From a virus: a DNA stretch of 64,000 bases. The stretch lies in the IMG/VR virus record IMGVR_UViG_3300025466_000012, positions 32,001-96,000 of that record, one strand, 5' to 3'. Positions 1 through 64,000 of the stretch are shown in pieces. The translations under genes and the position numbers were made by a program. Below the pieces are notes generated by a model, which saw nothing but the letters and a program-made list of their open reading frames with translations, made no database searches and was not told where the DNA came from. Positions within the stretch are counted from its first letter, which is position 1. Each line of letters begins with the position of its first letter.

Positions 1-2
1 GC

Positions 3-587
3 AGTCCATCGCAAGGCCTGTTGATGCCCAAACTGAAGTATCGCTTCAGAGTCAGCTTCCAGAATTTTGGAGTATCAAGCCCAGTAACAGAGCTGACCAA
101 ACAGGTGGTGGATTTCACTCGTCCCAACGTGACTTTTGAAAATATTGATCTTCCTATCTACAACAGTACTATCAAGTTGGCTGGCAAATACAGCTGGCAG
201 GACATCACTTGCAACATACGTGATGATGCTGCTGGTAATGTGACTCGACTGGTTGGCGAACAACTACAGAAACAGTTGGATTTTGCTGAAATGAGTAGTG
301 CCAGTTCGGGTATTGACTACAAGTTTACCACAGTGTTTGAAGTGCTAGACGGCGGCAATGGTACCAATGCTCCAATCGCGTTAGAGACCTGGTCCATACT
401 TGGTTGCTATCTACAAGGTGTCAACTACGGTGATATGAATTATGGCACAAACGAAGCCATGCAGATTGCATTGACCATCCGCTTCGACAATGCTGTACAA
501 GGTGTTGGCGGAACAGGTCCTGGTGTAGGACAAGCAATTGGTCGTACATTGGGTGATGTGGTCACTGGTGTTGGTACTGCACAATAA
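3..587 (+). CDS. Tail tube protein, T4 gp19-like (5' end probably outside the window)
   Basis: Frame is open to the window edge. Motifs LMPKLKYRFRV, KLAGKYSWQDITCNIRDD, ETWSILGCY and IALTIRFDNA are typical of gp19-like tube proteins. Confidence 0.8.
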   Translation, partial: SPSQGLLMPKLKYRFRVSFQNFGVSSPVTELTKQVVDFTRPNVTFENIDLPIYNSTIKLAGKYSWQDITCNIRDDAAGNVTRLVGEQLQKQLDFAEMSSASSGIDYKFTTVFEVLDGGNGTNAPIALETWSILGCYLQGVNYGDMNYGTNEAMQIALTIRFDNAVQGVGGTGPGVGQAIGRTLGDVVTGVGTAQ

Positions 588-600
588 CTGATAGACCGCC

Positions 601-1794
601 ATGAACCTTAGCTCGTTTGGCGAGAACATCTTACAAGGATTCTTTGGTACCGATCAATTAAAAGATTATAGTCATGCTTCTAGAACTTTTAGAAGCAACA
701 ACTATGAACTGACTCCAAGAACCAAGTATCTATTCCACTGCTTTTTCAATATCAACTCGGGCGAAATTCCGGCCCTGCGCACGGCTTTTGCAAACAATGA
801 CATAGCCAGTGTGGGGCTCATGGTCAAGACAGCCGATTTACCCAGCTTTGAAATTTCAGCCGAAACCCTGAATCAATACAATCGCAAAAGAATAGTACAG
901 ACCAAGATCAACTATCAACCGGTCACTATCACTTTGCATGATGATCAAAGCGATCTTATCAGGAATCTCTGGTACAACTACTACACCTACTACTACAAAG
1001 ATCCCACCTACGGTTACAACAACGTGCCCAACACCAGTGGCAGTCTAGGCCGGTCTCAAACCTTGCAAAATGGATTTGGGTACAATACCTCCGACACTTA
1101 TACCAATAGACAAAATACCGATTGGGGATTTATAGGCGAAAGCTATACTGACAGTAGCGCAGGCAATGCCTCAGGAAACAACAACGGAAAGCCTAGATTT
1201 TTCAACGATATCACCATATACGGTCTGGCACAAAAACGATTTGCCAGCTATATCTTGATCAATCCTGTCATCACCAACTGGAAAAGTGATCAGTATGATT
1301 ATAGCCAAGGTGCTGGCACCATGAGTCATACCCTGACTATCAGTTACGAATCAGTCAAGTACAACAGCGGAGCCATCGGCGGCGCACAACCCAGCACCAG
1401 TGTGCCAGGATTTGCTGATCCAGCCCACTACGATACAACCAAGAGCAAGCTGTCAAGACCAGGTGGTACTGCCACAGTGTTTGGACAAGGCGGTATCATT
1501 GATGCAGTATCGGGGGTAACCCAGGATCTTGAAGCCCTGGCATCGGGACAGGGTGGATTACAAAATATTATTGGTGCTGTACAAACAGCCGGCACGGCCT
1601 ACAACACGTTTAAAAATGTCAACCTAGGACAGATAGCTGGTGCAGAAGTGCAGGGAGTAGCTACCAGTGTGATACAACAGGGTTTTGCTGGCAACATGCG
1701 ACAGGCCACTGCCACTGGCAACGGTCAACTGTTTCTAAATCCTCCTAGAGTAAATACTTCGGGCGCCACTATACAATCACAACTGGGATTATAA
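601..1794 (+). CDS. Tail tube-related or baseplate junction structural protein (gp48/gp54-like)
   Basis: Tube-like motifs VKTADLPSF, LNQYNRKRIVQTKINYQPVTITLHDD and LTISYE; adjacent to the tail tube gene. Confidence 0.55.
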   Translation: MNLSSFGENILQGFFGTDQLKDYSHASRTFRSNNYELTPRTKYLFHCFFNINSGEIPALRTAFANNDIASVGLMVKTADLPSFEISAETLNQYNRKRIVQTKINYQPVTITLHDDQSDLIRNLWYNYYTYYYKDPTYGYNNVPNTSGSLGRSQTLQNGFGYNTSDTYTNRQNTDWGFIGESYTDSSAGNASGNNNGKPRFFNDITIYGLAQKRFASYILINPVITNWKSDQYDYSQGAGTMSHTLTISYESVKYNSGAIGGAQPSTSVPGFADPAHYDTTKSKLSRPGGTATVFGQGGIIDAVSGVTQDLEALASGQGGLQNIIGAVQTAGTAYNTFKNVNLGQIAGAEVQGVATSVIQQGFAGNMRQATATGNGQLFLNPPRVNTSGATIQSQLGL

Positions 1795-1797
1795 ATC

Positions 1798-2157
1798 ATG
1801 GGTTCTGTAAACTACGCTAATCCCAACAAAGATGCCACAGTACAAATCTTTGATCAATTTTATGCTTACCAAAGTTCAGTCTCTGTTGACGAATACGATG
1901 CAGTCAATAGTTATTTTGTCAGTCAGTTTGGCACCGGTGAAGCTGCAGGAAACTTTACTGTGAGTCTGTTTAGAACAGCAGAACTCAGTGGTACACCAGT
2001 CATGACCTTATTGCAAGAAATACGCGGCCAGACCGGACCAGATCTGACGCTGAGTCTGTCCTACTTTCTCAACGCCACTCGCAGCACTAGCACTCTGTTG
2101 GGGATCAATGTCAACACACAGCCCAATTTTTACGTGGCACACAACATCCGTAGCTGA
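1798..2157 (+). CDS. Hypothetical protein in the structural cluster
   Basis: 119-aa ORF tightly packed between structural genes. Confidence 0.6.
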   Translation: MGSVNYANPNKDATVQIFDQFYAYQSSVSVDEYDAVNSYFVSQFGTGEAAGNFTVSLFRTAELSGTPVMTLLQEIRGQTGPDLTLSLSYFLNATRSTSTLLGINVNTQPNFYVAHNIRS

Positions 2158-2215
2158 CTTAGTCAGAAAAGTAGAAAATGTTCATTACGTATTGATATAT
2201 TATAGGAAATGTACC

Positions 2216-2659
2216 ATGCCCAATTTCTCTAGAGGAAAATTTGTAGTTACAAATTCTCAAAAATATGTAGGAAAAGGAGAGCCAACTTGGAGAAGTAGCT
2301 GGGAATGGGCTTTCATGAATTTCTGCGACAACAACAACAATATATTGCAATGGGCCAGCGAACCAGTTCGCATACCCTACCAACATCCGCTTACAGGCAA
2401 AATGACCACCTATGTTCCGGATTTTATTGTGACCTATCGTGGACCCAACAATACCACCCGTGCTGAACTGATTGAAATCAAACCTACCAGCCAAAGTCGT
2501 TTGTTGGAAAACCAAAGTCAGCGAGATCGTGCCCAAGTGGCAATCAATCATTGCAAATGGGCTGCAGCTTCAACCTGGTGCAAGCGCAACGGACTCACAT
2601 TCAGAGTCATTACCGAAACAGATATCTTTAGACAAGGCAAGCCCGGCCGCGGTAAATAG
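2216..2659 (+). CDS. Head completion nuclease, T4 gp4-like (TnsA-N/PD-(D/E)XK fold)
   Basis: Motifs WRSSWE, WASEPVRIPY, YVPDF and LIEIKP. Start moved to ATG 2216, after AGGA. Confidence 0.8.
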   Translation: MPNFSRGKFVVTNSQKYVGKGEPTWRSSWEWAFMNFCDNNNNILQWASEPVRIPYQHPLTGKMTTYVPDFIVTYRGPNNTTRAELIEIKPTSQSRLLENQSQRDRAQVAINHCKWAAASTWCKRNGLTFRVITETDIFRQGKPGRGK

Positions 2660-2662
2660 GGT

Positions 2663-3151
2663 ATGACAAAGAAATTAGAAGAATTATTTCAGTTCGATCG
2701 ACTCGACCCTGTCTCGGAAACTGATGAACCAATACTCACTGTGGAACAAACTCGTGAAACTATTGTGGCCATTGACACCAACATAGACAAAATTGATGCG
2801 GCCTTGCCGGGCATACAAGATCTTGATACCTTGGATCGAGAACTGGATGAATTGGCCGACTTGGCCAAACAAAGCTACCAGGATCTCAGTGATCTGGGCA
2901 TGAACATAGAATCCAGATTCGCAGCCGAACTGTTTGCTGTGGCTGGTACCATGCTGGGGCACGCACTCACCGCCAAAACTACCAAGCTGAACAAACGATT
3001 AAAGATGATTGATCTACAGTTGAAGAAACTCAAACTGGATAGAGATGCTCCCGAGACCGACGATATACCCACAGCCGAAGGACATTTGATGAGTCGCAAT
3101 GATCTGCTGGAACGCTTGATTGCCACTCGAGATCAAAAAAATCAATCTTGA
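2663..3151 (+). CDS. Possible terminase small subunit (gp16-like) or other helical head protein
   Basis: Helical and acidic; the segment AAELFAVAGTMLGHALTAKTTK resembles the gp16 core. Assignment is by resemblance only. Confidence 0.4.
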   Translation: MTKKLEELFQFDRLDPVSETDEPILTVEQTRETIVAIDTNIDKIDAALPGIQDLDTLDRELDELADLAKQSYQDLSDLGMNIESRFAAELFAVAGTMLGHALTAKTTKLNKRLKMIDLQLKKLKLDRDAPETDDIPTAEGHLMSRNDLLERLIATRDQKNQS

Positions 3152-3157
3152 TAAATA
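3151..3157 (+). promoter_or_regulatory. Late promoter-like motif ATAAATA
   Basis: Resembles the T4 late promoter TATAAATA; lies 18 nt upstream of the 3175 start; the motif recurs before many structural genes. Confidence 0.55.
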
Positions 3158-3174
3158 TCATATAAGGAAAAATT

Positions 3175-3783
3175 ATGAAAAAATTCCACGATTATCTGGC
3201 CGAGTCCGAACGAACCTATAACTATCGAATCAAGATAGCCGGCGATGTACCAACCGGATTCGTCAAGGACCTGGGTGAAAAACTCAAGCAGTTCGACGTT
3301 GTAAAAATGTCAACAGCCAAGACCACACCAGTACAGGCACGCCTGAACGACTTTCCAGAAATTGAAAACGATCGAGTCACACACATGGATGTGGAGTTCC
3401 GGTATCCGGCTGTAGAGCCGCAGATCAAACAGATTGCGCAACTGTTGATGTTTGATCCCAACAGAATCAGAATGTTGACCACACCCTACGAGGACAGCAT
3501 GGATGAGGAAACTCGCAAGATCCAAGAGCAAAACCAGGATCTTCTCGCAGATACAGATTTTCCTGCACCCGACAAACAGCAAAAGGCCTTGTACAAAGAC
3601 TACAGTACCGAATACAACAATCATGCTGTGTTAAAAAATGCGTACAGAAGCGAATACACCGTGGCCGGTGGACCAACACCAGCCGCCAAGACAACCAATG
3701 ATCTGCCCATGGGCAACAAGAGTCCAATGACCACGATCAAGTTGCCACCAAAACCGCCCACCGGCAGTAAACCAAGAGGATAA
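3175..3783 (+). CDS. Putative capsid-internal protein with capsid-targeting-like N-terminus
   Basis: Starts MKKFHDYLAE; preceded by ATAAATA and AAGGA. Confidence 0.55.
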   Translation: MKKFHDYLAESERTYNYRIKIAGDVPTGFVKDLGEKLKQFDVVKMSTAKTTPVQARLNDFPEIENDRVTHMDVEFRYPAVEPQIKQIAQLLMFDPNRIRMLTTPYEDSMDEETRKIQEQNQDLLADTDFPAPDKQQKALYKDYSTEYNNHAVLKNAYRSEYTVAGGPTPAAKTTNDLPMGNKSPMTTIKLPPKPPTGSKPRG

Positions 3784-3785
3784 AC

Positions 3786-5825
3786 ATGGATAATTTTTTC
3801 TACAATCTAAACAAAAAGATGGCTGATCTGGCCAAACAACAGGATCTGACCGAAGGCGCCGTGAACGAACGCGACATGGGCAAACACAACAATGCCACCA
3901 CCGGTTTCAAGGCTTTGGCCAAGAAAGCCGGCAAAGAATATGGTAGCAAAGCGGCCGGCGAACGTGTGGCTGGTGCTCAATTCCAAAAGATGAAAAAAGC
4001 CAGCCAGCTGGAAGAAGACGGCATGGAAGAAAGTGCCTTACAAGGTTATCTTGGTAAAAAGAAATATGGCCCCGAAGGCATGCAGGCCCTGCAAAAGGCC
4101 GGTCGTGAACATGCAGGCAAAGCCAAAATGGACAAGATCCGCGATCGCTATGACAAGATGGACGAAGCTGACATGGAAGAAGGCAATGCCTTCAGCGGCG
4201 CATTGGCCAATGCCAAAAAAGATCATAAAAGCGAATTTGAAGTCGATGGAAAAAAATACAAAGTGGTCGAAGCTGATCCGACTGGCATGGAGGAAGGTGC
4301 AGGTAACGAGCCCGACACCGAACACCAGATAAAACAACCTCGTCACAAAGTGGGCCGAGGCGAACTCAATCAAGTTGCTGGTATGCAAAATGTCAAGTCA
4401 CACAATCGAGAGCATCCGCTCAAGAATGTTGCCAAAGGCATCAAGGCATTCGTCACAGGCAAAGAAGAACCCATGGACGAAGAAAAAGAATCACGCAGCA
4501 AAGGTACAGCGTTTGATCCTGAGCACATGAAAAAAAGCAAAACCGACCGAGAAGGCACTGGCAACTTTGACAAGAAAAAAGTCAGTACCGGTACCGTGTA
4601 CACTCGCCGTCACCGAGAAGATGACGAAGAAGAAGTCAAGAGCGATCAACCCAAGAAAAAAGGCCGTCCAAAAGGTCCTGCCAAAGGTCCTGAGCGTGTG
4701 ACAGCCAAAAGCTACAAATACAAACAAGGTCGCCCAGTTAAAGAAATGGAAATTCCTATTACCAGTCAAGGCGAATACGACCAAGAAGGCGACGAAGTCA
4801 AAGGCGACATGCACACCGTGATCCGTCATGCCCAAGAACTAGAAAAGCACTTGAGAGACAGTGAAAATCTACCAACCTGGATCATTGAAAAAGTGGGCCA
4901 GATCAAGGGCATGATGACCAGTATCTCGGATTATATGTTGTCACAACACGAACGTGGCGCCGAACACGAAACCGGCCAAGAAGGAATCCGTATTGCCGAA
5001 AAAGCAGTCAGTGTCAAGCAACGTAGGGCTGCTGGCATAGCACATGCCGCACAAAAAGGCGAGATACCTAAAAAAGAATTGCGCGGAGCATCAAAAGCCA
5101 TGGCCCAGATGCCAGCCGGAGAACTACACAAGTTTGCAAGCACCAAAGAAAAAGGCCTTCCAACAAAAGTCAAAGAAAACGGCAAACCAGACTTTTTAGA
5201 TCTAGACAACGATGGCAACAAGACTGAGCCAATGAAACAGGCAGCCAAACAGGTCAAGGGCAAGAAAAAAGAAGTTGACGAAACCACTACCTCGGGCAGT
5301 GTGGCCACGGCTACAGCAGCTCCCAAAGCCAGCAAGGGTATGGCATTTGGCAAGGGTGTGTACGAAGGTGCCATCGCTGAAAGTTACGAAAACAAGTTGA
5401 GCAACATGCTGGCAGAAGGCATGAACGTCAGCGTAAACATGGGACAAGACGAAAGTGGACAGATGCGTAACAACATCACAGTCAGTGCTGACGGTGAGGA
5501 AGCTGACAAGTTGGCCCAGTTGTTAAAACTGGCCGGCATGCATCATGAACCTGAAGCGGCCTGTGCAACTTGCGGAAGTGCACCATGCGGCTGTGCCGAG
5601 CAGGTAGACGAGAATCAACCCGATTGGCCAACCAACACCGAGACCATGGACGGACATGATCCACACATGCGAAATCACTCAGGTGGCCTAAACGGTGCCA
5701 AGAGCAGTGGTCAGACCACTATACCAGTTCTTAACCGCAACAGACAGCGTCAGACCAGCATGGATGAAAATGTCGAACTTGAGCGCACTCTTTTTAAAAC
5801 ATGGAAGAATTACAAAGGCCAATGA
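3786..5825 (+). CDS. Large modular, Lys/Glu-rich putative internal head polyprotein; includes a DUF3008-like segment
   Basis: Basic modules separated by hydrophobic-X-E sites (MEEG, MEES, MDEE, VDET, IAES, LAEG, VDEN). KAVSVKQRRAAGIAHAAQKGE...FASTKEKGLPTKV resembles DUF3008. Confidence 0.6.
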   Translation: MDNFFYNLNKKMADLAKQQDLTEGAVNERDMGKHNNATTGFKALAKKAGKEYGSKAAGERVAGAQFQKMKKASQLEEDGMEESALQGYLGKKKYGPEGMQALQKAGREHAGKAKMDKIRDRYDKMDEADMEEGNAFSGALANAKKDHKSEFEVDGKKYKVVEADPTGMEEGAGNEPDTEHQIKQPRHKVGRGELNQVAGMQNVKSHNREHPLKNVAKGIKAFVTGKEEPMDEEKESRSKGTAFDPEHMKKSKTDREGTGNFDKKKVSTGTVYTRRHREDDEEEVKSDQPKKKGRPKGPAKGPERVTAKSYKYKQGRPVKEMEIPITSQGEYDQEGDEVKGDMHTVIRHAQELEKHLRDSENLPTWIIEKVGQIKGMMTSISDYMLSQHERGAEHETGQEGIRIAEKAVSVKQRRAAGIAHAAQKGEIPKKELRGASKAMAQMPAGELHKFASTKEKGLPTKVKENGKPDFLDLDNDGNKTEPMKQAAKQVKGKKKEVDETTTSGSVATATAAPKASKGMAFGKGVYEGAIAESYENKLSNMLAEGMNVSVNMGQDESGQMRNNITVSADGEEADKLAQLLKLAGMHHEPEAACATCGSAPCGCAEQVDENQPDWPTNTETMDGHDPHMRNHSGGLNGAKSSGQTTIPVLNRNRQRQTSMDENVELERTLFKTWKNYKGQ

Positions 5826-6340
5826 AAAATCTACGAGACTATCTTGCTGAATCAGAATCTTGGATGCTGACACCAGCAGCTGGTGACGACTTTGGAATAG
5901 AATTGGCTGATGGCAGTCTAGTAGAATCCTATGTGTTAGAATCAGAATCGGGTGATGTATTGTTGGCAGCCACGACAGAAATTGTCACAATGCTAGAATC
6001 GCGTGGCATGTTGAGCGATCATGAAACCGATGAAGAAATCGTTCTTGAAACCATGGGCTACGGTACCTTGGTTGGTGAAGAGGAAGACGAAATGGACGAG
6101 GCCAAATATCACGGCCGCGAAGTACCGCTTGGCAAGCCCATGAAGGGCGATGTAAAAAAATCAAAAGTGTATGTGAGAGATCCCTCAACCGGCAACATCA
6201 AAAAAGTAAACTTTGGTGATCCCAACATGCGAATCAAAAAAAGCAGTCCTGCACATAGAAAAAGTTTTAGAGCAAGACACCATTGCGAGAACCCCGGATC
6301 ACGACTAAAAGCCCGTTATTGGTCGTGTCGTGCATGGTAA
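5822..6340 (+). CDS. Putative internal head protein with a basic C-terminal domain
   Basis: ATGA overlap with the upstream gene; starts MKNLRDYLAE; basic domain after MDE (AKYHGREVPLGKP...KARYWSCRAW). Confidence 0.6.
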   Translation: MKNLRDYLAESESWMLTPAAGDDFGIELADGSLVESYVLESESGDVLLAATTEIVTMLESRGMLSDHETDEEIVLETMGYGTLVGEEEDEMDEAKYHGREVPLGKPMKGDVKKSKVYVRDPSTGNIKKVNFGDPNMRIKKSSPAHRKSFRARHHCENPGSRLKARYWSCRAW

Positions 6341-6356
6341 TTAAAAGGAAAACAAA

Positions 6357-6836
6357 ATGAGTCAAGCAAATGTCTACACTTCGGTCGCAAATGCTGTCTG
6401 GTACACAGACAAATGTGAAATAGTGACCGAAACAGCGGTCAGTTACAATGTATATGTGGTACAAGCCGGCAACAAGCGTGTGGGATTAACTGGTTCTGTG
6501 ACCAATGGAAGCAATGTCATGTTGACCGGTCAAGCTGCAGCCGGCATGGTCAATGCTACCTTTGTTACCGGAACCGGTGTGGCCAATACCACTACCGTGG
6601 TCAGTGTGGTCAACGGACAAAGTCTTACCATGAGTGCCAACGCTACCAGCGACAGCACAGGCCCATACACGCTGACCATGGGAGCTCCTGGCAACTTGTA
6701 TAGTTCAGCTGTACAGGTGGCAGCCAACAGCAAACAGACAGTGTATGTGGGTTCCGGCAACTATCTCACTATCACTGGTTCGGGATTTACTGCCAGAGAA
6801 ACAGGTACAGCAACATCAGCTACCGCAGGACACTGA
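6357..6836 (+). CDS. Small Thr/Gly-rich, beta-rich virion protein
   Basis: AAGGA RBS; composition typical of virion beta-strand proteins. Confidence 0.5.
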   Translation: MSQANVYTSVANAVWYTDKCEIVTETAVSYNVYVVQAGNKRVGLTGSVTNGSNVMLTGQAAAGMVNATFVTGTGVANTTTVVSVVNGQSLTMSANATSDSTGPYTLTMGAPGNLYSSAVQVAANSKQTVYVGSGNYLTITGSGFTARETGTATSATAGH

Positions 6837-6838
6837 TC

Positions 6839-7216
6839 ATGCGAGCCCGCGAGTTTATAATCGAAGAAAAAGAAGGCAAGTTGAATCCTGATCATTCATC
6901 AGTGATGCCAACTGCACGCAGAATTCGTGATCGAGGCGGATATGATCGTACCAATCATATGAATCGCATGATGATGGCATTGGCCATGCACGACGGCAAA
7001 ACAAAAAATGCCATACCAAAAGAACAAATGGATCCCAACAGCTGGGTAGAAAAATATAACACAGCACATCCTTATACCAAAGAAGAAGACAACATGATAG
7101 TCGGCGCCATGAAAACGCTGGGTTCAGATCATCATCATGTGATATCAGACCATCGCAGTATTGAACCAACAGATGTACACAAAATCAGCCCAGTCAAAGG
7201 ATTTGGCGGTTATTGA
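6839..7216 (+). CDS. Hypothetical protein with capsid-targeting-like N-terminus
   Basis: Starts MRAREFIIEE. Confidence 0.55.
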   Translation: MRAREFIIEEKEGKLNPDHSSVMPTARRIRDRGGYDRTNHMNRMMMALAMHDGKTKNAIPKEQMDPNSWVEKYNTAHPYTKEEDNMIVGAMKTLGSDHHHVISDHRSIEPTDVHKISPVKGFGGY

Positions 7217-7252
7217 TCCATGAATATCACACAATCAACCAAGGAGTATCAC

Positions 7253-7966
7253 ATGAAAAAGTTTTTATTTACAGCCGTATTGGCATTGATGTCCATCTCG
7301 GCACAGGCACAAATCGCCACACAATGTCCACAGTTTACCGTGAACGGTACCCCCAAATATCAAGCACATCCGGGTGATCAGGAATTGTGCAAGACCAACT
7401 ATGCTGTGATACATCGTTGTGATGTCAAAGCACCGGTTGCAGTATTTGAACACCTTACACCGGCAGTCATTACCGGCCCAGCCAAACGCAAAGACAATTT
7501 CAGACCCGATCCAGCTGTGACAGCCACGTGCCAAGCACAATTGGCCGACTATGCCACTGCCGGCAATATCTACGATCGAGGACACATGGCACCAGCTGGC
7601 AACAACACTGTAAATGACGCTGTCATGAGTGAAAGTTTTTTCTTGTCAAACATGGTTCCGCAAGTGGCCAACAACAATCGTGGTATCTGGAAACAGCTGG
7701 AAACCTGGGAACGTGATTGGGCACTCAAAGGTGGTGACTTCTACATCATATCGGGTGGCATCTACAATCCGGGTCACAAGGTCATTGGCAACGGTGTGGG
7801 TGTTCCTGATGCCTTGTACAAGATCATCGTTGATAAAAAATCTGGTCAGGTAATGGCCTACATGATGCCCAACACAGCACTGCCTGTGGCCGACTTGCCA
7901 AAATACCAGACTACCATGACTGCGATCGAGCAGGCCACTGGCATGCAATTTAATTTGGGCAAGTGA
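7253..7966 (+). CDS. Secreted DNA/RNA non-specific endonuclease (NucA/EndA family)
   Basis: Signal peptide MKKFLFTAVLALMSISAQA; DRGH active site; ESFFLSNMVPQ and NRGIWKQLE motifs; AAGGAG RBS. Confidence 0.88.
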   Translation: MKKFLFTAVLALMSISAQAQIATQCPQFTVNGTPKYQAHPGDQELCKTNYAVIHRCDVKAPVAVFEHLTPAVITGPAKRKDNFRPDPAVTATCQAQLADYATAGNIYDRGHMAPAGNNTVNDAVMSESFFLSNMVPQVANNNRGIWKQLETWERDWALKGGDFYIISGGIYNPGHKVIGNGVGVPDALYKIIVDKKSGQVMAYMMPNTALPVADLPKYQTTMTAIEQATGMQFNLGK

Positions 7967-8020
7967 TTGGCATCAACATAATTACTGTATGCGAAACATC
8001 AACTACAGTGATTTAACACC

Positions 8021-9580
8021 ATGGCCGACGAAGCCAATCTAGTCAAGGCGCCACATCGGCGCCAGACCTACACCGAAATCCAGCTGTCAGAATTTGTGGC
8101 CTGTATGGATCCAGTCACAGGTCCGCACTACTTCATGGATAATTTTTTCCATATCCAGCATCCAACCAAGGGCAAGATGCTGTATCGGGCGTTCGACTAT
8201 CAAAAACGCCTGATTGACACCTATCACAACTACAGATACAGCATCAGCATGATGCCTAGACAGACTGGTAAAAGTACCAGTGCTGCCGGTTATTTGCTAT
8301 GGATGGCCATGTTTCGCCCAGACAGCACCATCTTGATTGCTGCACACAAGTACACTGGTAGCCAAGAGATCATGCAGAGAATACGTTATGCCTATGAGCT
8401 GTGTCCGGATCATATCCGTGCCGGTGTGACCAGCTACAACAAGGGCAACCTGGACTTTGAAAACGGGTCAAGGATAGTATCGACCACTACAACAGAAAAT
8501 ACCGGTCGTGGTATGAGTATCACACTCCTGTACTGTGACGAGTTTGCATTCGTGCGTCCCACCATAGCACGCGAGTTCTGGACTTCGATCAGCCCTACCT
8601 TGGCCACTGGTGGTAAAGCCATCATTACCAGCACCCCCAACTCAGACGAAGATCAATTTGCCTTGATCTGGAAAGGAGCCAATCGATGTGAAGACAGCTA
8701 CGGCAATCCTACCGAGATCGGCATCAATGGATTTAGAGCTTATAGAAGCTACTGGAACGAACATCCAGATAGAGATGAACGTTGGGCCTCAGAACAGCGA
8801 GCCCAGCTGGGAGACGATCGTTTCCGGCGCGAAATGGGTTGCGAATTCTTGATCTACGAAGAGACCTTGATAGCACCAGCCAAACTGGTAGACATGACCG
8901 GAATTGATCCGGTCGCGACCATAGGACAAGTGCGATGGTATCAGACACCCAAACCGGGACGTATCTACACTGTGAGTCTGGATCCCAGTCTGGGCACCGG
9001 TGGCGACAATGCGGCCATACAGATATTTGAAGCCAATACCACCGAGCAGATAGGCGAGTGGAAACACAACCGGACAGCCATACCTGAACAGATACAACTG
9101 CTGGCATCGATCTGCGCCCATATCAACGAAACAGTAAAAAATCCTGAAAACATCTACTACAGCGTGGAAAACAACAGCATAGGTGAAGCAGCCTTGGTCA
9201 GCTTGCAACAGTACGGTGAAGAAAACATCAAGGGCTATTTTTTAAGCGAAAGCGGAGCTGCTGGCCGCACGTATAGAAAAGGGTTCAATACCACACACAA
9301 GAGCAAGATAGCTGCCTGCTCCAAACTCAAGACCTTGATCGAAACCGGCAAGATGAAGATACGCAGCAGGCCTTTGATCAGCGAACTCAAAACCTTTGTG
9401 GCAGCCAAGATGAGCTATGCGGCCAAAATTGGTGAAAGCGACGACTTGGTCATGGCCACCTTGCTGGCTGTACGAATGATGCAACAGCTACAAAACTATC
9501 ATCCTGAAATGGACCGTCAGTTGAGAGATTTCAGCGACAACCTGATTCCACCAATGCCATTTGTGGCCACATTACGATAA
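8021..9580 (+). CDS. terL: Terminase large subunit (T4 gp17-like)
   Basis: Walker A MPRQTGKST, Walker B LLYCDE, TSTPN coupling motif, nuclease motifs SLDPSLGTGGD and DDLVMA. Confidence 0.95.
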   Translation: MADEANLVKAPHRRQTYTEIQLSEFVACMDPVTGPHYFMDNFFHIQHPTKGKMLYRAFDYQKRLIDTYHNYRYSISMMPRQTGKSTSAAGYLLWMAMFRPDSTILIAAHKYTGSQEIMQRIRYAYELCPDHIRAGVTSYNKGNLDFENGSRIVSTTTTENTGRGMSITLLYCDEFAFVRPTIAREFWTSISPTLATGGKAIITSTPNSDEDQFALIWKGANRCEDSYGNPTEIGINGFRAYRSYWNEHPDRDERWASEQRAQLGDDRFRREMGCEFLIYEETLIAPAKLVDMTGIDPVATIGQVRWYQTPKPGRIYTVSLDPSLGTGGDNAAIQIFEANTTEQIGEWKHNRTAIPEQIQLLASICAHINETVKNPENIYYSVENNSIGEAALVSLQQYGEENIKGYFLSESGAAGRTYRKGFNTTHKSKIAACSKLKTLIETGKMKIRSRPLISELKTFVAAKMSYAAKIGESDDLVMATLLAVRMMQQLQNYHPEMDRQLRDFSDNLIPPMPFVATLR

Positions 9581-9590
9581 ATAATAAATC

Positions 9591-12557
9591 ATGGCAAAAG
9601 AAACTATTGGAAAAAAACTCTACGATTTGCTGGCCACCCGGGACTATGACAACTTCCAGGCCCTGGACAGCGCCACTGGCAAGGTACCCGTAGATCCCAA
9701 AACAGGTGCACAGAATGTGGGCGAAGCCAACATGTTTGTGTTTGACTGGAGCTCCAGTCGCGGCAAAAACTACGGTACTGCTGTGATCTTGTTGACCGAC
9801 GATCATGATCTTGAACTGTACTTTGGCGACAACCTAGGCAAGACCATGGAAGATCGCGAAGACAAAAACGAGTGGTTTGCATTCATGGAGCAGCTGAGAC
9901 ATTTTGCCACACGTACCAATTTCAACGGATTCAGACCGCTCAACATCAATCAACTGAGACACAGCCTGCAAGGGCAAGCTGCCATCCGGGAAGGACTTTT
10001 TGAAAGCTGGCAAGGTCGCAAGAACATGAGCTGGAACGGTGTGGCCACCGAAGCCAGACTCATGATACGTCACAAAAGAGACCTTGGACCCGACGAAGCC
10101 AGACACAGATATGTGGAGAGCCTGTTCATTGAAACAGCAGAAGGTGAACGTTACAAATTGCCATTTGTGAATCTAGGCGGTGGCAAGGCCATGCTGGAAC
10201 ATGTGCGCCAGGGTGGCAGACCCTACGATACAAGAGGTCAACACATAGCCAACATGATCCAAGAGATCAATATTTTGAGCAGATTTGAACGCAGCGTGGC
10301 CGGCGATGCCTTGATGGAAGGCGATACTGCGCAACTGGTGACCGAAGCTCACGGGTACAAACACAGTCTCAAAACCAATCTCAAACGTCTGGCTACCGGA
10401 CGCGGATACGCAGACTATTTTGAATCATGGAATCCGGCCAGCATCACTGAGCAAGATGTGGTAGTGGAAAGTCTCAAGCAACTGTTTGTAAAACAGACTC
10501 TGGACACCAGGATTGAACAAGCACTGCCGTTACTGGCAAAGATACAACAACAAGGACAAGCTATGAAAGAAGCCACGATATTTGAAGCCTGGGCCAACCG
10601 CCTGGTAGAAGGAACCTGGAGCCTGCCGGACACTCCAGAAAAACAGCAACAGCTGATAGATTTTATGAGCCAGGAACAACCGGTTGGTGCCGATGCTACA
10701 GATGCCACTGAGCAACTGTATGACATCCTGGGCGATGATCAGTTGTTTGATCGACTGAGTGAGTTGGCCGATCAGCACCCTGACAGCGATTGCCGCCAGT
10801 TGGTTCTGGACCGCATGCAGGAACTCAGCGATGATCCAGATGTGCGAGAGGCCTTGGAAAAACTCAATGTCAACACAGATGCTACCATGCACCCAGCGGC
10901 GGCTACTCCAGCCGATCTAGGCGGTGATAGCGATGGCGGCGACATCGATGAAAGCATGAGTGACCACCAGCATCATGTGTGGACTGTGCATTTTGCCGAC
11001 GGAACCCAGCGTCGTGTACCAGTAGGCAGCGATGAATTTGATTACGAAATCAAACGTATCCAGGATCATTTTGCCAAACAGGGACTTGAAGTGGTTGACG
11101 TGGACACAGATACTGCCATACACGGTGAACCACCCGCTGAACCAGAAGATTATGAAAAGACCGAAGGTGTCGCAGAAGGTCATGCAGACCAACAACGCAA
11201 AGTGTTTAAGAAGAATGGCAAGCCAGTAGGCGAAGTCGGTATTGACCGTGAATCGAGCCCAGGTGTTGGTCAGTATTACATGAAGCATTATGCTAGTGGT
11301 AAAGATTTGTCTGGGTATGATTCATACGAAGAAGCAGTAGCAGAACTAAAACATTGTCTAAAACAAGGTGTCGCAGAAGGTCATGCAGACCAACAACGCA
11401 AAGTGTTTAAGAAGAATGGCAAGCCAGTAGGCGAAGTCGGTATTGACCGTGAATCGAGCCCAGGTGTTGGTCAGTATTACATGAAGCATTATGCTAGTGG
11501 TAAAGATTTGTCTGGGTATGATTCATACGAAGAAGCAGTAGCAGAACTAAAACATTGTCTAAAACAAGGTGTGGCGGAAGGCTCAACTACACGAGGTGGG
11601 TTTGGTGGTTCAGCCAGTCAAGCACATCACGAAATTGAATGGCTTAAGAATAAGATTGAAACACTGAAACCGTTGTTGACCAAGAAACCCGGTGTTGCTC
11701 GTCAAATACGAGATTTGGAAAGACAGATCCGTGAGAGAGAACTGGCTATGGCATATCACGATCAAGGTGTGGCGGAAGATGCAATCCAATCTTTACGCAG
11801 AGCCGCTGGCTTGAATGAAAATGTGTTACGTGATAGCACCGGCAGCACACTGGATCATATTGCTGATAAATTCAAACGTGACATCCGAGATTTTGAAGCC
11901 ACAGGCAATCTCAGTGATGATTTGTTTGACGCACTATACGATTATTACCAAGATGACATGCCATACGGTGTACAAAAAGCTCGCTCGGGCGATCCGCACG
12001 ATTGGATCGCAGATCGAATCACTCAAGACTTAGGGTTACAACCAACCGATCTTGATCCGTTTGAAAAATTCAAATTGCGTAATAACGCAGCTCGTGACCA
12101 AGCAGGCATGCCACCCAATCCAGATTTCCAAGAAGAACGTGATCCACATTCGGTAGATGGCGGCATGGCCAATGCGTTGTTGGCTGACGATGCCGTCTGC
12201 AACATGAGCGATCATGGTCATCATTGCCCGGTACACGGAATTGAAGAATGTTGGGGTGCTGAATCCATGCCCGGTATGGAAGAAGGCGCAGTTGGAGCTG
12301 TAGCAGGTGCAGTACTAGCTCCTGAACTGGGACCACTGGCCAGCCGTGTTGGTAGCATGGCACAAGATGCCATGACCGATTCAGATGACGACCTTGACGA
12401 AGAAGGATTTGGTCTCAACCCAACTCCGGCAGCCATGGAAGAAGAACGCAGTCCGTTGGCTGGCATATATGGACATTCGGGCAAGATGAAGGAAGTGGGC
12501 CGTGACGTCGGCTTTTTGGACAGACTGAAAGAGCTGGCCGGCATGCGACAGGCATAA
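9591..12557 (+). CDS. Large modular putative capsid-internal polyprotein with a GVAE(G/D)-linked cassette array
   Basis: ATAAATA at 9577-9583; repeated hydrophobic-X-E sites; four GVAE linkers at 11166, 11367, 11568 and 11766. Confidence 0.65.
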   Translation: MAKETIGKKLYDLLATRDYDNFQALDSATGKVPVDPKTGAQNVGEANMFVFDWSSSRGKNYGTAVILLTDDHDLELYFGDNLGKTMEDREDKNEWFAFMEQLRHFATRTNFNGFRPLNINQLRHSLQGQAAIREGLFESWQGRKNMSWNGVATEARLMIRHKRDLGPDEARHRYVESLFIETAEGERYKLPFVNLGGGKAMLEHVRQGGRPYDTRGQHIANMIQEINILSRFERSVAGDALMEGDTAQLVTEAHGYKHSLKTNLKRLATGRGYADYFESWNPASITEQDVVVESLKQLFVKQTLDTRIEQALPLLAKIQQQGQAMKEATIFEAWANRLVEGTWSLPDTPEKQQQLIDFMSQEQPVGADATDATEQLYDILGDDQLFDRLSELADQHPDSDCRQLVLDRMQELSDDPDVREALEKLNVNTDATMHPAAATPADLGGDSDGGDIDESMSDHQHHVWTVHFADGTQRRVPVGSDEFDYEIKRIQDHFAKQGLEVVDVDTDTAIHGEPPAEPEDYEKTEGVAEGHADQQRKVFKKNGKPVGEVGIDRESSPGVGQYYMKHYASGKDLSGYDSYEEAVAELKHCLKQGVAEGHADQQRKVFKKNGKPVGEVGIDRESSPGVGQYYMKHYASGKDLSGYDSYEEAVAELKHCLKQGVAEGSTTRGGFGGSASQAHHEIEWLKNKIETLKPLLTKKPGVARQIRDLERQIRERELAMAYHDQGVAEDAIQSLRRAAGLNENVLRDSTGSTLDHIADKFKRDIRDFEATGNLSDDLFDALYDYYQDDMPYGVQKARSGDPHDWIADRITQDLGLQPTDLDPFEKFKLRNNAARDQAGMPPNPDFQEERDPHSVDGGMANALLADDAVCNMSDHGHHCPVHGIEECWGAESMPGMEEGAVGAVAGAVLAPELGPLASRVGSMAQDAMTDSDDDLDEEGFGLNPTPAAMEEERSPLAGIYGHSGKMKEVGRDVGFLDRLKELAGMRQA
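11164..11572 (+). repeat. Perfect in-frame tandem duplication, 2 x 201 bp (67 aa)
   Basis: 11164-11364 is identical to 11365-11565 by direct comparison; identity continues 7 nt into a third linker. Confidence 0.95.
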
Positions 12558-12655
12558 ATATCATTGTGACAGGCTGAAGCGCATGCTATAATACAACATG
12601 CGCTCAAAACTGATCTACCAAACTAACTCAAGCAACTTAACCAAAGATGTAGCAA

Positions 12656-12747
12656 ACACTGACAGCAGAGTGTATAATCAGCTGTAAGGCAACATTTAAG
12701 GCAATCTTAAATCAACATTTTAAATCAACTTAGAAAGGCAACACAAA
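12656..12747 (+). promoter_or_regulatory. Putative gene-32-type translational operator (H-type pseudoknot plus A/U-rich tract)
   Basis: ACACT 12656-60 pairs with AGTGT 12669-73; ACAGC 12662-66 pairs with GCTGT 12681-85; followed by repeated TTAAATCAAC before the SSB start. Confidence 0.5.
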
Positions 12748-13734
12748 ATGGCGTCACTTAGCGAAATTAGAGCGAGACTAGCAGCATCAGAAAACAAACA
12801 GGGTACAGGTGGTAGCAGTGGTGGAGATGGAGCAATTTATCCACACTGGAATATGTCAGAAGGTGAAAGCGCCACCTTGCGATTCTTACCCGACGCAAAT
12901 ACCAAAAACACATTCTTTTGGGCCGAACGACAATTACTTCGTTTGCCATTCAACGGCATCAAAGGAGACATGGATTCAAAACAGGTGTATGTACAAGTGC
13001 CATGCGTAGAGATGTGGGGTGATCCATGTCCTGTGCTGGCTGAAGTGCGTACCTGGTTCAAAGACAAGAGCCTGGAAGAAATGGGTCGCAAGTACTGGAA
13101 GAAACGCAGTTACATTTTCCAAGGATTTGTGCGAAAGAATCCCATTGCTGACGACAAGACTCCGGCCAACCCCATCCGCAGATTTATCATAGGTCCACAG
13201 ATCTTTACCCTGATCAAGGGTGCCTTGATGGATCCCGAACTGGAAGAGTTGCCCACTGACATCATGCGTGGTCTAGACTTTACCATCGCCAAGACCAGCA
13301 AGGGTGGATATGCTGACTACAACACTTCAAAGTGGAGTCGTAAAGAATCAGCCTTGACTGAAGAAGAACAAACAGCTATCGCCGAACATGGCCTGTTTGA
13401 TCTCAGCACATTCATGCCCAAGCGTCCAACTGACGTGGAGCTCAAGATCATCAAAGAAATGTTCGAAGCCAGTGTAGACGGACAGAGCTATGATACTGAA
13501 CGTTGGGGTGCCTACTACAGACCAGCCGGTGTAACGGCTCCTGCTGGCACCGGCTCAACTCCAGCCATGGTCGATCTAGACGAAGATGCGCCAGCAGTCA
13601 AGTCAGTAGCGGCTCCAACTGTCAATGACTTTGATGACGAACCTGTTGCAACCGCAGCGCCAGTACAAGCCAAACCGGCCGCAGGCAACACACAGGACAT
13701 CTTGGCCATGATCCGCGCACGTCAAAAGCAGTAA
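12748..13734 (+). CDS. ssb: Single-stranded DNA-binding protein (T4 gp32-like)
   Basis: Motifs LRFLPD, PCVEMWGDPCPV, YWKKRSY and GLDFTIAK; acidic C-terminal tail; upstream of UvsX. Confidence 0.9.
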   Translation: MASLSEIRARLAASENKQGTGGSSGGDGAIYPHWNMSEGESATLRFLPDANTKNTFFWAERQLLRLPFNGIKGDMDSKQVYVQVPCVEMWGDPCPVLAEVRTWFKDKSLEEMGRKYWKKRSYIFQGFVRKNPIADDKTPANPIRRFIIGPQIFTLIKGALMDPELEELPTDIMRGLDFTIAKTSKGGYADYNTSKWSRKESALTEEEQTAIAEHGLFDLSTFMPKRPTDVELKIIKEMFEASVDGQSYDTERWGAYYRPAGVTAPAGTGSTPAMVDLDEDAPAVKSVAAPTVNDFDDEPVATAAPVQAKPAAGNTQDILAMIRARQKQ

Positions 13735-13755
13735 TCAACTATCAGTAACAAACAC

Positions 13756-13776
13756 ACCCAGGGACTGTCCCTGGGT
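13756..13776 (+). other. Intergenic hairpin (9-bp stem) between ssb and uvsX
   Basis: ACCCAGGGA-CTG-TCCCTGGGT; no U-tract, so possibly an mRNA stability or processing hairpin. Confidence 0.5.
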
Positions 13777-13796
13777 CTGACACAAGGAGCATAAAC

Positions 13797-14858
13797 ATGG
13801 CCAATAAACCATTTGACATATCAAAATTCCGCAAGGACATTACCAAGAGTATTGACGGACTCAGTATTGGATTTAACGATCCTACTGATTGGATTTCAAC
13901 CGGCAACTTTGCCTTGAACTATCTTATTTCAGGAGATTTCAACAAGGGTATTCCGTTGGGCAAGGTCACGGTATTTGCTGGCGAATCCGGAGCAGGTAAA
14001 AGTTACATCTGCTCTGGTAACATTGTAAAAAACGCACAACAACAAGGCATTTTTGTGATCTTGATTGACACAGAAAATGCGCTGGATGAAAAGTGGTTGC
14101 ATGATCTAGGTGTAAGCACAGATGAAAGCAAGTTGCTCAAACTCAACATGGCCATGATCGATGATGTGGCCAAAACAATCAGCACATTCATGATCGATTA
14201 CAAGGCCTTGCCCGATGGCGAGCGTCCCAAGGTGCTGTTTGTGATTGACAGCTTGGGCATGTTGCTTACTCCCACTGATGTCAATCAGTTTGAAGCAGGT
14301 GACATGAAAGGTGACATGGGTCGTAAACCCAAGGCACTGACAGCATTGGTGCGTAACTCGGTCAACATGTTTGGCAGTTTCAACGTGGGCCTGGTTGCAA
14401 CCAATCATACCTATGCCAGCCAAGACATGTTTGATCCAGATGACAAGATTTCAGGCGGACAAGGATTTATCTACGCCTCCAGTATCGTGGTAGCCATGAA
14501 GAAGATGAAGCTGAAAGAAGACGAGGATGGCAACAAGATCAGCGAAGTCATGGGTATCCGTGCTGGTTGCAAGGTCATGAAAACTCGCTATGCCAAGCCA
14601 TTTGAAGGCATGCAGGTCAAGATTCCTTACGAAACAGGTATGAATCCCTACTCGGGACTGACCGATTTGGCTGAGAAAAAAGGACTGTTGAAAAAAGACG
14701 GGAATAGACTAATGTTTGTGACCAGTGATGGTGAAATTATCAAACAGTTCCGCAAGGCCTGGGAATCAAACGAAGACGGATGCTTGGACCGGGTCATGGC
14801 TGATTTTGTCAATCAGCGAGAAACGGTAAGTACTGAAGATACAGCCACGGAGGAATAA
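13797..14858 (+). CDS. uvsX: RecA-like recombinase (UvsX)
   Basis: Walker A GESGAGKS; DTENALD and VIDSLG motifs; sits between SSB and UvsY. Confidence 0.92.
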   Translation: MANKPFDISKFRKDITKSIDGLSIGFNDPTDWISTGNFALNYLISGDFNKGIPLGKVTVFAGESGAGKSYICSGNIVKNAQQQGIFVILIDTENALDEKWLHDLGVSTDESKLLKLNMAMIDDVAKTISTFMIDYKALPDGERPKVLFVIDSLGMLLTPTDVNQFEAGDMKGDMGRKPKALTALVRNSVNMFGSFNVGLVATNHTYASQDMFDPDDKISGGQGFIYASSIVVAMKKMKLKEDEDGNKISEVMGIRAGCKVMKTRYAKPFEGMQVKIPYETGMNPYSGLTDLAEKKGLLKKDGNRLMFVTSDGEIIKQFRKAWESNEDGCLDRVMADFVNQRETVSTEDTATEE

Positions 14859-14860
14859 CA

Positions 14861-15109
14861 ATGACATTGGAACTGGTAAGCGAAATCTGGAGCGAGCTCC
14901 GGCGTTATGTAAACACAACCGATCGAGACGACGCAGCCGAATGCATGGTGTCGGTACTGATCGACAACAACATCGATGCTGACGAAATCAAATCTGCGTT
15001 CAAAACCGACAGTGAAGTCAGGCGTGCCTTGACCACCTATCTACAGAATCATGATGAGGATGAGGATGAAGAAGACTATGCCGATGACACCGACGACGAT
15101 GATTACTGA
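14861..15109 (+). CDS. Hypothetical acidic protein
   Basis: 82-aa ORF with GGAGG RBS and acidic tail. Confidence 0.6.
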   Translation: MTLELVSEIWSELRRYVNTTDRDDAAECMVSVLIDNNIDADEIKSAFKTDSEVRRALTTYLQNHDEDEDEEDYADDTDDDDY

Positions 15110-16244
15110 TTTTTATTGCAATCAAAAATTTTATTTTTTATCAGTTGATCTTGAGAGAAGGTCGGCATACTCGTGTTGCTCGGCTACTCCTTCAAAAATA
15201 GATATACAGTGGATCAAAAAAAATCCTGGAAAACTTTTTAATACTCCTCAGCTTCAGCAGGAACGTCAGGACATGTTGGCTAACATTGCGGTTGACAGTT
15301 GCAAAACAAACTGTTGGAATCCTGAACAAAACAACTTAGTAAGTCGCCGCATGATGTATAACGGCCAGATCAAAACTCATACCGACATAAACTCTCGGCC
15401 CGAAGTATTGAACATTGTGTTAGGATCCAGTTGTAATCTGACCTGTTCTTATTGCGACAAACAGTACAGCAGTGCATGGTTGAGAGATATCAAAACCAAT
15501 GGTGCCTACCTTGACTTACCAAAATTTAATTTGACCAGAGCAGATCAAATCTTGTCAAATATCAGTCAAAACGAGCATCTGGAATCAGATGGTTTTAACA
15601 CGTTGACAAAAGAAATTGGATCGTTTGATCGGCTGGATAAAGTTGTTGTTTCTGGCGGAGAACCCTTTCTGTTTAACAAATTACCACAGCTTTTAAACAA
15701 TCTGGGTCCGGTAAAACACATAGAGATTTTTACAGGGCTAGGAGTTGGTCATGACAGATTGAAAAATCAACTGGATAAAATCGACCATATCAAAAATTTA
15801 AAAATGATTGTCAGCGCAGAAAATATCGACAGATACTACGAATTCAATAGACACGGCAACAGCTATGATAATTTTTGTAAAAATCTTGAACTGTTGCGCA
15901 ATAGAGGATTTGATATCGGATTTAGCTCGGTGGTCAGCAACGTGACCATCTTTGGTTTGATCGATTTTGTTGATCGTTACGGCGACGAAAATATAATTTA
16001 TTCGATGTGCAACGACCCAGATTTTTTAAAATTGGGGGTGCTAGATCCCGACAGTAAAGATCGACTGATAGCTCAATTTGAATCCAGCACTATTACAATA
16101 CGAGAATCCATCATACAAAATTTACAAATATTGCCCACTGAACAACAACGTCAACAGTTTTCGACCTTTGTCAAAGAGTTTGCTCGCAGACGTGAATTGA
16201 GTCTTGGCATTTTTCCAAACAGCATGTTACAATGGCTAGAATAA
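15099..16244 (+). CDS. Radical SAM protein with N-terminal Cys-rich (SPASM/twitch-like) region
   Basis: CxxxCxxC motif CNLTCSYC; SGGEP; upstream YSCC and CxxxCW motifs; more AT-rich than neighbours. Confidence 0.85.
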   Translation: MITDFYCNQKFYFLSVDLERRSAYSCCSATPSKIDIQWIKKNPGKLFNTPQLQQERQDMLANIAVDSCKTNCWNPEQNNLVSRRMMYNGQIKTHTDINSRPEVLNIVLGSSCNLTCSYCDKQYSSAWLRDIKTNGAYLDLPKFNLTRADQILSNISQNEHLESDGFNTLTKEIGSFDRLDKVVVSGGEPFLFNKLPQLLNNLGPVKHIEIFTGLGVGHDRLKNQLDKIDHIKNLKMIVSAENIDRYYEFNRHGNSYDNFCKNLELLRNRGFDIGFSSVVSNVTIFGLIDFVDRYGDENIIYSMCNDPDFLKLGVLDPDSKDRLIAQFESSTITIRESIIQNLQILPTEQQRQQFSTFVKEFARRRELSLGIFPNSMLQWLE

Positions 16245-16253
16245 AAGGAAATC

Positions 16254-16706
16254 ATGTGGTATAGCAAAATAACCAGCGACATTGGCAATATTCCTGATTT
16301 TGTCAGCTATTACGAACAACAACTGTTGGAAGCCAAATTGGAATGTCGAGTAGGCGGTCTGATTGAAAAAAACATAACCACCTTACCTGGCATCACCGAG
16401 CATAGATTCAATCAGCTACAAGAAATCGAAGCTGTACTCAACTTTCTCAACATACAGCTGAGGAAAATCCGTCGCAAGCATTTCCAGAAATATCTAGAAG
16501 GCTATGCCAGGGCCTTGACCAGTCGAGATGCTGAAAAATACGTGGACGGAGAAGATGAAGTTATTGATTTTGAAACCTTGATCAACGAAGTGGCATTGTT
16601 GCGTAACAAATTTTTAGGCATAATTAAAGCATTTGAAAGCAAGAATTTCATGCTGGGGCATGTGGTTCGATTGCGAGCAGCCGGCATGGAGGACATACAG
16701 GTATGA
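16254..16706 (+). CDS. uvsY: Recombination mediator, UvsY-like
   Basis: Motifs RALTSRDAEKYVDGE and IIKAFESKNFMLGHVVRLRAAG; helical; close to uvsX. Confidence 0.8.
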   Translation: MWYSKITSDIGNIPDFVSYYEQQLLEAKLECRVGGLIEKNITTLPGITEHRFNQLQEIEAVLNFLNIQLRKIRRKHFQKYLEGYARALTSRDAEKYVDGEDEVIDFETLINEVALLRNKFLGIIKAFESKNFMLGHVVRLRAAGMEDIQV

Positions 16707-17467
16707 CATTTACCAACACACAACAGAGCCATGCTCACAGTCGTTATGTGATTGACCAGCTGTACGAGTACGATGATTTCATGAGCAGCATCGGCACCTT
16801 GATCGATATGGGCTGTGGTCGTGGCCTAGATCTCGATTGGTGGGCCACTGCTACCACCCGAGACGAGAATCCCGAACCGTTGAATATCCAATGCGTGGGT
16901 GTGGACCTAGACGATGACCCAGGTATTGGCAACAGATACGCCAACTTGGCTTATCAAAAAACTGATTTTGAACAACAGGGCATTGACTTGATCGGTCAGT
17001 CTCGTACCTATGATGTGGTCTGGTGTCATGACGCATTCCAGTATGCAATTGATCCGTTGCGCACCTTGTCACAGTGGTGGAACATCACCAGCGACGGTGG
17101 CATGCTGTATATAGGAATACCACAAACCACCAACATGCGTCGAGGGCAACAGGATTTCACACAGGTCTCGGGCTGTTATCACCACTATACCATGGTCAGT
17201 CTCATACATCAGTTGGCTGTATGCGGATGGGATTGTCGTGCTGGATTTTTCTCCAAACAGATAAATGATCCCTGGATACATGCTGTGGTATATAAAAGCG
17301 AAATTGGGCCGCAAGATCCGAGAACTACCACTTGGTATCAATTGGCCGAACAGGGGTTGATACCCGAAAGTGCTGCTCGTAGCGTGCAAGCACACGGGTA
17401 TTTGAGACAGCAGGATCTGGTAGTGGCCTGGTTGGACAAAGGTTTACAATACATGGGACATCAATAA
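16703..17467 (+). CDS. Class I SAM-dependent methyltransferase-like protein
   Basis: Motif I LIDMGCGRG; YDVVWCHDAFQY; GGMLYIG. Confidence 0.75.
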   Translation: MTFTNTQQSHAHSRYVIDQLYEYDDFMSSIGTLIDMGCGRGLDLDWWATATTRDENPEPLNIQCVGVDLDDDPGIGNRYANLAYQKTDFEQQGIDLIGQSRTYDVVWCHDAFQYAIDPLRTLSQWWNITSDGGMLYIGIPQTTNMRRGQQDFTQVSGCYHHYTMVSLIHQLAVCGWDCRAGFFSKQINDPWIHAVVYKSEIGPQDPRTTTWYQLAEQGLIPESAARSVQAHGYLRQQDLVVAWLDKGLQYMGHQ

Positions 17468-17468
17468 C

Positions 17469-17795
17469 ATGAAAACAGAAAGAATCTGGGGATACTATCG
17501 AGTGATCGACGAGACCCCCAACATGAAAGTCAAAGAATTGGTCGTAGAGCCAGGAAAAAGTCTCAGCATGCAACGGCATTTCAAACGCAACGAATTCTGG
17601 GTCATACAGTCTGGAGCCTGTGTGGTCAACCTGGAATCAGAATCGGTACCGTTGATACAGCACGAAATCATGGCCATTCCGGTTGAGGCCTGGCATCAGC
17701 TGACCAACCCATACAACGAGCCCTGTCATGTGATGGAGATACAGTACGGCGACGCCTGCGACGAAGCAGACATAGAAAGACAAGCTCTAAAATAG
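17469..17795 (+). CDS. Cupin, mannose-6-phosphate isomerase type II C-terminal-like
   Basis: Motifs WGYYRV, LSMQRHFKRNEFW, WHQLTNP and EIQYG..DIER. Confidence 0.85.
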   Translation: MKTERIWGYYRVIDETPNMKVKELVVEPGKSLSMQRHFKRNEFWVIQSGACVVNLESESVPLIQHEIMAIPVEAWHQLTNPYNEPCHVMEIQYGDACDEADIERQALK

Positions 17796-17818
17796 ACCCT
17801 GCTAGATGCAGGGTTTTT
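17796..17818 (+). terminator. Rho-independent terminator
   Basis: ACCCTGC-TAGAT-GCAGGGT followed by a T tract. Confidence 0.7.
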
Positions 17819-17823
17819 CATGG

Positions 17824-17852
17824 TTGACCAAAATGTCAAGATCGGTTATAAT
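17824..17852 (+). promoter_or_regulatory. Sigma70-type early promoter (conserved cassette, copy 1)
   Basis: TTGACC, 17-nt spacer, TATAAT. Confidence 0.85.
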
Positions 17853-17880
17853 GTATGTATAGTAACAAATTAGGAGCAAT

Positions 17881-18081
17881 ATGGCTTATACTGTTTTTGC
17901 ACACGATACCAGTTTTGGTCCAAGAAAAGGCCTAGAAGGCCCGTTCCATTACCCCAATGGTCAGGTGTTGTATTATGACAACAAGGCCGGTGAATATTGG
18001 GATCCACGCACAGATTTCTATGTGGAACGCGATCGTGTTGCTGAATTACAACAGTCGATACTGGACAGAATCCGCGGTTGA
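17881..18081 (+). CDS. Small early hypothetical protein
   Basis: 66-aa ORF with AGGAG RBS, directly after an early promoter. Confidence 0.7.
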   Translation: MAYTVFAHDTSFGPRKGLEGPFHYPNGQVLYYDNKAGEYWDPRTDFYVERDRVAELQQSILDRIRG

Positions 18082-18106
18082 CCCAAAATGAGCCATTTGC
18101 TATAAT
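18078..18106 (+). promoter_or_regulatory. Sigma70-type early promoter (conserved cassette, copy 2)
   Basis: TTGACC, 17-nt spacer, TATAAT. Confidence 0.85.
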
Positions 18107-18139
18107 ATTAGTACAGTGACAAAACAAGGAGCGCAACAC

Positions 18140-19159
18140 ATGACCAAAGTAAAAATTATAAACGGAATATACCGTAATCAACCTGTAAGAGATGTAGCAT
18201 TTACCCTGGTAAAAGGCCTGCAAATGGGCGCCAGAGGCAGTTTTGTCACTGTGGACAGCGAGGGTTATTTTGGACCCGAGTTTGACGTGGTGCGTATCAA
18301 AGTGGATGGCATCGAAGATGTGGAATTTGTGGGCGGTGATGCAGTTACAGCTCAACCGTCTGTGAAGGCAGTTGCCGTACAAGAAACTGACGAAGCAGTC
18401 ATGAGCCGTATCGGCGAACGATTTGATATCTTGGACCAAATGACCAAGGCTGCTATCGCCGGCGATGTGCGAGCCATGATTGTGGTTGGCCCTCCTGGTG
18501 TGGGCAAGAGTTATGGTGTGGAAAAACAGCTGGAACAGTCGGGCCTGTTTGACAAGTTGGCTGGACGCAGGATCAAGTACGAAATCATCAAGGGTGCCAT
18601 GACACCGATTGGTTTGTACTGTACCTTGTACAAGAATTCTGATCCATGCAACGTGTTGGTGTTTGACGACTGCGACTCAGTATTCCAAGATGACTTGAGC
18701 CTGAACATTCTCAAAGCAGCTCTGGATTCAGGCAAGAAACGCAGGATCTACTGGAATTCGGACAGTTCCATGTTAACCCGTGAAGGTGTTCCCAACAATT
18801 TTGACTTCAAAGGTGCCTGTATCTTTATCACCAACCTGCAGTTCCAGAATTTGAAAAGCAAGAAACTGCAAGATCACCTGGAAGCCCTGCAAAGTCGTTG
18901 TCACTTCTTGGACTTGACCCTGAACACACAACGCGACAAGTTCTTGCGTATCAAACAGATCTTCCGCAAAGGTGACCTGTTCCAGGACTACGATTTTAGC
19001 CCAGAACAGGGCGAAGAGATCCTGGACTACATGGATGCCAACAAGGATCGTTTGCGAGAGCTCAGTTTACGCATGGCACTCAAGATTGCAGATTTGACCA
19101 AGATCTCGGCAACCAACTGGAAAGCACTAGCAGTCAGCACATGTATGAAAAATAGTTGA
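18140..19159 (+). CDS. AAA+ type P-loop ATPase
   Basis: Walker A GPPGVGKS and Walker B VLVFDDCD; AAGGAG RBS. Confidence 0.8.
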   Translation: MTKVKIINGIYRNQPVRDVAFTLVKGLQMGARGSFVTVDSEGYFGPEFDVVRIKVDGIEDVEFVGGDAVTAQPSVKAVAVQETDEAVMSRIGERFDILDQMTKAAIAGDVRAMIVVGPPGVGKSYGVEKQLEQSGLFDKLAGRRIKYEIIKGAMTPIGLYCTLYKNSDPCNVLVFDDCDSVFQDDLSLNILKAALDSGKKRRIYWNSDSSMLTREGVPNNFDFKGACIFITNLQFQNLKSKKLQDHLEALQSRCHFLDLTLNTQRDKFLRIKQIFRKGDLFQDYDFSPEQGEEILDYMDANKDRLRELSLRMALKIADLTKISATNWKALAVSTCMKNS

Positions 19160-19217
19160 TGCTGGCCAAACCGATTAAGTAAAGATAGCTCCTGAGTAGT
19201 AATACTACTCACTTTAT

Positions 19218-19243
19218 ACAGGCCTTTCGGGGCCTGTTTTTTT
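19218..19243 (+). terminator. Rho-independent terminator with a TTCG loop
   Basis: ACAGGCCT-TTCG-GGGCCTGT followed by a T tract. Confidence 0.85.
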
Positions 19244-19277
19244 GATTTTGTCACTATAAGTGTGTTATACTAAATCT

Positions 19278-20294
19278 ATGCGAACAGCCAAAATAATAGT
19301 GCGTGACGAAGTCAATATCAAAATTGAAGGACTTGAGTTAGACGCAAGACGGGCCTTGGTCCGAGCTTTTGAATATGATGTGCCTGGTGCCAGATACTTG
19401 CCAGCAGTTAGACTGGGCCGTTGGAACGGCAAGACCAGCTACTTCCAGTTAGGAGGTAGTAGCTATGTGAATCTTTTACCCGAGATCGTGCCCATACTCG
19501 AGCAGTTCAATTACGATATCGAGCTGGATGACCAACGCGAATACTCAACCACTTTTGAATTTGCGCAAGTACACGAAAACAGTTTTGCACACATAGCTTG
19601 GCCCAAGGGACATCCTTCAGAAGGTGAACCCATGCAGTTACGGGATTATCAGGTCAGCATAATCAACGATTTTTTGATCAATCCACAATGCATACAGGAG
19701 ATAGCTACCGGTGCCGGCAAGACCGTGATAACTGCTGCACTATCAAACGCAGTGGCACCACTAGGGCGTACCATAGTTATTGTGCCCAACAAGAGCTTGG
19801 TCACACAGACCGAACGAGACTACATCAACATGCAACAGGATGTGGGTGTGTACTTTGGCGACAGAAAAGAATGGGGTCGGCAACACACTATCTGTACCTG
19901 GCAAAGCCTCAATGTGTTGTTAAAGAATACCAAGTCAGGTGTGGGTGATTGCACCATTGGCGAGTTCCTGGAAGATGTGGTGTGTGTGATTGTAGACGAA
20001 TGTTTTGCTGGAGATAGTAAAGTGCTGACTCCGGATGGATATAGGCAGATCAAAGATATTAAATCGGGCGATAAAGTTATTAACTATTCTGAGACTACCA
20101 AAGAGTTTAAAGTAGATACTGTAGTTAAACAGCATAAGAACCTGACAAATTCTGCTAGCGAAACTATGTTTGAATTAGAATTTGATAATGGCAACCAAAT
20201 ACAAGTCACAGGTAATCATAAGTTTCTTACTGATCGAGGCTGGGTCCGGGCAGATGCACTGACAGAAGAGCACGAAATTATTAATAAAACATAA
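19278..20294 (+). CDS. uvsW: UvsW-like SF2 helicase, N-terminal part fused to the N-half of a split intein
   Basis: Motifs LRDYQ, IATGAGKT and IVPNKSLV, then IVDE followed by Hint block A CFAGDSKV and block B TGNHKF, then a stop codon. Confidence 0.92.
   Translation: MRTAKIIVRDEVNIKIEGLELDARRALVRAFEYDVPGARYLPAVRLGRWNGKTSYFQLGGSSYVNLLPEIVPILEQFNYDIELDDQREYSTTFEFAQVHENSFAHIAWPKGHPSEGEPMQLRDYQVSIINDFLINPQCIQEIATGAGKTVITAALSNAVAPLGRTIVIVPNKSLVTQTERDYINMQQDVGVYFGDRKEWGRQHTICTWQSLNVLLKNTKSGVGDCTIGEFLEDVVCVIVDECFAGDSKVLTPDGYRQIKDIKSGDKVINYSETTKEFKVDTVVKQHKNLTNSASETMFELEFDNGNQIQVTGNHKFLTDRGWVRADALTEEHEIINKT
20001..20291 (+). mobile_element. Split intein, N-fragment (97 aa)
   Basis: Starts at Cys1; IKDIKSGDKV and TxxH motifs; ends at a stop codon. 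Confidence 0.9.
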
Positions 20295-20321
20295 ATACAT
20301 ATAACTAAAGCAGAGGTATTT

Positions 20322-21233
20322 ATGAAGAAAACAGCAGATCAGATGATGAAAATTATTAATAACAGATTAACAGAATATAGCCAACACACCAGAGTAGTTG
20401 AGTGGTCGGGTAAGAATATTATGTTATCAACCGGTAAAATATTAACAAATTCCGACAGGGCAAGATTTATAAAACGAATCATGAATACAAAAACTGATCT
20501 ATGGTGTCGTTGCATGGACAGATTGATAAGCGGTGAGATAACAGAACCTGAAATTAAATCCAAGTTATCTGCAATCGGTGGTACCGCAGTCCAGAAAAAA
20601 CACGGTAATACTATCAAAAAAAATCTTAATACCGGCATTCCCTGGAATGCCGGAACTAGAGGACAGAACATAGGTACCCGCGGAGCCCGAACACAAATAG
20701 TTAAAGATAAAATTAGTGTAAAAAATTCTGGGAGCAACAATGGAATGTACGGGGTTAGGTTGTCAGACTTGGACAAAAAAACAAAGTCTGAAATAATGAA
20801 ACAAAAAATATTGTCGGGTGAATTTACCCCAAACAGTAATAACAGAAATACACATTGGGAATCAACATTTGCTGGTAAATCATACCGGTCTAGTTGGGAG
20901 GCATTATATCAATATTTTAATAAAGATGCCGAATACGAAAAACTAAGAATCAAATATAATATTAACAATACAACAAAAATTTATATTGTTGATTTCGTAG
21001 ATTATATCAACCGGCAAGTTATAGAAGTTAAACCTCGAGAGCTATGTACTGGAGAAAAATTTCAAGCCAAACTAACTGCATTGACCGCCTGGGCAGAATT
21101 AAACAAATATGCGTTGATAATAGCAGACAAAGAATGGTTTCAATTACAAAATAACAATATAGATTATACAAAATTTGATGATAGTACTGCACGAAAAATA
21201 AAAGAACTATATGAAACTAATAAAAAGAACTGA
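20322..21233 (+). mobile_element. Free-standing putative homing endonuclease (NUMOD-like segments plus PD-(D/E)XK/TnsA-like domain)
   Basis: KNSGSNNGMYG; YRSSWE...YIVDF...IEVKP; AT-rich; lies between the two intein halves. Confidence 0.75.
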
Positions 21234-21315
21234 AATCCTCAAACCACTCGAAGTGTTTAATTTGCACATAGAAAACGATCACAATTACATTGTGGATGGT
21301 GCAGTGGTATCAAAT
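21211..21315 (+). mobile_element. Split intein, C-fragment (35 aa)
   Basis: Block F VFNLHIENDHNY; terminal Ser-Asn; +1 residue is Cys. Confidence 0.9.
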
Positions 21316-22053
21316 TGCCACATGGCCAAGGCCGATGCACTCAAAACACTCCTGACCGGCGTAATGAGTCGTATTCCCATCCGTTGGGGATTAACAGGAA
21401 CTATTCCCAAAGAACCATTCGAGTCGCAGGCCTTGAAGTGTAGTCTAGGACCAGTGATCAATCAGCTTACCGCCAGCGAATTGCAAGACCGTGGTGTGCT
21501 GGCCCAGTGTCATGTGAACATAGTACAACTGGTGGACCATGCCGAGTTTGCCAACTATCAAAGCGAACTGAAATTTTTGCTAGAAGAATCTGGACGTCTA
21601 GATGCCATGGCCAGTTTGATACGTCAGGTAAATGAAACCGGCAATACCCTGGTTCTGGTGGACCGGATCGCAGCCGGACAAGGACTTTTAGAACGTTTGG
21701 GCAACGGGGCTGTCATGGTATCGGGTGCGACCAAGGCCCAGGCCCGACAGGACGAATACGACGAAGTGGCCGATGCCACCGGCAAGATTATCGTGGCCAC
21801 ATACGGTGTTGCAGCCGTAGGTATCAACATACCCAGGATCTTTAATCTGGTCTTGGTCGAGCCTGGCAAGAGCTTTGTGCGGGTGATCCAGAGCATTGGT
21901 CGTGGCATCAGGAAAGCCGAAGACAAGGATCATGTTGAAATCTGGGACATAACCAGCACCTGCAAGTTTGCCAAGCGACACTTGACCAAACGCAAACAGT
22001 TTTATAAAGAGGCCAAGTACAATTTCACACAGGAGAAATTGGAGTGGAAATAA
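21211..22053 (+). CDS. uvsW: Split intein C-half (35 aa) fused to the C-terminal part of the UvsW-like helicase
   Basis: VFNLHIENDHNYIVDGAVVSN followed by CHMAK; helicase motifs WGLTGT, YGVAAVGINIP and QSIGRGIR. Confidence 0.92.
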   Translation: MKLIKRTEILKPLEVFNLHIENDHNYIVDGAVVSNCHMAKADALKTLLTGVMSRIPIRWGLTGTIPKEPFESQALKCSLGPVINQLTASELQDRGVLAQCHVNIVQLVDHAEFANYQSELKFLLEESGRLDAMASLIRQVNETGNTLVLVDRIAAGQGLLERLGNGAVMVSGATKAQARQDEYDEVADATGKIIVATYGVAAVGINIPRIFNLVLVEPGKSFVRVIQSIGRGIRKAEDKDHVEIWDITSTCKFAKRHLTKRKQFYKEAKYNFTQEKLEWK

Positions 22054-22092
22054 AAGGTCGTGCTGACTCGCAACATGTGCTATACTGAACAT

Positions 22093-22596
22093 ATGAAAAT
22101 ATTAACACTAGACCAAAACCAATCATTCGATCTTGATCATCTGCCTGAAGAAGTGGATGACATGAGATTTGCCATCCTGGACAACAGCAGTCCGTCCGAT
22201 CCTGACTATCACTACATACCCTTGATCTTTCTTGAAAGTTTTACTGCTCCGGCCTTGGTACTACGCATTGGCGAAAATCGTGTGCGCATGCCCATGGACT
22301 GGCAGATCTTGATCGGTGAACCCGACCTGGGCGACCTTGAAGTGTTGCCGCTCACGGCCATCAATGATCGGGGATTCAAGGCCTTCCAGTTCAATCCTAT
22401 CAGCAGTTTCAGGCCCAGTTTCCTGGACATCGAGATACTGGATGTGTATCAGGAAGTGACCTGGTATGCGCCCAAGCTGAAAAATGGCCAGATGTTGTGT
22501 GTGCCGGTTGCCGAGGGCGAACGCCCGGACTGTGTGTACTTTGTCAAGGACATCAGTCGCAACTGCGAAATAGTTGATTACAATAAAGCCTGGTAA
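22093..22596 (+). CDS. Hypothetical protein downstream of uvsW
   Basis: Intact ORF with phage-typical codon usage; preceded by GTGCTATACT, a -10-like motif. Confidence 0.65.
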   Translation: MKILTLDQNQSFDLDHLPEEVDDMRFAILDNSSPSDPDYHYIPLIFLESFTAPALVLRIGENRVRMPMDWQILIGEPDLGDLEVLPLTAINDRGFKAFQFNPISSFRPSFLDIEILDVYQEVTWYAPKLKNGQMLCVPVAEGERPDCVYFVKDISRNCEIVDYNKAW

Positions 22597-22597
22597 C

Positions 22598-22894
22598 ATG
22601 GGAAATTTAAAACCTGGCGCAACCCTTATATACGAGCGTGTGGGCGATGTGGTCTATGAGCGAGAGTTCGGTGCCGATCCAGCCAAGCGGCGGGTGGTGG
22701 GTTGGGATCATGTCATGGATCCCACCTATGATCATTATGATCCCAGAACAAAGATCGACTCTGCGATAGATCGTCTGAGACAGGACCGGCTATGGGGAGA
22801 AATTCGGCGAGCCGCACAAGAAAATACCGCACTGCGAGATGTGTTGGATCAAGCCGTGGCAATATATCAATTGAGCAGGCCCAATGACAGATAA
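22598..22894 (+). CDS. Hypothetical protein
   Basis: ORF starts immediately after the previous stop codon. Confidence 0.6.
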   Translation: MGNLKPGATLIYERVGDVVYEREFGADPAKRRVVGWDHVMDPTYDHYDPRTKIDSAIDRLRQDRLWGEIRRAAQENTALRDVLDQAVAIYQLSRPNDR

Positions 22895-23789
22895 AGTCAC
22901 GATTGAGATACACTCAGAAGGCGATGTATGGACCAATCGTGACAGCGTGATACAGCAATTGGGTACGGTCTCGGTTGATCAAGTGGTAATCATACATACC
23001 AGATTTGAAGGAATCAGTCTTGCAGCCTCCGGAGTGCTGGCAGTGTTGGGCGACTGGGTAGCGTCGACCGGGCGTGATCCCAGTACTGTGAAGGTCAATA
23101 CTCCCAATCAGTACGAAACAATACCTTATCAGTTTGAAAATAACCCAACAGTTCCACACTTTTTCAAACCCAGCCTGCTAAAATACCACCGTGCATGTAC
23201 CGCGATTGATCCTGACGCATCGTTGTTTGGACTGTTTGTTGGCAGATATACTGCCATGCGCAACACCATGGCCCGAGACATGCTCCATGGCTATTCGGAT
23301 CATACTGTCATCAGCGTGATGAATACTCCTAGATTGGGAGCAACCAACTGGTGGGATCCCGAAGTGGAACAGATCGGATCTTTAGACAATTTCGATCTGA
23401 TGGATCATTACAATCATGTGGCCGATATCAGCCAGAGTCTATTACAGTTCTACGATCGTTTCCAGATTGAAATTGTGTCCGAAACTGTTACTCTAGGCGA
23501 TTCATTTTTTCCTACCGAAAAGACCATACGTCCTATCGTGGGATCCAAACCATTCTTGTCTTATGCCACCCGAGGTTTCTTGTCTCGGTTGCGAGATCTT
23601 GGATTCCAGACTTTTGATAAATTATGGTCTGAGCACTACGATCAACTTGAAGGTGCTGACCGCTGGCATCAGATCAAGATAGTCATAGACAGCATAATTG
23701 AGCAAGGGTACGATCGCAATCTGGCCAACAAGATAGTACAATACAACTATGCTCATCAAAAAACAATAACCAATAGTAGACATGGATAA
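22884..23789 (+). CDS. Glycosyltransferase-like protein (paralog family with 59599 and 62636)
   Basis: Shared motif series IVSET, PTEKTIRPI, PF, LRDLGFQTF and YD. Confidence 0.45.
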   Translation: MTDKVTIEIHSEGDVWTNRDSVIQQLGTVSVDQVVIIHTRFEGISLAASGVLAVLGDWVASTGRDPSTVKVNTPNQYETIPYQFENNPTVPHFFKPSLLKYHRACTAIDPDASLFGLFVGRYTAMRNTMARDMLHGYSDHTVISVMNTPRLGATNWWDPEVEQIGSLDNFDLMDHYNHVADISQSLLQFYDRFQIEIVSETVTLGDSFFPTEKTIRPIVGSKPFLSYATRGFLSRLRDLGFQTFDKLWSEHYDQLEGADRWHQIKIVIDSIIEQGYDRNLANKIVQYNYAHQKTITNSRHG

Positions 23790-24234
23790 ACTCTCAATAG
23801 CCAACGAGATGGCACAATTTGACAGCAAGAATAGACAGTTCTATGACCAGCTCGCAGACGACGAGCAAAAAAAATTCAGCTCGTTTCTCATGATCAGGTG
23901 GGGCAGCACCGTGGCCGGCAGTCGGGCTCTACAAGAATTCTATCTTATTGCTACCAATCGGTTGCTGAACCGCAAATTTTCTGAAATAAGCACAGCCAAG
24001 CACAAAAAACTACAGTGGTTATTGGCCACCACAATAAGTCCAGGCATGGGCAATCAACGCCACGTCTGGATAGCGCCACGCAAGAAAACAGCCGGTGCCG
24101 GAACCATACGCAAGCAGTTGGCTGAACTGTTTCCTGACCGTCGTGATGACGAACTGGATTTATTGGCCCAGATAACCACCCAGGCCGAACTGGATATATA
24201 CTTGCGCGAACTAGGACAGGAGAAGAAAAAATGA
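23782..24234 (+). CDS. Possible clamp loader small subunit (gp62-like)
   Basis: FSSFLMIRWGS and HKKLQWL segments; size and position in the replication cluster. Assignment is by resemblance. Confidence 0.45.
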   Translation: MDKLSIANEMAQFDSKNRQFYDQLADDEQKKFSSFLMIRWGSTVAGSRALQEFYLIATNRLLNRKFSEISTAKHKKLQWLLATTISPGMGNQRHVWIAPRKKTAGAGTIRKQLAELFPDRRDDELDLLAQITTQAELDIYLRELGQEKKK

Positions 24235-24446
24235 TGGGATTTTTTAGACAAAAGCAGGTGGCCAAGGCACCAGCATACAAGGCCATCACGTTTGGCGGCT
24301 GGCGCTACACACCACAACCAGATATCACTGCTTATGAACTGAGCCTCCTGGCTCCAGTGTTTGGCAACATCATGCACAGACAAGATATCAAACCCTACAT
24401 CGAACAAAACAACCTTGTCAGACATTTCCAAATAGACGCCCAGTGA
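24231..24446 (+). CDS. Hypothetical protein
   Basis: 71-aa ORF overlapping both neighbours by 4 nt. Confidence 0.55.
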   Translation: MMGFFRQKQVAKAPAYKAITFGGWRYTPQPDITAYELSLLAPVFGNIMHRQDIKPYIEQNNLVRHFQIDAQ

Positions 24447-25114
24447 ACGTTTGTCAGTATTGCAAAAAACAATTTGTCAAGGAAACCAGCCTGGCTGTGC
24501 ATGTGTGCGAGCCAAGACGCCGCAGACAGCAGCAGGATGAACCCGGAGTGAGATTGGGTTTCCAGGCCTACATCAAGTTCTACGAAATGACCCAAGGGTC
24601 GGCCCGACTCAAAAGCTACGATGATTTTGCCGACAGCCCGTATTATCGTGCCTTTGTCAAGTTTGGTCGATACTGTGTGGATACTCGGGTGATCAATCCT
24701 GAGCAGTTCATGCGATGGGTGCTCAAACAAAACAAAAAAATCGATCACTGGTGCAGCGACTCTGTGTACACTGAATATCTCAGCCAATATCTTGTGCTGG
24801 AGAATGTGAACGATGCCATGGCACGAGCCATGGAATATGGACTGGCCTGGAGCGAGCGAACTGGCTATCCAGCTCATCACTGCCTGATGCATGGCAATGC
24901 CAATACCACTGTGCATGCTATCACAGCTGGACGAGTCAGTGCCTGGATCATATACAACTGTGCCAGTGGTCAGGAGTTCCTGGGCAATCTGGATAGCAGT
25001 CAGTTGACCATGATCTGGCCCTACATTGATTCGGATACATGGATGAAACGATTTGCAGATTATCCGGCCGATCAGGCCTATGTGAAAGAAATGCTACAGA
25101 AAGCCGGTTGGTGA
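24443..25114 (+). CDS. Hypothetical protein with N-terminal Zn-finger-like motif
   Basis: CQYC-x12-HVC motif; translationally coupled to the DnaE-like gene. Confidence 0.65.
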   Translation: MNVCQYCKKQFVKETSLAVHVCEPRRRRQQQDEPGVRLGFQAYIKFYEMTQGSARLKSYDDFADSPYYRAFVKFGRYCVDTRVINPEQFMRWVLKQNKKIDHWCSDSVYTEYLSQYLVLENVNDAMARAMEYGLAWSERTGYPAHHCLMHGNANTTVHAITAGRVSAWIIYNCASGQEFLGNLDSSQLTMIWPYIDSDTWMKRFADYPADQAYVKEMLQKAGW

Positions 25115-25680
25115 TGAGCGCAGATATTGACATTGACCTAGCAGATAGAGATCAATTATTACAGTTGATCCAGGCAACACCAGCACGTCAAATGCATCAA
25201 GGTCAAGTGCGTAGACATAATAGCGGTGTGTATGTCACAGACATACCTCGTGATCCGATTAATCAGTGTGCGGCCATAGACTATGCGACAGCAGAATCGC
25301 GTGGTTATTTCAAGATCGATCTGCTGAATATGACTGTGTATCAACTGTTGAAAGATCAGGCACACTACGACAGCATGTTGTCGCTAGAACCCAATTGGTC
25401 TCGCTTGTGGCGTGATCCTGAATGGGCTGGCCAATTGGTGCATGTGGGTAACTATACCGCGTTGCTGGAGCACATGAGACCCGATTCGATACCCCGTATG
25501 GCTGCTTTTATTAGTATTATTAGACCGGGTAAAGCGCATTTACAGAATCAGCCCTGGGATCGAGTGTTTGAGTCAGTATGGGACGGTGATGATTCCAAGG
25601 GATTTGTATTCAAACGTAGCCACGCAATTTCTTATAGTGCGTTGGTTGCCCTGCATATGAATATCCTTTCAGAAAAATAA
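25114..25680 (+). CDS. dnaE: Miniature C-family (DnaE/Pol III alpha-like) polymerase core, 188 aa
   Basis: DIDID, HNSG, YFKIDLLN, IIRPG and FKRSHAISY occur in the same order as in DnaE. Confidence 0.75.
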   Translation: MSADIDIDLADRDQLLQLIQATPARQMHQGQVRRHNSGVYVTDIPRDPINQCAAIDYATAESRGYFKIDLLNMTVYQLLKDQAHYDSMLSLEPNWSRLWRDPEWAGQLVHVGNYTALLEHMRPDSIPRMAAFISIIRPGKAHLQNQPWDRVFESVWDGDDSKGFVFKRSHAISYSALVALHMNILSEK

Positions 25681-25722
25681 CGCAATGGCTTTTTTTAAAT
25701 AAATACTCGTATGGAGGTTTAT

Positions 25723-26397
25723 ATGGGAAGACCCAAAGGTAGTTTAAGCAAAATATCAAAAATACAATATCCACGCAAATGCAATCATTGCGAGTATATG
25801 TCAAACACTCCGCAGATGTATTTTTATCACAAACAAACACACGAGCCAATACCTGCTAATACGTATTGCCATTTTGGTTGCGGCAATGTTGCGTTAGTTA
25901 AAAACACAGGAGGAAAATATACTTGTTTTAAAAAATGGTCTAATTGCCCTGAATATATCAACCAATTGTCATCAAGAACAAAGAACAGTTGGAAAGATGC
26001 AGATAACCGAAAAGAAAAAACCAGAGAAACTTTTTTACAACATTGTTGTGGTCAACCAGGTCCGCTTGCTAAAATGAAAAAAACTAAAAGAAAAAAATCT
26101 GGATTACTTACGCCGTTGATTGCAAAAGATTATCGTCACTATGCAAGAGCTATACGAAAAAAAGCACAACACTGGGCAAAGGAGCAAGGATATGTATTAG
26201 GACAACAAACATATCATGTTGATCATAAGTTTAGTATTCTGGATGCATGGCACGCTGATTTAGCAGAAGCAATCGTAAATCATCCATCAAACTTACAAAT
26301 TTTAGATGCAAAATTAAATAGCGGAAAAGGATCAAAGAGTAGTATCACCCTTGAAGAATTATTGTACAATATCAGTCAAGCCGACGCACCAGCGTGA
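25723..26397 (+). mobile_element. Free-standing HNH homing endonuclease-like gene
   Basis: YHVDHKFS...HPSNLQIL...N..K; Cys-rich N-terminus; AT-rich; GGAGG RBS; upstream ATAAATA. Confidence 0.75.
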
Positions 26398-26749
26398 TGC
26401 TTTTACGTTTGGTTTTTTTGCGTGCTATTTCGGCCAGACTGCATACAGGACCGTGTAGCACTGTAAGATCTTTGTTGATGAATGTTCTTAGACTGGGGCG
26501 GAACGGCTCCCATTCGGTCTTGAGGAATATGTTGATGGGAACACTTCGGTTGCTTTCCCACCACCATACATTGGCCAGTTCTAAAAATTTCTTTTTTTGT
26601 TCTAGATCCTGTATGGCACCAAAGTCATATATGGTGGTCACGACATCGTCTTGATTTTGTATGATGCCCACATACTCGTTGGTGGCATACACGCACAAAG
26701 TTATAAAAGGGTATTTTTCGGCCAGCTGCGCAAAGATGTCGTTACCCAT
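26372..26749 (-). CDS. Hypothetical protein
   Basis: 125-aa ORF on the minus strand with upstream GTAAATA on that strand (26776-82). Confidence 0.7.
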   Translation of the reverse strand: MGNDIFAQLAEKYPFITLCVYATNEYVGIIQNQDDVVTTIYDFGAIQDLEQKKKFLELANVWWWESNRSVPINIFLKTEWEPFRPSLRTFINKDLTVLHGPVCSLAEIARKKTKRKSITLVRRLD

Positions 26750-26836
26750 AAATATCGTATAAATCTATCATGAGATATTTACCAAATTGCAACCATACCC
26801 AAATCATTGCCAACCCACCACTGATAAATAACATGC

Positions 26837-27988
26837 ATGTACTCAACACAACTATATCTTTATCAGCAGATCACCCAGGTCGTGTGCTTGGACGACTCCG
26901 ACAGTGCTGCATTTTCCTACAGGTATAATCCAGTGTACGCCAAGGTCCTGACCATAAACAAAGGTGTTGACAATGTGCTGTTGTTTGAGTTCATCAACCA
27001 AAACGAAAAACCGGTCAACATAACCGGTAGCACATTTATTTTTCGCGTGATCAATACCCAAGGCGACACTGTGTTGATCGAACAGCCTTTGGTTACATTG
27101 AATGCAGCCACCGGCCGTGCCAAGGTCACCCTGTCGGCTTCGGACCTACTGGAAGTGTTGGCACAGCCTGCATACTACAGCCTGACTCGCACCAGTGGCA
27201 ATCTCACTGAACCGGTTTTTGTTGATGCACAATCAGGCGGTCGTGCACCATTGACTATTGCGGATTCGGTGTTGCCACAGTATACTCCCAGCCGTCCGCT
27301 TACCATACCCACTACCAAGATTTCTGCACAAGGCAGTCCAGACGGCACCAGCGTGGCCAATGCTTCTTACAACGACTGGTACTGGAACGGTAACCCCAAT
27401 GGCGCCAACTACTGGAACAGTTTTGCCATAACCGAATTTTACAGCAGTTTTGTCAAGCCCACACAGGCCATAACCACGGTACAGATGACTTTGGATCACT
27501 ATACCGGCACTATCAAGGCCCAGGCAGCACAGGACTACGAAGCAGTGCCGTTTAATGTGACTGAAAGTGTCACCTATCTCAACTATACCGGAACCATCTA
27601 CCATAACATCGTAGGCTGGTATCCGCTGGTACGCATGTGTTTTAACAACAGCATATTTGCTGTGCCCAACGGGCAAGGCGTCCCAGCCAACGCCTATGCC
27701 TACTGTGTAAACGGTCAGGTTGAAAGCATCACGATCCAAAATGCCGGTCGCGGCTACCTGGCTCCGCCCAAGATCAACATCATTGGTGAAGGATCGGGTG
27801 CCCAAGCCGAAGCCACCATAGATGACACTGGTGCGATTGCATCAATCACGGTGACCAATCCGGGATCAGGCTATTGGTTGGTGCCCAATGCTGGTATCAA
27901 CACTCCGTATTATCCGGTGGCACCCAACAATCAAGGTGCCATGGTCATAATCAGCACCGGATATGTGGTGGACCTTTTCTATAGATAA
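26837..27988 (+). CDS. Virion structural protein (baseplate or tail-associated)
   Basis: ATAAATA at 26824-30; repeated SITIQNAGRGY / SITVTNPGSGY beta-motifs. Confidence 0.6.
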   Translation: MYSTQLYLYQQITQVVCLDDSDSAAFSYRYNPVYAKVLTINKGVDNVLLFEFINQNEKPVNITGSTFIFRVINTQGDTVLIEQPLVTLNAATGRAKVTLSASDLLEVLAQPAYYSLTRTSGNLTEPVFVDAQSGGRAPLTIADSVLPQYTPSRPLTIPTTKISAQGSPDGTSVANASYNDWYWNGNPNGANYWNSFAITEFYSSFVKPTQAITTVQMTLDHYTGTIKAQAAQDYEAVPFNVTESVTYLNYTGTIYHNIVGWYPLVRMCFNNSIFAVPNGQGVPANAYAYCVNGQVESITIQNAGRGYLAPPKINIIGEGSGAQAEATIDDTGAIASITVTNPGSGYWLVPNAGINTPYYPVAPNNQGAMVIISTGYVVDLFYR

Positions 27989-28015
27989 CTGTGACAAAAC
28001 ATGCTATAATACAGC

Positions 28016-28972
28016 ATGATCGATGTGACTGCCTATCTGCCCGGAAGAATCAAACGCAACAGCTCGGGCTGGATCAACTTCGACGCTCCCTGTTGTATCC
28101 ATAATGGTACATCGGCTGACCACAGGAAACGTGGTGGCCTCAAAGTCCAAGAATCTGATTGGATCTATCATTGTTTCAATTGCGGATTTAGCACCAGCTT
28201 TACTCTAGGTCGCACCCTGACTGTGCGAGCACGTCGCGTGCTGGGGTGGCTCAATGTACCTGCGGAAGAAATTGAGCGCATGAATCTAGAAAGTCTACAG
28301 CATAGGGGTGCACTGGGTATCTTGGATGATCGACGCAACATGATGCAACAGCTCAGCAATATCAGATTTGACGAACATTATCTACCGAATCCAACGCAAC
28401 CCCTTGCTGAGGAGGCTGCTACATATCTGACCCGGCGTGCGATTCCATTGGATTATCCGTTCCTGAGTACCGGTATTGGACGACCTGGCATCATAGTACC
28501 GTTCACTCATGATCAAACAGTGGTGGGTCACTCAGTGAGATTCTTGGACAGCAGGATGCCCAAATATATACAACGCACGCAACCGGGCTATGTATTTGGC
28601 ACAGATCTACAACGCGATGCCTGGCACACAGCCATCGTTGTGGAAGGTGTGTTTGATGCACTCAGCATCGATGGCCTAGCAGTTTTGCATGCCGAAATCA
28701 ATGATGCACAAGTGCGTTTGATACGCAGTCTGGAACGCGACGTGATCGTGGTACCTGATCAAGACCTAGCTGGTATGAGTCTGGTGGATCGTGCAGTAGA
28801 ACTGAACTGGGCTGTCAGCATGCCCGAATGGCCCGCCGGAATCAAGGATGTGAATGATGCAGTAATCTGCATGGGGCGAGTGGCTACCTTGCTAACTATC
28901 ATGCAGTCCCGAGAGCACAATCGAGTCAAAATAGAACTAAGGAAACGACAAATTGTTAAAAGATTACGATAA
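28016..28972 (+). CDS. dnaG: DNA primase (Zn-finger plus TOPRIM)
   Basis: PCCIH...HCFNC zinc site; VVEGVFDA, PDQD and KDVNDA TOPRIM motifs. Confidence 0.88.
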   Translation: MIDVTAYLPGRIKRNSSGWINFDAPCCIHNGTSADHRKRGGLKVQESDWIYHCFNCGFSTSFTLGRTLTVRARRVLGWLNVPAEEIERMNLESLQHRGALGILDDRRNMMQQLSNIRFDEHYLPNPTQPLAEEAATYLTRRAIPLDYPFLSTGIGRPGIIVPFTHDQTVVGHSVRFLDSRMPKYIQRTQPGYVFGTDLQRDAWHTAIVVEGVFDALSIDGLAVLHAEINDAQVRLIRSLERDVIVVPDQDLAGMSLVDRAVELNWAVSMPEWPAGIKDVNDAVICMGRVATLLTIMQSREHNRVKIELRKRQIVKRLR

Positions 28973-29675
28973 ACTTTGGGTATTTGGTGACAGCTATGCC
29001 ACTACAAATTTTTGCGTAGACGCCAAAGATTCTTTCTGGGGATTAACAGCTAATCTACTGTCGACGAACACAATTTTTAATTATGCCTGGCCAGGAAATA
29101 GTTTTGATAGTGTAGTTCATGTCATGATCAGTGAGCAGAATTCATATGATTGGAAAAAAGATTTTTTCCTGATTGGAGTTCCGCCATTGCCCCGACTAAC
29201 TGTAGTCAGTAAAGATGATAAAAAAACAACAATCGGCCATAAGATTGACCCTATTTCTTGGCAAGACGATGCATTCAATGTTTTGTGTCATCACGGTATG
29301 GAAAATATTTCAAGTCATGTAGATAAAAAATTTGCTATACATGAAGACAGCACATGGACCCAAACTCAAGCTATGCGTAATATTTTTTTATTAAATACCT
29401 GGTTAGATTCAAAAAATGCCAACTACTTAATATTGAATTTGTCTGTGGATTTTTATCAAGATAATTCATCTGTTGGAGATTTTTTATTAACACATTGTTT
29501 ATCTCATTCACGCAACATATTGTTCCAGGATGGATACTATTCTATTAATTTAAATGTCAATGAGCCAGCAGATTTTAAACAACACGGATGGATGGGCCAT
29601 CATGGACCTCGGGGTAATAGGCATTATTTTGAAAAATCAATCATACCAGCATTAGAAAGAAATAAATTAATTTAA
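28953..29675 (+). CDS. SGNH/GDSL hydrolase-like protein
   Basis: N-terminal VFGDSY and C-terminal GHHGPRGN; AT-rich insertion between primase and helicase; TTG start. Confidence 0.55.
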   Translation: MLKDYDKLWVFGDSYATTNFCVDAKDSFWGLTANLLSTNTIFNYAWPGNSFDSVVHVMISEQNSYDWKKDFFLIGVPPLPRLTVVSKDDKKTTIGHKIDPISWQDDAFNVLCHHGMENISSHVDKKFAIHEDSTWTQTQAMRNIFLLNTWLDSKNANYLILNLSVDFYQDNSSVGDFLLTHCLSHSRNILFQDGYYSINLNVNEPADFKQHGWMGHHGPRGNRHYFEKSIIPALERNKLI

Positions 29676-29684
29676 AGGAATCGC

Positions 29685-31082
29685 ATGCTTAAAGATTACG
29701 GACTTGAAGTCCAACGCCTGTTCCTAGAAATGATGTTGCAAGACGCAGAAAGCTATGTGCGTGTGCAAAACATCTACAATCCGGAAAACTTTGATAGAAG
29801 CCTAAGATCAGCAGCCCAGTTCATCGCCGACCACAGCGACCAACACAAAACCTTGCCCACAGTGGCACAGATTTCGGCCAGTACCGGAATCGTGCTAGAA
29901 CACTTGCCTGACCTCAACGAAGGGCATTTTGAATGGTTCATGGCCGAGTTTGAGCAGTTTACTAGACGCCAAGAACTGGAACGTGCGATCTTGAAAAGCG
30001 CCGATCTCCTGGAAAAAGGCGAGTACGATCCGGTAGAAAAACTGATCAAGGACGCGGTACAGATCAGTTTGACCAAGGACATGGGCACAGACTACTGGGC
30101 CGATCCCAGAGCCAGGATTGATCGATACTTTAATTCAGGTGGACAAGTCAGCACAGGCTGGCCGCAGATGGATCGTATCTTGTACGGTGGATTCAGCAGA
30201 GGTGAACTCAATATATTTGCTGGTGGATCGGGATCAGGCAAGAGTCTTGTCATGATGAACATAGCCTTGAGCTGGTTGCAGATGGGACTGAGTGGTGTGT
30301 ATGTGAGTCTAGAATTGAGCGAAGAACTGTGTGCGCTCAGGACCGATGCCATGCTGGCTGGCATGAGCACCAAGGAGATCCGCAAGGACATTGACCAAAC
30401 CGAACTCAAGGTCAAGCTGGTCAGTAAAAAAGCCGGACAGTATAGAATCAAGGCCTTGCCGGCACAGAGCAACATCAACGATATCCGCAGTTATATCAAA
30501 GAAGTGCAGGTGCAGACTGGCATACGTGTGGACTTTGTCATGGTTGACTACCTGGATCTCTTGATGCCGGTCAGTGCCAAAGTCAGCCCCAATGACCTAT
30601 TTGTCAAAGACAAGTATGTGAGTGAGGAATTGCGTAACCTGGCCAAGGAACTCAATGTGCTGTTTGTGACAGCAAGTCAGTTGAATAGATCGGCCGTGGA
30701 AGAAGTGGAATTCGATCACAGTCATATATCGGGTGGTATCAGTAAAATCAACACAGCTGACAATGTGTTTGGTATCTTTACCAGTCGAGCCATGCGTGAA
30801 CGTGGCAAGTATCAGATACAATGCATGAAATCTCGTAGCAGTACTGGTGTGGGCATGAAGATTGACCTAGACTACAACATTGAAACCATGCGTATCACAG
30901 ACCCTGGCGAGGAAGAACAAAATAGTTTCAAACGTCCGGGTGGCAACCTCATGGACAGTATCCGTGCCAAGAGTACAGTGACTGCCGCAGATGTGCCGTT
31001 TGAACCAGACAGCGCAGTTGGCGCAGTGGATATACAAAGTGCCAAACTCAAACAATTACTGGGCAAGATCAAGACTGGTTGA
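29685..31082 (+). CDS. dnaB: Replicative DnaB-like helicase (gp41-like)
   Basis: Walker A GGSGSGKS; VMVDYLDL, TASQLNR and KSRSS motifs. Confidence 0.92.
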   Translation: MLKDYGLEVQRLFLEMMLQDAESYVRVQNIYNPENFDRSLRSAAQFIADHSDQHKTLPTVAQISASTGIVLEHLPDLNEGHFEWFMAEFEQFTRRQELERAILKSADLLEKGEYDPVEKLIKDAVQISLTKDMGTDYWADPRARIDRYFNSGGQVSTGWPQMDRILYGGFSRGELNIFAGGSGSGKSLVMMNIALSWLQMGLSGVYVSLELSEELCALRTDAMLAGMSTKEIRKDIDQTELKVKLVSKKAGQYRIKALPAQSNINDIRSYIKEVQVQTGIRVDFVMVDYLDLLMPVSAKVSPNDLFVKDKYVSEELRNLAKELNVLFVTASQLNRSAVEEVEFDHSHISGGISKINTADNVFGIFTSRAMRERGKYQIQCMKSRSSTGVGMKIDLDYNIETMRITDPGEEEQNSFKRPGGNLMDSIRAKSTVTAADVPFEPDSAVGAVDIQSAKLKQLLGKIKTG

Positions 31083-31136
31083 TTGGGACTCGATTGATCA
31101 GTGATCCATAAATAATAAAAAGATCCTGGACCCCAT

Positions 31137-31385
31137 ATGCAAAAGAAAACTCGTAGTATCCTGGAAGAACTAGAAAATCTCTATGCCGAGCGAGACAGCC
31201 GTCACGTGATCGAAAATCGTGCTGCCAACGTGATTGCCAGCGCCATACGCTTGCTGGAACAGATTGATTCCAGCTATACCAGCGAGCAGGCCGAAAATCT
31301 ACAACGCAAGTTGATCAATGCCATACGATTGAGAGATCCAGCCAAGTTCACCAGAACCGTGAGACGCACCGATGCAAATTCATGA
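31137..31385 (+). CDS. Hypothetical late protein
   Basis: ATAAATA at 31108-14; intact ORF. Confidence 0.65.
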   Translation: MQKKTRSILEELENLYAERDSRHVIENRAANVIASAIRLLEQIDSSYTSEQAENLQRKLINAIRLRDPAKFTRTVRRTDANS

Positions 31386-32220
31386 ACTGACTCTATCGCG
31401 CAAGCCGCAACTGAATGAAATCTTTGGCTTGGGCAAAAGCAAACAAGACAAAATAAATGCCCAGGCGGCCAAGTACGCCGGCAAATTACAAAAAAAAGTC
31501 AGCCAAAATGCAGGAACCACAGCACCATTGCAGACCGATGCCACACGCATGGCACAGGCCTCGGCCAAATTCCACGCCAATCCGGCTGCCCAACAATGGG
31601 TCAATAATGCTGTGGCCAAGTGGCCATCCGCAGCTGCAACTATAAAAGCCCAGGCACAACCCACAACAACCAACGCACCTGTGGCTTCGGCTTCCACTGC
31701 TGGCTCGGCTCCGGTCAGTATAGGTGGACAAACGCTGGATCCCAACAATCCGGCCCACGCACAGATACTGAGTCAGATGAAAAAACAGGGTATTTCAGAA
31801 GCCGCTGCCGGAGACAATTATGCCACACTGTTCCGCACCTGGGCCAATCAACAGCTCAGAACTGTCACACTGGATGCGCTAGAGCAGAATGCTGAGGTCA
31901 AAAACAAGCTAGAGTCGCTGATAACCCAGATCGAAGCCACGCAGAACAATTTGCCAGCCCAGACCAAATTGGTGGCTGAGTTTTTGAGTACGGCCGTGAT
32001 CGCCAACCATGTGGTTCAGGACCAGGCTCGTCAAGGACAATACAGTCCACAGACCCGTGCTGATGCCAACACCGAGTCTTCTATCAAACTGGATCCCATA
32101 CAACAACTCAATCTCAAACGACAGGCACGAGCCGCCGGAATTACCCAGGCCAGAACGACCGGCAATACCGACTTGGACGATTTCCTTCGACAAAACATGG
32201 GCATACGGATCACAGGATGA
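31372..32220 (+). CDS. Hypothetical Ala/Gln-rich putative internal head protein
   Basis: Starts MQIHEL; QLNE and ISEA sites. Confidence 0.55.
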   Translation: MQIHELTLSRKPQLNEIFGLGKSKQDKINAQAAKYAGKLQKKVSQNAGTTAPLQTDATRMAQASAKFHANPAAQQWVNNAVAKWPSAAATIKAQAQPTTTNAPVASASTAGSAPVSIGGQTLDPNNPAHAQILSQMKKQGISEAAAGDNYATLFRTWANQQLRTVTLDALEQNAEVKNKLESLITQIEATQNNLPAQTKLVAEFLSTAVIANHVVQDQARQGQYSPQTRADANTESSIKLDPIQQLNLKRQARAAGITQARTTGNTDLDDFLRQNMGIRITG

Positions 32221-34193
32221 ATATATTCGAAGGTGGCAACGTATTCAAAGATGCAGACGGTCGTGCGCTCACACAGCGTATCAATCAGGCCGATGTTGAT
32301 CCGACAGTCAATTGGCTGGAGCAGTTGACTGGTCTTGATCTACACGGCGACTTGGATCCTGACACAGCCGATTCGCAACACCCCGAAGGATATCCAGAAA
32401 AATGGTTGGGCACCACTGGCAAAAAACCCACATCGGGCGACCTAGATCTTGATTCAAGTGACACAACCAAAGATGCCTTACAACAGCGATTGACCCAATG
32501 GTGTGTCAGTCACAACCTGAACCCTCAAGAGTATGTTAAAAAAACTGGCAGTATTGTGCATTTCAGGACTCCAATCACAGGACGCCCTGATCAGGGCTAT
32601 GTGCAAACAGATTTTACATTTTTACCAAAACCACCATGGGGCCGATTTGTGCTCAGCGGCGGATCAGGTAGCCAATACAAAGGTCGTGAACGCAACGTCA
32701 TGATGAATTCGATAGCCAAAAGCATGGGCTATAAACTGAATCAAAACGATGGCATTGCCGACCGTGCTACCAACCAATTGATTACCGACGATCCAGACAA
32801 GACAGCCAAGCTGTTGTTAAATCCGCGTGCTACCCGTAGTGATCTACGTAATGTAGAAACTATATTGAAAGCCTTGGAACGAGATCCCAAACGCGATGCC
32901 AAATTGGCCGACTTCCGCGAACACATGAAACGCGAAGGCATTCCGTTTATGGAAACGGCCAACTCCGACCCTTATATCGAATACAGTGATGTGAACTTTC
33001 TGGCACGTCTGCGAGATCGTATCGTGAATCAGGGCATGCAGATCATCATCGAAGCAGATGTACAAGGCGGTCGTGCCAAAGGAATTGAGCATCTGGAAGA
33101 TCTTGTGTTCCGCAACGGCAGTGCTGGCATCAAACGAGCCATGGATATCGTCAAACACACAGCCGCTGATACTGGACGCACAGCCACAGTCAAATGGGAT
33201 GGTCGACCAGCCCTGGTATTTGGTCGCGAACCCGATGGCACCTTTGTGCTGACCGATGTGGCCGGATTTACAGCCCGAGGCTACAACGGCCTGTTCACCA
33301 GTCCCAAGCAGGCCATCTCTTTGCTGGCACAACGTGATCAAGAAGCCCAGCGTCAAGGACGTCCGGCCGGACGTGTGGCCTATCTTGGTCCCATCTATGA
33401 AAAACTATGGCCCATGCTGAGTGCAAGTTTGCCCAAGGATTTCCGTGGCTATGTGCAAGGCGATCTATTGTATACCGATCGTCCTGACGAAGAGGCTGGT
33501 AATTTTGTGTTCACGCCCAATGCCATCACGTACCGTATACCCATCGCCAGCGACATTGGACAGCGTATAGCACAAAGTGAAGTGGGCATAGCCATGCACA
33601 CACGCTATGCCGAACCTGGTGCCCCCAAAGAACCCATTGGCTCGATTGATTTTAAACGTGTGCCCGGTTTGTTATTGCTGGAACCGGTATACGCCAAAGA
33701 AAATGTGCGTCCAAATCGCAATCTAGTGCAGGCTCTGCGTAACGTGTATTCAGCATCGGGCTCGGCCATAGATGGACTATTCAACCCAGCCGAACTTAGA
33801 GCACTACAGATCACAGACTTGCCCAGACTGTGCATTGACTATATCAACAGTAGAGTGGGTACCGATTTTGACGACTTGGTCAACGGATTTGGTCCATGGT
33901 TGCAACGCACACAGACTCCTAGAAAGTATGCCAACATAGTGGAATACCTGACCAGTCCCAGAAGCAATCTTGAAGGCATGGCTGCTGCATTTGAAGCCTG
34001 GGCCCTACTACACGACATCAAGATGGACATACTGCGCCAACTGGATCTGCAACATCCAGGACAAGAAGGCTGGGTCATGGCCACCACAGGTGGCATGGCC
34101 AAGGCCGTGAATCGACTGGCTGGTGGATTTACTGCTGCCAACCGAGCCATAAACAATCCTGGACAAACCCCGGATTTTTCCTCTCCGGCATAA
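32217..34193 (+). CDS. Two-domain protein: Pol-beta-like nucleotidyltransferase plus KxDG ligase-like domain
   Basis: GTTGKKPTSGDLDL and VQTDF in the first domain; TVKWDG and VQGDLLY in the second; starts MNIFEG. Confidence 0.6.
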   Translation: MNIFEGGNVFKDADGRALTQRINQADVDPTVNWLEQLTGLDLHGDLDPDTADSQHPEGYPEKWLGTTGKKPTSGDLDLDSSDTTKDALQQRLTQWCVSHNLNPQEYVKKTGSIVHFRTPITGRPDQGYVQTDFTFLPKPPWGRFVLSGGSGSQYKGRERNVMMNSIAKSMGYKLNQNDGIADRATNQLITDDPDKTAKLLLNPRATRSDLRNVETILKALERDPKRDAKLADFREHMKREGIPFMETANSDPYIEYSDVNFLARLRDRIVNQGMQIIIEADVQGGRAKGIEHLEDLVFRNGSAGIKRAMDIVKHTAADTGRTATVKWDGRPALVFGREPDGTFVLTDVAGFTARGYNGLFTSPKQAISLLAQRDQEAQRQGRPAGRVAYLGPIYEKLWPMLSASLPKDFRGYVQGDLLYTDRPDEEAGNFVFTPNAITYRIPIASDIGQRIAQSEVGIAMHTRYAEPGAPKEPIGSIDFKRVPGLLLLEPVYAKENVRPNRNLVQALRNVYSASGSAIDGLFNPAELRALQITDLPRLCIDYINSRVGTDFDDLVNGFGPWLQRTQTPRKYANIVEYLTSPRSNLEGMAAAFEAWALLHDIKMDILRQLDLQHPGQEGWVMATTGGMAKAVNRLAGGFTAANRAINNPGQTPDFSSPA

Positions 34194-34236
34194 ATATTAG
34201 TAGGACCTCTGAGTCCATACACAAAGGAGAATCAAA

Positions 34237-34653
34237 ATGGCTTATATAACCGTAGTTTCCGGTGGCGCACAACCGGTATTCGCAACAGACGTATTAAATG
34301 GCTCTGTGGCTCAATCAGCAAACTTGGCTGCTCAACCAGTAACCAACTTCCAAGGTCCTAAATTAGACTTTTTTAGTTTGACAGCAAATGCCAATTTGTC
34401 TGTTGCAGGTGCAGGTAATGCAATGGGTTACGTTTCAAATGTATTGATGGCTATCCAGCAGATCAGCACAGTTGCAATGTACCAAGTCAGCCCAACTAAC
34501 CCACAAGTTTTAAACCTTGCAATTTTCCCAACTGGCGCTGCTAACACAGCTACATTGGTAGGTTTGGCTCAAACAGCCAATGCATCGGGTGGTTTAAACA
34601 TTGGTATTTCCACAGGCAATGTCAATACAACTGCTTCATTCGTAACACAGTAA
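34237..34653 (+). CDS. Small virion structural protein (possible capsid decoration)
   Basis: ATAAATA at 34190-96; AAGGAG RBS; Ala/Asn/Thr-rich; followed by a terminator. Confidence 0.55.
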   Translation: MAYITVVSGGAQPVFATDVLNGSVAQSANLAAQPVTNFQGPKLDFFSLTANANLSVAGAGNAMGYVSNVLMAIQQISTVAMYQVSPTNPQVLNLAIFPTGAANTATLVGLAQTANASGGLNIGISTGNVNTTASFVTQ

Positions 34654-34670
34654 TCGACTTTCGTCGTTAG

Positions 34671-34703
34671 AAAGCCCCGGCGTAAAATCCCGGGGTTTTT
34701 CTT
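34671..34703 (+). terminator. Rho-independent terminator
   Basis: GCCCCGG...CCGGGGT followed by TTTCTTT. Confidence 0.7.
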
Positions 34704-34736
34704 TGGCCGCATTGTGCGTACATAACTATATGCTAC

Positions 34737-35162
34737 ATGAGATTCTCTTGCACCACCTTGTTTGACATCACAGTTACCGGTATCACTGGACACTACAAGC
34801 CCGCACGAGTGCCGTTCCTGGACAGGGCCAACAATCGGATAGAAGATCAAGCTGCTTGGACCCGTGCCAGGAATCAACAACGCAACTGGGAAACCATCAA
34901 TCAGATCATAGGCCTACGTACCCAGATCACAGACTCCACTCTGCCGTCGCGGTCCGGACTATCGTGGACGTTTGAATTTGAAACCGAGACTCCGGGTGTG
35001 TACGGAACTGATGATGACCCAGTCTCTATACTGCTCAGCGATGCCCAAGGCGTGCCCATGATCGTGGATCTAGACAATCGTTCTGATTTGCCGGCCATGA
35101 TGATAGTGTCTGGTCCGTCTCAAAATATCTGGTTTGCGCCTGCAGAGCTAAATATATCATGA
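34737..35162 (+). CDS. Hypothetical protein
   Basis: Intact 141-aa ORF in a late cluster. Confidence 0.6.
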   Translation: MRFSCTTLFDITVTGITGHYKPARVPFLDRANNRIEDQAAWTRARNQQRNWETINQIIGLRTQITDSTLPSRSGLSWTFEFETETPGVYGTDDDPVSILLSDAQGVPMIVDLDNRSDLPAMMIVSGPSQNIWFAPAELNIS

Positions 35163-35422
35163 GCTCAACTACTGACATAGAGAAAAAAAGCCTCGAAGCA
35201 CATGTGGAACTGTGTGCCGAGCGATATAATGCACTGGAAACACGCATAGATAATGTGGACGAAAAGATCTCCACTCTCAGTCTCATGGTAGAAAAAGTAC
35301 ATGTAATGTTGCAAAAAATGTCAACCAAGCGCAACGATCAACTCATCACCTGGGGAGCAGGTCTGATTGGTGTATTGCTCAGCATCATTGGTTGGTTAAT
35401 CTCACACTACGCGGTAAAATGA
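35159..35422 (+). CDS. Small coiled-coil protein with a C-terminal transmembrane helix
   Basis: Heptad region followed by LITWGAGLIGVLLSIIGWLI. Confidence 0.6.
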   Translation: MSSTTDIEKKSLEAHVELCAERYNALETRIDNVDEKISTLSLMVEKVHVMLQKMSTKRNDQLITWGAGLIGVLLSIIGWLISHYAVK

Positions 35423-35922
35423 ACATAGATCAACAGATTGAACGGTCTCTTGCGACTGAATTTCCTAAATTATTAAAATTGTTTGTGTGTAAAACAGACA
35501 GCGGCGAATACGAAGCATTTGGCAAATACCGTATAGTGCCCGAAAAACCTGGCTATCGAGTATTTTGTTCGGCCACTGACGTGGGTGTGTTTGCCAACAC
35601 ACGCAATGCCATCAGTTGGTGTGTGGCCGACAAATATCGTTGCTACGATCTGGCACGTGATCTGCTGTGGTTGGATCAAAAACTCACAGCCATCACCGAT
35701 GATATCACGGTGCGTGCAGCAGTAGGCGATCGCAGTTCCGACCCGCAATTTCGAGAAGATATAACCATCAAGCTGGAAGGCAAGATCATCATGAAAAAAC
35801 AGCTGGAACTTCAATTGATCAATTGTGTCGAAAAGGCTAAATATTATCAACAACGAGGATTCGATAATGAAACTGCAAGAACTATCCGCAAGCCCAACAA
35901 AACAAGCCGCAAAGGTATTTGA
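35419..35922 (+). CDS. Hypothetical protein
   Basis: ATGA-type overlap with the upstream gene. Confidence 0.6.
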   Translation: MNIDQQIERSLATEFPKLLKLFVCKTDSGEYEAFGKYRIVPEKPGYRVFCSATDVGVFANTRNAISWCVADKYRCYDLARDLLWLDQKLTAITDDITVRAAVGDRSSDPQFREDITIKLEGKIIMKKQLELQLINCVEKAKYYQQRGFDNETARTIRKPNKTSRKGI

Positions 35923-36760
35923 AAGCTATTTTGGTGGTCGCGTGCGACCCGGCAACATGACCAAGAGTCAGGCACGCAATCTGCTACAACGTGTGCGTGG
36001 TCTGGTGCAAGAACACCGTGCTACTCCAGATTTTCATCACAGCGAACGCGATCCGGCTTATCTCAAGTTGATCATGATGGAACAGGTATTGAGCTCGCGT
36101 CTCAAAGAAGACATGATGCCGCCTCCAACACAGACACAGACACAGAGCCCGGCACAAGCAGCAGCCATGGCTGCACAAAATCTTTCTCAGAAGAAAAAAG
36201 CCGACCAAGATCAGCTCAAACAGATCGATGACCAGATACGTGCATTGCAAGCACAACGTAGCCAGATACAACAGCAAATGAATTCGCCAACCATGGAAAA
36301 TCGTGGTAGACGCAATAGCCTGTATCGTCGCTTGAGCGAAAGCGAAATACAGCAGGCACAAGTGGTTTTGGCTGCGCAGGACATGGTAGATCGTGTACAA
36401 AAGATACTGGAAGACGTGACCAGCATGCAGTTCAAAGATTTGCCAGCTTTGGCAGATCAGATCAAGAACGAAGTTGGCGCACAACAGGCCGCACAGTTCA
36501 ACCAAGATGCCTCAGCTGCCTTGGGTGGCCTGGTACAAAACCTACAGGCCAGCAAACAGCAACTGGAACAGGCCCTGAGTGTGGTAACCGGACAAGATGC
36601 CGGCATGCCTCCGGCCATGGGTGCAGTGGACAGTGAACAGCCCGCGATGGGCGAACCTGAACCAGCACCTGATGCTGGCAACAGTGATCTAGAAGCCGAC
36701 ATGGATCTGGACTCCAATCTAGGCTCGCCTCCGGCTGCACTGGGTCGTGGTCGCAGATAA
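35867..36760 (+). CDS. Coiled-coil putative prohead core or internal protein
   Basis: CTAAATA at 35837-43; starts MKLQEL; sites LKED, TMEN and LSES. Confidence 0.5.
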   Translation: MKLQELSASPTKQAAKVFESYFGGRVRPGNMTKSQARNLLQRVRGLVQEHRATPDFHHSERDPAYLKLIMMEQVLSSRLKEDMMPPPTQTQTQSPAQAAAMAAQNLSQKKKADQDQLKQIDDQIRALQAQRSQIQQQMNSPTMENRGRRNSLYRRLSESEIQQAQVVLAAQDMVDRVQKILEDVTSMQFKDLPALADQIKNEVGAQQAAQFNQDASAALGGLVQNLQASKQQLEQALSVVTGQDAGMPPAMGAVDSEQPAMGEPEPAPDAGNSDLEADMDLDSNLGSPPAALGRGRR

Positions 36761-37107
36761 TGCGCATGAGAGAAATATTTGAGGGCAACGACGTCAGCTC
36801 TCAAAAACTACTGGCCTTGAGTCAGTTCTTGGCTGGTCGAGCCAACGATCAAAATGCCCAAAAACAGATCAGCACTGACGCTTTTATCCAGGCTGCCAAA
36901 AGTCTAGGAGTAGAACTCAATGCCAACAATCTTTCTGATTACCTGCAACAAGAACCGCTCAAGGACATACTTGAGCCCATGGATCCGGGGTCGGATGTGA
37001 TACGTTTTGTTGGCAACCCTGCCGGTGGAGATGTGGGCATGCCGGTAGACCAGGCCCGAGCCGTGGTAGACAAAAACGCCAAGGCAGCTCTAAAAAGACG
37101 CACCTAA
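36760..37107 (+). CDS. Hypothetical protein with capsid-targeting-like N-terminus
   Basis: Starts MRMREIFEG. Confidence 0.6.
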   Translation: MRMREIFEGNDVSSQKLLALSQFLAGRANDQNAQKQISTDAFIQAAKSLGVELNANNLSDYLQQEPLKDILEPMDPGSDVIRFVGNPAGGDVGMPVDQARAVVDKNAKAALKRRT

Positions 37108-37111
37108 ATGG

Positions 37112-37140
37112 TTGACAATCTGTTATAAGTATACTACACT
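37112..37140 (+). promoter_or_regulatory. Sigma70-type promoter
   Basis: TTGACA, 17-nt spacer, TACACT, upstream of the envelope protein genes. Confidence 0.55.
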
Positions 37141-37159
37141 TATACACTAGGAGTTGACC

Positions 37160-37465
37160 ATGAAAAAACTTATTGCAACAGGTATTCTAACACTCGCTGT
37201 GACCAGTTCACTACCAGCTGAAGCACATTGGCGCAACGGTTGTTGCTATCGCGGTTACAGTGGCTGGGTGGCGCCGGCCTTGATTGGTGGTGTGATCGGT
37301 TACGAACTGTCGAGACCCTATTACTATGCTCCGCCGCCAGTGGTACTAGTTCAACCGCCGGTAGTGGTTCAACAACCGACTCCGGTTGATCCCCCAGGAT
37401 ATCATTGGCAACAGATGACAGATCCACAAACTGGCCAAAGCAAAATGGCCTTGATACCAAACTAA
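37160..37465 (+). CDS. Exported proline-rich small protein
   Basis: Signal peptide ending AEA; WVAPALIGGVIG; PPPVV tract. Confidence 0.7.
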   Translation: MKKLIATGILTLAVTSSLPAEAHWRNGCCYRGYSGWVAPALIGGVIGYELSRPYYYAPPPVVLVQPPVVVQQPTPVDPPGYHWQQMTDPQTGQSKMALIPN

Positions 37466-37473
37466 AGGAAATT

Positions 37474-38061
37474 ATGAAATCGTTATTGTTAGCATTATTA
37501 GTAGTAACAGGGGCCGCACAAGCTTCTAACAACTGGACCGGACTAGCTGGTCCAGTGACCAATTCCACTGGATTATGCTGGAGAAACAGTGCATGGACAC
37601 CGGCCACAGCCGAAACCAACTGCGACGGAGCCACACAGCCAGCGATCACAAAATCTGCCGAGCCTGTTGTTGTGCCCAAAGTTGAAAAATCAGTCGCAAT
37701 CGTGCAATTGCCTCCAGTGACATATTTGGCACAGTCCTTGTTCGATTTTGACCGTGCCGTGATCAAACCACAAGGTCTTCACACTCTTGATCAATTGGTA
37801 AAACGGTTAAAATCGGTCCATGTTGACAGCGTGATCGTGGTGGGACACACCGACAGTGTGGGCACCGATGCTTACAACATGCGATTGGGGCAACGACGAG
37901 CTCGAGCAGTGGCTGATTATCTGATCGGGCAAGGCATAGAGGCCAATCGTGTGTTTGCTGACAGCAAAGGCGAACGCGAGCCAGCTAGCACCAACAGCAC
38001 AGCATATGGTCGTTCCATGAATCGACGAGTGGTTGTAGAAGTCTACGGAACAGCCGACTGA
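37474..38061 (+). CDS. ompA: OmpA-family peptidoglycan-binding protein (betaproteobacterial type)
   Basis: Signal peptide; CWRNSAWTPATA...CDG; FDFD, GHTDSVG, YNMRLGQRRA and NRRV motifs. Confidence 0.9.
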   Translation: MKSLLLALLVVTGAAQASNNWTGLAGPVTNSTGLCWRNSAWTPATAETNCDGATQPAITKSAEPVVVPKVEKSVAIVQLPPVTYLAQSLFDFDRAVIKPQGLHTLDQLVKRLKSVHVDSVIVVGHTDSVGTDAYNMRLGQRRARAVADYLIGQGIEANRVFADSKGEREPASTNSTAYGRSMNRRVVVEVYGTAD

Positions 38062-38150
38062 TGGCCTATTCAGAAAAGTTACTCGATCATTATGAGAATC
38101 CACGCAATGTGGGTTCTTTTGCCAAAGACGAGGAAGGCATAGGCACCTGA
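38061..38150 (+). pseudogene. iscU: Truncated iscU 5' remnant (29 codons)
   Basis: Translates MAYSEKLLDHYENPRNVGSFAKDEEGIGT-stop, paralogous to the start of 38816. Confidence 0.9.
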
Positions 38151-38226
38151 ATTAAAAAACGTGTATAATCTTAATATAGGCATTTATAAATGACCACATA
38201 CAGGTACTCCAAGACTAAATACTTAT

Positions 38227-38826
38227 ATGAAAAGCAAGTATGGTTTAATTAAAAAATGTCTTCATTGTAACCAAGATTTTGAAACAAAACCTAGATACTT
38301 AGAGTATTGTTCAACTCCTTGTAAAAATCCAATCAATCGTCCTGGAAACACTGCTTGGAATAAAGGTATTAAACTTACTAACGAACAAAAGTCTAAATTA
38401 AATATCGAAGGTCTTAAAAAAGGACACGGTTGGAATAAAGGTTTACCAAACAAAAGACAGAGTCAAAAATGGAAAGAAAATAATCCTAATGCAGACGGCA
38501 AATTAAATAATCTAAGAACTAAAAAACCTTGTAACGATGCTCTCAAACTTTATCGAGGAAAAGTTCGTTATGCTACATATAGAACTATTAAAGAAATGAA
38601 AGTTAATAATGAGTGGGTTCCTGTGTTTGGCAAATATAAACATAGTTGGCAAATAGATCATATCATTCCTATAGTTCAAGGGTTTGAATTGGGAATAGAT
38701 CCCTATTTACTTGGTAGTAAAAAAAATATACAATTTATTAAAGGTGAAGAAAACAGATCCAAGTGGGATAGTTTTCAAACTAACGATGTAATAGAGTCAA
38801 TAACAGGAGAAACATATGGCTTATAG
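38227..38826 (+). mobile_element. Free-standing HNH homing endonuclease-like gene
   Basis: WQIDHIIP...NIQFI...EN..K; repeated AWNKG (NUMOD-like) segments; AT-rich; upstream CTAAATA. Confidence 0.75.
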
Positions 38827-40222
38827 TGATGCTGTTTTGGATCATTACGAAAATCCAAGAAATGTGGGATCGTTTAAGAAGGGTGACGAGGGTGTTGGAG
38901 TTGGACTTGTGGGGGCACCTAGTTGTGGAGATGTTTTACAGTTAAGTATAAAGGTAAATGATGTTGGAATTATTACAGACGCCCGGTTTAAAACTTACGG
39001 CTGTTTAACTAGTAATGCTCCTGTTAATACTCCAACCTGCATTAAAAAAATAAAAGATTTAAAAATCGGCGACGAGGTGTTGGCCTGGAACGGTGAAAAA
39101 ATTGTTAATCAAAAAATACAAAATATAATTAAACATTCGGTTGATGTTGATGAGTTGTTGATTATTACTTTTAAACGCGAGACGAGTAGAAAAAATACCA
39201 ATCCTGGCACCTTCTCATTAATTTGCACAAAAGAACATATATTTTGGAATGCCGATAATACACCAGTAGAAGCACAACAACTACAAGTAGGTCAAGAGTT
39301 GTATGAAATAACCGAACACGAGTTACGAATTCTTACAAATAATAGACATCGCACAGAACTCAAACAAAAAAATAGCAATAGAATGAAAGAATGGAATCAA
39401 ATTTTTGATCATTCAGTATTACCACAAAATCAATCCGGGTATGTGTGTAAAGATTTAGAAACCAAAAAGAAAAAATCTAGGATTGCTTCTTTAAAAAATT
39501 GGAAAGATTCTGATTATGTCAAAAAATGGCAACAGGGAATGGCACGAAGAGATTGGTCTAAACCTACTAGTATTGAACAAAAATATATTGATTTATTTGA
39601 AGAAAACAATGTAGCAATAAAATGGAGTGCTGGAAAGATATGGATTCAAACTGATGCAGGACCAGCAAGCCCAGATTTTATTGTTCCTGGTAAGAAAAAA
39701 TGCATAGAAGTGTATACAAAGCGTATGCCCAAATTCATGCAAGATAGGTCAGAAGAATCAAATTATGTAGTGAATCGTCGCAAACAGTTGGCCACAGCCG
39801 GCTACGATTCATTATTTTTAGCAATAGAAGATATTGATAAATCATTGTCAGAAGTGCAAAATTTCATTCATAACGGAATGAAAATTGTAGATGTTTCACC
39901 AATTACTCATTTAAATCAGTTACGCGGTTGTGAAAGAGATGGAAAATCAGTTGTGGTATATGATTTAAAATTAGAGGGTGGAGCTCATGTGTTTTTCTCT
40001 AACAGAGTTGGGTCACATAATTGTGGATCGGCTATTGCATCATCCAGTCTTATCACTGAATGGGTCAAAGGGAAAACACTGGACGAAGCAGGAAGCATTA
40101 AGAACAGCCAAATTGCTGAAGAGTTGGCGCTCCCGCCCGTCAAAATACATTGTAGCATATTGGCAGAATCCGCCATTACAGCGGCAATTGACGACTATAA
40201 GAAAAGACATAACCTAACATAG
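38816..40222 (+). CDS. iscU: Fe-S cluster scaffold IscU interrupted by an intein
   Basis: Exteins give HYENPRNVG, GAPSCGD, FKTYG-CGSAIASSS and LPPVKIHC; spliced length 128 aa. Confidence 0.93.
   Translation: MAYSDAVLDHYENPRNVGSFKKGDEGVGVGLVGAPSCGDVLQLSIKVNDVGIITDARFKTYGCLTSNAPVNTPTCIKKIKDLKIGDEVLAWNGEKIVNQKIQNIIKHSVDVDELLIITFKRETSRKNTNPGTFSLICTKEHIFWNADNTPVEAQQLQVGQELYEITEHELRILTNNRHRTELKQKNSNRMKEWNQIFDHSVLPQNQSGYVCKDLETKKKKSRIASLKNWKDSDYVKKWQQGMARRDWSKPTSIEQKYIDLFEENNVAIKWSAGKIWIQTDAGPASPDFIVPGKKKCIEVYTKRMPKFMQDRSEESNYVVNRRKQLATAGYDSLFLAIEDIDKSLSEVQNFIHNGMKIVDVSPITHLNQLRGCERDGKSVVVYDLKLEGGAHVFFSNRVGSHNCGSAIASSSLITEWVKGKTLDEAGSIKNSQIAEELALPPVKIHCSILAESAITAAIDDYKKRHNLT
39002..40021 (+). mobile_element. 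Intein (340 aa) with a central endonuclease-like domain
   Basis: Starts CLTSNA; block B CTKEH; VYDLKL; ends SHN; +1 Cys; internal TSIE...PDF...CIEV motifs (Vsr/PD-(D/E)XK-like). Confidence 0.92.
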
Positions 40223-40248
40223 AACAAATAACTTTGCTAAATAAAGTT

Positions 40249-40995
40249 ATGAATAGGTGTAAATGTGGTTGTGGAATATCACTTAGAAAAGATAATAGAA
40301 CTGGATACCAAAAAGGTCATAAACCATGCCCTATTTGCGGTACACTGATAAAGGGCTCAAGTATAGAGTGCTGTTCAAAATCTTGCTCTGCTAAACTACA
40401 CTGGCAAAGAAATCCAGATATGGCAGAATCTAGAACCTGGAATGCTGAACGATATGCTACTAGAGAACAGAATAGAGATACTTGGGTTAAAAACTTGTCA
40501 AATGCTTGCAAAGGTAGAACTCCTTGGAATAAAGATACGCAAGGATTACAAGTAGCGTGGAATAAAGGGTTACCTGGTAATTTTAAGGGAAAGAGGCACA
40601 GTTCTGATTATATTGAAAAAGTTAAAAAGACCAATCTTGAAAGATATGGTGTAGAAAATGTTGGACATTTTGCTAAAACTTCTCCTCGTAGTAAAAAAGA
40701 AAAATCTCTAGAAACAATTTTAATTGATTATGAGATCAATGTTAAAATTGGAAAATACAAACCAGATTATGTGAATGAATCAACTAAACACATAATAGAA
40801 ATTTATGGTGATTACTGGCATTGTAATCCAAAATTATTCAATAAAGATTTTTATCATCCTCAGCTGAAAAAGACAGCCGAAGAAAAATGGTTATTAGATT
40901 TAACTAGACAACAGTATTTTGAATCTTTAGGATACACAGTAGAAATAATATGGGAAAGCGAATTAGATGATTACCGTAACCGACACGGCCAGTAA
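40249..40995 (+). mobile_element. Free-standing Vsr-like homing endonuclease
   Basis: YKPDY, IIEIYGDYWH and GYTVEIIWE motifs; N-terminal CKCGCG and WNKG repeats. Confidence 0.8.
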
Positions 40996-41293
40996 AAAGA
41001 TTGCGCAGAATCTCCAACGCCGCGGACACGGTGTGGGTATCCGAGTGGGTGTGCGCACCACTGGGTGTTCGGGCTTGGCCTATGTGTTGGAATATATAGA
41101 TGACATAACCAAGACTTCTGGGGCCATCGATCATGCTCATGACGATTTTGTCATAAGAATAGACCAACGTGATATTGCCTATCTCGAAGGCATGACCATA
41201 GACTATGTGCGTCAAGGACTCAACGAAGGATTTGAATTCGTGAATCCCAACGAACGGGATCGTTGCGGGTGTGGAGAAAGTTTTCGCGTATGA
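40967..41293 (+). CDS. iscA: Fe-S cluster A-type carrier IscA
   Basis: TTGCSGLAY, GMTIDY and NPNERDRCGCGESF motifs. Confidence 0.95.
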   Translation: MITVTDTASKKIAQNLQRRGHGVGIRVGVRTTGCSGLAYVLEYIDDITKTSGAIDHAHDDFVIRIDQRDIAYLEGMTIDYVRQGLNEGFEFVNPNERDRCGCGESFRV

Positions 41294-41958
41294 AAATCTG
41301 CATAGTAGGATTTCCTAGATCTAGAAGTAGTCTTCTTTTAGAAGCTATCGGAAATCATCATGGAATACCTATTTTGGGTCAAGACTTGGAACAGATTGTT
41401 AGCTTACCTAACATAGCCCCACACTCTGAGCAGTACATGAAATTGCTGGCTGGAATACTAACCAAACCGGTTGGAGTAATAAGATTACATCCTGCTCAGC
41501 TTGCATACAAAAAAATCATCTGCGAATTTGACCTGTTTAATTTTGAACAGTACACCCACATCTATCTAACTGCTAGACGGTGTATAGCAGATGCAATCAG
41601 CAGCAATTTGGTAGCCCGCCATCTAAATATGTGGAACTACAATCAAGATAATCCGTCTCTCGAATTTGTGGAGCCTATCGAACTAACCGAGCAATATCAC
41701 AAAGATGTAAAACATTATGTGTATAGCGAGCATATTATGGCCGAATTACAATCGTATTTCTTGAATAAAAATATTAAATTCACACAGTTATACTATGAGG
41801 ATATTCCAGAATTTGTTAGAGACAATCTTGGAAATACCGATGTGTCTCATGTGAAGACCAATTATCAATACAGTACCATAATTAAAAACTACAATAGCAT
41901 AATGCAGTTATACCATATCTACAAAGAACAGTTACAACAGTTGACATTGACGCAGTGA
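41290..41958 (+). CDS. Sulfotransferase-like P-loop protein
   Basis: N-terminal VGFPRSRSS; SSNLVAR; LYYED; AT-rich. Confidence 0.55.
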   Translation: MKICIVGFPRSRSSLLLEAIGNHHGIPILGQDLEQIVSLPNIAPHSEQYMKLLAGILTKPVGVIRLHPAQLAYKKIICEFDLFNFEQYTHIYLTARRCIADAISSNLVARHLNMWNYNQDNPSLEFVEPIELTEQYHKDVKHYVYSEHIMAELQSYFLNKNIKFTQLYYEDIPEFVRDNLGNTDVSHVKTNYQYSTIIKNYNSIMQLYHIYKEQLQQLTLTQ

Positions 41959-41976
41959 TAGTGTTATAATAACACA

Positions 41977-42693
41977 ATGTACAATCCTCGATTCAATTAC
42001 CAACCCATACCCAGAGAAACTGTGGATGGTCGACGCTTGTATGCCACACCCGATGGCGGTCGACTGCCCAGCGTGACTACCATACTGGAGGCCACCAAAC
42101 CTGAAGAGAAACGCCAGGCATTGCAAAACTGGCGCAATCGTGTGGGGCATACACAGGCACAGGCCATCACGACTGAAGCGGCCAATAGAGGCACCAGGAT
42201 GCACAAGTATCTGGAAGATTATACAAAAACAGGTGCCATTGCTGATCCTGGATCCAATCCTTATAGCCAACAAAGCCATACCATGGCACAGACTATTATA
42301 ACAAACGGTCTGTGCCACGTGAGCGAGGTCTGGGGCTATGAGGTTCCGCTGTATTTTCCTGGCATCTATGCCGGAACCACGGATGCCGCTGGTCTACATC
42401 TGTATCAACCGAGCATTCTGGATTACAAGCAGACCAACAAGCCCAAACGACGTGAGTGGATTGAGGACTATTTCTTGCAACTGTGTGCCTACGCCGAAGC
42501 GCACAATGCAGTACATGGCACCGACATACAAAAAGGTGTGGTACTCATGTGTGTCAAACCCGAGATGGATGACCAAGGTAACTTGATCACTCAGCCGCAA
42601 TATCAAGAATTTGTCATTGAGGGCGCCGAGTTTGAACTGTATCGCCAGCTATGGTGGCACAGGGTTGAACAGTACTATCTAGCGAATCACTGA
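41977..42693 (+). CDS. PD-(D/E)XK exonuclease (Cas4-like phage exonuclease)
   Basis: LPSVTTIL, RGTRMH, YAGTTD, ILDYKQT and QLCAYA motifs. Confidence 0.8.
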   Translation: MYNPRFNYQPIPRETVDGRRLYATPDGGRLPSVTTILEATKPEEKRQALQNWRNRVGHTQAQAITTEAANRGTRMHKYLEDYTKTGAIADPGSNPYSQQSHTMAQTIITNGLCHVSEVWGYEVPLYFPGIYAGTTDAAGLHLYQPSILDYKQTNKPKRREWIEDYFLQLCAYAEAHNAVHGTDIQKGVVLMCVKPEMDDQGNLITQPQYQEFVIEGAEFELYRQLWWHRVEQYYLANH

Positions 42694-42887
42694 TTGACTG
42701 GGACACCGCCCAGCACTTCGTTGCCGTCAGCATCGATGTCATTGGGTATGTCGATCTGATTGCCGCCTCGGCTGGCCACGATTCCGGCACCTACCAGTTG
42801 TTGCATCAAAAAATGCACTTTCATTTCTAGAGTTCTCATCGCTGAATCTGGATCGATTCTTTCATCTCTTTCCCAATAGCCTGCCAT
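42687..42887 (-). CDS. Small hypothetical protein
   Basis: Minus-strand AGGAGAC RBS and CTAAATA motif upstream of the ATG at 42887. Confidence 0.6.
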   Translation of the reverse strand: MAGYWERDERIDPDSAMRTLEMKVHFLMQQLVGAGIVASRGGNQIDIPNDIDADGNEVLGGVPVNQ

Positions 42888-42953
42888 ACTGTCTCCTGTT
42901 TTGTCAGGATATTTAGCCCAAACTAAATACATCATAGACACAGAGGACAACAA

Positions 42954-43508
42954 ATGGCCATAGTACAGATCAGTCAGATCACCAATCGAAAAGGTTTACA
43001 ATCAGAATTGCCGCAACTGGCTGGTGCCGAGTTTGGATGGAGCACGGACACACGTCAGCTGTTTATCGGAAACGGTACCTTGCAAGACGGTGCTCCGGTC
43101 ATTGGTAATACCGAGATCTTGACCGAATACAGCAACATAGGTGCTTTGTTTTCTTCCACACAGAGTCAGTTCACGCAAGGCAGTTACACCAGGATCAACG
43201 GTCAAACTGTGACCCTGTTGGACAACACTGGGTCCGCAACCACGTTGTTCACGATAGACACAGTGCGTACACCCACTTTCAGTTTCGATTATTCGATTGC
43301 TAGATCAGGAGCCTATCGCGTGGGGACTTGGCGAGCGGCCGCAGCCGGATCGGCCACGCTGGCAACTGTGGATTCGGGCACTGAGAACACCAGTACCGGA
43401 GTCACGCTTGCTATCACACAGAATCTCACCACCATAACAGTAAGCTACACTACCACCAGTACCGGCAACAACGCGATACTCAACTATTCTATCTACTACC
43501 TGGCCTGA
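42954..43508 (+). CDS. Tail-fibre-type protein with Mtd N-terminal-like domain
   Basis: RKGLQSELPQLAGAEFGWSTDTRQLFIGNG motif; CTAAATA at 42923-29. Confidence 0.7.
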   Translation: MAIVQISQITNRKGLQSELPQLAGAEFGWSTDTRQLFIGNGTLQDGAPVIGNTEILTEYSNIGALFSSTQSQFTQGSYTRINGQTVTLLDNTGSATTLFTIDTVRTPTFSFDYSIARSGAYRVGTWRAAAAGSATLATVDSGTENTSTGVTLAITQNLTTITVSYTTTSTGNNAILNYSIYYLA

Positions 43509-43933
43509 TGTGGTCCACCAGCTTTCCTGAGCGTTTGGCCGGGTGGAAGAATCTCCGCATGACATGCCAAGATCTGGATGCTCGGACTGCACTAGAACAA
43601 ATCAATGCTTGGTGGTTTGGTACTCCGTGGCAACCGTATTATCTACACTGGGACGATGTAGAGACTTGGCCTGATCCGTGGGCTCTTTTGAGCGATGATG
43701 TGTATTGTGATCTTGCAAGAAGTCTTGGAATCATGTATACTATAAGCATGTTGGAACGTCAGGACCTTGCCGATGCCGAATTGATCATGTCACAAAATGG
43801 ACATAATTTAGTCTCGGTCGGTCAATCAAAATATATACTTAATTGGAGCCCGGACACAGTAGTAAATACTTCCTCCGATATACAGATACAACGAAGTCTC
43901 AAATTATCCGAGATCGCACAAAAATACGAATAG
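43508..43933 (+). CDS. Hypothetical protein
   Basis: Intact ORF coupled to the upstream gene. Confidence 0.6.
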   Translation: MWSTSFPERLAGWKNLRMTCQDLDARTALEQINAWWFGTPWQPYYLHWDDVETWPDPWALLSDDVYCDLARSLGIMYTISMLERQDLADAELIMSQNGHNLVSVGQSKYILNWSPDTVVNTSSDIQIQRSLKLSEIAQKYE

Positions 43934-43940
43934 AACAACA

Positions 43941-46265
43941 ATGAACCAAATCACCGTAGTAAAACGCAGTGGCCGTCGCGAACCATTGGATCTAGTCAAA
44001 TGGCAGGCACAGATAGCCAAGGTATGCCAAGGCATCGCCGACGTCAGCCAAAGCATGATTGAAATCAAAAGCCAGTTGCATTTTTATGATGGAATCACCA
44101 CCACGGAAATAGATGGAATCACGCTAAGAAGCATCGTGGATCTGATCGACGTAGAAAGCAATCCGGACATAGGCAATGTGAACTATCAGTATGTGGCTGG
44201 CAAACAACGACTCAGCATGCTGAGGAAAGATGTATATGGCAGCTATGATCCTCCGCATCTTTACGAAATCGTCAAACGCAATGTTGCTGTAGGCCTGTAT
44301 TCGTCCGAACTGCTGTCATGGTACAGCGAGGACGATTGGAACCGAATGAACGACATGATCGACCACGACAAGGACGAACTGTACGGATATGCTGCTATCG
44401 AGCAAATGATTGAAAAATATCTAGTGCGTAACAGAGCAACAAAGGAAATTTATGAAACTCCACAAGTTAGATACATGGTCGCGGCCGCTACTGTGTTTCA
44501 TGCCGAAGAACCCAACAACGCACGCCTGCGCTACATCAAGGAGTACTACAACTGTGCCAGTGACGGACTGTTCACTCTTGCCACTCCTGTGCTTGCAGGG
44601 CTTGGAACTCCTACTAAACAGTTTAGTTCATGTGTGCTTATACGTGCAGATGATGATCTGGATAGTATTTTTGCATCGGGCGAGATGATGGCCAAATATG
44701 CCAGCAAGCGTGCTGGCATTGGTCTAGAAGTGGGACGTCTAAGACCGCTGGGCAGTCCTATTCGTGGTGGCGAAATCATGCACACAGGCATGATACCGTT
44801 CCTGAAAAAATGGTTTGGTGATCTACGCAGTTGTAGTCAAGGTGGTATTCGCAATGCCAGTGCCACGGTGTTTTATCCCATCTGGCATCTACAGTTTGAC
44901 GATCTTATCGTGCTCAAAAACAACCAAGGTACCGAAGAGACTCGTGTGAGACACATGGACTATGGTGTGGTACTCAGCGCATTTTTCTGGCGTAGATTCA
45001 AGAACCGAGAGAATATTACATTTTTTGATCCCAATCAAGTGCCCGACCTGTATGAAGCTTTCTACAAAGACACTGCACGATTTGAAGAACTGTATGTGCG
45101 TTATGAGAAGCGGCAGGATCTACGTACCAAGACCATGGCAGCCGAGGATGTGTTCAAGGGTGGCATACTCAAGGAAAGAACTGACACCGGTCGAATCTAT
45201 CTGGTGTTCATCGACAACGTGCAACGTCAAGGACCGTTTGATCCTGAATTCCATACCATTTATCAGAGTAACTTGTGTATGGAGATCCTGTTGCCTACCA
45301 AGAGCTTCAAACGCTTAGACGATGACGAAGGCAGAATTAGTTTATGCACTCTTGGGTCGCTAAACTGGGGAGCATTTCGTAATCCAGAAGATATGCGTAG
45401 AGCAAATAGAATTTTGTTGCGTTCACTGAATAACATACTTGACTATCAAGACTTCTTATCTATTCAGAGTAAGTTAAGCAACGACGAGATTCGCCCTATT
45501 GGCATTGGTATTACTAACTTGGCCTATTGGCACGCTAAACGTGGATTAAAATACGGAACCCCGGAAGCATTAGCCGAAGTTAAAACTTGGACCGAACACC
45601 AAGCGTATTACTTAACAGAAGCTACTGTGGAACTTGCTAAGGAGCGAGGAGCTTGTTTACATTCTGCTAAAACACGATACGGACAAGGAATATTCCCGTG
45701 GGAATTAAGAGCCGCCGGAGTAAACGAACTTACTAACTTTACGCCAGAACTTGACTGGGAAGCATTACGTGAACAAATGAAACAATATGGTGTTCGTAAT
45801 GCCACTGTTATGGCTGTGGCACCTGTAGAATCAAGCAGTGTAGTAATCAACTCAACCAACGGCATTGAAATGCCCATGAGCCTTATTACCGTTAAAGAAT
45901 CAAAAGCAGGATCGCTCATCCAGGTGGCTCCTGAATACAACAAGTTAAAATCAAAATATCAACTTATGTGGGATCAGAAGGACTGTATTGAATATCTTAA
46001 AACCGCAGCTGTTATTGCGGCATACACGGATCAAAGCCTGAGTTCAAATACTTTCTATAATCCTGCACACTATCCAGATAGAAAAGTTCCTACTACATTG
46101 ATTGCCAAGAACTTGATGTTGGCCCATAAGTTTGGCCTCAAAACTCTATACTACTCACTAATAAACAAACAAGGTAGTAAAGGCCAAGATGACGAGGAAG
46201 CAACTGAATTGGAAGTGATTGATTTTGACGAATCTGAGGAGGATTGTGTGGCCTGTAAACTATGA
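43941..46265 (+). CDS. nrdA: Ribonucleotide reductase class Ia, alpha subunit
   Basis: N-terminal ATP cone (VVKRSG); FSSC, QSNLCME, CTLG and APVESSS motifs; C-terminal CVAC. Confidence 0.97.
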   Translation: MNQITVVKRSGRREPLDLVKWQAQIAKVCQGIADVSQSMIEIKSQLHFYDGITTTEIDGITLRSIVDLIDVESNPDIGNVNYQYVAGKQRLSMLRKDVYGSYDPPHLYEIVKRNVAVGLYSSELLSWYSEDDWNRMNDMIDHDKDELYGYAAIEQMIEKYLVRNRATKEIYETPQVRYMVAAATVFHAEEPNNARLRYIKEYYNCASDGLFTLATPVLAGLGTPTKQFSSCVLIRADDDLDSIFASGEMMAKYASKRAGIGLEVGRLRPLGSPIRGGEIMHTGMIPFLKKWFGDLRSCSQGGIRNASATVFYPIWHLQFDDLIVLKNNQGTEETRVRHMDYGVVLSAFFWRRFKNRENITFFDPNQVPDLYEAFYKDTARFEELYVRYEKRQDLRTKTMAAEDVFKGGILKERTDTGRIYLVFIDNVQRQGPFDPEFHTIYQSNLCMEILLPTKSFKRLDDDEGRISLCTLGSLNWGAFRNPEDMRRANRILLRSLNNILDYQDFLSIQSKLSNDEIRPIGIGITNLAYWHAKRGLKYGTPEALAEVKTWTEHQAYYLTEATVELAKERGACLHSAKTRYGQGIFPWELRAAGVNELTNFTPELDWEALREQMKQYGVRNATVMAVAPVESSSVVINSTNGIEMPMSLITVKESKAGSLIQVAPEYNKLKSKYQLMWDQKDCIEYLKTAAVIAAYTDQSLSSNTFYNPAHYPDRKVPTTLIAKNLMLAHKFGLKTLYYSLINKQGSKGQDDEEATELEVIDFDESEEDCVACKL

Positions 46266-46498
46266 ACTATCAACAGATTTACACTAATCTAATAATAAGT
46301 AAAGCACAACGGGCTAATGGCGGTAATGGACCTGCTAAACACAAAGAAGAATCAAAAAACAAAACTAAAGCATCAATGAAATTAAAGCCGCGAGCTAATA
46401 AAGTATGTCCGCATTGTAAAAAAGAAGGCGGATTCTTATCAATGAGTCGTTGGCACTTTGACAACTGTAAGGAAAAATATGTCACGAGCGCAATATGA
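46262..46498 (+). pseudogene. Degenerate homing endonuclease (catalytic domain apparently deleted)
   Basis: MNYQQIYTNLI start, NUMOD3-like KHKEESKNK and CPHC...RWHFDNC tail; only 78 aa. Confidence 0.55.
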
Positions 46499-47579
46499 TT
46501 TATCAACAAAAACAGATTATACACGCAGGAAAATGTTCCTCGATCCTGCTGGACCTGTCACAATACAACGGTTTGAAGAAATTAAATATCAAAAACTTGG
46601 TAAGTTTGAGCAGGAACAAAGAGGGTTCTTTTGGGTACCTGAAGAAGTATCGTTAACCAAAGATGCTAACGACTTTAAAGAGGCAAGTGACACAGTTCGT
46701 CATATCTTTACAAGTAATTTATTGCGACAGACTGCTTTAGATAGTTTGCAAGGTCGTGGTCCAGTGCAAGTGTTCAGTCCTGTATGTTCCATTCCTGAAC
46801 TCGAAGCACTGGTGATGGTGTGGTCGTTTATGGAAACAAACATTCACAGTCGCAGCTACAGTCATATCATTCGCAACATCTACAATGTGCCCAAGGACGA
46901 GTTCAATAGAATACACGACATCGAAGAGATAGTGGGCATGGCATCCAACATCGGAACTTACTATGATCGCTTGCACCGACTGAACAGCAACAAAGAAATA
47001 GAGCTCGACGTAGACGAACAGGAACACATCCGTGCTATCTGGTTGGCACTCAATGCCAGTTACGGGCTGGAAGCATTCAGATTCATGGTTAGCTTTGCTA
47101 CCAGCTTGGCCATGGTGGAGAATCGCATCTTTATTGGCAACGGCAACATCATCAGCTTGATCCTACAGGATGAGATCCTGCACAAGGACTGGACAGCTTG
47201 GATCATCAACCAAGTGGTCAAAGAAGATCCCAGATTTGCACAAGCACGCATCGACTGCGAGGAAGAAGTTTATGCCATGTACGCAGACGTGATACGAGAA
47301 GAAAAGGCCTGGGCCGACTATCTGTTCCAGAAAGGACCAGTAATTGGTCTCAATGCCAACATACTGAAAGATTTTGTAGATTTCATTGCTGTGGGTGCGC
47401 TAAAAGAAATTGGTATCAAGTATCGCTCACCGGCACCGCGTACTACGCCGGTGCCATGGTTCAACAAGCATGTGAACACATCAAACAAACAGACAGCGTT
47501 GCAAGAGTCAGAAAGCACCAACTATGTGATCGGAGTCATGAGTGATGTTCTAGATTACGACGCATTACCTGCGCTATAA
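46479..47579 (+). CDS. nrdB: Ribonucleotide reductase class Ia, beta subunit
   Basis: FFWVPEEV, ETNIHSRSY, LEAFRF, DEILH and ALQESE motifs. Confidence 0.96.
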   Translation: MSRAQYDLSTKTDYTRRKMFLDPAGPVTIQRFEEIKYQKLGKFEQEQRGFFWVPEEVSLTKDANDFKEASDTVRHIFTSNLLRQTALDSLQGRGPVQVFSPVCSIPELEALVMVWSFMETNIHSRSYSHIIRNIYNVPKDEFNRIHDIEEIVGMASNIGTYYDRLHRLNSNKEIELDVDEQEHIRAIWLALNASYGLEAFRFMVSFATSLAMVENRIFIGNGNIISLILQDEILHKDWTAWIINQVVKEDPRFAQARIDCEEEVYAMYADVIREEKAWADYLFQKGPVIGLNANILKDFVDFIAVGALKEIGIKYRSPAPRTTPVPWFNKHVNTSNKQTALQESESTNYVIGVMSDVLDYDALPAL

Positions 47580-47599
47580 TAACTCAAAGGAGAACAAAA

Positions 47600-47824
47600 A
47601 TGAAAGCCATCGTATGGTCAAAGAATCACTGCCCCTATTGTGATCAGGCCAAAAACTTGCTGAAACTCAAAGGTATCGAATACGAAGAAAGAAACATCAA
47701 CCAAGGATGGGACCGCGAGGACCTCATGGCTGCTGTGCCCTCTGCCAGAACTGTGCCACAGATTTTTCTAGACGATAAATTAGTAGGTGGATTTAACGAA
47801 CTTCGACAACTTTTACAAGGATAG
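47600..47824 (+). CDS. nrdC: Glutaredoxin
   Basis: CPYC active site; TVPQIF; VGGF. Confidence 0.93.
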   Translation: MKAIVWSKNHCPYCDQAKNLLKLKGIEYEERNINQGWDREDLMAAVPSARTVPQIFLDDKLVGGFNELRQLLQG

Positions 47825-47825
47825 C

Positions 47826-48122
47826 ATGCTTACTCTAGATCAAGTTTACACCATCAAGATAGCCAACGGTGACGAAATAGTGGCCAAGGTGGTCGCTGAA
47901 GATGTGGACACGTACACCGTGATCAGACCGCTCACGGTAATTCCCGGACGTGAAGGAATCAACATGGTCAACAGTTTATTCACAGTCGGCCCCGACGAAC
48001 CAGTCACTATAAATAAATCACAGGTGGCACTGTATGCTGTGGCCAGGCAAGAAGTATGCGACAGCTATCTAGAAGCCACCACTGGCATCAAGCCAGTGCG
48101 CAACAAGATCTTGATGGGATAA
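47826..48122 (+). CDS. Small Sm-like hypothetical protein
   Basis: TIKIANGDEIVAKV beta-strand pattern. Confidence 0.5.
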   Translation: MLTLDQVYTIKIANGDEIVAKVVAEDVDTYTVIRPLTVIPGREGINMVNSLFTVGPDEPVTINKSQVALYAVARQEVCDSYLEATTGIKPVRNKILMG

Positions 48123-48123
48123 C

Positions 48124-48414
48124 ATGCCAGGCTTTGTACAACGTGTGGGTGATGCTGATGTGGGCGGAGGAGTGATTCTAACCGGCGAGCCCACTGTGTT
48201 GGTCAATTTTAGGCCCATAGCCACTGTGGGCAGTTTGGTCAGTCCACATCCTCCTTGCGGCCACCCGGGCGGTGCACTGCACTGTGCAGCCGTGACCACT
48301 ACCAACAGTCCTACCATCTTGGCCGGATTCCGTCCCATAACCACAGCTGGCACTATTGACACCTGCGGCCATCCGCGTGTGACTGGGGCCTTCACCGTCA
48401 TAGCAGGATTGTAA
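48124..48414 (+). CDS. PAAR-motif spike tip protein (gp5.4-like)
   Basis: RVGD, PIATVGS, PH..C..H and D.CGH motifs. Confidence 0.8.
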   Translation: MPGFVQRVGDADVGGGVILTGEPTVLVNFRPIATVGSLVSPHPPCGHPGGALHCAAVTTTNSPTILAGFRPITTAGTIDTCGHPRVTGAFTVIAGL

Positions 48415-48415
48415 A

Positions 48416-49378
48416 TTGACTGTCACTTACCTGACTGCACTGCAACTGGATGCCGCAGCCGGTCTGTTGCAAAACACAGGCCTTGCAGCCAATGCGGCCC
48501 TGACCACGGCCATTGGCACCTACAACAGCACCGATCCAATCGGCAATCTGCTGAGTACCTTGGCCAATTCGACCTTGGCCAATCTTTCCAATGTGACCAT
48601 ACAAAGTCTCGAGAGCCTGGCCAGCAACACCTGTCCGGCCTTGGCTGACAGCTTGCCCACCGGCTACACCACTCTGACCGTGGATACCACCTTGTTTACT
48701 GGACTGCTGAGCAACACAGCTACATTGTACATGGGTCAAGGGGATCTTACCAAATTTGCACAGGCCCTGAGCCAGGCACAAAGCTATGTGGATCTGACTG
48801 CGATCTTTGTCAATTCGGCCATCAATAGCCAGACCTATCTGGGCAACACATTTACCAGCATGAACAATACCATCACGGGTGATATCACCACAGTGAACTT
48901 GGCCACTCAGGCTTTTGGTCAGGATCTGGCCAATCTGGGAGACTTGATTAACTTGAACGATCTGGGCAATTTTGGCAGTCCGCTGGGTCTGATACAACAG
49001 ATATACAGTGTGACTGGCGCCATACCCAGTGTCAGTATCATGTTTGTGGCAGTGGGTATACCAGTCAACGTGGTACTTGGTCTTGTTGACCCCACAATCA
49101 GTGTCACTGACAGCATACAACGCCTCATGTACACTGCCATGCAACAGATCACCGGCAACGACCTAGCACAGATACTGAGTGTGTTAAAAGTGACCACTTT
49201 GGGTATCACGACCATGGCTGATCTACTGAATCCGATCAAGTTGTTCCCCAACAGCTATGCCAGTCTCACTGTCCCGGCCAAGGGCCAGCCACGACCCATC
49301 TATGTCAACAGCACTGCCAGCGTGGATCGGGCCCTGATCAACGAATTGCCATCCTACATAATAAACAGCCTCGCATGA
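48416..49378 (+). CDS. Hypothetical virion protein
   Basis: Ala/Thr/Leu-rich; directly follows PAAR; TTG start. Confidence 0.55.
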   Translation: MTVTYLTALQLDAAAGLLQNTGLAANAALTTAIGTYNSTDPIGNLLSTLANSTLANLSNVTIQSLESLASNTCPALADSLPTGYTTLTVDTTLFTGLLSNTATLYMGQGDLTKFAQALSQAQSYVDLTAIFVNSAINSQTYLGNTFTSMNNTITGDITTVNLATQAFGQDLANLGDLINLNDLGNFGSPLGLIQQIYSVTGAIPSVSIMFVAVGIPVNVVLGLVDPTISVTDSIQRLMYTAMQQITGNDLAQILSVLKVTTLGITTMADLLNPIKLFPNSYASLTVPAKGQPRPIYVNSTASVDRALINELPSYIINSLA

Positions 49379-50325
49379 TACCCTACGATAGACTCAGCCA
49401 GATAGTACCAGCCGACCAGGCTCTGGCCTGCAAGGCCATCAGTGTGAGTCTGAACCAGATCGCCGGCATCACGACCATGACCTTGCCCAGCTTGGCCACT
49501 GTGGTCAGCGGCCAAGAGACCACTCGAGACTTGCCGTTAATTTCGGCCCTGACTGTGGCAGTACCGCCTGCGGTGGCCAATTATTTTACCAGCAACGTGG
49601 CTGTTGGAACAGGAACAGGAAACAGTATCGTGATCTGTGATGTTCTGGGCACCGCCAGCGGATTTGTCAGTGCCCCGGCTCTGGGCAATACCATATCTAG
49701 ATTCTCGACCATGGATCTTGCCAGTCTGACCACGATCTATTATACCATGGCGCAGGTGGCATCGGGCATTTGGACCACATTCGAACCGTTGAGTCCAACC
49801 GTCACGACCACCACTATCCCGGCAGGCTATCCGGCTGCCGGAACCTATGCCAGCCAAGACTTGGCCATACAGGCTCTGATACCCTTGGCCCAGGCCGAGA
49901 TTGCTGACCTGATCGTGCGATATCCCACGCAGACTTCGGCCATGAATACCGACTGGAACAACATGGCTACTCAGTTGACCTTGGAAAAACAGTTGCAGGC
50001 GCAAGCCGGACTGAATTTTGCCAATCTGGTGCCCAACAGTACCAGTTCCATGTACAGCTTTGTGTTCAACATGAACTCGTATGGAAATGATACACAGGTG
50101 GGTGGTCAAGCACAGCTGATCGAAGGTGTGGGCGATCTGACCACATTTACCGGTCAAGCCGTGATAGCTGCCATGCGAGAAGGTCGCAATCAGATTGGTT
50201 TGCAATCAGTGGGAATCACCACCAATGGTCCAATTCCGGCAGATCCAAATCCGCCTCCACTACAGGCCAATCTTATACCCAGCACCTACACAGCTCAACA
50301 AGCCGCAAATATAGTCGTTGTATAA
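49375..50325 (+). CDS. Hypothetical virion protein
   Basis: Composition similar to the upstream ORF; 4-nt overlap. Confidence 0.55.
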   Translation: MIPYDRLSQIVPADQALACKAISVSLNQIAGITTMTLPSLATVVSGQETTRDLPLISALTVAVPPAVANYFTSNVAVGTGTGNSIVICDVLGTASGFVSAPALGNTISRFSTMDLASLTTIYYTMAQVASGIWTTFEPLSPTVTTTTIPAGYPAAGTYASQDLAIQALIPLAQAEIADLIVRYPTQTSAMNTDWNNMATQLTLEKQLQAQAGLNFANLVPNSTSSMYSFVFNMNSYGNDTQVGGQAQLIEGVGDLTTFTGQAVIAAMREGRNQIGLQSVGITTNGPIPADPNPPPLQANLIPSTYTAQQAANIVVV

Positions 50326-50367
50326 AAACAACACTTTTCAAGCCCTGTTCGACGGGGTCAATTTTGG

Positions 50368-50396
50368 TTGACCAAAAACGCCCGTTCGGTTATAAT
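50368..50396 (+). promoter_or_regulatory. Sigma70-type early promoter (conserved cassette, copy 3)
   Basis: TTGACC, 17-nt spacer, TATAAT, then AGTAGTATAGT. Confidence 0.9.
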
Positions 50397-50425
50397 AGTA
50401 GTATAGTAAACGAACGGAGTCAAAC

Positions 50426-50647
50426 ATGGACCAAATGACTAAACAAATTGAAGGTTGGGGCGAAGTGGGTATAGACTCAGAAGCCAGCCCAGGCAATGGT
50501 CGATACTATGTCAAGTGCTATGTCAACGGCCACGACACAGTGGGATTTGACACTGAAGAGGAAGCTCTACTAGAGTTAGAGTTTATAATTCAAGGCCTTA
50601 AAGCATACTCCGATCCGGGCAGGCATACCCAATTACGTTTTGGTTGA
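50426..50647 (+). CDS. Small early protein homologous to the duplicated cassette in the 9591 polyprotein
   Basis: 24 of 40 residues identical, without gaps, starting at GEVGID. Confidence 0.75.
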   Translation: MDQMTKQIEGWGEVGIDSEASPGNGRYYVKCYVNGHDTVGFDTEEEALLELEFIIQGLKAYSDPGRHTQLRFG

Positions 50648-50672
50648 CCAAAAATGCCATTTCGGTTATAAT
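50644..50672 (+). promoter_or_regulatory. Sigma70-type early promoter (conserved cassette, copy 4)
   Basis: TTGACC, 17-nt spacer, TATAAT, then AGTAGTATAGT. Confidence 0.9.
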
Positions 50673-50703
50673 AGTAGTATAGTTAAATTTTTAAGGAGCC
50701 CAA

Positions 50704-50925
50704 ATGTTTAATGCAAAACAAACCCAATTGATGAATACCTTGGGTATTGTAAGCGACGCAGATCGCGAGCGCATGTACGAAAATTACTGCGAAATCAAGT
50801 TCGAATTACAGGCCAACGGTATGAGATCATACAGTTCTTTCACCAGTTTCCTTGAGAAAAAAGTGCAATTTGCCCTGATGCGTGCCCGTGAAAATGCCGA
50901 TAAAACCCTGGCACAGCTGGCCTAA
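50704..50925 (+). CDS. Small early hypothetical protein
   Basis: AAGGAG RBS; has its own promoter. Confidence 0.7.
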   Translation: MFNAKQTQLMNTLGIVSDADRERMYENYCEIKFELQANGMRSYSSFTSFLEKKVQFALMRARENADKTLAQLA

Positions 50926-50931
50926 AAACGG

Positions 50932-50960
50932 TTGACCCAAAATGACCCGTTTGTTATAAT
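50932..50960 (+). promoter_or_regulatory. Sigma70-type early promoter (conserved cassette, copy 5)
   Basis: TTGACC, 17-nt spacer, TATAAT, then AGTAGTATAGT. Confidence 0.9.
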
Positions 50961-50989
50961 AGTAGTATAGTCGATAACAAGGAGCTGAA

Positions 50990-51220
50990 ATGACAACAGT
51001 ACAATACAAAGTGGGCGATGATGTTAGCCACGGTATCGGTGGCGATCGCTATTACGATGGTAAAATTACTCGTATGACCAAGCGATTTATTTTCACCGAT
51101 TCCGGTCGTCGATACACTCGCAAAGAGGACAAAAATGGTCGTGTTTATTACACGCAGACCGGTTGCAAGTACTGTTATTTGATTCCGGGCAAACACGACT
51201 ACATGGACCCACATTTCTAA
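50990..51220 (+). CDS. Small early hypothetical protein
   Basis: AAGGAG RBS; has its own promoter. Confidence 0.7.
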   Translation: MTTVQYKVGDDVSHGIGGDRYYDGKITRMTKRFIFTDSGRRYTRKEDKNGRVYYTQTGCKYCYLIPGKHDYMDPHF

Positions 51221-51232
51221 TAGGAGAACAAC

Positions 51233-51649
51233 ATGGGAACAAGATCACTTACTTTTGTGTATGAAGAAGCATTTAATCCCGGCGACGAACCACAGCCGAT
51301 CATAAATCTTTATCGTCAGTATGACGGTTATCCTACAGGACACGGCGCAGAGCTGGCTGAATTCTTATCAACGGTCAAGAGCAATGGTATGTCGTGTTTG
51401 GCAGCTCAGTTGGTAGCTAACTTTAAAGACGGACCAGGTCAGTTCTATCTTTATCCAGTTACTGCCAAAGACTGCGGACAGGACTATGAGTATCACATCT
51501 ACCAGCAACAAGATACATTCCGCGTAGTGGTGGGAAATAAAGGCTGTAATATGTTTGGGCTCATCATGAGCGACAAGAACGACTATATCTTTGACGGCAA
51601 TGTCAAAGAATTTGTAAATTTCTGTACAAAGAAAGAGGAGATTGAATAA
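51233..51649 (+). CDS. Early hypothetical protein
   Basis: MGTRS...LYRQYDGYP..HG motif; AGGAG RBS. Confidence 0.7.
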   Translation: MGTRSLTFVYEEAFNPGDEPQPIINLYRQYDGYPTGHGAELAEFLSTVKSNGMSCLAAQLVANFKDGPGQFYLYPVTAKDCGQDYEYHIYQQQDTFRVVVGNKGCNMFGLIMSDKNDYIFDGNVKEFVNFCTKKEEIE

Positions 51650-51831
51650 TGGAATTCAATAAACGAATCAACTTGGTCAAGTACACTTTGACCCCAGATC
51701 AGATCATGTCGTGGGTAGGTGGGTTACATGACATACAAGCCGACATGATCGAAGAGGCCCTGGAGGACAAAGGCTTCCTGGGCTACCCAGAAGCAAACCA
51801 AATTATCAATCACATACGAGGACTGAAATAA
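51649..51831 (+). CDS. Small hypothetical protein
   Basis: TAATG coupling; AGGAG RBS. Confidence 0.6.
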   Translation: MEFNKRINLVKYTLTPDQIMSWVGGLHDIQADMIEEALEDKGFLGYPEANQIINHIRGLK

Positions 51832-52259
51832 TGGGATTAGACATGTATGCTTACAGTTCCGCTCGTGCTGGGCAATACACAGAATTTTGGCAGTCAGCCG
51901 AATTGCAGGATGATAAAGAGTTTACCAGTACAGTGGTATCTCAACCTGTAGAAATAGCCTACTGGCGCAAGCATCCTAATCTACATGGCTGGATGGAACG
52001 GCTTTGGTATCACCGCTGTCGAGAATCCGGGCAGAATATTGATGAGGACAGCTTCAATGGTATTGAACTGGAACTGACCAGAGAAGACCTTGACAATCTG
52101 GAGCATGATGTAACCAACAATCTGCTACCTGGCACCACTGGATTCTTTTTTGGCAGTGACAGTGACGATTACTATCGTGAAAAAGATCTAGCGTTCGTAC
52201 GGCGTGCCCGTGCCGACTTGTTTTTAGGTCTGCGTGTATTTTACAACTCCAGCTGGTAG
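51831..52259 (+). CDS. Hypothetical protein
   Basis: MGLDMY...YWRKHPNLHGWM motif; translationally coupled start. Confidence 0.7.
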   Translation: MGLDMYAYSSARAGQYTEFWQSAELQDDKEFTSTVVSQPVEIAYWRKHPNLHGWMERLWYHRCRESGQNIDEDSFNGIELELTREDLDNLEHDVTNNLLPGTTGFFFGSDSDDYYREKDLAFVRRARADLFLGLRVFYNSSW

Positions 52260-52266
52260 TAAATAT

Positions 52267-53649
52267 ATGACAACTATAGATTATGGATCAGAACAATTCA
52301 ACAGGATCAAAGTGGCCGCAGACTGGATCAGAGACCTAGAAGACAACGACAGCCGCAAGCACAAAGAGCTTGTGATTGAACGGGCCCTGGTAGCTGCTCA
52401 GTTGGGCTCGGCCAATGCCCAATGTTTCTTGTTCAACTGCTATCAGGCCTACAATCCCTACTATGTGTTTGGTGTCAAGAAAGTTCTAGAAACCAAAGGC
52501 TTAGAAAACAGACCCAATCCTTGGCCCAAGTTCTGGGCCATGCTAGAAGGTTTACGCACTCGTAGTCTTACCGGACACAATGCCAAGACCGCTATCGAAT
52601 CGATGAGTGAACAGTTTGACAGCATAGAATGGAACAACCTATGCCGTAGGGTCATCATCAAGGACCTGCGCTGTGGTATCACAGAAAAGACCTTGAACAA
52701 GGTGTTGGGTAATACGGAATGGAAAATTCCTACATTTACTTGTCAACTGGCAACAGATTCAAACGATCATCAAAGCAAAATGACCGGCACCAAGCGAATT
52801 GAATGCAAGCTAGATGGTGTGCGTGTGTTGGCAGTGATAACCAAAAACACCATAAATCTCTACAGCCGCAATGGCAAAAGATTTGACAATTTTCCACAGA
52901 TTGAAGCTGAACTTGAAAGTATCAGACCACAGCTGAACATACATCTGGGCAAGCTGGATGGCAGTGGTATAGTGTTGGATGGTGAAATTGTGGGCGAAAG
53001 TTTCCAGGCCTTGATGAAACAGGCACAACGTAAAACCAATGTGGAAACCAAGGACATGACCTACTATGTGTTTGACTGGATTCCTATCGCTGATTTTGAA
53101 CGTGGTTATTGGAACGCTCAACAACACAAACGCACCAATCTGTTAGAATCAAAAAAAGAAATATTCGAATCTACCCGGTCGGTCCGAATCATGCCTGGTA
53201 TGGATGTGGATTTAGACACAGCCGAAGGACACGATGTCATGCGCAGGTTTGCTACAGACGCTGTTGCGGCCGGTTATGAAGGTATCATGATCAAAGATGT
53301 CAATGCTCCATATGAATGCAAGCGGTCGACATTCTGGATGAAATGGAAACCGGTCATGACAGTGGATTTGAATATAGTGGGTTTTGAAGAAGGTACCGGT
53401 CGCAATCGTGGACGCCTGGGTGCTATAATATGTGAAGGAGTAGATGATGATCGTAATATTCGTGTCAATGTGGGCAGTGGTCTTTCCGACGCTGATCGCG
53501 ATCAATATTGGACCGCCCGAGATGACCTGCTTGGTCGAGTGGTTGAAGTGGCAGCAGATGCCGTCACCCAAAATCAAGATGGCTCTTACAGTTTGAGATT
53601 TCCTCGATTTGTGAGATTCAGAGGATTTGAAGCCGGAGAGAAATTGTGA
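52267..53649 (+). CDS. lig: ATP-dependent DNA ligase
   Basis: KLDGVR adenylation motif; LDGE, YYVFD, EGIMIK, WMKWKP and SLRFPRF motifs. Confidence 0.95.
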   Translation: MTTIDYGSEQFNRIKVAADWIRDLEDNDSRKHKELVIERALVAAQLGSANAQCFLFNCYQAYNPYYVFGVKKVLETKGLENRPNPWPKFWAMLEGLRTRSLTGHNAKTAIESMSEQFDSIEWNNLCRRVIIKDLRCGITEKTLNKVLGNTEWKIPTFTCQLATDSNDHQSKMTGTKRIECKLDGVRVLAVITKNTINLYSRNGKRFDNFPQIEAELESIRPQLNIHLGKLDGSGIVLDGEIVGESFQALMKQAQRKTNVETKDMTYYVFDWIPIADFERGYWNAQQHKRTNLLESKKEIFESTRSVRIMPGMDVDLDTAEGHDVMRRFATDAVAAGYEGIMIKDVNAPYECKRSTFWMKWKPVMTVDLNIVGFEEGTGRNRGRLGAIICEGVDDDRNIRVNVGSGLSDADRDQYWTARDDLLGRVVEVAADAVTQNQDGSYSLRFPRFVRFRGFEAGEKL

Positions 53650-53837
53650 ACTTTGGGGATCGAGATGGATTTGATGAATATACAGTGACATTCGTTTGCG
53701 GCGGAGACGAGATGCTCCGAATCACTCGAACAGGTTTTTATGTACGTGGACAAAGGCTCGAACAGGATGACTGTGAAGCTGAACAAGTGTATAATAGTTT
53801 TACGCAATGGCTGGCGTGGCAACAACTTCAACGATAG
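53646..53837 (+). CDS. Small hypothetical protein
   Basis: GTGA overlap with the ligase stop codon. Confidence 0.5.
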   Translation: MNFGDRDGFDEYTVTFVCGGDEMLRITRTGFYVRGQRLEQDDCEAEQVYNSFTQWLAWQQLQR

Positions 53838-54733
53838 GAGAATCAAATGAAAACTCAAACACAGAATCTTGCGTGGTTGCCGGATAAAAAATATTATGAG
53901 TATGCCTATCATAAGTTTTTTAATCCTGAAGTCAGCTATGCCGATTGGACGCCCTGGAACGAGTGGAATTATCCTGATAGAGATCTATTGAGATTTGATC
54001 ATATCATAGGACAGCAAATTGCTCACATACATAACAAGCGTGTGTTGGATGTGGCCTGCCATTTGGGATATTTGAGTTTGTTTTGTTTGCACAACGGTGC
54101 CGCGCAGGTGACTGGTACAAACATAAGAGACAGAGAACTGTCGATTGCAAGAGAAATAGTCCAGTTGGCCGGTTATACCAATTGTGAATTCGTAAACTCA
54201 AATATCTACAACATTGAAGAATTTTACAAATTGTGCGATGCACATGATACCATATTACTAAGTGGTATATTATATCATGTAAACAATCATTACCAACTGT
54301 TGAAAACCATAGCAGACTCATCAGCACAGACCTTGATATTAGAATCCAGTATCGAGCATGCGATCGATATTGCAGAGTATCCAATCGTCAACTGGCGCAT
54401 GGAAAATACTGACAGTCCAACTTCTGGTTTTGAAGACACCCAATCAACTACCTTTGTTGGAATACCAAATCACAAATGGATTGAACAGAGTTTGAAACAG
54501 CTTGGTTTCAAACTGACTTACAATGAAATAATTGAATTCAATACTCCAGTTGGCAGGCGTACCAAACGATGTATCTTGGTTGGTCAAAAAATTTAACTTA
54601 TACGAAAGTGAGCATGTGACATAACAAAAGTAGAGGAAAAACAACAATTGATCGAAACACTAAAATTTACTACACTTACAAAATATCAATGTGGGCGTGG
54701 TAGCAACACCTTAACCGATAGGAGAATCAAATG
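53832..54733 (+). repeat. 18-bp direct repeat flanking a methyltransferase cassette
   Basis: CGATAGGAGAATCAAATG at 53832-53849 and at 54716-54733. Confidence 0.85.
53847..54596 (+). CDS. Class I SAM-dependent methyltransferase
   Basis: VLDVACHLG motif I; GILYH; LILES; AT-rich. Confidence 0.8.
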   Translation: MKTQTQNLAWLPDKKYYEYAYHKFFNPEVSYADWTPWNEWNYPDRDLLRFDHIIGQQIAHIHNKRVLDVACHLGYLSLFCLHNGAAQVTGTNIRDRELSIAREIVQLAGYTNCEFVNSNIYNIEEFYKLCDAHDTILLSGILYHVNNHYQLLKTIADSSAQTLILESSIEHAIDIAEYPIVNWRMENTDSPTSGFEDTQSTTFVGIPNHKWIEQSLKQLGFKLTYNEIIEFNTPVGRRTKRCILVGQKI

Positions 54734-54925
54734 GCATCAACGTTAACAAAATTGACCAAGGTAAATGAATCAATTACCCTCAATCGCTATGACAACGGCT
54801 TCATGGTCGAAATCGGCGGCCGAGACAAGAAAGAAGATTGGAAAACTGCCAAGATCATGTGTAGCACCGAAGAAGAAATGATCGCTGTGATCCGAGAGTG
54901 GAATTCAATGGACGTGGACAATTAA
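54731..54925 (+). CDS. Small hypothetical protein
   Basis: AGGAG RBS; 64 aa. Confidence 0.7.
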   Translation: MASTLTKLTKVNESITLNRYDNGFMVEIGGRDKKEDWKTAKIMCSTEEEMIAVIREWNSMDVDN

Positions 54926-54927
54926 TC

Positions 54928-55437
54928 ATGGCCACATGGACTATCAAAACCTATCATAAAAAAAACTGCCAAGAAGTTGAACACTGGAGTCAAGACAACG
55001 GAGATGGTCGGATCACAGTCACCAACGGTTATCGTTACGGTGAGTGGACTGTGGAAACCACTGATGACAATCCTCCAGAATTCGAATTTACAGAAGTACC
55101 CGGCGGCAATGGCAAACGAGACAGCATCGACATGTACAACTGCCAAGGCTCCAACATAGAAAGCGTAGATCTTGTCGAAATGTTCGACGGTGGATGTTGG
55201 TATGACGTGGAAATCGAAGGGCTGGATGACGAGGCCGAAGAAGAAATCCAGGAATTCCTTGATGAAAACAGTACCTGGGATCTCGAAGATCGCGAACAAG
55301 ATCCTTGGCACCATAGCGACACTGAATGCTGGGTCTGGGGCCCGATCGAGATCTCTAACACAGTGTCTGGTGAACGTGTACGCATTATTTGTGCTGATGC
55401 GGATGGCAACGTGGTAGATTTCAAAGAGGAAGATTGA
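54928..55437 (+). CDS. Acidic hypothetical protein
   Basis: Intact ORF; ATG follows the previous stop codon. Confidence 0.65.
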   Translation: MATWTIKTYHKKNCQEVEHWSQDNGDGRITVTNGYRYGEWTVETTDDNPPEFEFTEVPGGNGKRDSIDMYNCQGSNIESVDLVEMFDGGCWYDVEIEGLDDEAEEEIQEFLDENSTWDLEDREQDPWHHSDTECWVWGPIEISNTVSGERVRIICADADGNVVDFKEED

Positions 55438-55438
55438 T

Positions 55439-56086
55439 TTGGTTAAAAAAAATGCATTTTGGACCTGGTTTGAACAAGAAGCCGAGCCCAACCTGGCGCA
55501 TCGAGCCAGCACATTTAGGCAGATGTTTGAATATCTGGATCAGCAATCGGGTCCGATTTGTATTATAGAAACCGGGTGTGCCAGAGCAGCCGGTAATTGG
55601 GCCGGTGATGGACAAAGCACTGTGTTGTTTGATAGATACGTGACCGAACGTGGTACAGACAGCCAAGTGATCACTGTGGACCTGAGCGAACAATCGGTAG
55701 TGGCCTGTAGGCTTTTGGTAGGTGATCAAACCACAGTGGCACAGGCCGACAGCGTGCGTTATCTGGACCACCTGGTGCGTACTGCCGATGGCCTCCACCC
55801 CAATTTGGTCTATCTTGACAGCTACGATCTAGATTGGGATTACTGGTTCCCCAGTGCTGCACACTGTCTCAAGGAATTCTCGGCCATACATCCTTTGCTC
55901 AAACCCAACACACTGACAGTGACAGACGACAGTCCTGCAGTCACGCACATCATGGAATCCGGAGAACGCACAATAATATCCGGCGCCAAGCCAGCCGGCA
56001 AAGGTCGCTTGTTGGCCGAGTATGCACAACAGGTTGGTATTGAACCCTTGTTTGCACAGTATCAAATAGGATGGATCGGACTTTGA
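55439..56086 (+). CDS. Methyltransferase-like protein
   Basis: IIETGC, DSV.YL, LVYLDS and DD motifs, typical of small class I O-methyltransferase-like proteins. Confidence 0.6.
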   Translation: MVKKNAFWTWFEQEAEPNLAHRASTFRQMFEYLDQQSGPICIIETGCARAAGNWAGDGQSTVLFDRYVTERGTDSQVITVDLSEQSVVACRLLVGDQTTVAQADSVRYLDHLVRTADGLHPNLVYLDSYDLDWDYWFPSAAHCLKEFSAIHPLLKPNTLTVTDDSPAVTHIMESGERTIISGAKPAGKGRLLAEYAQQVGIEPLFAQYQIGWIGL

Positions 56087-56625
56087 ACCAGTGCTCGGTC
56101 TGCAACTGTGACTACACCGATGATGAAGGTGGCATAGACGGCCACTTTGGCATGTTGCCAGTGAGTTTCTGCCCTACCTGCTTCAGTTGCATGTGCGACA
56201 TGGCCGGCCAGTTTATGGATCAAGAACATCCTGAACACGATGAACTGATCGAACATCTCAAAGGTGTACGCTACATTGTGATAAATGGAAATTATGGAGG
56301 GTTTGGTCTCAGCCGAGCCGCCGAACTGGCCTATCTAGATCGCACCGGAACAGTTTACACATTAGTAGATCGTGAAGATCGTGCTTCAACCATTCAACAA
56401 GGGCAACGTATCATGATCAACGGACGATATTGGAGCAGTCAAGCTATTGAAGCTATTGAACGCGATGATCCGGTACTAGTCAGCGTGGTGCGTGAAATGG
56501 GACCAGCGGCCAATGGCGAACATGCAGATTTGGCCATAGTACAAATTCCGGCCAACATTGAGTGGCAGATACAAGAATACGATGGTCGCGAATGGGTGGC
56601 TGAAAAACATCGCATCTGGAAATAA
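56071..56625 (+). CDS. Hypothetical protein with a Cys-rich N-terminus (start uncertain)
   Basis: CSVC...CPTCFSC; INGNYGGFGLS; EYDGREW. Confidence 0.6.
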   Translation: MDRTLNQCSVCNCDYTDDEGGIDGHFGMLPVSFCPTCFSCMCDMAGQFMDQEHPEHDELIEHLKGVRYIVINGNYGGFGLSRAAELAYLDRTGTVYTLVDREDRASTIQQGQRIMINGRYWSSQAIEAIERDDPVLVSVVREMGPAANGEHADLAIVQIPANIEWQIQEYDGREWVAEKHRIWK

Positions 56626-56643
56626 AAAAAGGTTAAATACACC

Positions 56644-58176
56644 ATGATATTTGGATCTGTTATTCTCGCCACCGCATTGTTGCTCAGTACTGTGGCTGCT
56701 TACTACTCAATCATGGGACTCACGGCCATATTTGCTGCGGCCGTGCTACCGGTCATGATCATGGGTGCCATCCTGGAACTGGGCAAGGTCGTGACCACAG
56801 TATGGTTGCACAACAACTGGTCTAGAGCCAGTTGGGTATTCAAGACCTACATGATTCCGGCTGTGTTCTTTTTGATGCTGTTGACCAGCATGGGCATTTT
56901 TGGACTACTGTCAAAAGCTCATTCGGATCAAAGCCTAGTATCAGGTGACGTCGCAGCCAAGATTGCCATATACGATGAAAAAATTCAAACTGAAAAGGAC
57001 AACATAGATGCAGATCGCAAGGCTCTCAAGCAAATGGATGAGGCTGTGGACCAAGTTATGGCACGCTCAACTTCGGAAGAAGGGGCAAGTAGATCCGGTG
57101 CAATTCGCCGAGGCCAGCAGAAAGAACGTGCTCGCCTCGCTCAGGACATTACAGCGAGTCAGCAGAGGATCGCCTCTCTCAACGAGGAGCGGGCACCTAT
57201 TGCCGCAGAAGTTAGGAAAGTGGAAGCGGAGGTCGGACCGATAAAGTATATAGCGGCCCTGCTGTACGGTGATAATCCTGACAGCAATGTGCTGGAACGT
57301 GCAGTGCGCTGGGTGATCATTTTGATCGTGTTGGTTTTTGATCCCTTGGCCCTGTGCCTGATCTTGGCCGCCAACAAGCAGTTTGAATGGGCTCGACAAG
57401 GCACAGGAGGATTCGTCCACGACACATCCGCCTATCCACCCAACGATGGACCCCTCACAGACAAACAGATCGAACAGCTACGACAACACAGCAAACAACA
57501 ACAGCCCACTGGCCCGGTCCGAGCCAAACAAACCCTATTTCAAGATTTTGAAGCAGTTCGAGAACCCAACAGCGACTGGATACAGACTGGTCCAGTCTTT
57601 GAGTACCATGATGACCATCCCGAATATGAATGGGATGATACACTCGATACCGATGTGGGTGAAAAGCCAACAGAGGAAGAAAAAGCCGCATACGAACAGT
57701 TTGTAGAGACCCGGAACGCTGGCAAATATCCAGAATCAGATTTACCAGAACCAGTGCAGGCTGAAGTGGCCTCGGCCGGTGGCGAGTACGTGGAAGTCAA
57801 CGGCAAACGGATGCACCACAAGGCCTTTGACCCGGCCAGTATCGATGCTGGCCATGCAGTGGAACGACAGCGTGCAGCCCGCCTACAAGCTGACAACGAG
57901 CCCGTCACACAGGCCACACAGGCCGGGTTTGGTACAGACTTTCCGTCTGATCCCAGCAAAGGTGATACCTTTGTGCGAGTAGATCGATTGCCCAGTACTT
58001 TGTACAAGTACAACGGTCGTGAATGGATCAACGTGGACAAAGAAACCAGCAACAGCTACCTTTACCAAGACAACTACCTGGACTATCTGATAGCTCGTAT
58101 CGATTCGGGCGAGTATGATCCTGAACTTTTGAGCGACACCGAGCGTGAAGCCATAGCAAGACGACTAGATATCTGA
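56644..58176 (+). CDS. Multi-pass membrane protein with coiled-coil and acidic regions
   Basis: Three or four N-terminal hydrophobic helices, a long coiled coil, another TM helix; TTAAATA upstream. Confidence 0.7.
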   Translation: MIFGSVILATALLLSTVAAYYSIMGLTAIFAAAVLPVMIMGAILELGKVVTTVWLHNNWSRASWVFKTYMIPAVFFLMLLTSMGIFGLLSKAHSDQSLVSGDVAAKIAIYDEKIQTEKDNIDADRKALKQMDEAVDQVMARSTSEEGASRSGAIRRGQQKERARLAQDITASQQRIASLNEERAPIAAEVRKVEAEVGPIKYIAALLYGDNPDSNVLERAVRWVIILIVLVFDPLALCLILAANKQFEWARQGTGGFVHDTSAYPPNDGPLTDKQIEQLRQHSKQQQPTGPVRAKQTLFQDFEAVREPNSDWIQTGPVFEYHDDHPEYEWDDTLDTDVGEKPTEEEKAAYEQFVETRNAGKYPESDLPEPVQAEVASAGGEYVEVNGKRMHHKAFDPASIDAGHAVERQRAARLQADNEPVTQATQAGFGTDFPSDPSKGDTFVRVDRLPSTLYKYNGREWINVDKETSNSYLYQDNYLDYLIARIDSGEYDPELLSDTEREAIARRLDI

Positions 58177-58180
58177 CTGT

Positions 58181-59377
58181 ATGGCCACACCAGACAAGTG
58201 CAGCTTCTGCATCAAGCACAAGGATCAGGTGGTAAAACTGATCGTGGTTGATGATGCAGCCATCTGCAACGAATGTGTGGACCTGTGCAGTGGACTGCTG
58301 ACTGATCCCAAGAAAAACACACGCAAGCGTGATCGCAAATTTCGTATACCGGACCCAAAAGAGCTGTATGAATACCTGGATCAGTTCGTGATTGGTCAAG
58401 AAACAGCCAAGCGTGCCTTGAGCGTGGCCATCGTGAACCATTACAAAAGAATCAGTTATGACGGTCTAGACCTGGAACTGCAAAAAAACAACATCATGCT
58501 GTTGGGTCCGACCGGGGTAGGCAAGACCCTTATGGCCCGAGTGGTGGCCAAGTATCTCAACGTGCCGTTCGTGATTGCCGACGCCACAACCTTGACCGAA
58601 GCCGGTTACGTGGGTGATGATGTAGATGTGTTGATCAGTCGACTGTATGTTGCTGCGGACGGTGATGTTGATCAATGTCAACGTGGTATCGTGTTCCTGG
58701 ATGAAGTAGACAAGATAGCACGCAAAAGCGAAAGCAACACCGTCAGCAAAGATGTATCAGGCGAAGGCGTACAACAGGCCCTGCTCAAACTGATAGAAGG
58801 CACTCGATGCCGCATCAATCCAGCAGGGAATCGGCGCAATCAGTCCAGTGATTCGGTTGAGATAGACACTCGAAATATCCTGTTTGTGGCCAGCGGGGCT
58901 TTTGTTGGTCTGTCGGAAATAATAAAAAAACGCACAGCTGGCACCACTATGGGGTTTGGCGCCAACACTGCCATAGTCTCAACCGATCTTGCACCCATGC
59001 CCGACGATCTGGTACGCTACGGACTCATACCTGAATTTGTTGGAAGGTTTTCTGGCACTGTGGTCCTGCAAGAGCTCGATCTCGATCAACTGCGAGCCAT
59101 ATTGATCACTATAAAAAACAATCTGGTAGATCAGTATCGTTGGTTGTTCCAGCAGGACGGAGTAGATCTGGTATTTGATTCAGACAGTCTGGCACTCATT
59201 GCCGGTCGCGCACTCAAGTCCGGCACCGGCGCACGTGGTCTACAGGCCGAAATCGAACGTGTGTTGTTGCCACACATGTACGATCTGCCACGCTACAGTC
59301 GCAACAACATACTTCACGTGGTCATCAACAAAGATCTGGTAAATACTCCCATGACTCTGTTACAGGAAAACACATGA
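58181..59377 (+). CDS. clpX: ClpX AAA+ unfoldase
   Basis: Zn-binding CSFC...CNEC; GPTGVGKT; TEAGYVG; FLDEVDK; MGF (IGF-like) loop; GARGL. Confidence 0.95.
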
Positions 59378-59595
59378 AATTATATGGTCGATCAGTCTTG
59401 GTCAAGGACGACAATGTAGAAAAGGCCTTGCGCAAGTTCAAGAAAAAGATAGCCGATAGCGGTCTCTTGAACGAACTGCGCGACCGCGAAACCTATACCA
59501 AACCAACCACTGCCCGTAAAAAGAAAAAAGCCGCAGCGCAAAATCGGTGGCGCAAGCAGTTGCAGGCACAACAACTTCCAAAAAAATTATACTGA
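59374..59595 (+). CDS. rpsU: Ribosomal protein bS21
   Basis: [24 protein letters not shown] and basic C-terminal helix. Confidence 0.9.
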
Positions 59596-59598
59596 TCC

Positions 59599-60594
59599 AT
59601 GGCCTATTGCAGGATAGTCAATCCCGGAGTGCTACGCTACAGTTGTAGCCAATATTCTCGACAGGCACTACAACACAGCTCGGCACTGGTTCTGTCAGAT
59701 CTGTCTAAAAATTCATTGACTGTGCATGATTTGACCAGCAATCTGTTGCTGATAGATTTCCTGGCCGAAGGACATGACCCCGACGTGATCGACCCCTTGA
59801 TCAAGTATCTCAGCACCATGATCGACGTTGCCCAGATACGGGTGTTGTTCAATGCCGCGGTCGACACCGACTCATTGCCCTACCGCGCCAGGTCATTTGT
59901 GACCCATTTTGCCAGTTGGGATGGAAGATTTGTCAATGACGGAGATCAAGCCAATGTGGTATTGGAACAAAAATTCCTGTGTCCGGTACGCAGGCCAAGT
60001 CTGGGACGGGCCTTGTTTGTCAGTCAATTGTTGTCCGCAGTGCCCAATGTGCGTGCCAGTTTTGGCAGCGGTTTTCCTACACACAGCCGCGATTTTCAAA
60101 AACATTTCCCCGATCATGTGTTGCCCATACTGTTCGATGGCGATGCTCAACAATACCAACACAATTTGGCGTCGGACCTGTTCCGCACCTGCCTGTTCAA
60201 CATCGTGGTCGAAACCAGCAATCAGATCGATACTGAAGGATGGACCAGCATTTTTATAACAGAAAAAACATTCAAGGCGTTTGATCTGTATCAGATACCT
60301 GTATGGTTCGCGGTTCCAGGTCTGGTCAATCAGGTGCGTCGGCTGGGATTTGATCTGTTTGATGATCTGGTTGATCACAGCTATGATTCTGAACCGGATC
60401 CCAAAATTCGATCCAGTCGGGTGATAGCTCAGATACAACAGCTGGACGCTGATCACAGTCTAGCAGATTGTCAACAGTTGCGCACACAAGTATGGCCACG
60501 GCTGTTGGCCAACCGAGACCGGCTGGACCAACTGACTGCTCAATACAATCACACCCAGGATCAGTTGATAGCCGAATTGATTGACACGCAGTGA
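59599..60594 (+). CDS. Glycosyltransferase-like protein (paralog family)
   Basis: NIVVET, FITEKTFKAF, PVWF, RRLGFDLFDD and HSYD motifs. Confidence 0.45.
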   Translation: MAYCRIVNPGVLRYSCSQYSRQALQHSSALVLSDLSKNSLTVHDLTSNLLLIDFLAEGHDPDVIDPLIKYLSTMIDVAQIRVLFNAAVDTDSLPYRARSFVTHFASWDGRFVNDGDQANVVLEQKFLCPVRRPSLGRALFVSQLLSAVPNVRASFGSGFPTHSRDFQKHFPDHVLPILFDGDAQQYQHNLASDLFRTCLFNIVVETSNQIDTEGWTSIFITEKTFKAFDLYQIPVWFAVPGLVNQVRRLGFDLFDDLVDHSYDSEPDPKIRSSRVIAQIQQLDADHSLADCQQLRTQVWPRLLANRDRLDQLTAQYNHTQDQLIAELIDTQ

Positions 60595-60603
60595 AAAAAC
60601 TGT

Positions 60604-60671
60604 TATAAATAAACATGTAGATGCCGATGGTCGGGTCTACACAGTCATCTTGCTTAATAAAGGAGAAAAAT
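60604..60671 (+). promoter_or_regulatory. Late promoter plus structured 5' UTR (ROSE-like RNA thermometer) of hsp20
   Basis: TATAAATA at 60604-11; hairpin at 60617-40; TCTTGCTT-AATA-AAGGAGA hairpin pairs the SD with a bulged G. Confidence 0.6.
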
Positions 60672-61103
60672 ATGACAAACACTTTAACCTTACGGTCTCT
60701 TGACCTTCCTTCGATACACAAATTTGGTATCGGATTTGATTCCATGTTTGATGAACTCAATCGAATACAGAATCAACAAACCAACTATCCGCCGTACAAT
60801 ATAGTGAAAATTTCAGAAGACAACTTCCTGATTGAAATCGCTGTGGCCGGATTTGCTCGAGATGAAATCGATATCCAGTTGGAAAATCGTGTGTTGACTG
60901 TGCGAGGAACCAAGACAGCATCAGCACATGACTATCTACACAAAGGTATCAGTGATCGTGATTTCGTAAGAAATTTCACCTTGGCCGAGCATGTGGAAGT
61001 GAATCATGCAGTGCAAAAAGATGGCATCTTGACTATCAATCTGGAACGTATCATTCCAGAGGAAAAGAAGCCAAAGACCATTGCTATCACTTACTCAAAG
61101 TAG
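60672..61103 (+). CDS. hsp20: Small heat shock protein (Hsp20/IbpA family)
   Basis: YPPYNI, IEIAVAGF, YLHKGI..R.F.R.F.L and DGILTI motifs. Confidence 0.95.
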   Translation: MTNTLTLRSLDLPSIHKFGIGFDSMFDELNRIQNQQTNYPPYNIVKISEDNFLIEIAVAGFARDEIDIQLENRVLTVRGTKTASAHDYLHKGISDRDFVRNFTLAEHVEVNHAVQKDGILTINLERIIPEEKKPKTIAITYSK

Positions 61104-61170
61104 TAAACTAGTGTAAATACAGTGGGCGAGTCTCGCCCACTGCTATACAACCAAGGTAAAAGGAACCAGC

Positions 61171-61479
61171 ATGTCACAATCAGACGCCATAACAAAAATA
61201 AAAATCAATCACGAGTTGGCAGAACCACCCATGTTCAAGGTCATATACCTCAATGATAGCCTGACCACCATGGAGTTCGTGATTGAAACCTTGATGAGTT
61301 TTTTTAATTATACCACCGAAACTGCTGTCAAGATCACCGAAGATATACATACTCTAGGTGCAGCCACTGTGGCAGTGTTGCCATATGAAATAGCCGAGCA
61401 AAAGGGTATCGAAGTCACAGTACATGCTCGCACACAAAATTTCCCGCTACAGATCAAGCTAGAACCCGAAGTGCCATAA
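61171..61479 (+). CDS. clpS: ClpS N-degron adaptor
   Basis: PPMFKVIYLND..TTMEFV; IH..G.A.V; FPLQIKLE. Confidence 0.92.
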   Translation: MSQSDAITKIKINHELAEPPMFKVIYLNDSLTTMEFVIETLMSFFNYTTETAVKITEDIHTLGAATVAVLPYEIAEQKGIEVTVHARTQNFPLQIKLEPEVP

Positions 61480-61518
61480 AACTAGTACAGCATAACACCC
61501 GGGCGGACAACTCTCAAT

Positions 61519-62307
61519 CTAGAACTTTATTTCAATGCGTTTGGGATGGTACACCGACTGTTTCCATTCGGTGTTGCCACGTCCGCGACAGTTGTTCACA
61601 TAACGGACTCCTTGGCTGATACGATCCACTGATTTGTGATAGTGCCCAAAGCACCAGGTGTCAATCTTGTGTTCGGTATCGCGAGTGAGCACAGTGCTCA
61701 TGAGACTGTTGCCCATGGTGTTGAACCTGTACTCACCACGCAGGTCCAGATCGTGTTCGATAAGCCAGCTGGCTGGCACAGTATGAGTGACCAACACAAT
61801 GCGTCGCACTTCTTGATGTGTTTGCAATCTTTTGACACTGTTGATCAGATACATGGCATCCTGGTATGCCCTGAGTTCGATTTCGTTACTGACCGGTGCA
61901 GGAAAACCATAGCGATCCTGCGTCCAGACTCGGGTTTCTTCAAGATCTATGTCGGCATCAAAATCGTAACTCCACCAACCGTTGGCAGCCAAGATGGCCA
62001 CACCATTGATTATGACCACATCGCTGTGCAAATAAACCACACCGGGTATGGATTTCAGGGTTTGTTCTACAGCTTGATAACTGCCGTTGAGGTCATCCAG
62101 TTGATGTCTATGTTCGTCGTTGCCATCTATATAAAACACAGCCTGGTAGCAACAAGCCAGGTGCCCGAGTGCATCTTCCATGGCTGCTGGATCTCGGCCA
62201 ACATCGCCGGCTACCACACAATAGGGACTGGTGGCTTGCCCGGTCCAGTCAAACTGCGGCCAGGTATCAACGTGTAGATCAGAAATTAAATCAAAGGCAA
62301 ATGTCAT
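61519..62307 (-). CDS. Calcineurin-like metallophosphoesterase
   Basis: SDLH, AGD, GNDEH, THTVP and FGHYH motifs. Confidence 0.85.
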   Translation of the reverse strand: MTFAFDLISDLHVDTWPQFDWTGQATSPYCVVAGDVGRDPAAMEDALGHLACCYQAVFYIDGNDEHRHQLDDLNGSYQAVEQTLKSIPGVVYLHSDVVIINGVAILAANGWWSYDFDADIDLEETRVWTQDRYGFPAPVSNEIELRAYQDAMYLINSVKRLQTHQEVRRIVLVTHTVPASWLIEHDLDLRGEYRFNTMGNSLMSTVLTRDTEHKIDTWCFGHYHKSVDRISQGVRYVNNCRGRGNTEWKQSVYHPKRIEIKF

Positions 62308-62331
62308 GATACATATTTAAAAGGAAATGCA

Positions 62332-62688
62332 ATGAACATAATATTTGGAACCGACCTAGTCGAAGGCATAGCGCAAAAACACACCCTGTTGGAATTGGAT
62401 ACCATACGTGTGATATCCACCGGCCAACTGAGCACAGCCTATTGTGTGGTAGAGAAGATACCAGTCGACGAGCTGACACGATTGGAAGAAATGAAAAATC
62501 TTCACGATGCCATGTTACAGGATTACAAGACCCGTGCCTGGAACGAGTGTGAAAAGAAGTTGCAACAACTCATGCACGCCTGGGGTACCGAGCTGGACAG
62601 TTTCTATGAGATCATGTTGGCCCGTGTCACGGAATTCAAGATCCAGGATCCAGGTCCATCATGGACAGCGGTCGTTGATCGAGACTAA
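62332..62688 (+). CDS. Hypothetical protein
   Basis: AAGGA RBS; intact ORF. Confidence 0.6.
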   Translation: MNIIFGTDLVEGIAQKHTLLELDTIRVISTGQLSTAYCVVEKIPVDELTRLEEMKNLHDAMLQDYKTRAWNECEKKLQQLMHAWGTELDSFYEIMLARVTEFKIQDPGPSWTAVVDRD

Positions 62689-63949
62689 GGCATATCTTGT
62701 CAGGATCTTGGGTTTGTGCAGACATTATTTTTTTTATACGATTGATATCTGCAATGTTAGGAAGGAGAATGCTAGTTTCATCAATCAACGCCTGCAGTTT
62801 GATAGGATCAGCTGTCTGATCATTCCAAAAATTTAAAAATCCCTGATAATCTTTAGATTGTGATACTTGTTGTATAGCAGTGTCTAGATTGGTTTTGAGT
62901 TCGGTTACTACCTGATCAAAAAATTCTGTGCTAAAAAAATGTTTGCGATTATGATCAGCTATGATCTGAGCTTGTGCAACACGTTCTTGGCGTATTTTAG
63001 GATCCCAGTTTTCTATATCTCGCATAAGACTGGTAATCTGTTTCAGTCTTGAATCAGAATCGGTTTCAAGGTCGTACTGCTCGGGCCAGATCTCGTCAAA
63101 AGTCCTAAATCCATAGTCGCGTAAATATTCCAGACTTCCATAAGTACCGGCCAATATGAATGGTTTGCCTAAAGCAATGGGTCGTAATATTTTTTCTGTC
63201 AGGTGCAAGCGCCCGTCGTCAAACAAGGTTTCCAATACCACTTCGATGTCGAACGTATTATAATCGTCAAGATCAAAGTCTGCGCTACTGTTACTGTCGG
63301 CGTCGGTTGGATGGAAATATTTTTCAAGATTGTGAATTGGTTTCCATTTTGGGTTATCAAATTGATGTTGTTGAAAGTGTGCTTGACAACCAGGATCTAC
63401 AGGATTGAACCAAGTACGACAACTATTAACCAAATCGTGGTCTATCAGGTAATCCAAAAATTTCAACCGGTATTCTCTGGTGCCGCCCCAAGATCTGTTG
63501 TACGCTAGAAATGTTTTTTGTGGGCAAGGATGTAGTACTACGTGCCGAGCATACCTAAACCAGTCTAGGGCAATAACAGCATGACTCCACCAATAACTTG
63601 GTACATAATTATCTTGTGTATATTGTTCTAGATTTGTGCTTCTTTTTTCGCTATGCAACAACACCGACTGTTGACGCATACTAGGGTATTTAAAATGCTT
63701 AAATTTTCCAAATAATGAGTCATATCTCACCATATTTTTATAAAAATCATAAGCGAGAGGTTCCTGATCGTGACAGTATATGTGTGGATGCATCACCTCA
63801 AGGTAAAAGTCTATAAGCCTTGTTGTAGTCAAATCTAGTAGATTTTTTGACCCGTGCGGGTAAAAACGATAAATTATAACACGATCTTTGAAAATGGATT
63901 GTGCAGTATCTTCAATGTACTGATACAGGCGATCTAATGGTATACTCAT
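62636..63949 (-). CDS. Glycosyltransferase-like protein (paralog family)
   Basis: EVVLET, LTEKILRPI, KPFI, LRDYGFRTF and YD motifs; minus-strand GTAAATA upstream (63956-62). Confidence 0.5.
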   Translation of the reverse strand: MSIPLDRLYQYIEDTAQSIFKDRVIIYRFYPHGSKNLLDLTTTRLIDFYLEVMHPHIYCHDQEPLAYDFYKNMVRYDSLFGKFKHFKYPSMRQQSVLLHSEKRSTNLEQYTQDNYVPSYWWSHAVIALDWFRYARHVVLHPCPQKTFLAYNRSWGGTREYRLKFLDYLIDHDLVNSCRTWFNPVDPGCQAHFQQHQFDNPKWKPIHNLEKYFHPTDADSNSSADFDLDDYNTFDIEVVLETLFDDGRLHLTEKILRPIALGKPFILAGTYGSLEYLRDYGFRTFDEIWPEQYDLETDSDSRLKQITSLMRDIENWDPKIRQERVAQAQIIADHNRKHFFSTEFFDQVVTELKTNLDTAIQQVSQSKDYQGFLNFWNDQTADPIKLQALIDETSILLPNIADINRIKKIMSAQTQDPDKICLSLDQRPLSMMDLDPGS

Positions 63950-64000
63950 GACTGGTATTTACAACAGATTTTAACTACATAAAAAAAATGATACTATATC

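Follow-up and report, generated by a model that had tools for sequence, protein, structure and literature searches.

Related systems and the carrier gene

[quoted passage not shown] The inner-body and ejection proteins of phiKZ and SPN3US are cut by gp175 and gp245, some of them at several sites, these proteases being diverged gp21 homologues that recognize A-X-E or S/A/G-X-E, mostly in N-terminal propeptides (PMC10052503, PMC9026906). Polyvalent proteins, known from phages and conjugative elements, carry mostly enzymatic domains, typically with an embedded zincin-like peptidase for their processing; it has been proposed that they accompany the DNA into the cell and are processed to separate parts (Iyer et al. 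2017, PMC5512222). At the DNA level, the PeSLs of T4-like phages are intergenic promoter-terminator stem-loops at which entire genes are exchanged (Comeau et al. 2014, PMC4122927).

The gene P0001 (9591..12557; this and all features below are on the + strand) lies directly downstream of the large terminase (TerL) gene in the window, that is, the whole stretch of 64,000 nucleotides that was analysed. Its 988-aa product consists of four cassettes set between two conserved parts, with no domain of known activity in Pfam or PHROGs. It recalls the T4 internal proteins in the T4-type head module of its relatives (Portal_T4, Peptidase_S77, Gp23), in a predicted cut after Glu of an aliphatic-X-Glu site and in the small, variable and poorly conserved nature of the presumptive cargo. 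However, many cargos are here joined in one ORF through fixed hexapeptide sites whose DNA is conserved, and in P0001 they are framed by large conserved N and C parts, with no leader at the front. With the polyvalent proteins it shares many unrelated domains per polypeptide and proximity to packaging genes, whereas Pfam and PHROGs revealed no embedded peptidase of any family in it, and its modules are of about 50–100 aa with a uniform linker that fits a head protease. The phiKZ and SPN3US ejection proteins are likewise giant-phage head proteins cut after Glu, but P0001 shows no sequence relation to them and has Val at P3; neither cassette exchange nor a DNA-conserved junction has been reported for them. 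As with the PeSLs, unrelated cassettes are bordered by a short conserved DNA motif that marks the exchange point in T4-related genomes, but the joint here lies inside an ORF, is a 14–16-nt coding sequence read as Q-G-V-A-E, and shuffles domains in frame. Unlike in MuF and polymorphic-toxin head proteins, the variable part is internal rather than C-terminal, and Pfam detected no MuF (SPP1 gp7) domain in P0001. We found no description of a QGVAEG cassette system in the literature searched.

The locus is syntenic with that of PA5oct (TerL, gp279, gp278, then UvsX). The conserved N-terminal part (aa 1–454; 9591..10952) is kin to PA5oct gp278 and to a Rak2-like 'virion structural protein', being 27% identical to PA5oct and its relatives in tblastn, and has 2754 representative homologues; tblastn against phage records gave matches in this part only, from PA5oct-like, Rak2-like and a few other jumbo phages. 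The sole PHROGs match also falls here (phrog_13484, residues 137–278, E 8e-9). An AF2 model of this part (pLDDT 79) had no Foldseek match in the PDB at E <= 0.001, the best hit of a wide VIA-align search (Z 6.8) was an uninformative helical stretch, and the BFVD matches were solely uncharacterised phage proteins, one of them named for a large-polyvalent-protein-associated domain. The C-terminal part (aa 730–988; 11778..12554), conserved in alignments and giving 104 BLAST HSPs within a set of 185 proteins, contains a Cys/His knuckle (12198–12251) and a conserved tail, FLDRLKELAGM (12513–12545). Pfam gave nothing on P0001 beyond a sub-threshold Med9 match, the gene had no megablast match among 50,697 phage records, and no other record carries the exact 988-aa product. 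The annotation of the related PA5oct gp278 says only that it is a virion protein detected by ESI-MS/MS, and sequence comparison suggests that P0001 is probably a component of the virion in an uncultured jumbo phage related to T4.

Junctions and cassettes in the window

The GVAE linkers of P0001 begin at residues 526, 593, 660 and 726 (nt 11166, 11367, 11568 and 11766), with spacings of 201, 201 and 198 bp, and a repeat search placed them in a 16-nt repeat family starting at 11163, 11364, 11565 and 11763. These positions and the junction sequences agree with the original prediction. The four members are junction 1 (11163..11178, GAAGGTGTCGCAGAAG), junction 2 (11364..11379, CAAGGTGTCGCAGAAG), and junctions 3 and 4 (11565..11580 and 11763..11778), which share the sequence CAAGGTGTGGCGGAAG, the consensus form; the Val-Ala codons are GTC GCA in two and GTG GCG in the other two. 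Two of the four are copies of each other through the duplication described below. A candidate first junction, I-D-E (10944..10952), precedes cassette M0 (aa 455–529; 10953..11177), which closes with TEGVAE. I452-D-E-S begins at 10944, the position from which a module had been said to run, and the homologous M0 segments of L004 and L027 are preceded by VTE and VAE, each followed by S, with the distance to the HVWTV strand unchanged. Relatives of M0 were found in other contexts in L004, L027 (twice), L031, P0053 and P0077.

Two copies of the 67-aa cassette M1 follow (aa 530–596, 11178..11378, and aa 597–663, 11379..11579). The next cassette, M3 (aa 664–729; 11580..11777), is predicted to be helical and is unrelated to M1; its copies in L027, P0077 and P0132 are 85–88% identical and have different right-hand neighbours. 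The array thus holds the two identical modules and the unrelated third one that had been proposed. The modules had also been described as more AT-rich than the flanking gene, which holds (GC 0.433 for M1 and 0.465 for M3, against 0.509 and 0.503 for the N and C parts), but both cassettes lie near the mean of the window, 0.459.

Units 11164–11364 and 11365–11565 are 100% identical, forming a perfect 201-bp tandem duplication (TRF period 201, 2.1 copies). Junction 2, the M1–M1 hybrid that the duplication created, reads as the end of M1 followed by GGTGTCGCAGAAGGTCAT; given that its left side corresponds to the end of M1 and its right side to junction 1, the exchange point lies within or to the left of the shared AAGGTGT. 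The duplication could have arisen by one exchange event between junction copies. The two-copy allele occurs in this record only, and ten other contigs that are 99.9–100% identical around the locus, including one of 283 kb, have a single copy; the two-copy state may thus be either a rare variant or an artefact of assembly. The proposal of an 'expandable' cargo system depends here on a duplication from this one assembly. The suggestion that the whole array arose through metagenome assembly, with GVAE recurring by chance, would draw on the same perfect and unique repeat, but we give it hardly any credence: three junctions and three different cassettes remain even at one copy of M1, the junction and cassettes recur in hundreds of independent assemblies, and a true second copy could just as well have been collapsed in the k141 assemblies. 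As regards the entire array, this explanation is refuted.

Cassette exchange and conservation of the linker DNA

M1 was recovered in at least 276 protein clusters of 128–1991 aa, at 72–100% identity and nearly always with xVAE junctions on both sides. The match covers full-length M1 in more than 100 carriers with unrelated flanks, running from the residue after xV[AT]E to the closing GVAE, and DNA alignments show that the homology begins and stops exactly at the junction. Among internal HSP boundaries at >=90% identity, 24 of 51 lay within 3 aa of [VILM][AST]E against 3.8 expected by chance, the enrichment over all HSPs being only about three-fold. Cassettes therefore recur in unrelated carriers with their boundaries exactly at the linker. 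The converse is seen on a shared backbone: P0001 has the order M0-M1-M1-M3, P0158 has M0-M1-M3 (DNA identity 99.9–100%), L003 has M0-M1 followed by three further cassettes (94% identical in DNA as far as the junction), and P0002 has M0 with another cassette (96% aa identity). Such near-identical backbones with different cassette sets offer good support for cassette exchange. Orthologues thus differ in how many modules they have and in which ones, whereas their junctions remain at GVAE, and of the earlier reading, which is upheld in part, it is cassette exchange at a DNA-level joint that has support. More than 200 different cassette families use this one joint; they belong to no known family and are about 50–100 aa long, the median in the sets sampled being 67 aa.

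Each cassette is closed by the consensus (K/E)-Q-G-V-A-E, usually followed by G. From composition about 0.03 GVAE would be expected per 988 aa, and QGVAEG was counted 46 times in 150 representative homologues, where 0.01 would be expected; counts so far above expectation preclude chance, and throughout a very large family the linker is a motif in strong excess that is not tied to position. The consensus of the underlying DNA is CAA GGT GTG GCG GAA G. In 57 junctions from 15 genes, which may share ancestry and are thus not independent events, the codons GGT, GTG and GCG are used in 95%, 91% and 84% of cases, as against 41%, 25% and 6% elsewhere in the same genes, and the expected frequency of the codon string is 0.8%; the Glu codon shows no bias. 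Silent differences amount to 20% in the 3' junction and 31% in the 5' junction, compared to 46% in the body of M1. The linker DNA is hence conserved at silent positions far beyond codon usage, as expected of the DNA-level joint that had been postulated.

The junction carries AGGUG and an in-frame GUG, which might furnish internal translation starts. We rejected this possibility: cassettes differ in sequence ahead of the GUG, and since AGGUG and GUG overlap, there is no room for the spacer that a ribosome-binding site requires. An intein-like element was likewise rejected, there being no nucleophile or HN motifs and the cassettes being mutually unrelated.

Predicted processing and the cassette M1

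On related contigs (G001, G003) we detected a protease 54–56% identical to the PA5oct head maturation protease; that of G001 is a Peptidase_S77 (E 1e-22) placed between Portal_T4 and Gp23. Searches of the 199,683-bp record that includes the window found no Peptidase_S77, Gp23 or Portal_T4, nor the PA5oct protease or capsid protein, but this record is a 58% complete fragment, so missing head genes say little. The junction V-A-E, followed by G, D or A, fits aliphatic-X-Glu, with its P3 Val falling outside the T4 L/I-X-E consensus, and the linker is plausibly a T4-type prohead protease site, as predicted from the motif. A further likeness to the T4 internal proteins is the presence of CTS-like leaders, such as MKTYQEFIAE, in 49 of 113 M1 carriers (43%) as against 8 of 294 control ORFs; three neighbouring genes in the window begin with MKKFHDYLAE, MKNLRDYLAE and MRAREFIIE.

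The linker could instead be a recombination joint alone, acting as a flexible hinge between domains of a protein that remains whole in the virion like beads on a string, its match to the protease rule being coincidental. Cassette exchange and DNA-level conservation indeed require no cleavage, the N-terminus of P0001 (MAKETIGKKLYDLL) does not match the pattern of a CTS-like leader, and GVAE differs from the kind of site to which the capsid protein of the lineage points, that of G001 having L/I-X-E candidates and not GVAE. We nevertheless consider a mere hinge unlikely, as it leaves unexplained why the peptide is kept, with the Glu fixed and a small residue next, where the DNA departs from the consensus (GGC GTG GCC in L005 and L020), and why so many carriers have leaders ending in aliphatic-X-Glu.

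On balance we favor, with reserve, a cassette array in a virion protein whose linker is both a crossover point and a predicted S77 cut site. Under this model the cassettes would be small, independently folding units between conserved N (~450 aa) and C (~260 aa) parts, and the 14–16-nt linker DNA would provide a portable, frame-preserving crossover point at which, through short-homology or unequal exchange, they could be gained, lost, swapped or duplicated. In the prohead, a T4 gp21-type serine protease (Peptidase_S77) would cut after the Glu of V-A-E, setting free the N part, the C part and every cassette as individual small proteins, of which some might stay in the head and exit with the DNA like the T4 internal proteins. 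By analogy with that system we infer a head location, injection and an effector role for the pieces of P0001. More tentatively, QGVAEG might be dual-coded, as a peptide cut site and a DNA crossover signal, in an integron-like in-frame system of T4-related environmental phages, by which libraries of small proteins are assembled, duplicated, exchanged, loaded into heads and delivered with the genome, certain cassettes such as M1 being constrained beyond any one carrier by a conserved host or phage target. If the linker does combine both functions, it would show by what simple rule multi-cargo delivery proteins can be built and reshuffled in nature, with a bearing on how phages diversify cell-delivered proteins against host defences, and would offer a ready principle of design for packing more than one payload into T4-type capsids. 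The hundreds of unannotated mini-protein families would then be candidate early-acting phage factors, foremost M1, as it is the most widespread and most conserved cassette.

The spread of M1 might also be that of a selfish in-frame element, which enters head-addressed proteins at the junction as a landing site and is tolerated since the head protease excises it, much as a protein-level analogue of an intein. Its numerous carrier clusters are of unrelated architecture, it is far better conserved than the carriers (in P0261, 81–85% identity against 28% for the N part), and on one short contig it is fused to a terminase ATPase fragment. However, such an origin appears improbable to us: no nuclease or recombinase lies within or beside the cassettes, the joint is common to all the different cassette families, and the dN/dS of M1 (0.03–0.06, with saturated silent sites) points to long-term selection on the protein. 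Purifying selection of this strength implies that M1 has a conserved target, to judge from its sequence evolution.

M1 contains an internal A-V-A-E inside a predicted helix, indicating that V-A-E alone is insufficient to define the site. The 50,697 phage records contained no tblastn match to M1, and an Atlas feature search yielded no usable one; the Atlas structure search drew in small hypothetical proteins and DUF1797, and VIA-align gave a methane monooxygenase inhibitory subunit as its best hit (Z 6.2), with AP2-/dsRBD-like proteins at Z 4–5. We dismissed these likenesses (Z <= 6.2) as reflecting no more than a common sheet-plus-helix arrangement. The AF2 model of M1 (pLDDT 81) has four strands and a helix, and its ends are predicted with low confidence, in line with exposed linkers.

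Locus and relatives of the carrier protein

The carrier protein P0001 (988 aa) is encoded on the + strand at 9591..12557 of the window, with the large terminase gene (8021..9580; Terminase_6N/6C) upstream and the genes for a gp32-like SSB and UvsX downstream. The parent IMG/VR virus record, of which the window represents bases 32001-96000, spans 199,683 bp at an estimated completeness of 58%, indicating that the phage is a jumbo phage. Residues 137-278 of P0001 resemble phrog_13484 'virion structural protein'. An exhaustive profile-free search recovered 2754 representative homologues at E <= 0.001 (563 at E <= 1e-30), ranging from about 340 to 1442 aa, in which the matched stretch is nearly always the first 400-450 residues. 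Matches by tblastn were confined to the N-terminal part (27-31% identity) and came from jumbo phages: PA5oct-like, Rak2-like and a few others. PA5oct shares the gene order tail tube, head closure, TerL, gp279, gp278 and UvsX; its relative of P0001, gp278 (496 aa), is annotated as virion-detected by ESI-MS/MS and contains no GVAE cassettes. The AF2 model of the N part (aa 1-454; pLDDT 79) matched no solved fold; among viral structures it matched uncharacterised proteins, including one whose name refers to a large-polyvalent-protein-associated domain. The C part (aa 730-988) bears a conserved Cys/His knuckle, C-x8-C-x2-H-x5-C (CNMSDHGHHCPVHGIEEC; window 12198-12251), which is probably a metal site and in many homologues reads ...CPxHGLAEC, mimicking the junction motif. 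We also noted that TerL of a distant relative (L047:234-2979) is present as two ORFs (Terminase_6N and Terminase_6C) with a 262-aa ORF between them, which suggests that it holds an inserted mobile element.

The junction as peptide and as DNA

The cassettes M0 (aa 455-529), M1 (aa 530-596, second copy aa 597-663) and M3 (aa 664-729) end in GVAE at residues 526, 593, 660 and 726. The corresponding codons begin at nt 11166, 11367, 11568 and 11766, within a 16-nt repeat starting at 11163, 11364, 11565 and 11763, and direct inspection of the ORF bore out every GVAE coordinate, spacing and quoted sequence of the original prediction. Its description of the modules as AT-rich is true relative to the conserved N and C parts (GC of 0.433 in M1 and 0.465 in M3, against 0.509 and 0.503), but both values differ little from the mean of the whole window, 0.459. 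Among the 150 best representatives, which are no more than 50% identical to one another, observed and expected counts were 84 and 3.5 for GVAE, 64 and 0.28 for GVAEG, and 46 and 0.01 for QGVAEG, with 1-5 occurrences for scrambled versions. Thus, the linker, with the consensus (E/K)-Q-G-V-A-E-G-S, is a real, position-independent motif.

Codon choice was examined in 57 GVAE junctions from 15 genes, including six carriers from other lineages and genomic contexts. Gly is encoded by GGT in 95% of these junctions (41% elsewhere in the same genes), Val by GTG in 91% (25%), Ala by GCG in 84% (6%) and Glu by GAA in 79% (82%); the genome's own codon usage would give GGT GTG GCG GAA in 0.8% of GVAE peptides. 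The 57 junctions share ancestry and hence do not represent 57 independent events; even so, the cassettes on either side of them are unrelated, and the adjoining M1 bodies have saturated silent sites. Between diverged M1 copies, codons for the same residue differ at 46% of positions in the body, against 20% in the 3' junction and 31% in the 5' junction. The 15-mer and its near-copies are found in their own genome only at in-frame junctions, four in P0001 and two in a second polyprotein-like ORF. The latter is P0269 (707 aa, beginning MNLFDFFED; L036:9932-12052, genome 179932-182052), a further cassette carrier of this genome that lies beyond the window. It bears the 15-nt junction once unchanged (DQGVAEGF) and once with a single mismatch (KQGVVEGH), and neither Pfam nor PHROGs gave a match to it. 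In the more distant relatives L005 and L020 the junction codons are GGC GTG GCC, so that the peptide is under selection of its own, with conservation of the DNA added on top.

Exchange of cassettes and the history of M1

As a check, the original prediction asked whether module number and identity vary among orthologues while the junctions stay at GVAE, and this is what we observed in 33 related loci on viral contigs, where the N and C parts are kept and the middle differs. An allelic series on a near-constant backbone runs from P0001 (M0-M1-M1-M3) through P0158 (921 aa, ten contigs; M0-M1-M3), whose DNA is 99.9-100% identical over ~9 kb save the 201-bp unit, and L003, 94% identical in DNA up to the post-M1 junction and then continuing into three unrelated cassettes, to P0002 (96% aa identity), with M0 and one different cassette. 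In the DNA alignment, homology begins and stops at the 16-nt repeat. Full-length matches to M1 elsewhere start directly after xV[AT]E and end in GVAE, with both flanks unrelated; the preceding residues are GVAE in 73 of 123 copies, SVTE in 14 and SVAE in 12, and M1's own terminus is GVAE in 95. Internal boundaries of HSPs (BLAST local alignments between variable regions) at >= 90% identity fall within 3 aa of [VILM][AST]E in 24 of 51 cases against 3.8 by chance, an enrichment that becomes about three-fold at lower identity. When 302 proteins, a sample biased towards M1, were split at the junction, they yielded 406 doubly bounded segments (median 67 aa) in 215 similarity clusters, 165 of them singletons. 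Taken together, these comparisons of sequence make cassette exchange at a DNA-conserved junction a well-supported reading. A side case is P0182 (384 aa, on a 1.4-kb contig), in which a Terminase_6N ATPase fragment (E 4e-18) leads through AKGVAE directly to M1 and then to more cassettes; this may be a real fusion or a chimeric assembly via the shared junction.

The two M1 units of P0001 (11164-11364 and 11365-11565) are 100% identical. Junction 2 is a hybrid, with the end of M1 on its left and junction 1 on its right (GTC GCA GAA GGT CAT), as would fit slippage or unequal exchange between junctions 3 and 1 within the shared AAGGTGT. A single M1 copy is present in ten k141-type assemblies, and no other record of the two-copy product was found. 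The two-copy state may accordingly be a rare allele or an assembly error; equally, a true repeat may have been collapsed in the one-copy assemblies.

M1 itself occurs in at least 276 clusters (90% identity) in a search limited to longer proteins, the best 120 of which match at 72-100% identity over 94-100% of its length. The carriers listed have 128-1991 aa, some also with DUF6321, ParB_N, LysM, GP88 or RMF-like domains; a search of 50,697 isolate phage records did not find M1. Its copies show a dN/dS of 0.03-0.06, with dS > 1 or saturated between contexts, and in P0261 it is 81-85% identical beside an N part only 28% identical to that of P0001. M1 is therefore an old, tightly constrained domain and no recent hitch-hiker. 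The AF2 model (pLDDT 81) predicts four strands and a C-terminal helix; against solved structures the best Z was 6.2, and AP2-like and dsRBD-like entries had Z 4-5, all too low to indicate more than a common layout of sheet plus helix.

In its workings the system is like the T4 capsid targeting sequence and internal proteins (PMC9026906), and the polyvalent proteins described by Iyer et al. (PMC5512222) offer a second parallel; at the DNA level it recalls PeSL-mediated cassette exchange in T4-like phages (PMC4122927). By defining features it belongs to none of the three, and we found no paper in which in-frame cassettes are linked by a uniform joint that is conserved as DNA and resembles a protease site.

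The linker as a candidate protease site

T4 gp21, the prohead protease, cleaves behind the Glu of L/I-X-E, and proteins are brought into the T4 prohead by a capsid targeting sequence of 10 residues (PMC9026906); SPN3US gp245 cleaves after A-X-E (PMC10052503). V-A-E followed by a small residue fits this general rule, with Val lying outside the T4 consensus. A head module was not found in the phage's own record (58% complete). A protein sharing 54-56% identity with the head maturation protease of PA5oct is encoded on two related contigs, G003 and G001 (the latter with an orthologue 78% identical). In G001 it matches Peptidase_S77 (E 1e-22) and has Portal_T4 (E 8e-105) on one side and Gp23 (E 3e-97) on the other. 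One point against a cut at the linker is that the G001 capsid protein has L/I-X-E candidates and lacks GVAE.

Evidence for a protease site is indirect, and its strongest strand is the N-terminal leaders. T4-like leaders (for example MKASEFTTEA, MKNFRDYLSES and MKKLTDYLAET) are found on 49 of 113 M1 carriers and a second type (MFALDLFN, MNLFDIV) on another 19, against 8 of 294 control ORFs of the own genome that match the T4-like pattern, several of these eight being candidates themselves. A short way upstream of P0001, between the head-closure gene and TerL, three genes (window 3175-3783, 5822-6340 and 6839-7216) begin with T4-like leaders, MKKFHDYLAE, MKNLRDYLAE and MRAREFIIE; the first resembles PA5oct gp282 (MKSFRDYYDA), a structural protein detected by MS. 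Confidence in the M1 model is low at its ends, as would be expected of exposed linkers. On the opposing side, P0001 has no T4-like leader at its start, which would leave targeting to its N part. A further point against is the internal A-V-A-E in the predicted C-terminal helix of M1 (window 11334-11345 and 11535-11546), where a bare V-A-E rule would cut; site choice would thus depend on the QG context or on the linker being unfolded. Cleavage at the linker is plausible on these sequence features; a head-internal location, injection and effector roles are inferred.

The 679-aa ORF at window 3786-5825 has many M/I/L-x-E sites and basic stretches, with DUF3008 at residues 408-462 (E 5e-13), and may likewise be a polyprotein built of small modules, without the GVAE junction. 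Finally, a cassette of a 1494-aa ORF in locus L027 (residues ~988-1015; also at the cut end of L003) carries the twin-arginine-signal-like DRRGFLKGLGAAAVAGG directly after GVAE, its match to Pfam TAT_signal (E 0.0012) being under the cut-off; were the linker cut, this cassette would gain an export signal at its new N-terminus.

Follow-up and report, generated by a model that had tools for sequence, protein, structure and literature searches.

How does a phage obtain its UvsW helicase from a gene that is interrupted within helicase motif II and distributed over separate reading frames? The question is raised by the uvsW locus of an uncultured freshwater (lake) T4-like phage whose genome is about 200 kb long. 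UvsW of T4 is non-essential. The window analysed here is a 64,000-nucleotide stretch of that genome (positions 32,001 to 96,000 of IMG/VR record IMGVR_UViG_3300025466_000012), in which uvsW is a fractured gene composed of three co-oriented genes. Its features, given in window coordinates, are as follows.

19278-20294, + strand: ORF1, the UvsW N-half followed by IntN (ORF listing and direct reading; open frame 19260/19278-20294).
19278-20000, + strand: N-extein, the UvsW N-terminal domain and RecA-like domain 1, 241 aa (T4 UvsW, Pfam, and PHROG matches).
20001-20294 (coding 20001-20291), + strand: IntN, the 97-aa N-fragment of a class-1 intein with Cys1 and block B TGNH, ending in TAA at 20292-20294 (TIGR01445 and PDB matches).
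20290-20324, + strand: proposed regulatory element of the nuclease gene, a hairpin (9-bp stem, 17-nt loop).
20322-21233, + strand: ORF2, intact, a putative free-standing homing endonuclease of 303 aa (ORF listing and direct reading; AF2 model, structural match, PHROG, and invariant residues).
21211-22053, + strand: ORF3, IntC followed by the UvsW C-half (ORF listing and direct reading).
21211-21315, + strand: IntC, the 35-aa C-fragment with block F (..NLHIENDHNY..), a penultimate Ser, and a terminal Asn (TIGR01443); its first 23 nt overlap the nuclease 3' end.
21316-22053, + strand: C-extein, the Cys-His of motif II (DE/CH) and then RecA-like domain 2, 245 aa plus stop (T4 UvsW, Pfam, and PHROG matches).

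The ATG at 19278 is likely the true start of ORF1 because the equivalent Met opens the proteins of relatives. A sequence-only reading of the window had described ORF1 as ending in IVDE plus a 97-aa IntN and a stop codon, ORF3 as beginning with a 35-aa IntC that ends in SN and is followed by CHMAK, and a nuclease gene as lying between the two halves. The ORF listing and direct reading agree: ORF1 runs through ..VCVIVDE into CFAGDSKV.. and terminates at TAA, ORF3 passes from ..AVVSN to CHMAK, and the intervening ORF2 is intact, with a TnsA-like predicted fold.

The two exteins are the halves of a UvsW-type SF2 helicase. The N-extein contains a Walker A motif (ATGAGKT) and ends with the DE of motif II. 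Its best PDB match is T4 UvsW (1RIF/2OCA, E 1.7e-6; aligned UvsW residues 24-180), and it also matches Pfam ResIII/DEAD and phrog_16259 (DNA helicase, 2.4e-59); the Pfam family for the UvsW N-terminal domain, PF21241, reaches 18.0 bits (cut-off 25.3). The C-extein likewise matches T4 UvsW best (2OCA residues 234-470, E 4.5e-16), along with Pfam Helicase_C and phrog_9690 (5.7e-52). The locus thus encodes a GxGKT motif I, a DExH motif II, and a Helicase_C domain, with T4 UvsW closest for both halves, and the exteins are colinear with T4 UvsW and with an uninterrupted allele found in a relative (L042). In L042, ..VIVDE is joined directly to VHMAKADALK, which proves that the intein is inserted between DE and CH/VH. 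The sequence-only reading had placed the break exactly between DE and CH and had suggested a search for intein-free uvsW alleles in relatives; the T4 UvsW matches and the L042 junction bear out the placement, and L042 is such an allele.

The sequence between the exteins is a split intein. IntN matches TIGR01445 intein_Nterm over ORF1 residues 242-318 at 45.7 bits (cut-off 24.5), and IntC matches TIGR01443 intein_Cterm over ORF3 residues 14-36 at 22.1 bits (cut-off 15.6); both halves therefore pass the curated NCBIfam intein cut-offs. Pfam Hint-type families also match, although only PT-HINT and Hint exceed their cut-offs, and IntN matches the PDB inteins 7CFV and 4O1R with E values of about 2-3e-7. 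A contiguous relative (L055) is predicted to adopt a HINT fold (pLDDT 90.3), and the top PDB matches to this model are all inteins: Ssp DnaB 1MI8 (TM 0.78), NrdJ-1, Npu DnaE, and gp41-1. The window has the class-1 residues C1, TGNH, N35 of IntC, and C+1; Glu-1, Cys1, (T/S)xNH, HNY, the terminal Asn, and the +1 Cys-His are invariant in 49 distinct alleles. Two common but not universal class-1 features, the penultimate His and the block-F Asp, are both absent from the window intein. Its penultimate residue is Ser, a position occupied by S, A, H, E, Q, or K among relatives (49 alleles), and block F has Asn (..FNLH..) where many inteins have Asp. Because of these two substitutions, the activity and rate of the intein should not be taken for granted. 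The intein is under purifying selection: across 60 pairs, the median dN/dS is 0.13 and the highest value 0.29. At +1 the intein-free allele has Val, so it appears to be the chemistry of splicing, and not the helicase, that holds the Cys there.

ORF2 comprises an N-terminal helical/small-beta region, NUMOD3-like repeats at about aa 100-150, and a C-terminal TnsA-like PD-(D/E)xK domain at aa 156-298. Its AF2 model (pLDDT 85.6) gave nothing in Foldseek at E <= 0.001 (matches had E > 0.01), and VIA-align alone gave a usable match: TnsA (1T0F) scored best, with Z 7.7 over 135 residues, followed by Vsr (Z 5.1) and I-Bth0305I (Z 4.6). Residues E193, D224, and E235 are invariant in 26 diverged copies, and K237 is nearly so. 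Pfam Tn7_TnsA-like_N scores 20.4 bits (cut-off 26.5), and PHROG matches comprise phrog_22417 and phrog_15427 (‘endonuclease’) and, weakly, phrog_218 (E 2e-4). ORF2 has no match among PDB sequences even at E 10 and none in NCBIfam, and tblastn found no significant second copy in the phage's own genome (next best E 0.49). These matches, which are of modest strength, point to a putative TnsA-like PD-(D/E)xK nuclease with a restriction-endonuclease-like fold and an E...D...ExK catalytic set. Membership in the Vsr-like endonuclease family of Dassa et al. 2009 (PMC2677866) was considered and rejected: ORF2 has no sequence match to 3R3P or 1CW0, the similarity is one of fold only (Z 4.6-5.1), its motif is E-D-ExK, and the EDxHD motif with a His general base that marks Vsr-like/EDxHD homing endonucleases is absent.

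The nuclease gene is preceded by an inverted repeat whose arms, CATAAATAC and GTATTTATG, are perfectly reverse-complementary. The former contains the IntN stop and resembles a T4-type late promoter; the latter comprises the end of the SD spacer and the nuclease start codon. The predicted fold has an energy of -6.3 kcal/mol and a z of -1.45, a single-sequence value that is weak alone. However, the 9-mer does not vary among 26 loci, even though their nuclease proteins share only 39-97% identity with that of the window, and 89.8% of cells are paired, as compared to 27-55% in slid controls. No compensatory changes were seen in the hairpin across the 26 loci. Given this z and the lack of compensatory covariation, the case for the hairpin is one of conservation and pairing. 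Across the window, the boxes TATAAATA, ATAAATAC, and CTAAATA show no enrichment. The sequence CATAAATA is a candidate late promoter, from which transcripts would begin just 3' of the box, late in infection. Both the late-promoter-like box and the start codon of the nuclease lie within this hairpin, whose probable role is to restrict nuclease translation.

Salmonella phage S16, Proteus phage PM2, a Lak megaphage (Lak-B4), and 60 of 80 IMG/VR loci have this three-gene layout too; the count of split loci is 63, S16 and PM2 included, with varying frames. Homologous split inteins also occur in PHROGs 16259 and 9690, and more than 100 IMG/VR contigs carry one. The S16 homologue is gp114/gp114.1/gp115 (HQ331142), and the family as a whole offers dozens of natural variants (46-100% identity). 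Other relatives have contiguous inteins or split forms without the nuclease, and the latter keep C-terminal remnants of the homing-endonuclease gene (HEG) after internal deletions; in L004, a near-identical relative of the window, the HEG contains a nonsense codon. Extein and intein trees conflict (AU p = 2e-8, 0.01, and 9e-12), and the GC content of the cassette is 0.33-0.37 versus 0.47-0.51 for the exteins. This disagreement between trees and the AT-rich composition indicate that the intein/nuclease element is mobile. An extra 1.5-kb insert in some relatives was considered as a contiguous large intein, a candidate that was rejected; the insert is a second fracture. On balance, we lean toward a joint reading of the family as an apparently undescribed group of split inteins lacking the penultimate His and block-F Asp, associated with perhaps the first TnsA-like PD-(D/E)xK homing-endonuclease family. 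All life-cycle stages would then be represented at one site (empty, contiguous mini-intein, split with HEG, HEG pseudogene, split minus HEG, and apparent re-fusion to a contiguous form in L036-38), and a second, atypically split Walker A intein in some relatives would yield a three-piece uvsW requiring two orthogonal trans-splicing reactions.

These observations allow us to propose how the locus operates. The product of gene 1 would be the helicase N-half fused to the 97-aa IntN, and that of gene 3 the 35-aa IntC fused to the helicase C-half. The two intein fragments would dock to form one HINT fold and undergo canonical class-1 protein trans-splicing, which begins with an N-S acyl shift at Cys1 and transfer to the +1 Cys and, once the terminal Asn has cyclised, ends with an S-N shift. 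Glu241 would thereby be joined to Cys, and UvsW (486 aa) would regain its complete DECH box without a scar. ORF2 would have entered a mini-intein at the site where endonucleases usually lie, breaking the intein. The present nuclease probably cuts cassette-free uvsW alleles in co-infection, with repair copying IntN-HEG-IntC, or the HEG alone. We regard this overall reading, a fractured uvsW with a class-1 trans-splicing split intein, a TnsA-like homing-endonuclease gene, and a hairpin that probably limits nuclease translation, as very likely.

Several other explanations would account for part of the data. The sequence-only reading had itself asked whether the stop codon or frame change could be a sequencing error in a continuous cis-intein; on this view, the real gene would encode an uninterrupted intein that includes an endonuclease domain. 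ORF1 and ORF2 do share a frame with one TAA between them, and one low-depth contig (2.5x) has a 1-nt deletion at 20293. However, ORF3 lies in another frame than ORF2, whose last 23 nt it overlaps, and direct reading shows that ORF2 has its own GAGG SD and ATG. The split is reproduced in an independent lake metagenome contig from run X12 (0 differences over 19278-21343), in another from run X19 (96 substitutions and no indels over 19283-21986), and in all 63 split loci, which include the cultured phages S16 and PM2 and show several frame combinations. An assembly or sequencing artefact is thus vanishingly improbable and, for practical purposes, already refuted. That the insertion inactivated uvsW, leaving the pieces as pseudogene remnants, is very improbable as well, given that neither piece is truncated and every helicase motif is present, that intein dN/dS is near 0.13, and that the exteins are kept across dozens of diverged phages with the same arrangement. 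More pertinent to the chemistry is a non-splicing clasp, in which the intein fragments would dock the helicase halves non-covalently, as in the Aeh1 NrdA genes-in-pieces, with no peptide bond formed. The missing penultimate His and the Asn in place of the block-F Asp would fit such an arrangement, and fragmented enzymes that assemble without splicing are cited in Dassa 2009 (PMC2677866). Yet a clasp requires none of the residues Cys1, block-B His, terminal Asn, and +1 Cys, which are invariant in 49/49 alleles; the +1 Cys, at a position that tolerates Val in the intein-free allele, is explained only by splicing; and an unligated 132-residue insert inside motif II would disrupt the ATPase site. 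We therefore consider a clasp quite unlikely.

The remaining alternative concerns ORF2 and is compatible with trans-splicing of the helicase. ORF2 may not be, or may no longer be, a homing endonuclease, having been domesticated as a nuclease or DNA-binding protein that serves the phage. Its intact frame, the catalytic residues kept in 26 diverged copies, the invariant 5' control element, and the presence in many T4-like phages of ORF2 homologues beside terminase genes are consistent with this idea. The element, however, bears the marks of a selfish life cycle: it is polymorphic for presence and absence, it has undergone internal deletions that left C-terminal remnants, it carries a nonsense mutation in the closest relative, and it combines a foreign AT-rich composition with trees discordant with that of the host gene. 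Domestication is thus unlikely, and a mobile homing endonuclease remains our preferred assignment for ORF2.

In the searchable literature, which leaves out subscription journals and InBase and in which absence is not proof, we found no description of UvsW as a split-intein host, of the motif II insertion site, of this nuclease family, or of any TnsA-type homing endonuclease; an intein in UvsW is not mentioned in PMC2988022, PMC7824862, PMC3322345, PMC5259590, PMC7090010, or PMC4760082. The sequence-only reading had suggested a likely new split-intein pair, in a host not known to have been described. The second part stands, in that no paper we found names UvsW and it is absent from Dassa 2009; the first must be qualified, in that a homologue has been present but unrecognised in GenBank since S16, and others occur in PHROGs, PM2, Lak, and more than 100 IMG/VR contigs. 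With homologues in all of these sources, the window element is a member of a widespread, apparently undescribed family and not a one-off.

This family may be useful in several respects. Phage split inteins are widely used in protein ligation, labelling, and logic circuits, and each new orthogonal pair extends the toolbox; to our knowledge, the natural phage split inteins gp41-1, NrdJ-1, and IMPDH-1 are the fastest known. With its short 35-aa IntC, native +1 Cys, and dozens of variants, the UvsW pair could serve as a new protein-ligation tool, and the homologous pair in culturable phage S16 makes it directly testable. The family also forms a dense natural series for the gene-breaking model of split-intein origin and invites one to ask whether a split intein can become contiguous again. 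For public phage genomes, it implies that a ‘DNA helicase’, a ‘hypothetical protein’, and a ‘helicase’ annotated at uvsW represent a single gene that harbours a mobile element.

Dassa et al. 2009 (PMC2677866) described fractured genes with split inteins and a free-standing endonuclease (gp41-1, gp41-8, NrdJ-1, IMPDH-1, and NrdA-2), in hosts comprising gp41, IMPDH, DnaE, NrdA, NrdJ, ligase, and terminase, with UvsW not among them. The uvsW locus is a fractured gene of this kind, and the analogy to gp41, NrdJ, and IMPDH drawn from the sequence alone is sound. As in those systems, the host gene is broken at the endonuclease-insertion site of the intein, with IntN ending the first of two colinear host pieces and IntC opening the second. 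A free-standing HEG with its own start signals lies between the halves, preceded by a hairpin and a TATAAATA-like box, and its 3' end overlaps the next start, here by 23 nt. HEG-less split variants, exemplified there by gp41-7, exist for uvsW too. The differences are the host, the insertion in SF2 motif II, an intein that is at most about 25% identical to gp41-1 or NrdJ-1, and a TnsA-like E-D-ExK nuclease in place of GIY-YIG or Vsr-like endonucleases.

The S16 and PM2 loci, which occupy the T4 uvsW position adjoining uvsW.1 and uvsY, share with the window the same intein allele between DE and CH (IntN 63% and 59% identical, respectively), a homologous nuclease (37-40% identity), and an identical gene order. 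In contrast, their exteins are only about 24% identical to those of the window, their penultimate intein residue is His, the CATAAATAC hairpin is missing, and the nuclease ORF overlaps IntN. Their genes are annotated merely as two helicases and a hypothetical protein. Among solved structures and sequences, the Ssp/Npu DnaB and Spl DnaX mini-inteins (1MI8, 4O1R, and 7CFV) are closest and have in common with the UvsW intein the HINT fold, Cys1, TxxH, and the terminal Asn; they differ in being contiguous (engineered mini) inteins of other hosts with at most 27% identity, whereas the UvsW intein mostly lacks the penultimate His. ORF2 resembles TnsA of Tn7 (1T0F/1F1Z) in its restriction-endonuclease-like core and E...D...(E/Q)xK residues, although it is not part of a transposon. 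It resembles I-Bth0305I (3R3P) in having a separate N-terminal DNA-binding region, but not in the His-based motif of that enzyme. Finally, in the nrdA-a/mobE/nrdA-b locus of Aeromonas phage Aeh1, a free-standing HEG reportedly divides an enzyme gene, and a hairpin that contains a late promoter restrains translation of the HEG. There, NrdA assembles non-covalently with no intein, whereas the uvsW locus encodes complete intein halves with all nucleophiles.

The uvsW gene of the window is divided into two half-genes, each carrying one fragment of an intein, with a nuclease gene between them. The ORF map and the raw sequence agree exactly with the layout that the sequence-only reading had given (fractured uvsW, intein N-fragment, nuclease gene, intein C-fragment):

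19278-20294, plus strand: ORF1, the UvsW N-half (N-extein) plus the intein N-fragment (IntN); most likely start ATG 19278, TAA stop at 20292-20294
20001-20291, plus strand: IntN, the final 97 codons of ORF1; Cys first, directly after ..VIVDE, with ..VTGNHKF.. inside
20322-21233, plus strand: ORF2, the nuclease gene, 303 aa; 27 nt beyond ORF1 and in the same frame
21211-22053, plus strand: ORF3, opening with the 35 codons of the intein C-fragment (IntC), which end ..HNYIVDGAVVSN, then CHMAK of the C-extein

ATG 19278 is the likely ORF1 start because the equivalent Met begins the ORFs of relatives. ORF2 has start signals of its own (a GAGG Shine-Dalgarno sequence and ATG), and ORF3, in a different frame, begins 23 nt ahead of the ORF2 stop. 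Between an AAA-type ATPase-like gene (18116-19159) and uvsW lies a GC-rich inverted repeat (caggcc..ggcctg, 19219-19244) followed by a T-run. It looks like an intrinsic terminator, suggesting that uvsW probably has its own promoter.

Both fragments score above the cut-offs of curated NCBIfam models (intein_Nterm, 45.7 bits versus 24.5, ORF1 residues 242-318; intein_Cterm, 22.1 bits versus 15.6, ORF3 residues 14-36), and T4 UvsW is the best solved relative of both exteins, which upholds the original claim of a uvsW helicase split by an intein in its DECH motif. The C-extein starts at the equivalent of T4 UvsW residue 234, and the break therefore falls in motif II. The nearest intact helicases among cultured phages are those of jumbo phages such as Phosso, Atu_ph07, GAP32 and PA5oct (46-50% identity), whose matches end at the extein-intein boundary or just beyond. 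Among solved inteins, IntN matches Spl DnaX (7CFV) and Npu DnaB (4O1R) at E values of about 2-3e-7, and NrdJ-1 and gp41-1 more weakly.

A sequencing error in a continuous cis-intein, or another assembly artefact, is ruled out for practical purposes by relatives and independent contigs. In Salmonella phage S16 the T4 uvsW position is occupied by gp114 (..MMNDE/CFDGDT.., then a stop; slashes mark extein-intein boundaries), by gp114.1, which is homologous to ORF2, and by gp115 (..ALAHN/CHLATGK..); the arrangement in Proteus phage PM2 is identical. The Prevotella megaphage Lak-B4 (L002:2218-5515) has a fractured helicase (..IIDE/CCHPDT.. and ..CISN/CHHVG..), which becomes apparent only with TAG translated as Gln, and a 413-aa nuclease homologous to ORF2. 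PHROGs 16259 and 9690 are made up of exactly the two half-genes. An IMG/VR scan with the N-half alignment identified 110 relatives; the 80 loci retrieved were examined and, with S16, PM2 and Lak, make a set of 83. An automatic classifier placed 63 of the 83 as split with a nuclease gene, 11 as split without one, and five (three of them distinct) as contiguous inteins of 130-141 aa; Lak, although split with a nuclease, lies outside the 63: tblastn under table 11 did not pick up its IntC, and the classifier called it incomplete. The window's stretch is present in 24 freshwater or lake metagenome runs. One contig from a run other than the possible source shows 0 differences over 19278-21343, and a second such contig shows 96 substitutions and no indel over 19283-21986. 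The intein-free allele that had been proposed as a check was found at one locus of the 83 (L042:4001-5113), which reads ..VIVDE-VHMAKADALK.. and sets the insertion point between Glu-1 and the +1 residue.

In 49 distinct alleles, whose IntN is 46-100% identical to that of the window, there is no variation at Glu-1, Cys1, (T/S)xNH, block-F HNY, the terminal Asn or +1 Cys-His, whereas the penultimate intein residue is S, A, H, E, Q or K. Motif II is DECH in all 49 but DEVH in L042, indicating that the Cys is retained for splicing rather than for the helicase; another possible effect of the Val is that the site is a poor target for homing or splicing. Among the 60 pairs whose dS was usable, the median pairwise dN/dS over IntN and IntC is 0.13 and the highest value 0.29. 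A model of the contiguous L055 intein, with split halves entered as partial alignment rows, is a confident HINT fold (pLDDT 90.3, pTM 0.84). The PDB structures that match it best, every one an intein and none above 27% identity, are 1MI8 (TM 0.78), 4O1R, NrdJ-1 (8UBS), Npu DnaE (4KL5) and gp41-1 (6QAZ). Many inteins have a penultimate His and a block-F Asp; the window's has Ser and Asn, caveats to its status as a predicted splicing element. MAFFT aligned the IntN tail (..HEIINKT, 20271-20291) and the IntC head (MKLIKRT.., 21211-21231) in shared columns, a likeness that may be chance or a relic of cassette insertion.

No relative of ORF2 was found among PDB sequences. In an AlphaFold model from 26 homologues (pLDDT 85.6), the C-terminal domain (156-298) best matches TnsA (1T0F, Z 7.7, 135 residues), in line with the predicted nuclease between the halves; Vsr (Z 5.1), VRR-NUC, I-Bth0305I (Z 4.6) and Hjc follow, and Foldseek agrees weakly. 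E193 (SSWE), D224 (IVDF) and E235 do not vary, and K237 (EVKP) hardly does, giving a TnsA-like E...D...ExK layout and not a Vsr/EDxHD motif. Residues 100-150, read by eye, appear to hold NUMOD3-like repeats. ORF2 homologues adjoin or interrupt terminase genes in many T4-like phages and also occur in Campylobacter phages.

CATAAATAC (20290-20298), a stretch that contains the IntN stop codon, matches perfectly the reverse complement of GTATTTATG (20316-20324), where the ORF2 start codon lies. The 9-mer is unchanged in 26 loci whose nucleases share only 39-97% identity with that of the window, and base pairing of the stem holds in 89.8% of cells versus 27-55% in slid controls. No compensatory changes were seen across the compared loci, and the element is absent from S16 and PM2. 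Dassa et al. (2009, PMC2677866) described a hairpin of like kind, with a TATAAATA box, in 15 of 16 fractured loci and connected it with repressed translation of the Aeh1 endonuclease. Boxes of the TATAAATA type are not enriched within the 64-kb window, so we infer, rather than observe, a promoter function.

The cassette is AT-rich (GC 0.37, 0.34 and 0.33 for IntN, nuclease gene and IntC, versus 0.47 and 0.51 for the exteins). The intein tree conflicts with the extein tree, two well-supported intein subfamilies being dispersed across the latter, and AU tests on groups defined post hoc, once the trees were known, reject congruence (p = 2e-8, 0.01 and 9e-12). Several alleles record loss or decay of the nuclease gene. 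Its C-terminus persists as remnants in the split alleles L064, L073 and L051, and in L017 the IntC ATG immediately abuts the IntN TAA. In the window's closest relative, L004 (exteins 95-96%, intein 100% identical), codon 24 of the gene (L004:5045-5953) is a nonsense codon, whereas the window copy is intact. The contiguous 141-aa intein at L036:812-1234 (likewise L037 and L038) has AAA at the former stop position, ATA in place of the IntC ATG, and a linker (..INTYNKKSRYY..) that aligns with the nuclease 5' UTR of split relatives; it looks like a re-fusion after nuclease loss.

In some relatives uvsW is in three pieces (L070:2054-6327; also L064, L067, L071, L073-75 and L079-83). A second intein, absent from the window, sits at Walker A (GAGK/C..) and is atypically split: IntN is only 27-42 aa, and IntC is about 135 aa, ending HHN/T. 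A Vsr-like endonuclease gene separates these halves but is missing in L081. Two orthogonal trans-splicing reactions would be required to rejoin the three parts of the protein. A weak match to the C-fragment of the Walker-A intein revealed another intein-like stretch (L055:94-411, ..HPNHRYYGDGIVSHN/S) in a gene upstream of uvsW in L055. Elsewhere in the window, an IscU/NifU_N gene (38816-40222) holds a contiguous Hint intein (..KTYG/C...SHN/CGSAIASS) whose internal insert looks PD-(D/E)xK-like (..SPDFIV..IEVYTK..). It is flanked by free-standing H-N-H-like (38227-38826) and Vsr-like (40234-40995, ..EIYGDYWHCNP..) ORFs that resemble nuclease genes, and the region 38227-40995 is low in GC (0.34-0.38).

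The analogy drawn from sequence with fractured genes of the Dassa type holds for every defining feature. UvsW as a split-intein host, the DE/CH insertion site, this UvsW intein family (at most 27% identical to any solved intein) and a TnsA-like homing endonuclease were not found in the searchable literature. The idea of a new pair in an undescribed host stands as far as that literature goes, but a homologous allele has been public since the deposition of S16. The UvsW fractured gene is real, of use and instructive for evolution, yet unsurprising in principle. The gene-fracturing endonucleases of Dassa et al. (2009, PMC2677866) are GIY-YIG or Vsr-like, whereas that of ORF2 is TnsA-like by its modelled fold and residue layout, and its family would be a third gene-fracturing kind beside them.

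What the first reader, a model, noticed from the sequence alone, without database searches (positions are those of the whole stretch)
38816..40222. Intein inserted at an Fe-S ligand cysteine of a phage IscU
Seen: a 340-aa intein (39002-40021) splits FKTYG from CGSAIASSS. Removing it gives a 128-aa IscU with all three cysteines. The +1 splicing nucleophile is the second cluster-binding Cys. Known: inteins occur in the Fe-S scaffold SufB, where splicing is sensitive to oxidative and nitrosative stress. Inference: I do not recall IscU as a described intein host. Splicing could be gated by redox state or metals, coupling phage Fe-S assembly to host condition.
Basis: partly seen in the sequence, partly recalled or inferred. 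Interest (0 to 1): 0.8.

Follow-up and report, generated by a model that had tools for sequence, protein, structure and literature searches.

The report
Mobile intein splitting phage IscU
A large uncultivated phage carries its own iron-sulfur scaffold gene (iscU), which is interrupted just before a cluster-binding cysteine by a genuine self-splicing intein with a Vsr-like DNA-cutting domain. It looks like a selfish mobile element in a host gene I could not find described, and nothing here shows it is a redox or metal switch.

Summary
ORF 38816-40222 encodes a 468-aa IscU precursor. A 340-aa intein (39002-40021) sits between Gly62 and the ligand Cys63, and removing it leaves a complete 128-aa IscU.

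- **Splicing:** all class-1 splicing residues are invariant in 25 homologues down to 38% identity, and the model has a HINT fold.
- **Nuclease:** the inserted domain is not LAGLIDADG. It is a Vsr-like nuclease closest to I-Bth0305I (Z 10.8), but it lacks that family's catalytic His.
- **Selection:** the whole intein is under strong purifying selection (dN/dS 0.03-0.17).
- **Distribution:** over 120 protein clusters carry it in metagenomes. Only 5 of 594 related IMG/VR phage iscU loci have it, and no GenBank phage does. Nuclease-less mini-intein alleles exist, as do IscUs with a second intein at Cys37.
- **Local context:** the gene is also flanked by two free-standing homing-endonuclease genes and a 29-codon relic of an older iscU 5' end, all in a low-GC island.

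This pattern fits a selfish homing element. Redox or metal gating stays untested.

I found no paper describing an IscU intein. This scan has already noted the same intein family in other phage genomes, and other IscU inteins in bacteria and archaea.

The parts
38816..40222 (+). iscU precursor ORF (468 aa): N-extein + intein + C-extein
   Evidence: NifU_N E 1.9e-46, split in two stretches.
38816..39001 (+). N-extein, IscU residues 1-62 (holds Cys37 and Asp39). GC3 is low, 0.29.
39002..40021 (+). Class-1 intein, 340 aa: Cys1, block B T76-x-x-H79, block F Asp321, block G His339-Asn340
   Evidence: These residues are invariant in A1. AF2 mean pLDDT 85.5. HINT-fold matches to gp41-1, BIL and DnaB inteins.
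39002..39310 (+). HINT N-lobe (intein aa 1-103)
   Evidence: Profile hits to the gp41-1 and NrdJ-1 inteins.
39311..39553 (+). Helical linker, putative DNA-binding region (intein aa ~104-184)
   Evidence: Helices in both models. Aligned free-standing relatives carry NUMOD3 motifs N-terminal to the shared nuclease core. This segment itself gave no Pfam hit.
39554..39877 (+). Vsr-like / I-Bth0305I-like nuclease core (intein aa ~185-292). Invariant E254, D287, K295, E298, R321 (precursor numbering). Pro305 stands where the family's catalytic His lies.
39878..40021 (+). HINT C-lobe with blocks F and G (intein aa 293-340)
40022..40222 (+). C-extein, IscU residues 63-128 plus the stop codon. It begins with the ligand Cys63 (the +1 nucleophile) and holds His105 and Cys106.
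38061..38150 (+). 29-codon relic of an older iscU 5' end (MAYSEKLLDHYENPRNVGSF...), overlapping the stop of the ompA-like gene
   Evidence: It is 62% nt identical to the live 5' end and has backbone-like GC.
38227..38826 (+). Free-standing homing-endonuclease gene HEG1 (two WNKG motifs, HNH-like 'IDHIIP'). It overlaps the iscU start.
   Evidence: Weak Pfam HNH hit, E 0.076. A 55%-identical homologue sits at the same place in L023. GC3 0.20.
40234..40995 (+). Free-standing homing-endonuclease gene HEG2 (Vsr/DUF559-like 'PDY..IIEIYGDYWH'), between iscU and iscA
   Evidence: 80-85%-identical homologues lie directly after intein-free iscU in L011, L018 and L083. Nuclease profile A3 hits it at E 1e-4. 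GC3 0.22.
40967..41293 (+). iscA (A-type Fe-S carrier), the conserved partner of phage iscU
   Evidence: Pfam Fe-S_biosyn E 7e-15. Found next to iscU in 71 of 85 loci.

Best explanation
This is a splicing-competent class-1 homing intein that has invaded the iscU gene of a large (probably jumbo) uncultivated phage at the codon of the cluster ligand Cys63.

**How it most likely works.** After translation, Cys1 performs the N-S acyl shift. Cys+1, which is IscU Cys63, attacks to form the branched intermediate. Asn340 then cyclises, and an S-N shift leaves an ordinary 128-aa IscU. That IscU works with the phage's IscA. All of these steps are inferred from conserved residues and fold, not shown.

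**How it spreads.** The in-frame Vsr-like (I-Bth0305I-related) nuclease is expected to cut intein-free iscU alleles during co-infection, so the intein is copied in by repair. This is also inferred.

**Why here.** The site is chosen because it is invariant, not because the phage needs regulation. In this window the intein is one of three selfish elements that have piled onto the same 128-codon gene.
For: **Splicing competence**
- The insertion is exact, and the splicing residues C1, T-x-x-H, D (block F) and H-N|C are invariant across 25 homologues down to 38% identity.
- The model has a confident HINT fold.

**Nuclease domain**
- It matches I-Bth0305I 3R3P at Z 10.8 (rmsd 2.8 over 92 residues) and Vsr 1CW0 at Z 9.2.
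- The sequence profile hits 3r3p at E 8e-5.

**Selection and distribution**
- dN/dS is 0.03-0.17 in every intein segment, including the nuclease.
- Only 5 of 594 related IMG/VR iscU loci carry the intein.
- No GenBank phage has it.
- Nuclease-less mini-intein alleles sit at the same site: P0125 and L090.
- The intein is more alike between loci (81-84% aa) than the N-exteins beside it (69-76%).

**Local context**
- The region is a low-GC island, with a 5' relic of the earlier allele.
Against: - No experiment shows splicing or DNA cleavage.
- The nuclease lacks the family's proposed general-base His: an invariant Pro305 sits at the I-Bth0305I His213 position. It may use different chemistry, or it may only bind DNA.
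- The extein tree is too short (129 columns) to prove repeated horizontal gain.
- A selfish origin does not exclude a secondary regulatory effect.
Confidence: 0.8

Rival explanations
1. Conditional protein splicing. The intein acts as a post-translational switch. Oxidation (a Cys1-Cys+1 or Cys1-Cys75 disulfide), or Zn/Fe/Cu binding near the junction, stalls splicing, so phage IscU is made only when the host's redox or metal state allows.
For: - Cys1 and Cys+1 are both cysteines, and Cys+1 is a cluster ligand.
- A further Cys directly before block-B Thr (precursor C137) is present in 23 of 25 sequences.
- There is precedent in other inteins: SufB (Topilina 2015, cited in PMC4760082; PMC8891592) and DnaB (PMC6195587).
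Against: - Nothing in the sequence tests it.
- Most related phage iscU alleles work without the intein.
- The nuclease is kept under selection, as expected for a mobile parasite rather than a domesticated switch.
- Any Cys1/Cys+1 intein is redox-sensitive in vitro, so sensitivity alone would not show adaptive regulation.
Confidence: 0.1
2. The intein splices, but its nuclease is catalytically dead and is kept only for folding or DNA binding. The intein persists vertically, or spreads by hitch-hiking in the co-conversion tracts of neighbouring free-standing endonuclease genes such as HEG1 and HEG2.
For: - The family's catalytic His is replaced by an invariant Pro.
- In this window two free-standing HEGs lie within 200 bp of the intein.
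- The N-extein shares their low GC3.
Against: - The five IMG/VR intein loci L006-L010 have neither HEG1 nor HEG2 next to them.
- E254, D287, K295, E298 and R321 are invariant, and the nuclease core has dN/dS 0.04-0.17.
- Free-standing relatives also split into His and non-His subgroups. That suggests an alternative active site rather than decay.
Confidence: 0.15
3. The gene is a disrupted iscU pseudogene, and the insert no longer splices.
For: The phage can presumably rely on the host's IscU, so the gene could be dispensable.
Against: - The reading frame is open.
- Every splicing residue and every IscU ligand is invariant across highly diverged copies, with saturated synonymous change.
Confidence: 0.03

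Closest known systems
Mycobacterium tuberculosis SufB (Pps1) intein
   Same: Both are class-1 inteins inside a core Fe-S cluster assembly protein. Conditional splicing under oxidative or nitrosative stress has been reported for SufB (Topilina 2015, as cited in PMC4760082; PMC8891592).
   Different: - The host protein and pathway differ: the ISC scaffold IscU versus SUF SufB.
- Here the +1 nucleophile is itself a cluster ligand.
- The nuclease type differs.
- The host is a phage, not an essential bacterial gene.
- No splicing data exist for this intein.
I-Bth0305I and the Vsr-like 'EDxHD' homing endonucleases (Dassa 2009, PMC2677866; Taylor 2011, PMC3239194; PDB 3R3P)
   Same: - The nuclease core has the same fold (Z 10.8) and a significant profile match (E 8e-5).
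- It has the conserved Asp of 'PD' and the Glu of 'IEV'.
- Its free-standing relatives carry NUMOD motifs.
- The HINT part is closest in sequence to the gp41-1 and NrdJ-1 inteins of the same phage metagenome world.
   Different: - Here the nuclease is fused in frame inside a contiguous intein. In the 2009 'fractured genes' it is a separate ORF between split-intein halves. This is the state that paper's model predicted as step IIIa.
- The proposed general-base His is replaced by an invariant Pro.
- IscU is not among the hosts they list.
gp41-1 and NrdJ-1 split inteins (PDB 6QAZ, 8UBS)
   Same: They are among the best sequence and structure matches for the splicing domain.
   Different: Those are naturally split mini-inteins in DNA-metabolism genes. 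This one is contiguous, carries a nuclease, and sits in a metabolic scaffold gene.
Free-standing homing endonucleases of T-even phages (intronless homing, illegitimate DSB repair)
   Same: HEG1 and HEG2 sit between or overlapping genes at fixed positions beside iscU. They are absent from most relatives. HEG1's arrival left a duplicated 5' gene fragment.
   Different: They are separate elements from the intein. Their cleavage sites are unknown.

Membership tests
Class-1 intein | N-terminal Cys/Ser nucleophile (block A) | tested here: met
   Cys63 of the precursor (intein Cys1) is invariant in 25 sequences.
Class-1 intein | Block B T-x-x-H | tested here: met
   T138 and H141 are invariant.
Class-1 intein | Block F Asp, and block G penultimate His plus terminal Asn, followed by a Cys/Ser/Thr +1 residue | tested here: met
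   D383, H401, N402 and C403 are invariant.
Class-1 intein | HINT fold | tested here: met
   AF2 pLDDT 85.5. Foldseek probability 1.00 to gp41-1 (6qaz), BIL (2lwy) and MchDnaB inteins.
Class-1 intein | In-frame insertion at a conserved site, with intein-free alleles of the same gene | tested here: met
   74 intein-free phage iscU loci have zero gap at the same junction. Solved IscU structures align across the junction.
Class-1 intein | Protein splicing actually occurs | not testable with these tools
   Needs expression and detection of the ligated exteins.
IscU / NifU_N Fe-S scaffold (PF01592) | Pfam match above cut-off, and the ligand set Cys37, Asp39, Cys63, His105, Cys106 | tested here: met
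   157.7 bits against a cut-off of 22. All five residues are invariant. The exteins align end to end with H. influenzae and E. coli IscU.
EDxHD / Vsr-like homing endonucleases (I-Bth0305I family) | Vsr-like nuclease fold | tested here: met
   3R3P Z 10.8 (rmsd 2.8, 92 aligned), 3HRL Z 9.7, Vsr 1CW0 Z 9.2. 3R3P is also the top Foldseek hit.
EDxHD / Vsr-like homing endonucleases (I-Bth0305I family) | Sequence relationship to a characterised member | tested here: met
   The profile of the domain (A3) hits 3r3p_A at E 8.2e-5.
EDxHD / Vsr-like homing endonucleases (I-Bth0305I family) | Catalytic Asp (Vsr D51) and the family's invariant Glu | tested here: met
   D287 in 'PDF' and E298 in 'IEV' are invariant.
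EDxHD / Vsr-like homing endonucleases (I-Bth0305I family) | Catalytic His (Vsr H69 / I-Bth0305I H213) | tested here: not met
   The aligned position is an invariant Pro305. About half of the free-standing relatives keep W-H there and the rest do not.
EDxHD / Vsr-like homing endonucleases (I-Bth0305I family) | Last Asp of the motif (Vsr D97 / I-Bth0305I D222) | tested here: inconclusive
   This region (EESNYVVNR) aligns loosely. No invariant acid falls at the exact column.
LAGLIDADG intein endonucleases | LAGLIDADG domain between the HINT lobes | tested here: not met
   No Pfam LAGLIDADG hit. The inserted domain folds as a Vsr-like nuclease.
Conditional (redox/metal-gated) inteins | Splicing rate responds to oxidants or metals in the native context | not testable with these tools
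   Only candidate cysteines can be named: C63, C137 and C403.

The most novel reading that the evidence does not exclude
IscU inteins, which place their +1 nucleophile on cluster-ligand cysteines (Cys63 here, Cys37 in double-intein relatives), work as a redox- or metal-gated licence for Fe-S scaffold maturation. The phage would then deliver active IscU only when the infected cell's thiol and iron state permits. Separately, the nuclease would represent a His-less catalytic variant of the Vsr-like homing endonucleases.
Probability: 0.1. Interest if true: 0.75.

Novelty: new member of a known kind. Interest (0 to 1): 0.45.

Why it matters
**A new intein host.** Inteins are known to sit in active sites of conserved proteins. 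IscU, the central scaffold of the ISC pathway, does not appear as an intein host in the literature I could search. Yet the sequence data show at least two insertion sites, both exactly at cluster ligands, and hundreds of copies in uncultured phages.

**A test case for selfish versus regulatory inteins.** The system is compact and tractable: a 128-aa host protein, well-understood chemistry at the +1 cysteine, and natural alleles that are intein-free, full-length or mini-intein.

**A predicted intermediate.** It gives a natural example of the contiguous 'nuclease fused in frame into an intein' state that the fractured-gene model predicted for Vsr-like endonucleases.

**A snapshot of several elements on one gene.** The locus shows three homing elements competing for one small gene.

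Tried and rejected
- **Pfam and PHROGs on the nuclease region and on HEG1/HEG2:** nothing significant. A profile and a fold model were needed instead.
- **Foldseek on the whole intein:** it saw only the HINT lobes, so the nuclease had to be modelled alone.
- **BLASTP of the intein against HEG2:** only the shared PD..IE[VI]Y motif, E 0.058.
- **Extein maximum-likelihood tree:** it had too few columns to resolve whether the intein was gained once or several times, so I draw no conclusion from it.
- **dN/dS for the exteins:** the N-extein rows are invalid because of a one-codon indel I introduced. Only the intein segments are used.
- **GC3 difference between N-extein (0.29) and C-extein (0.43):** suggestive of a recombination end-point, but it rests on about 65 codons each and was not tested for significance.
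- **Promoter scan:** the best-scoring site lies right upstream of HEG1, but the total count is not above shuffles. It is a lead only.
- **The look-up of encoding contigs:** I therefore could not examine the habitat or gene context of the metagenomic homologues, including the eukaryote-like double-intein ISCUs.
- **Supplement of the intein survey PMC4760082:** not held. InBase could not be consulted.
- **'Acinetobacter phage MD-2021a' hits:** rejected as phage comparators, because the contigs carry a full bacterial isc operon.

Full report
**1. Observation**

ORF 38816-40222 on the + strand is open and encodes 468 aa. Pfam finds NifU_N (E 1.9e-46) in two separated stretches, with weak Hint-family hits between them.

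phmmer against solved structures aligns residues 1-63 with IscU 1-63 and residues 403-467 with IscU 63-127 of H. influenzae and E. coli IscU. The insert is therefore residues 63-402 (nt 39002-40021, 340 aa), between Gly62 and Cys63. Removing it gives a 62 + 66 = 128-aa IscU.

**2. The intein**

I aligned 25 intein-bearing IscUs that are 38-97% identical to this one. The following residues are invariant:
- Cys63 (intein Cys1).
- Thr138 and His141 (block B, T-x-x-H).
- Asp383 (block F).
- His401-Asn402 (block G) and Cys403 (+1).
- The IscU ligand set: Cys37, Asp39, His445 and Cys446.

An AlphaFold2 model of the intein is confident (mean pLDDT 85.5). Its best PDB matches are HINT domains: the gp41-1 intein, a bacterial intein-like domain, and the MchDnaB and Prp8 inteins. 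A sequence profile also reaches the gp41-1 and NrdJ-1 inteins.

By every sequence and fold criterion this is a canonical class-1 intein. Splicing itself is inferred.

**3. The nuclease**

No LAGLIDADG or HNH domain is detectable. An exhaustive HMMER search with the intein alone found two kinds of relative:
- Inteins in other hosts: a transglutaminase-like protein, a weak sub-threshold radical SAM match, and NrdD.
- Many free-standing 200-310-aa proteins that match only intein residues ~150-280 and carry NUMOD3 motifs.

Aligning these defines a domain with invariant P-T-x-x-E, P-D-F and I-E-V motifs.
- Its profile hits the I-Bth0305I catalytic domain (3r3p) at E 8.2e-5.
- A model of the domain (pLDDT 88) matches 3R3P at Z 10.8 (rmsd 2.8 over 92 residues), the DUF559-like 3HRL at Z 9.7 and Vsr at Z 9.2.
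- 3R3P is also the top Foldseek hit.

So the domain belongs with the Vsr-like homing endonucleases of Dassa 2009 (PMC2677866) and Taylor 2011 (PMC3239194).

There are two differences:
- It is fused in frame into a contiguous intein. The 2009 paper predicted this state as a step in its model, but described the nuclease as a separate ORF between split-intein halves.
- The position of the proposed general-base His (I-Bth0305I H213) is an invariant Pro305 here.

Whether it cuts DNA is therefore open. However, dN/dS in the nuclease core is 0.04-0.17, as low as in the splicing lobes, with synonymous sites near saturation.

**4. Host genome**

The window is part of a 199,683-bp IMG/VR virus record estimated 58% complete. 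It encodes a terminase, virion proteins, a DnaB-like helicase, DNA ligase and class I ribonucleotide reductase.

iscU-iscA is a conserved module in this phage group. Among 85 loci, iscA follows iscU in 71, and the flanking genes are syntenic in 24-34. Several of these loci come from contigs of 300-374 kb.

**5. Distribution**

- The protein database holds 726 hits, and the best 120 clusters (64-97% identity, ~465 aa) all have this architecture.
- In IMG/VR, 594 stretches encode relatives, but only five loci (L006-L010) carry the intein. In 74 of the kept loci the N- and C-exteins are directly adjacent.
- No record among 50,697 GenBank phage entries has the intein. Phage C48C1 has an intein-free NifU-like gene.
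- Among 185,579 species-representative genomes only two contigs match. Both are short or phage-like contigs binned into MAGs.

**6. Life-cycle stages**

All stages of the homing cycle are present at the same site:
- **Empty alleles:** the majority of related loci.
- **Full-length alleles:** the nuclease is under selection.
- **Mini-inteins:** these have cleanly lost the nuclease. Examples are P0125 (294 aa) and L090 (283 aa, a 155-aa intein).

Between this window and L006, L007 and L010, the intein is 81-84% identical in protein, while the N-exteins are 69-76% identical. This is unusual for so conserved a host protein, and it fits an intein younger than the alleles it sits in.

Some IscUs carry two inteins. 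One is placed before Cys37 (GAPA|C...N|CGDV) and one before Cys63 (P0121, P0132, P0134). So at least two of the three cysteine ligands serve as +1 nucleophiles in this family.

**7. Local context**

The gene lies in a low-GC island. GC is 0.29-0.40 over about 38150-40950, against roughly 0.47-0.52 in the flanks. The elements, in order, are:
- **iscU relic.** Directly after the ompA-like gene comes a 29-codon relic of an iscU 5' end (38061-38150). It has backbone-like GC and is 62% nt identical to the live 5' end.
- **HEG1.** Next is an AT-rich spacer, then HEG1 (38227-38826). HEG1's homologue sits at the same place in L023.
- **iscU with the intein.**
- **HEG2.** HEG2 follows at 40234-40995, and its C-terminal domain weakly matches the same nuclease profile. 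Homologues at 80-85% identity follow intein-free iscU in L011, L018 and L083.

GC3 values are 0.20 (HEG1), 0.29 (N-extein), 0.24 (intein), 0.43 (C-extein), 0.22 (HEG2) and 0.48 (iscA).

My reading, which is inference: a cassette from a lower-GC phage, containing HEG1, the 5' part of iscU and the intein, replaced the resident gene by double-strand-break repair with poor upstream homology. That left the duplicated 5' stub. HEG2 is an independent element.

**8. Regulation**

Nothing computed here bears on redox or metal gating.
- Candidate thiols are Cys1, Cys+1 and a Cys just before block-B Thr (C137, present in 23 of 25 sequences).
- Conditional splicing has been reported for the SufB and DnaB inteins (Topilina 2015 as cited in PMC4760082).
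- Any Cys/Cys intein can be trapped by oxidants in vitro, so sensitivity alone would not show adaptive regulation.
- The minority, patchy distribution and the retained nuclease argue that the element is primarily selfish.

I put about 0.1 on a genuine adaptive switch.

**9. Novelty**

Full-text searches for intein with IscU, NifU, or iron-sulfur cluster assembly found only SufB work. Dassa 2009 does not mention IscU or NifU, and neither term is in the main text of the 2015 survey (full-text searches; its text shows only one SufB mention). InBase and the survey's supplement were not available.

Earlier notes of this scan report the same Vsr-type IscU intein in several other phage genomes. They also report LAGLIDADG-type or mini-inteins at IscU cysteines in CPR bacteria and archaea. 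I used those notes as leads for I-Bth0305I and tested that link myself.

I class the finding as a new member of a known kind. It is an ordinary splicing mechanism in an apparently undescribed host gene and site, with an uncommon nuclease type.

**10. Limits**

- The extein tree was unresolved.
- The N-extein dN/dS values are invalid and are not used.

Noticed in passing
window 38061-38150: A 29-codon relic of an iscU 5' end (MAYSEKLLDHYENPRNVGSFAKDEEGIGT*) overlaps the ompA-like stop codon (TGATG). It has backbone-like GC and is 62% nt identical to the live iscU start. It looks like a duplication left by illegitimate repair when the HEG1 cassette arrived.
   Followed up: partly
window 38227-38826 and 40234-40995: Two free-standing homing-endonuclease genes flank iscU. 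HEG1 is HNH-like with two WNKG motifs. HEG2 is Vsr/DUF559-like with WNK[DG] motifs. Each has homologues at the same position beside intein-free iscU in other phage contigs (L023; L011, L018, L083).
   Followed up: partly
window 41263-41958: A 231-aa ORF with low GC (0.37) lies between iscA and the PD-(D/E)XK nuclease gene. It has no Pfam hit and no homologue in any of the 85 related loci, where iscA is followed directly by that nuclease gene. It may be a fourth insertion.
   Followed up: no
L023:6001-6385 and L077:5989-6376: Two intein-free phage iscU alleles each carry a different 7-nt insertion holding an in-frame stop, directly after the Cys37-Gly38 codons (TGC GGC TGA C..., TGC GGT TAG A...). 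The rest of IscU continues intact in the +1 frame. This could be a programmed +1 frameshift, an endonuclease-immunity scar or a pseudogene.
   Followed up: no
P0121, P0132, P0134 (database proteins): These IscU proteins have two inteins, one before Cys37 and one before Cys63. P0132 and P0134 have N-terminal extensions and ISCU-like motifs (YHK/YNKKV, KLHCS). P0134 scores slightly better against mitochondrial ISCU than bacterial IscU, so they may be eukaryotic or giant-virus genes. Their context could not be fetched.
   Followed up: partly
L090:3812-4663: A 24-kb contig binned as a Fischerella MAG looks like phage DNA (iscU-iscA-nuclease-tail fibre). Its IscU carries a 155-aa mini-intein of this lineage, with the nuclease cleanly deleted.
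   Followed up: partly
L004 (CAKLQF020000009.1, 'Acinetobacter phage MD-2021a'): The region fetched (8.4 kb) from a contig deposited as phage carries a complete bacterial iscRSUA-hscBA-fdx operon with ppiD, hupB and cyaA. This looks like bacterial DNA rather than phage.
   Followed up: no
window 37405-38061: The phage encodes an OmpA-family (peptidoglycan-binding) protein with a signal-peptide-like N-terminus, directly upstream of the iscU relic. It is absent from all 85 related loci.
   Followed up: no
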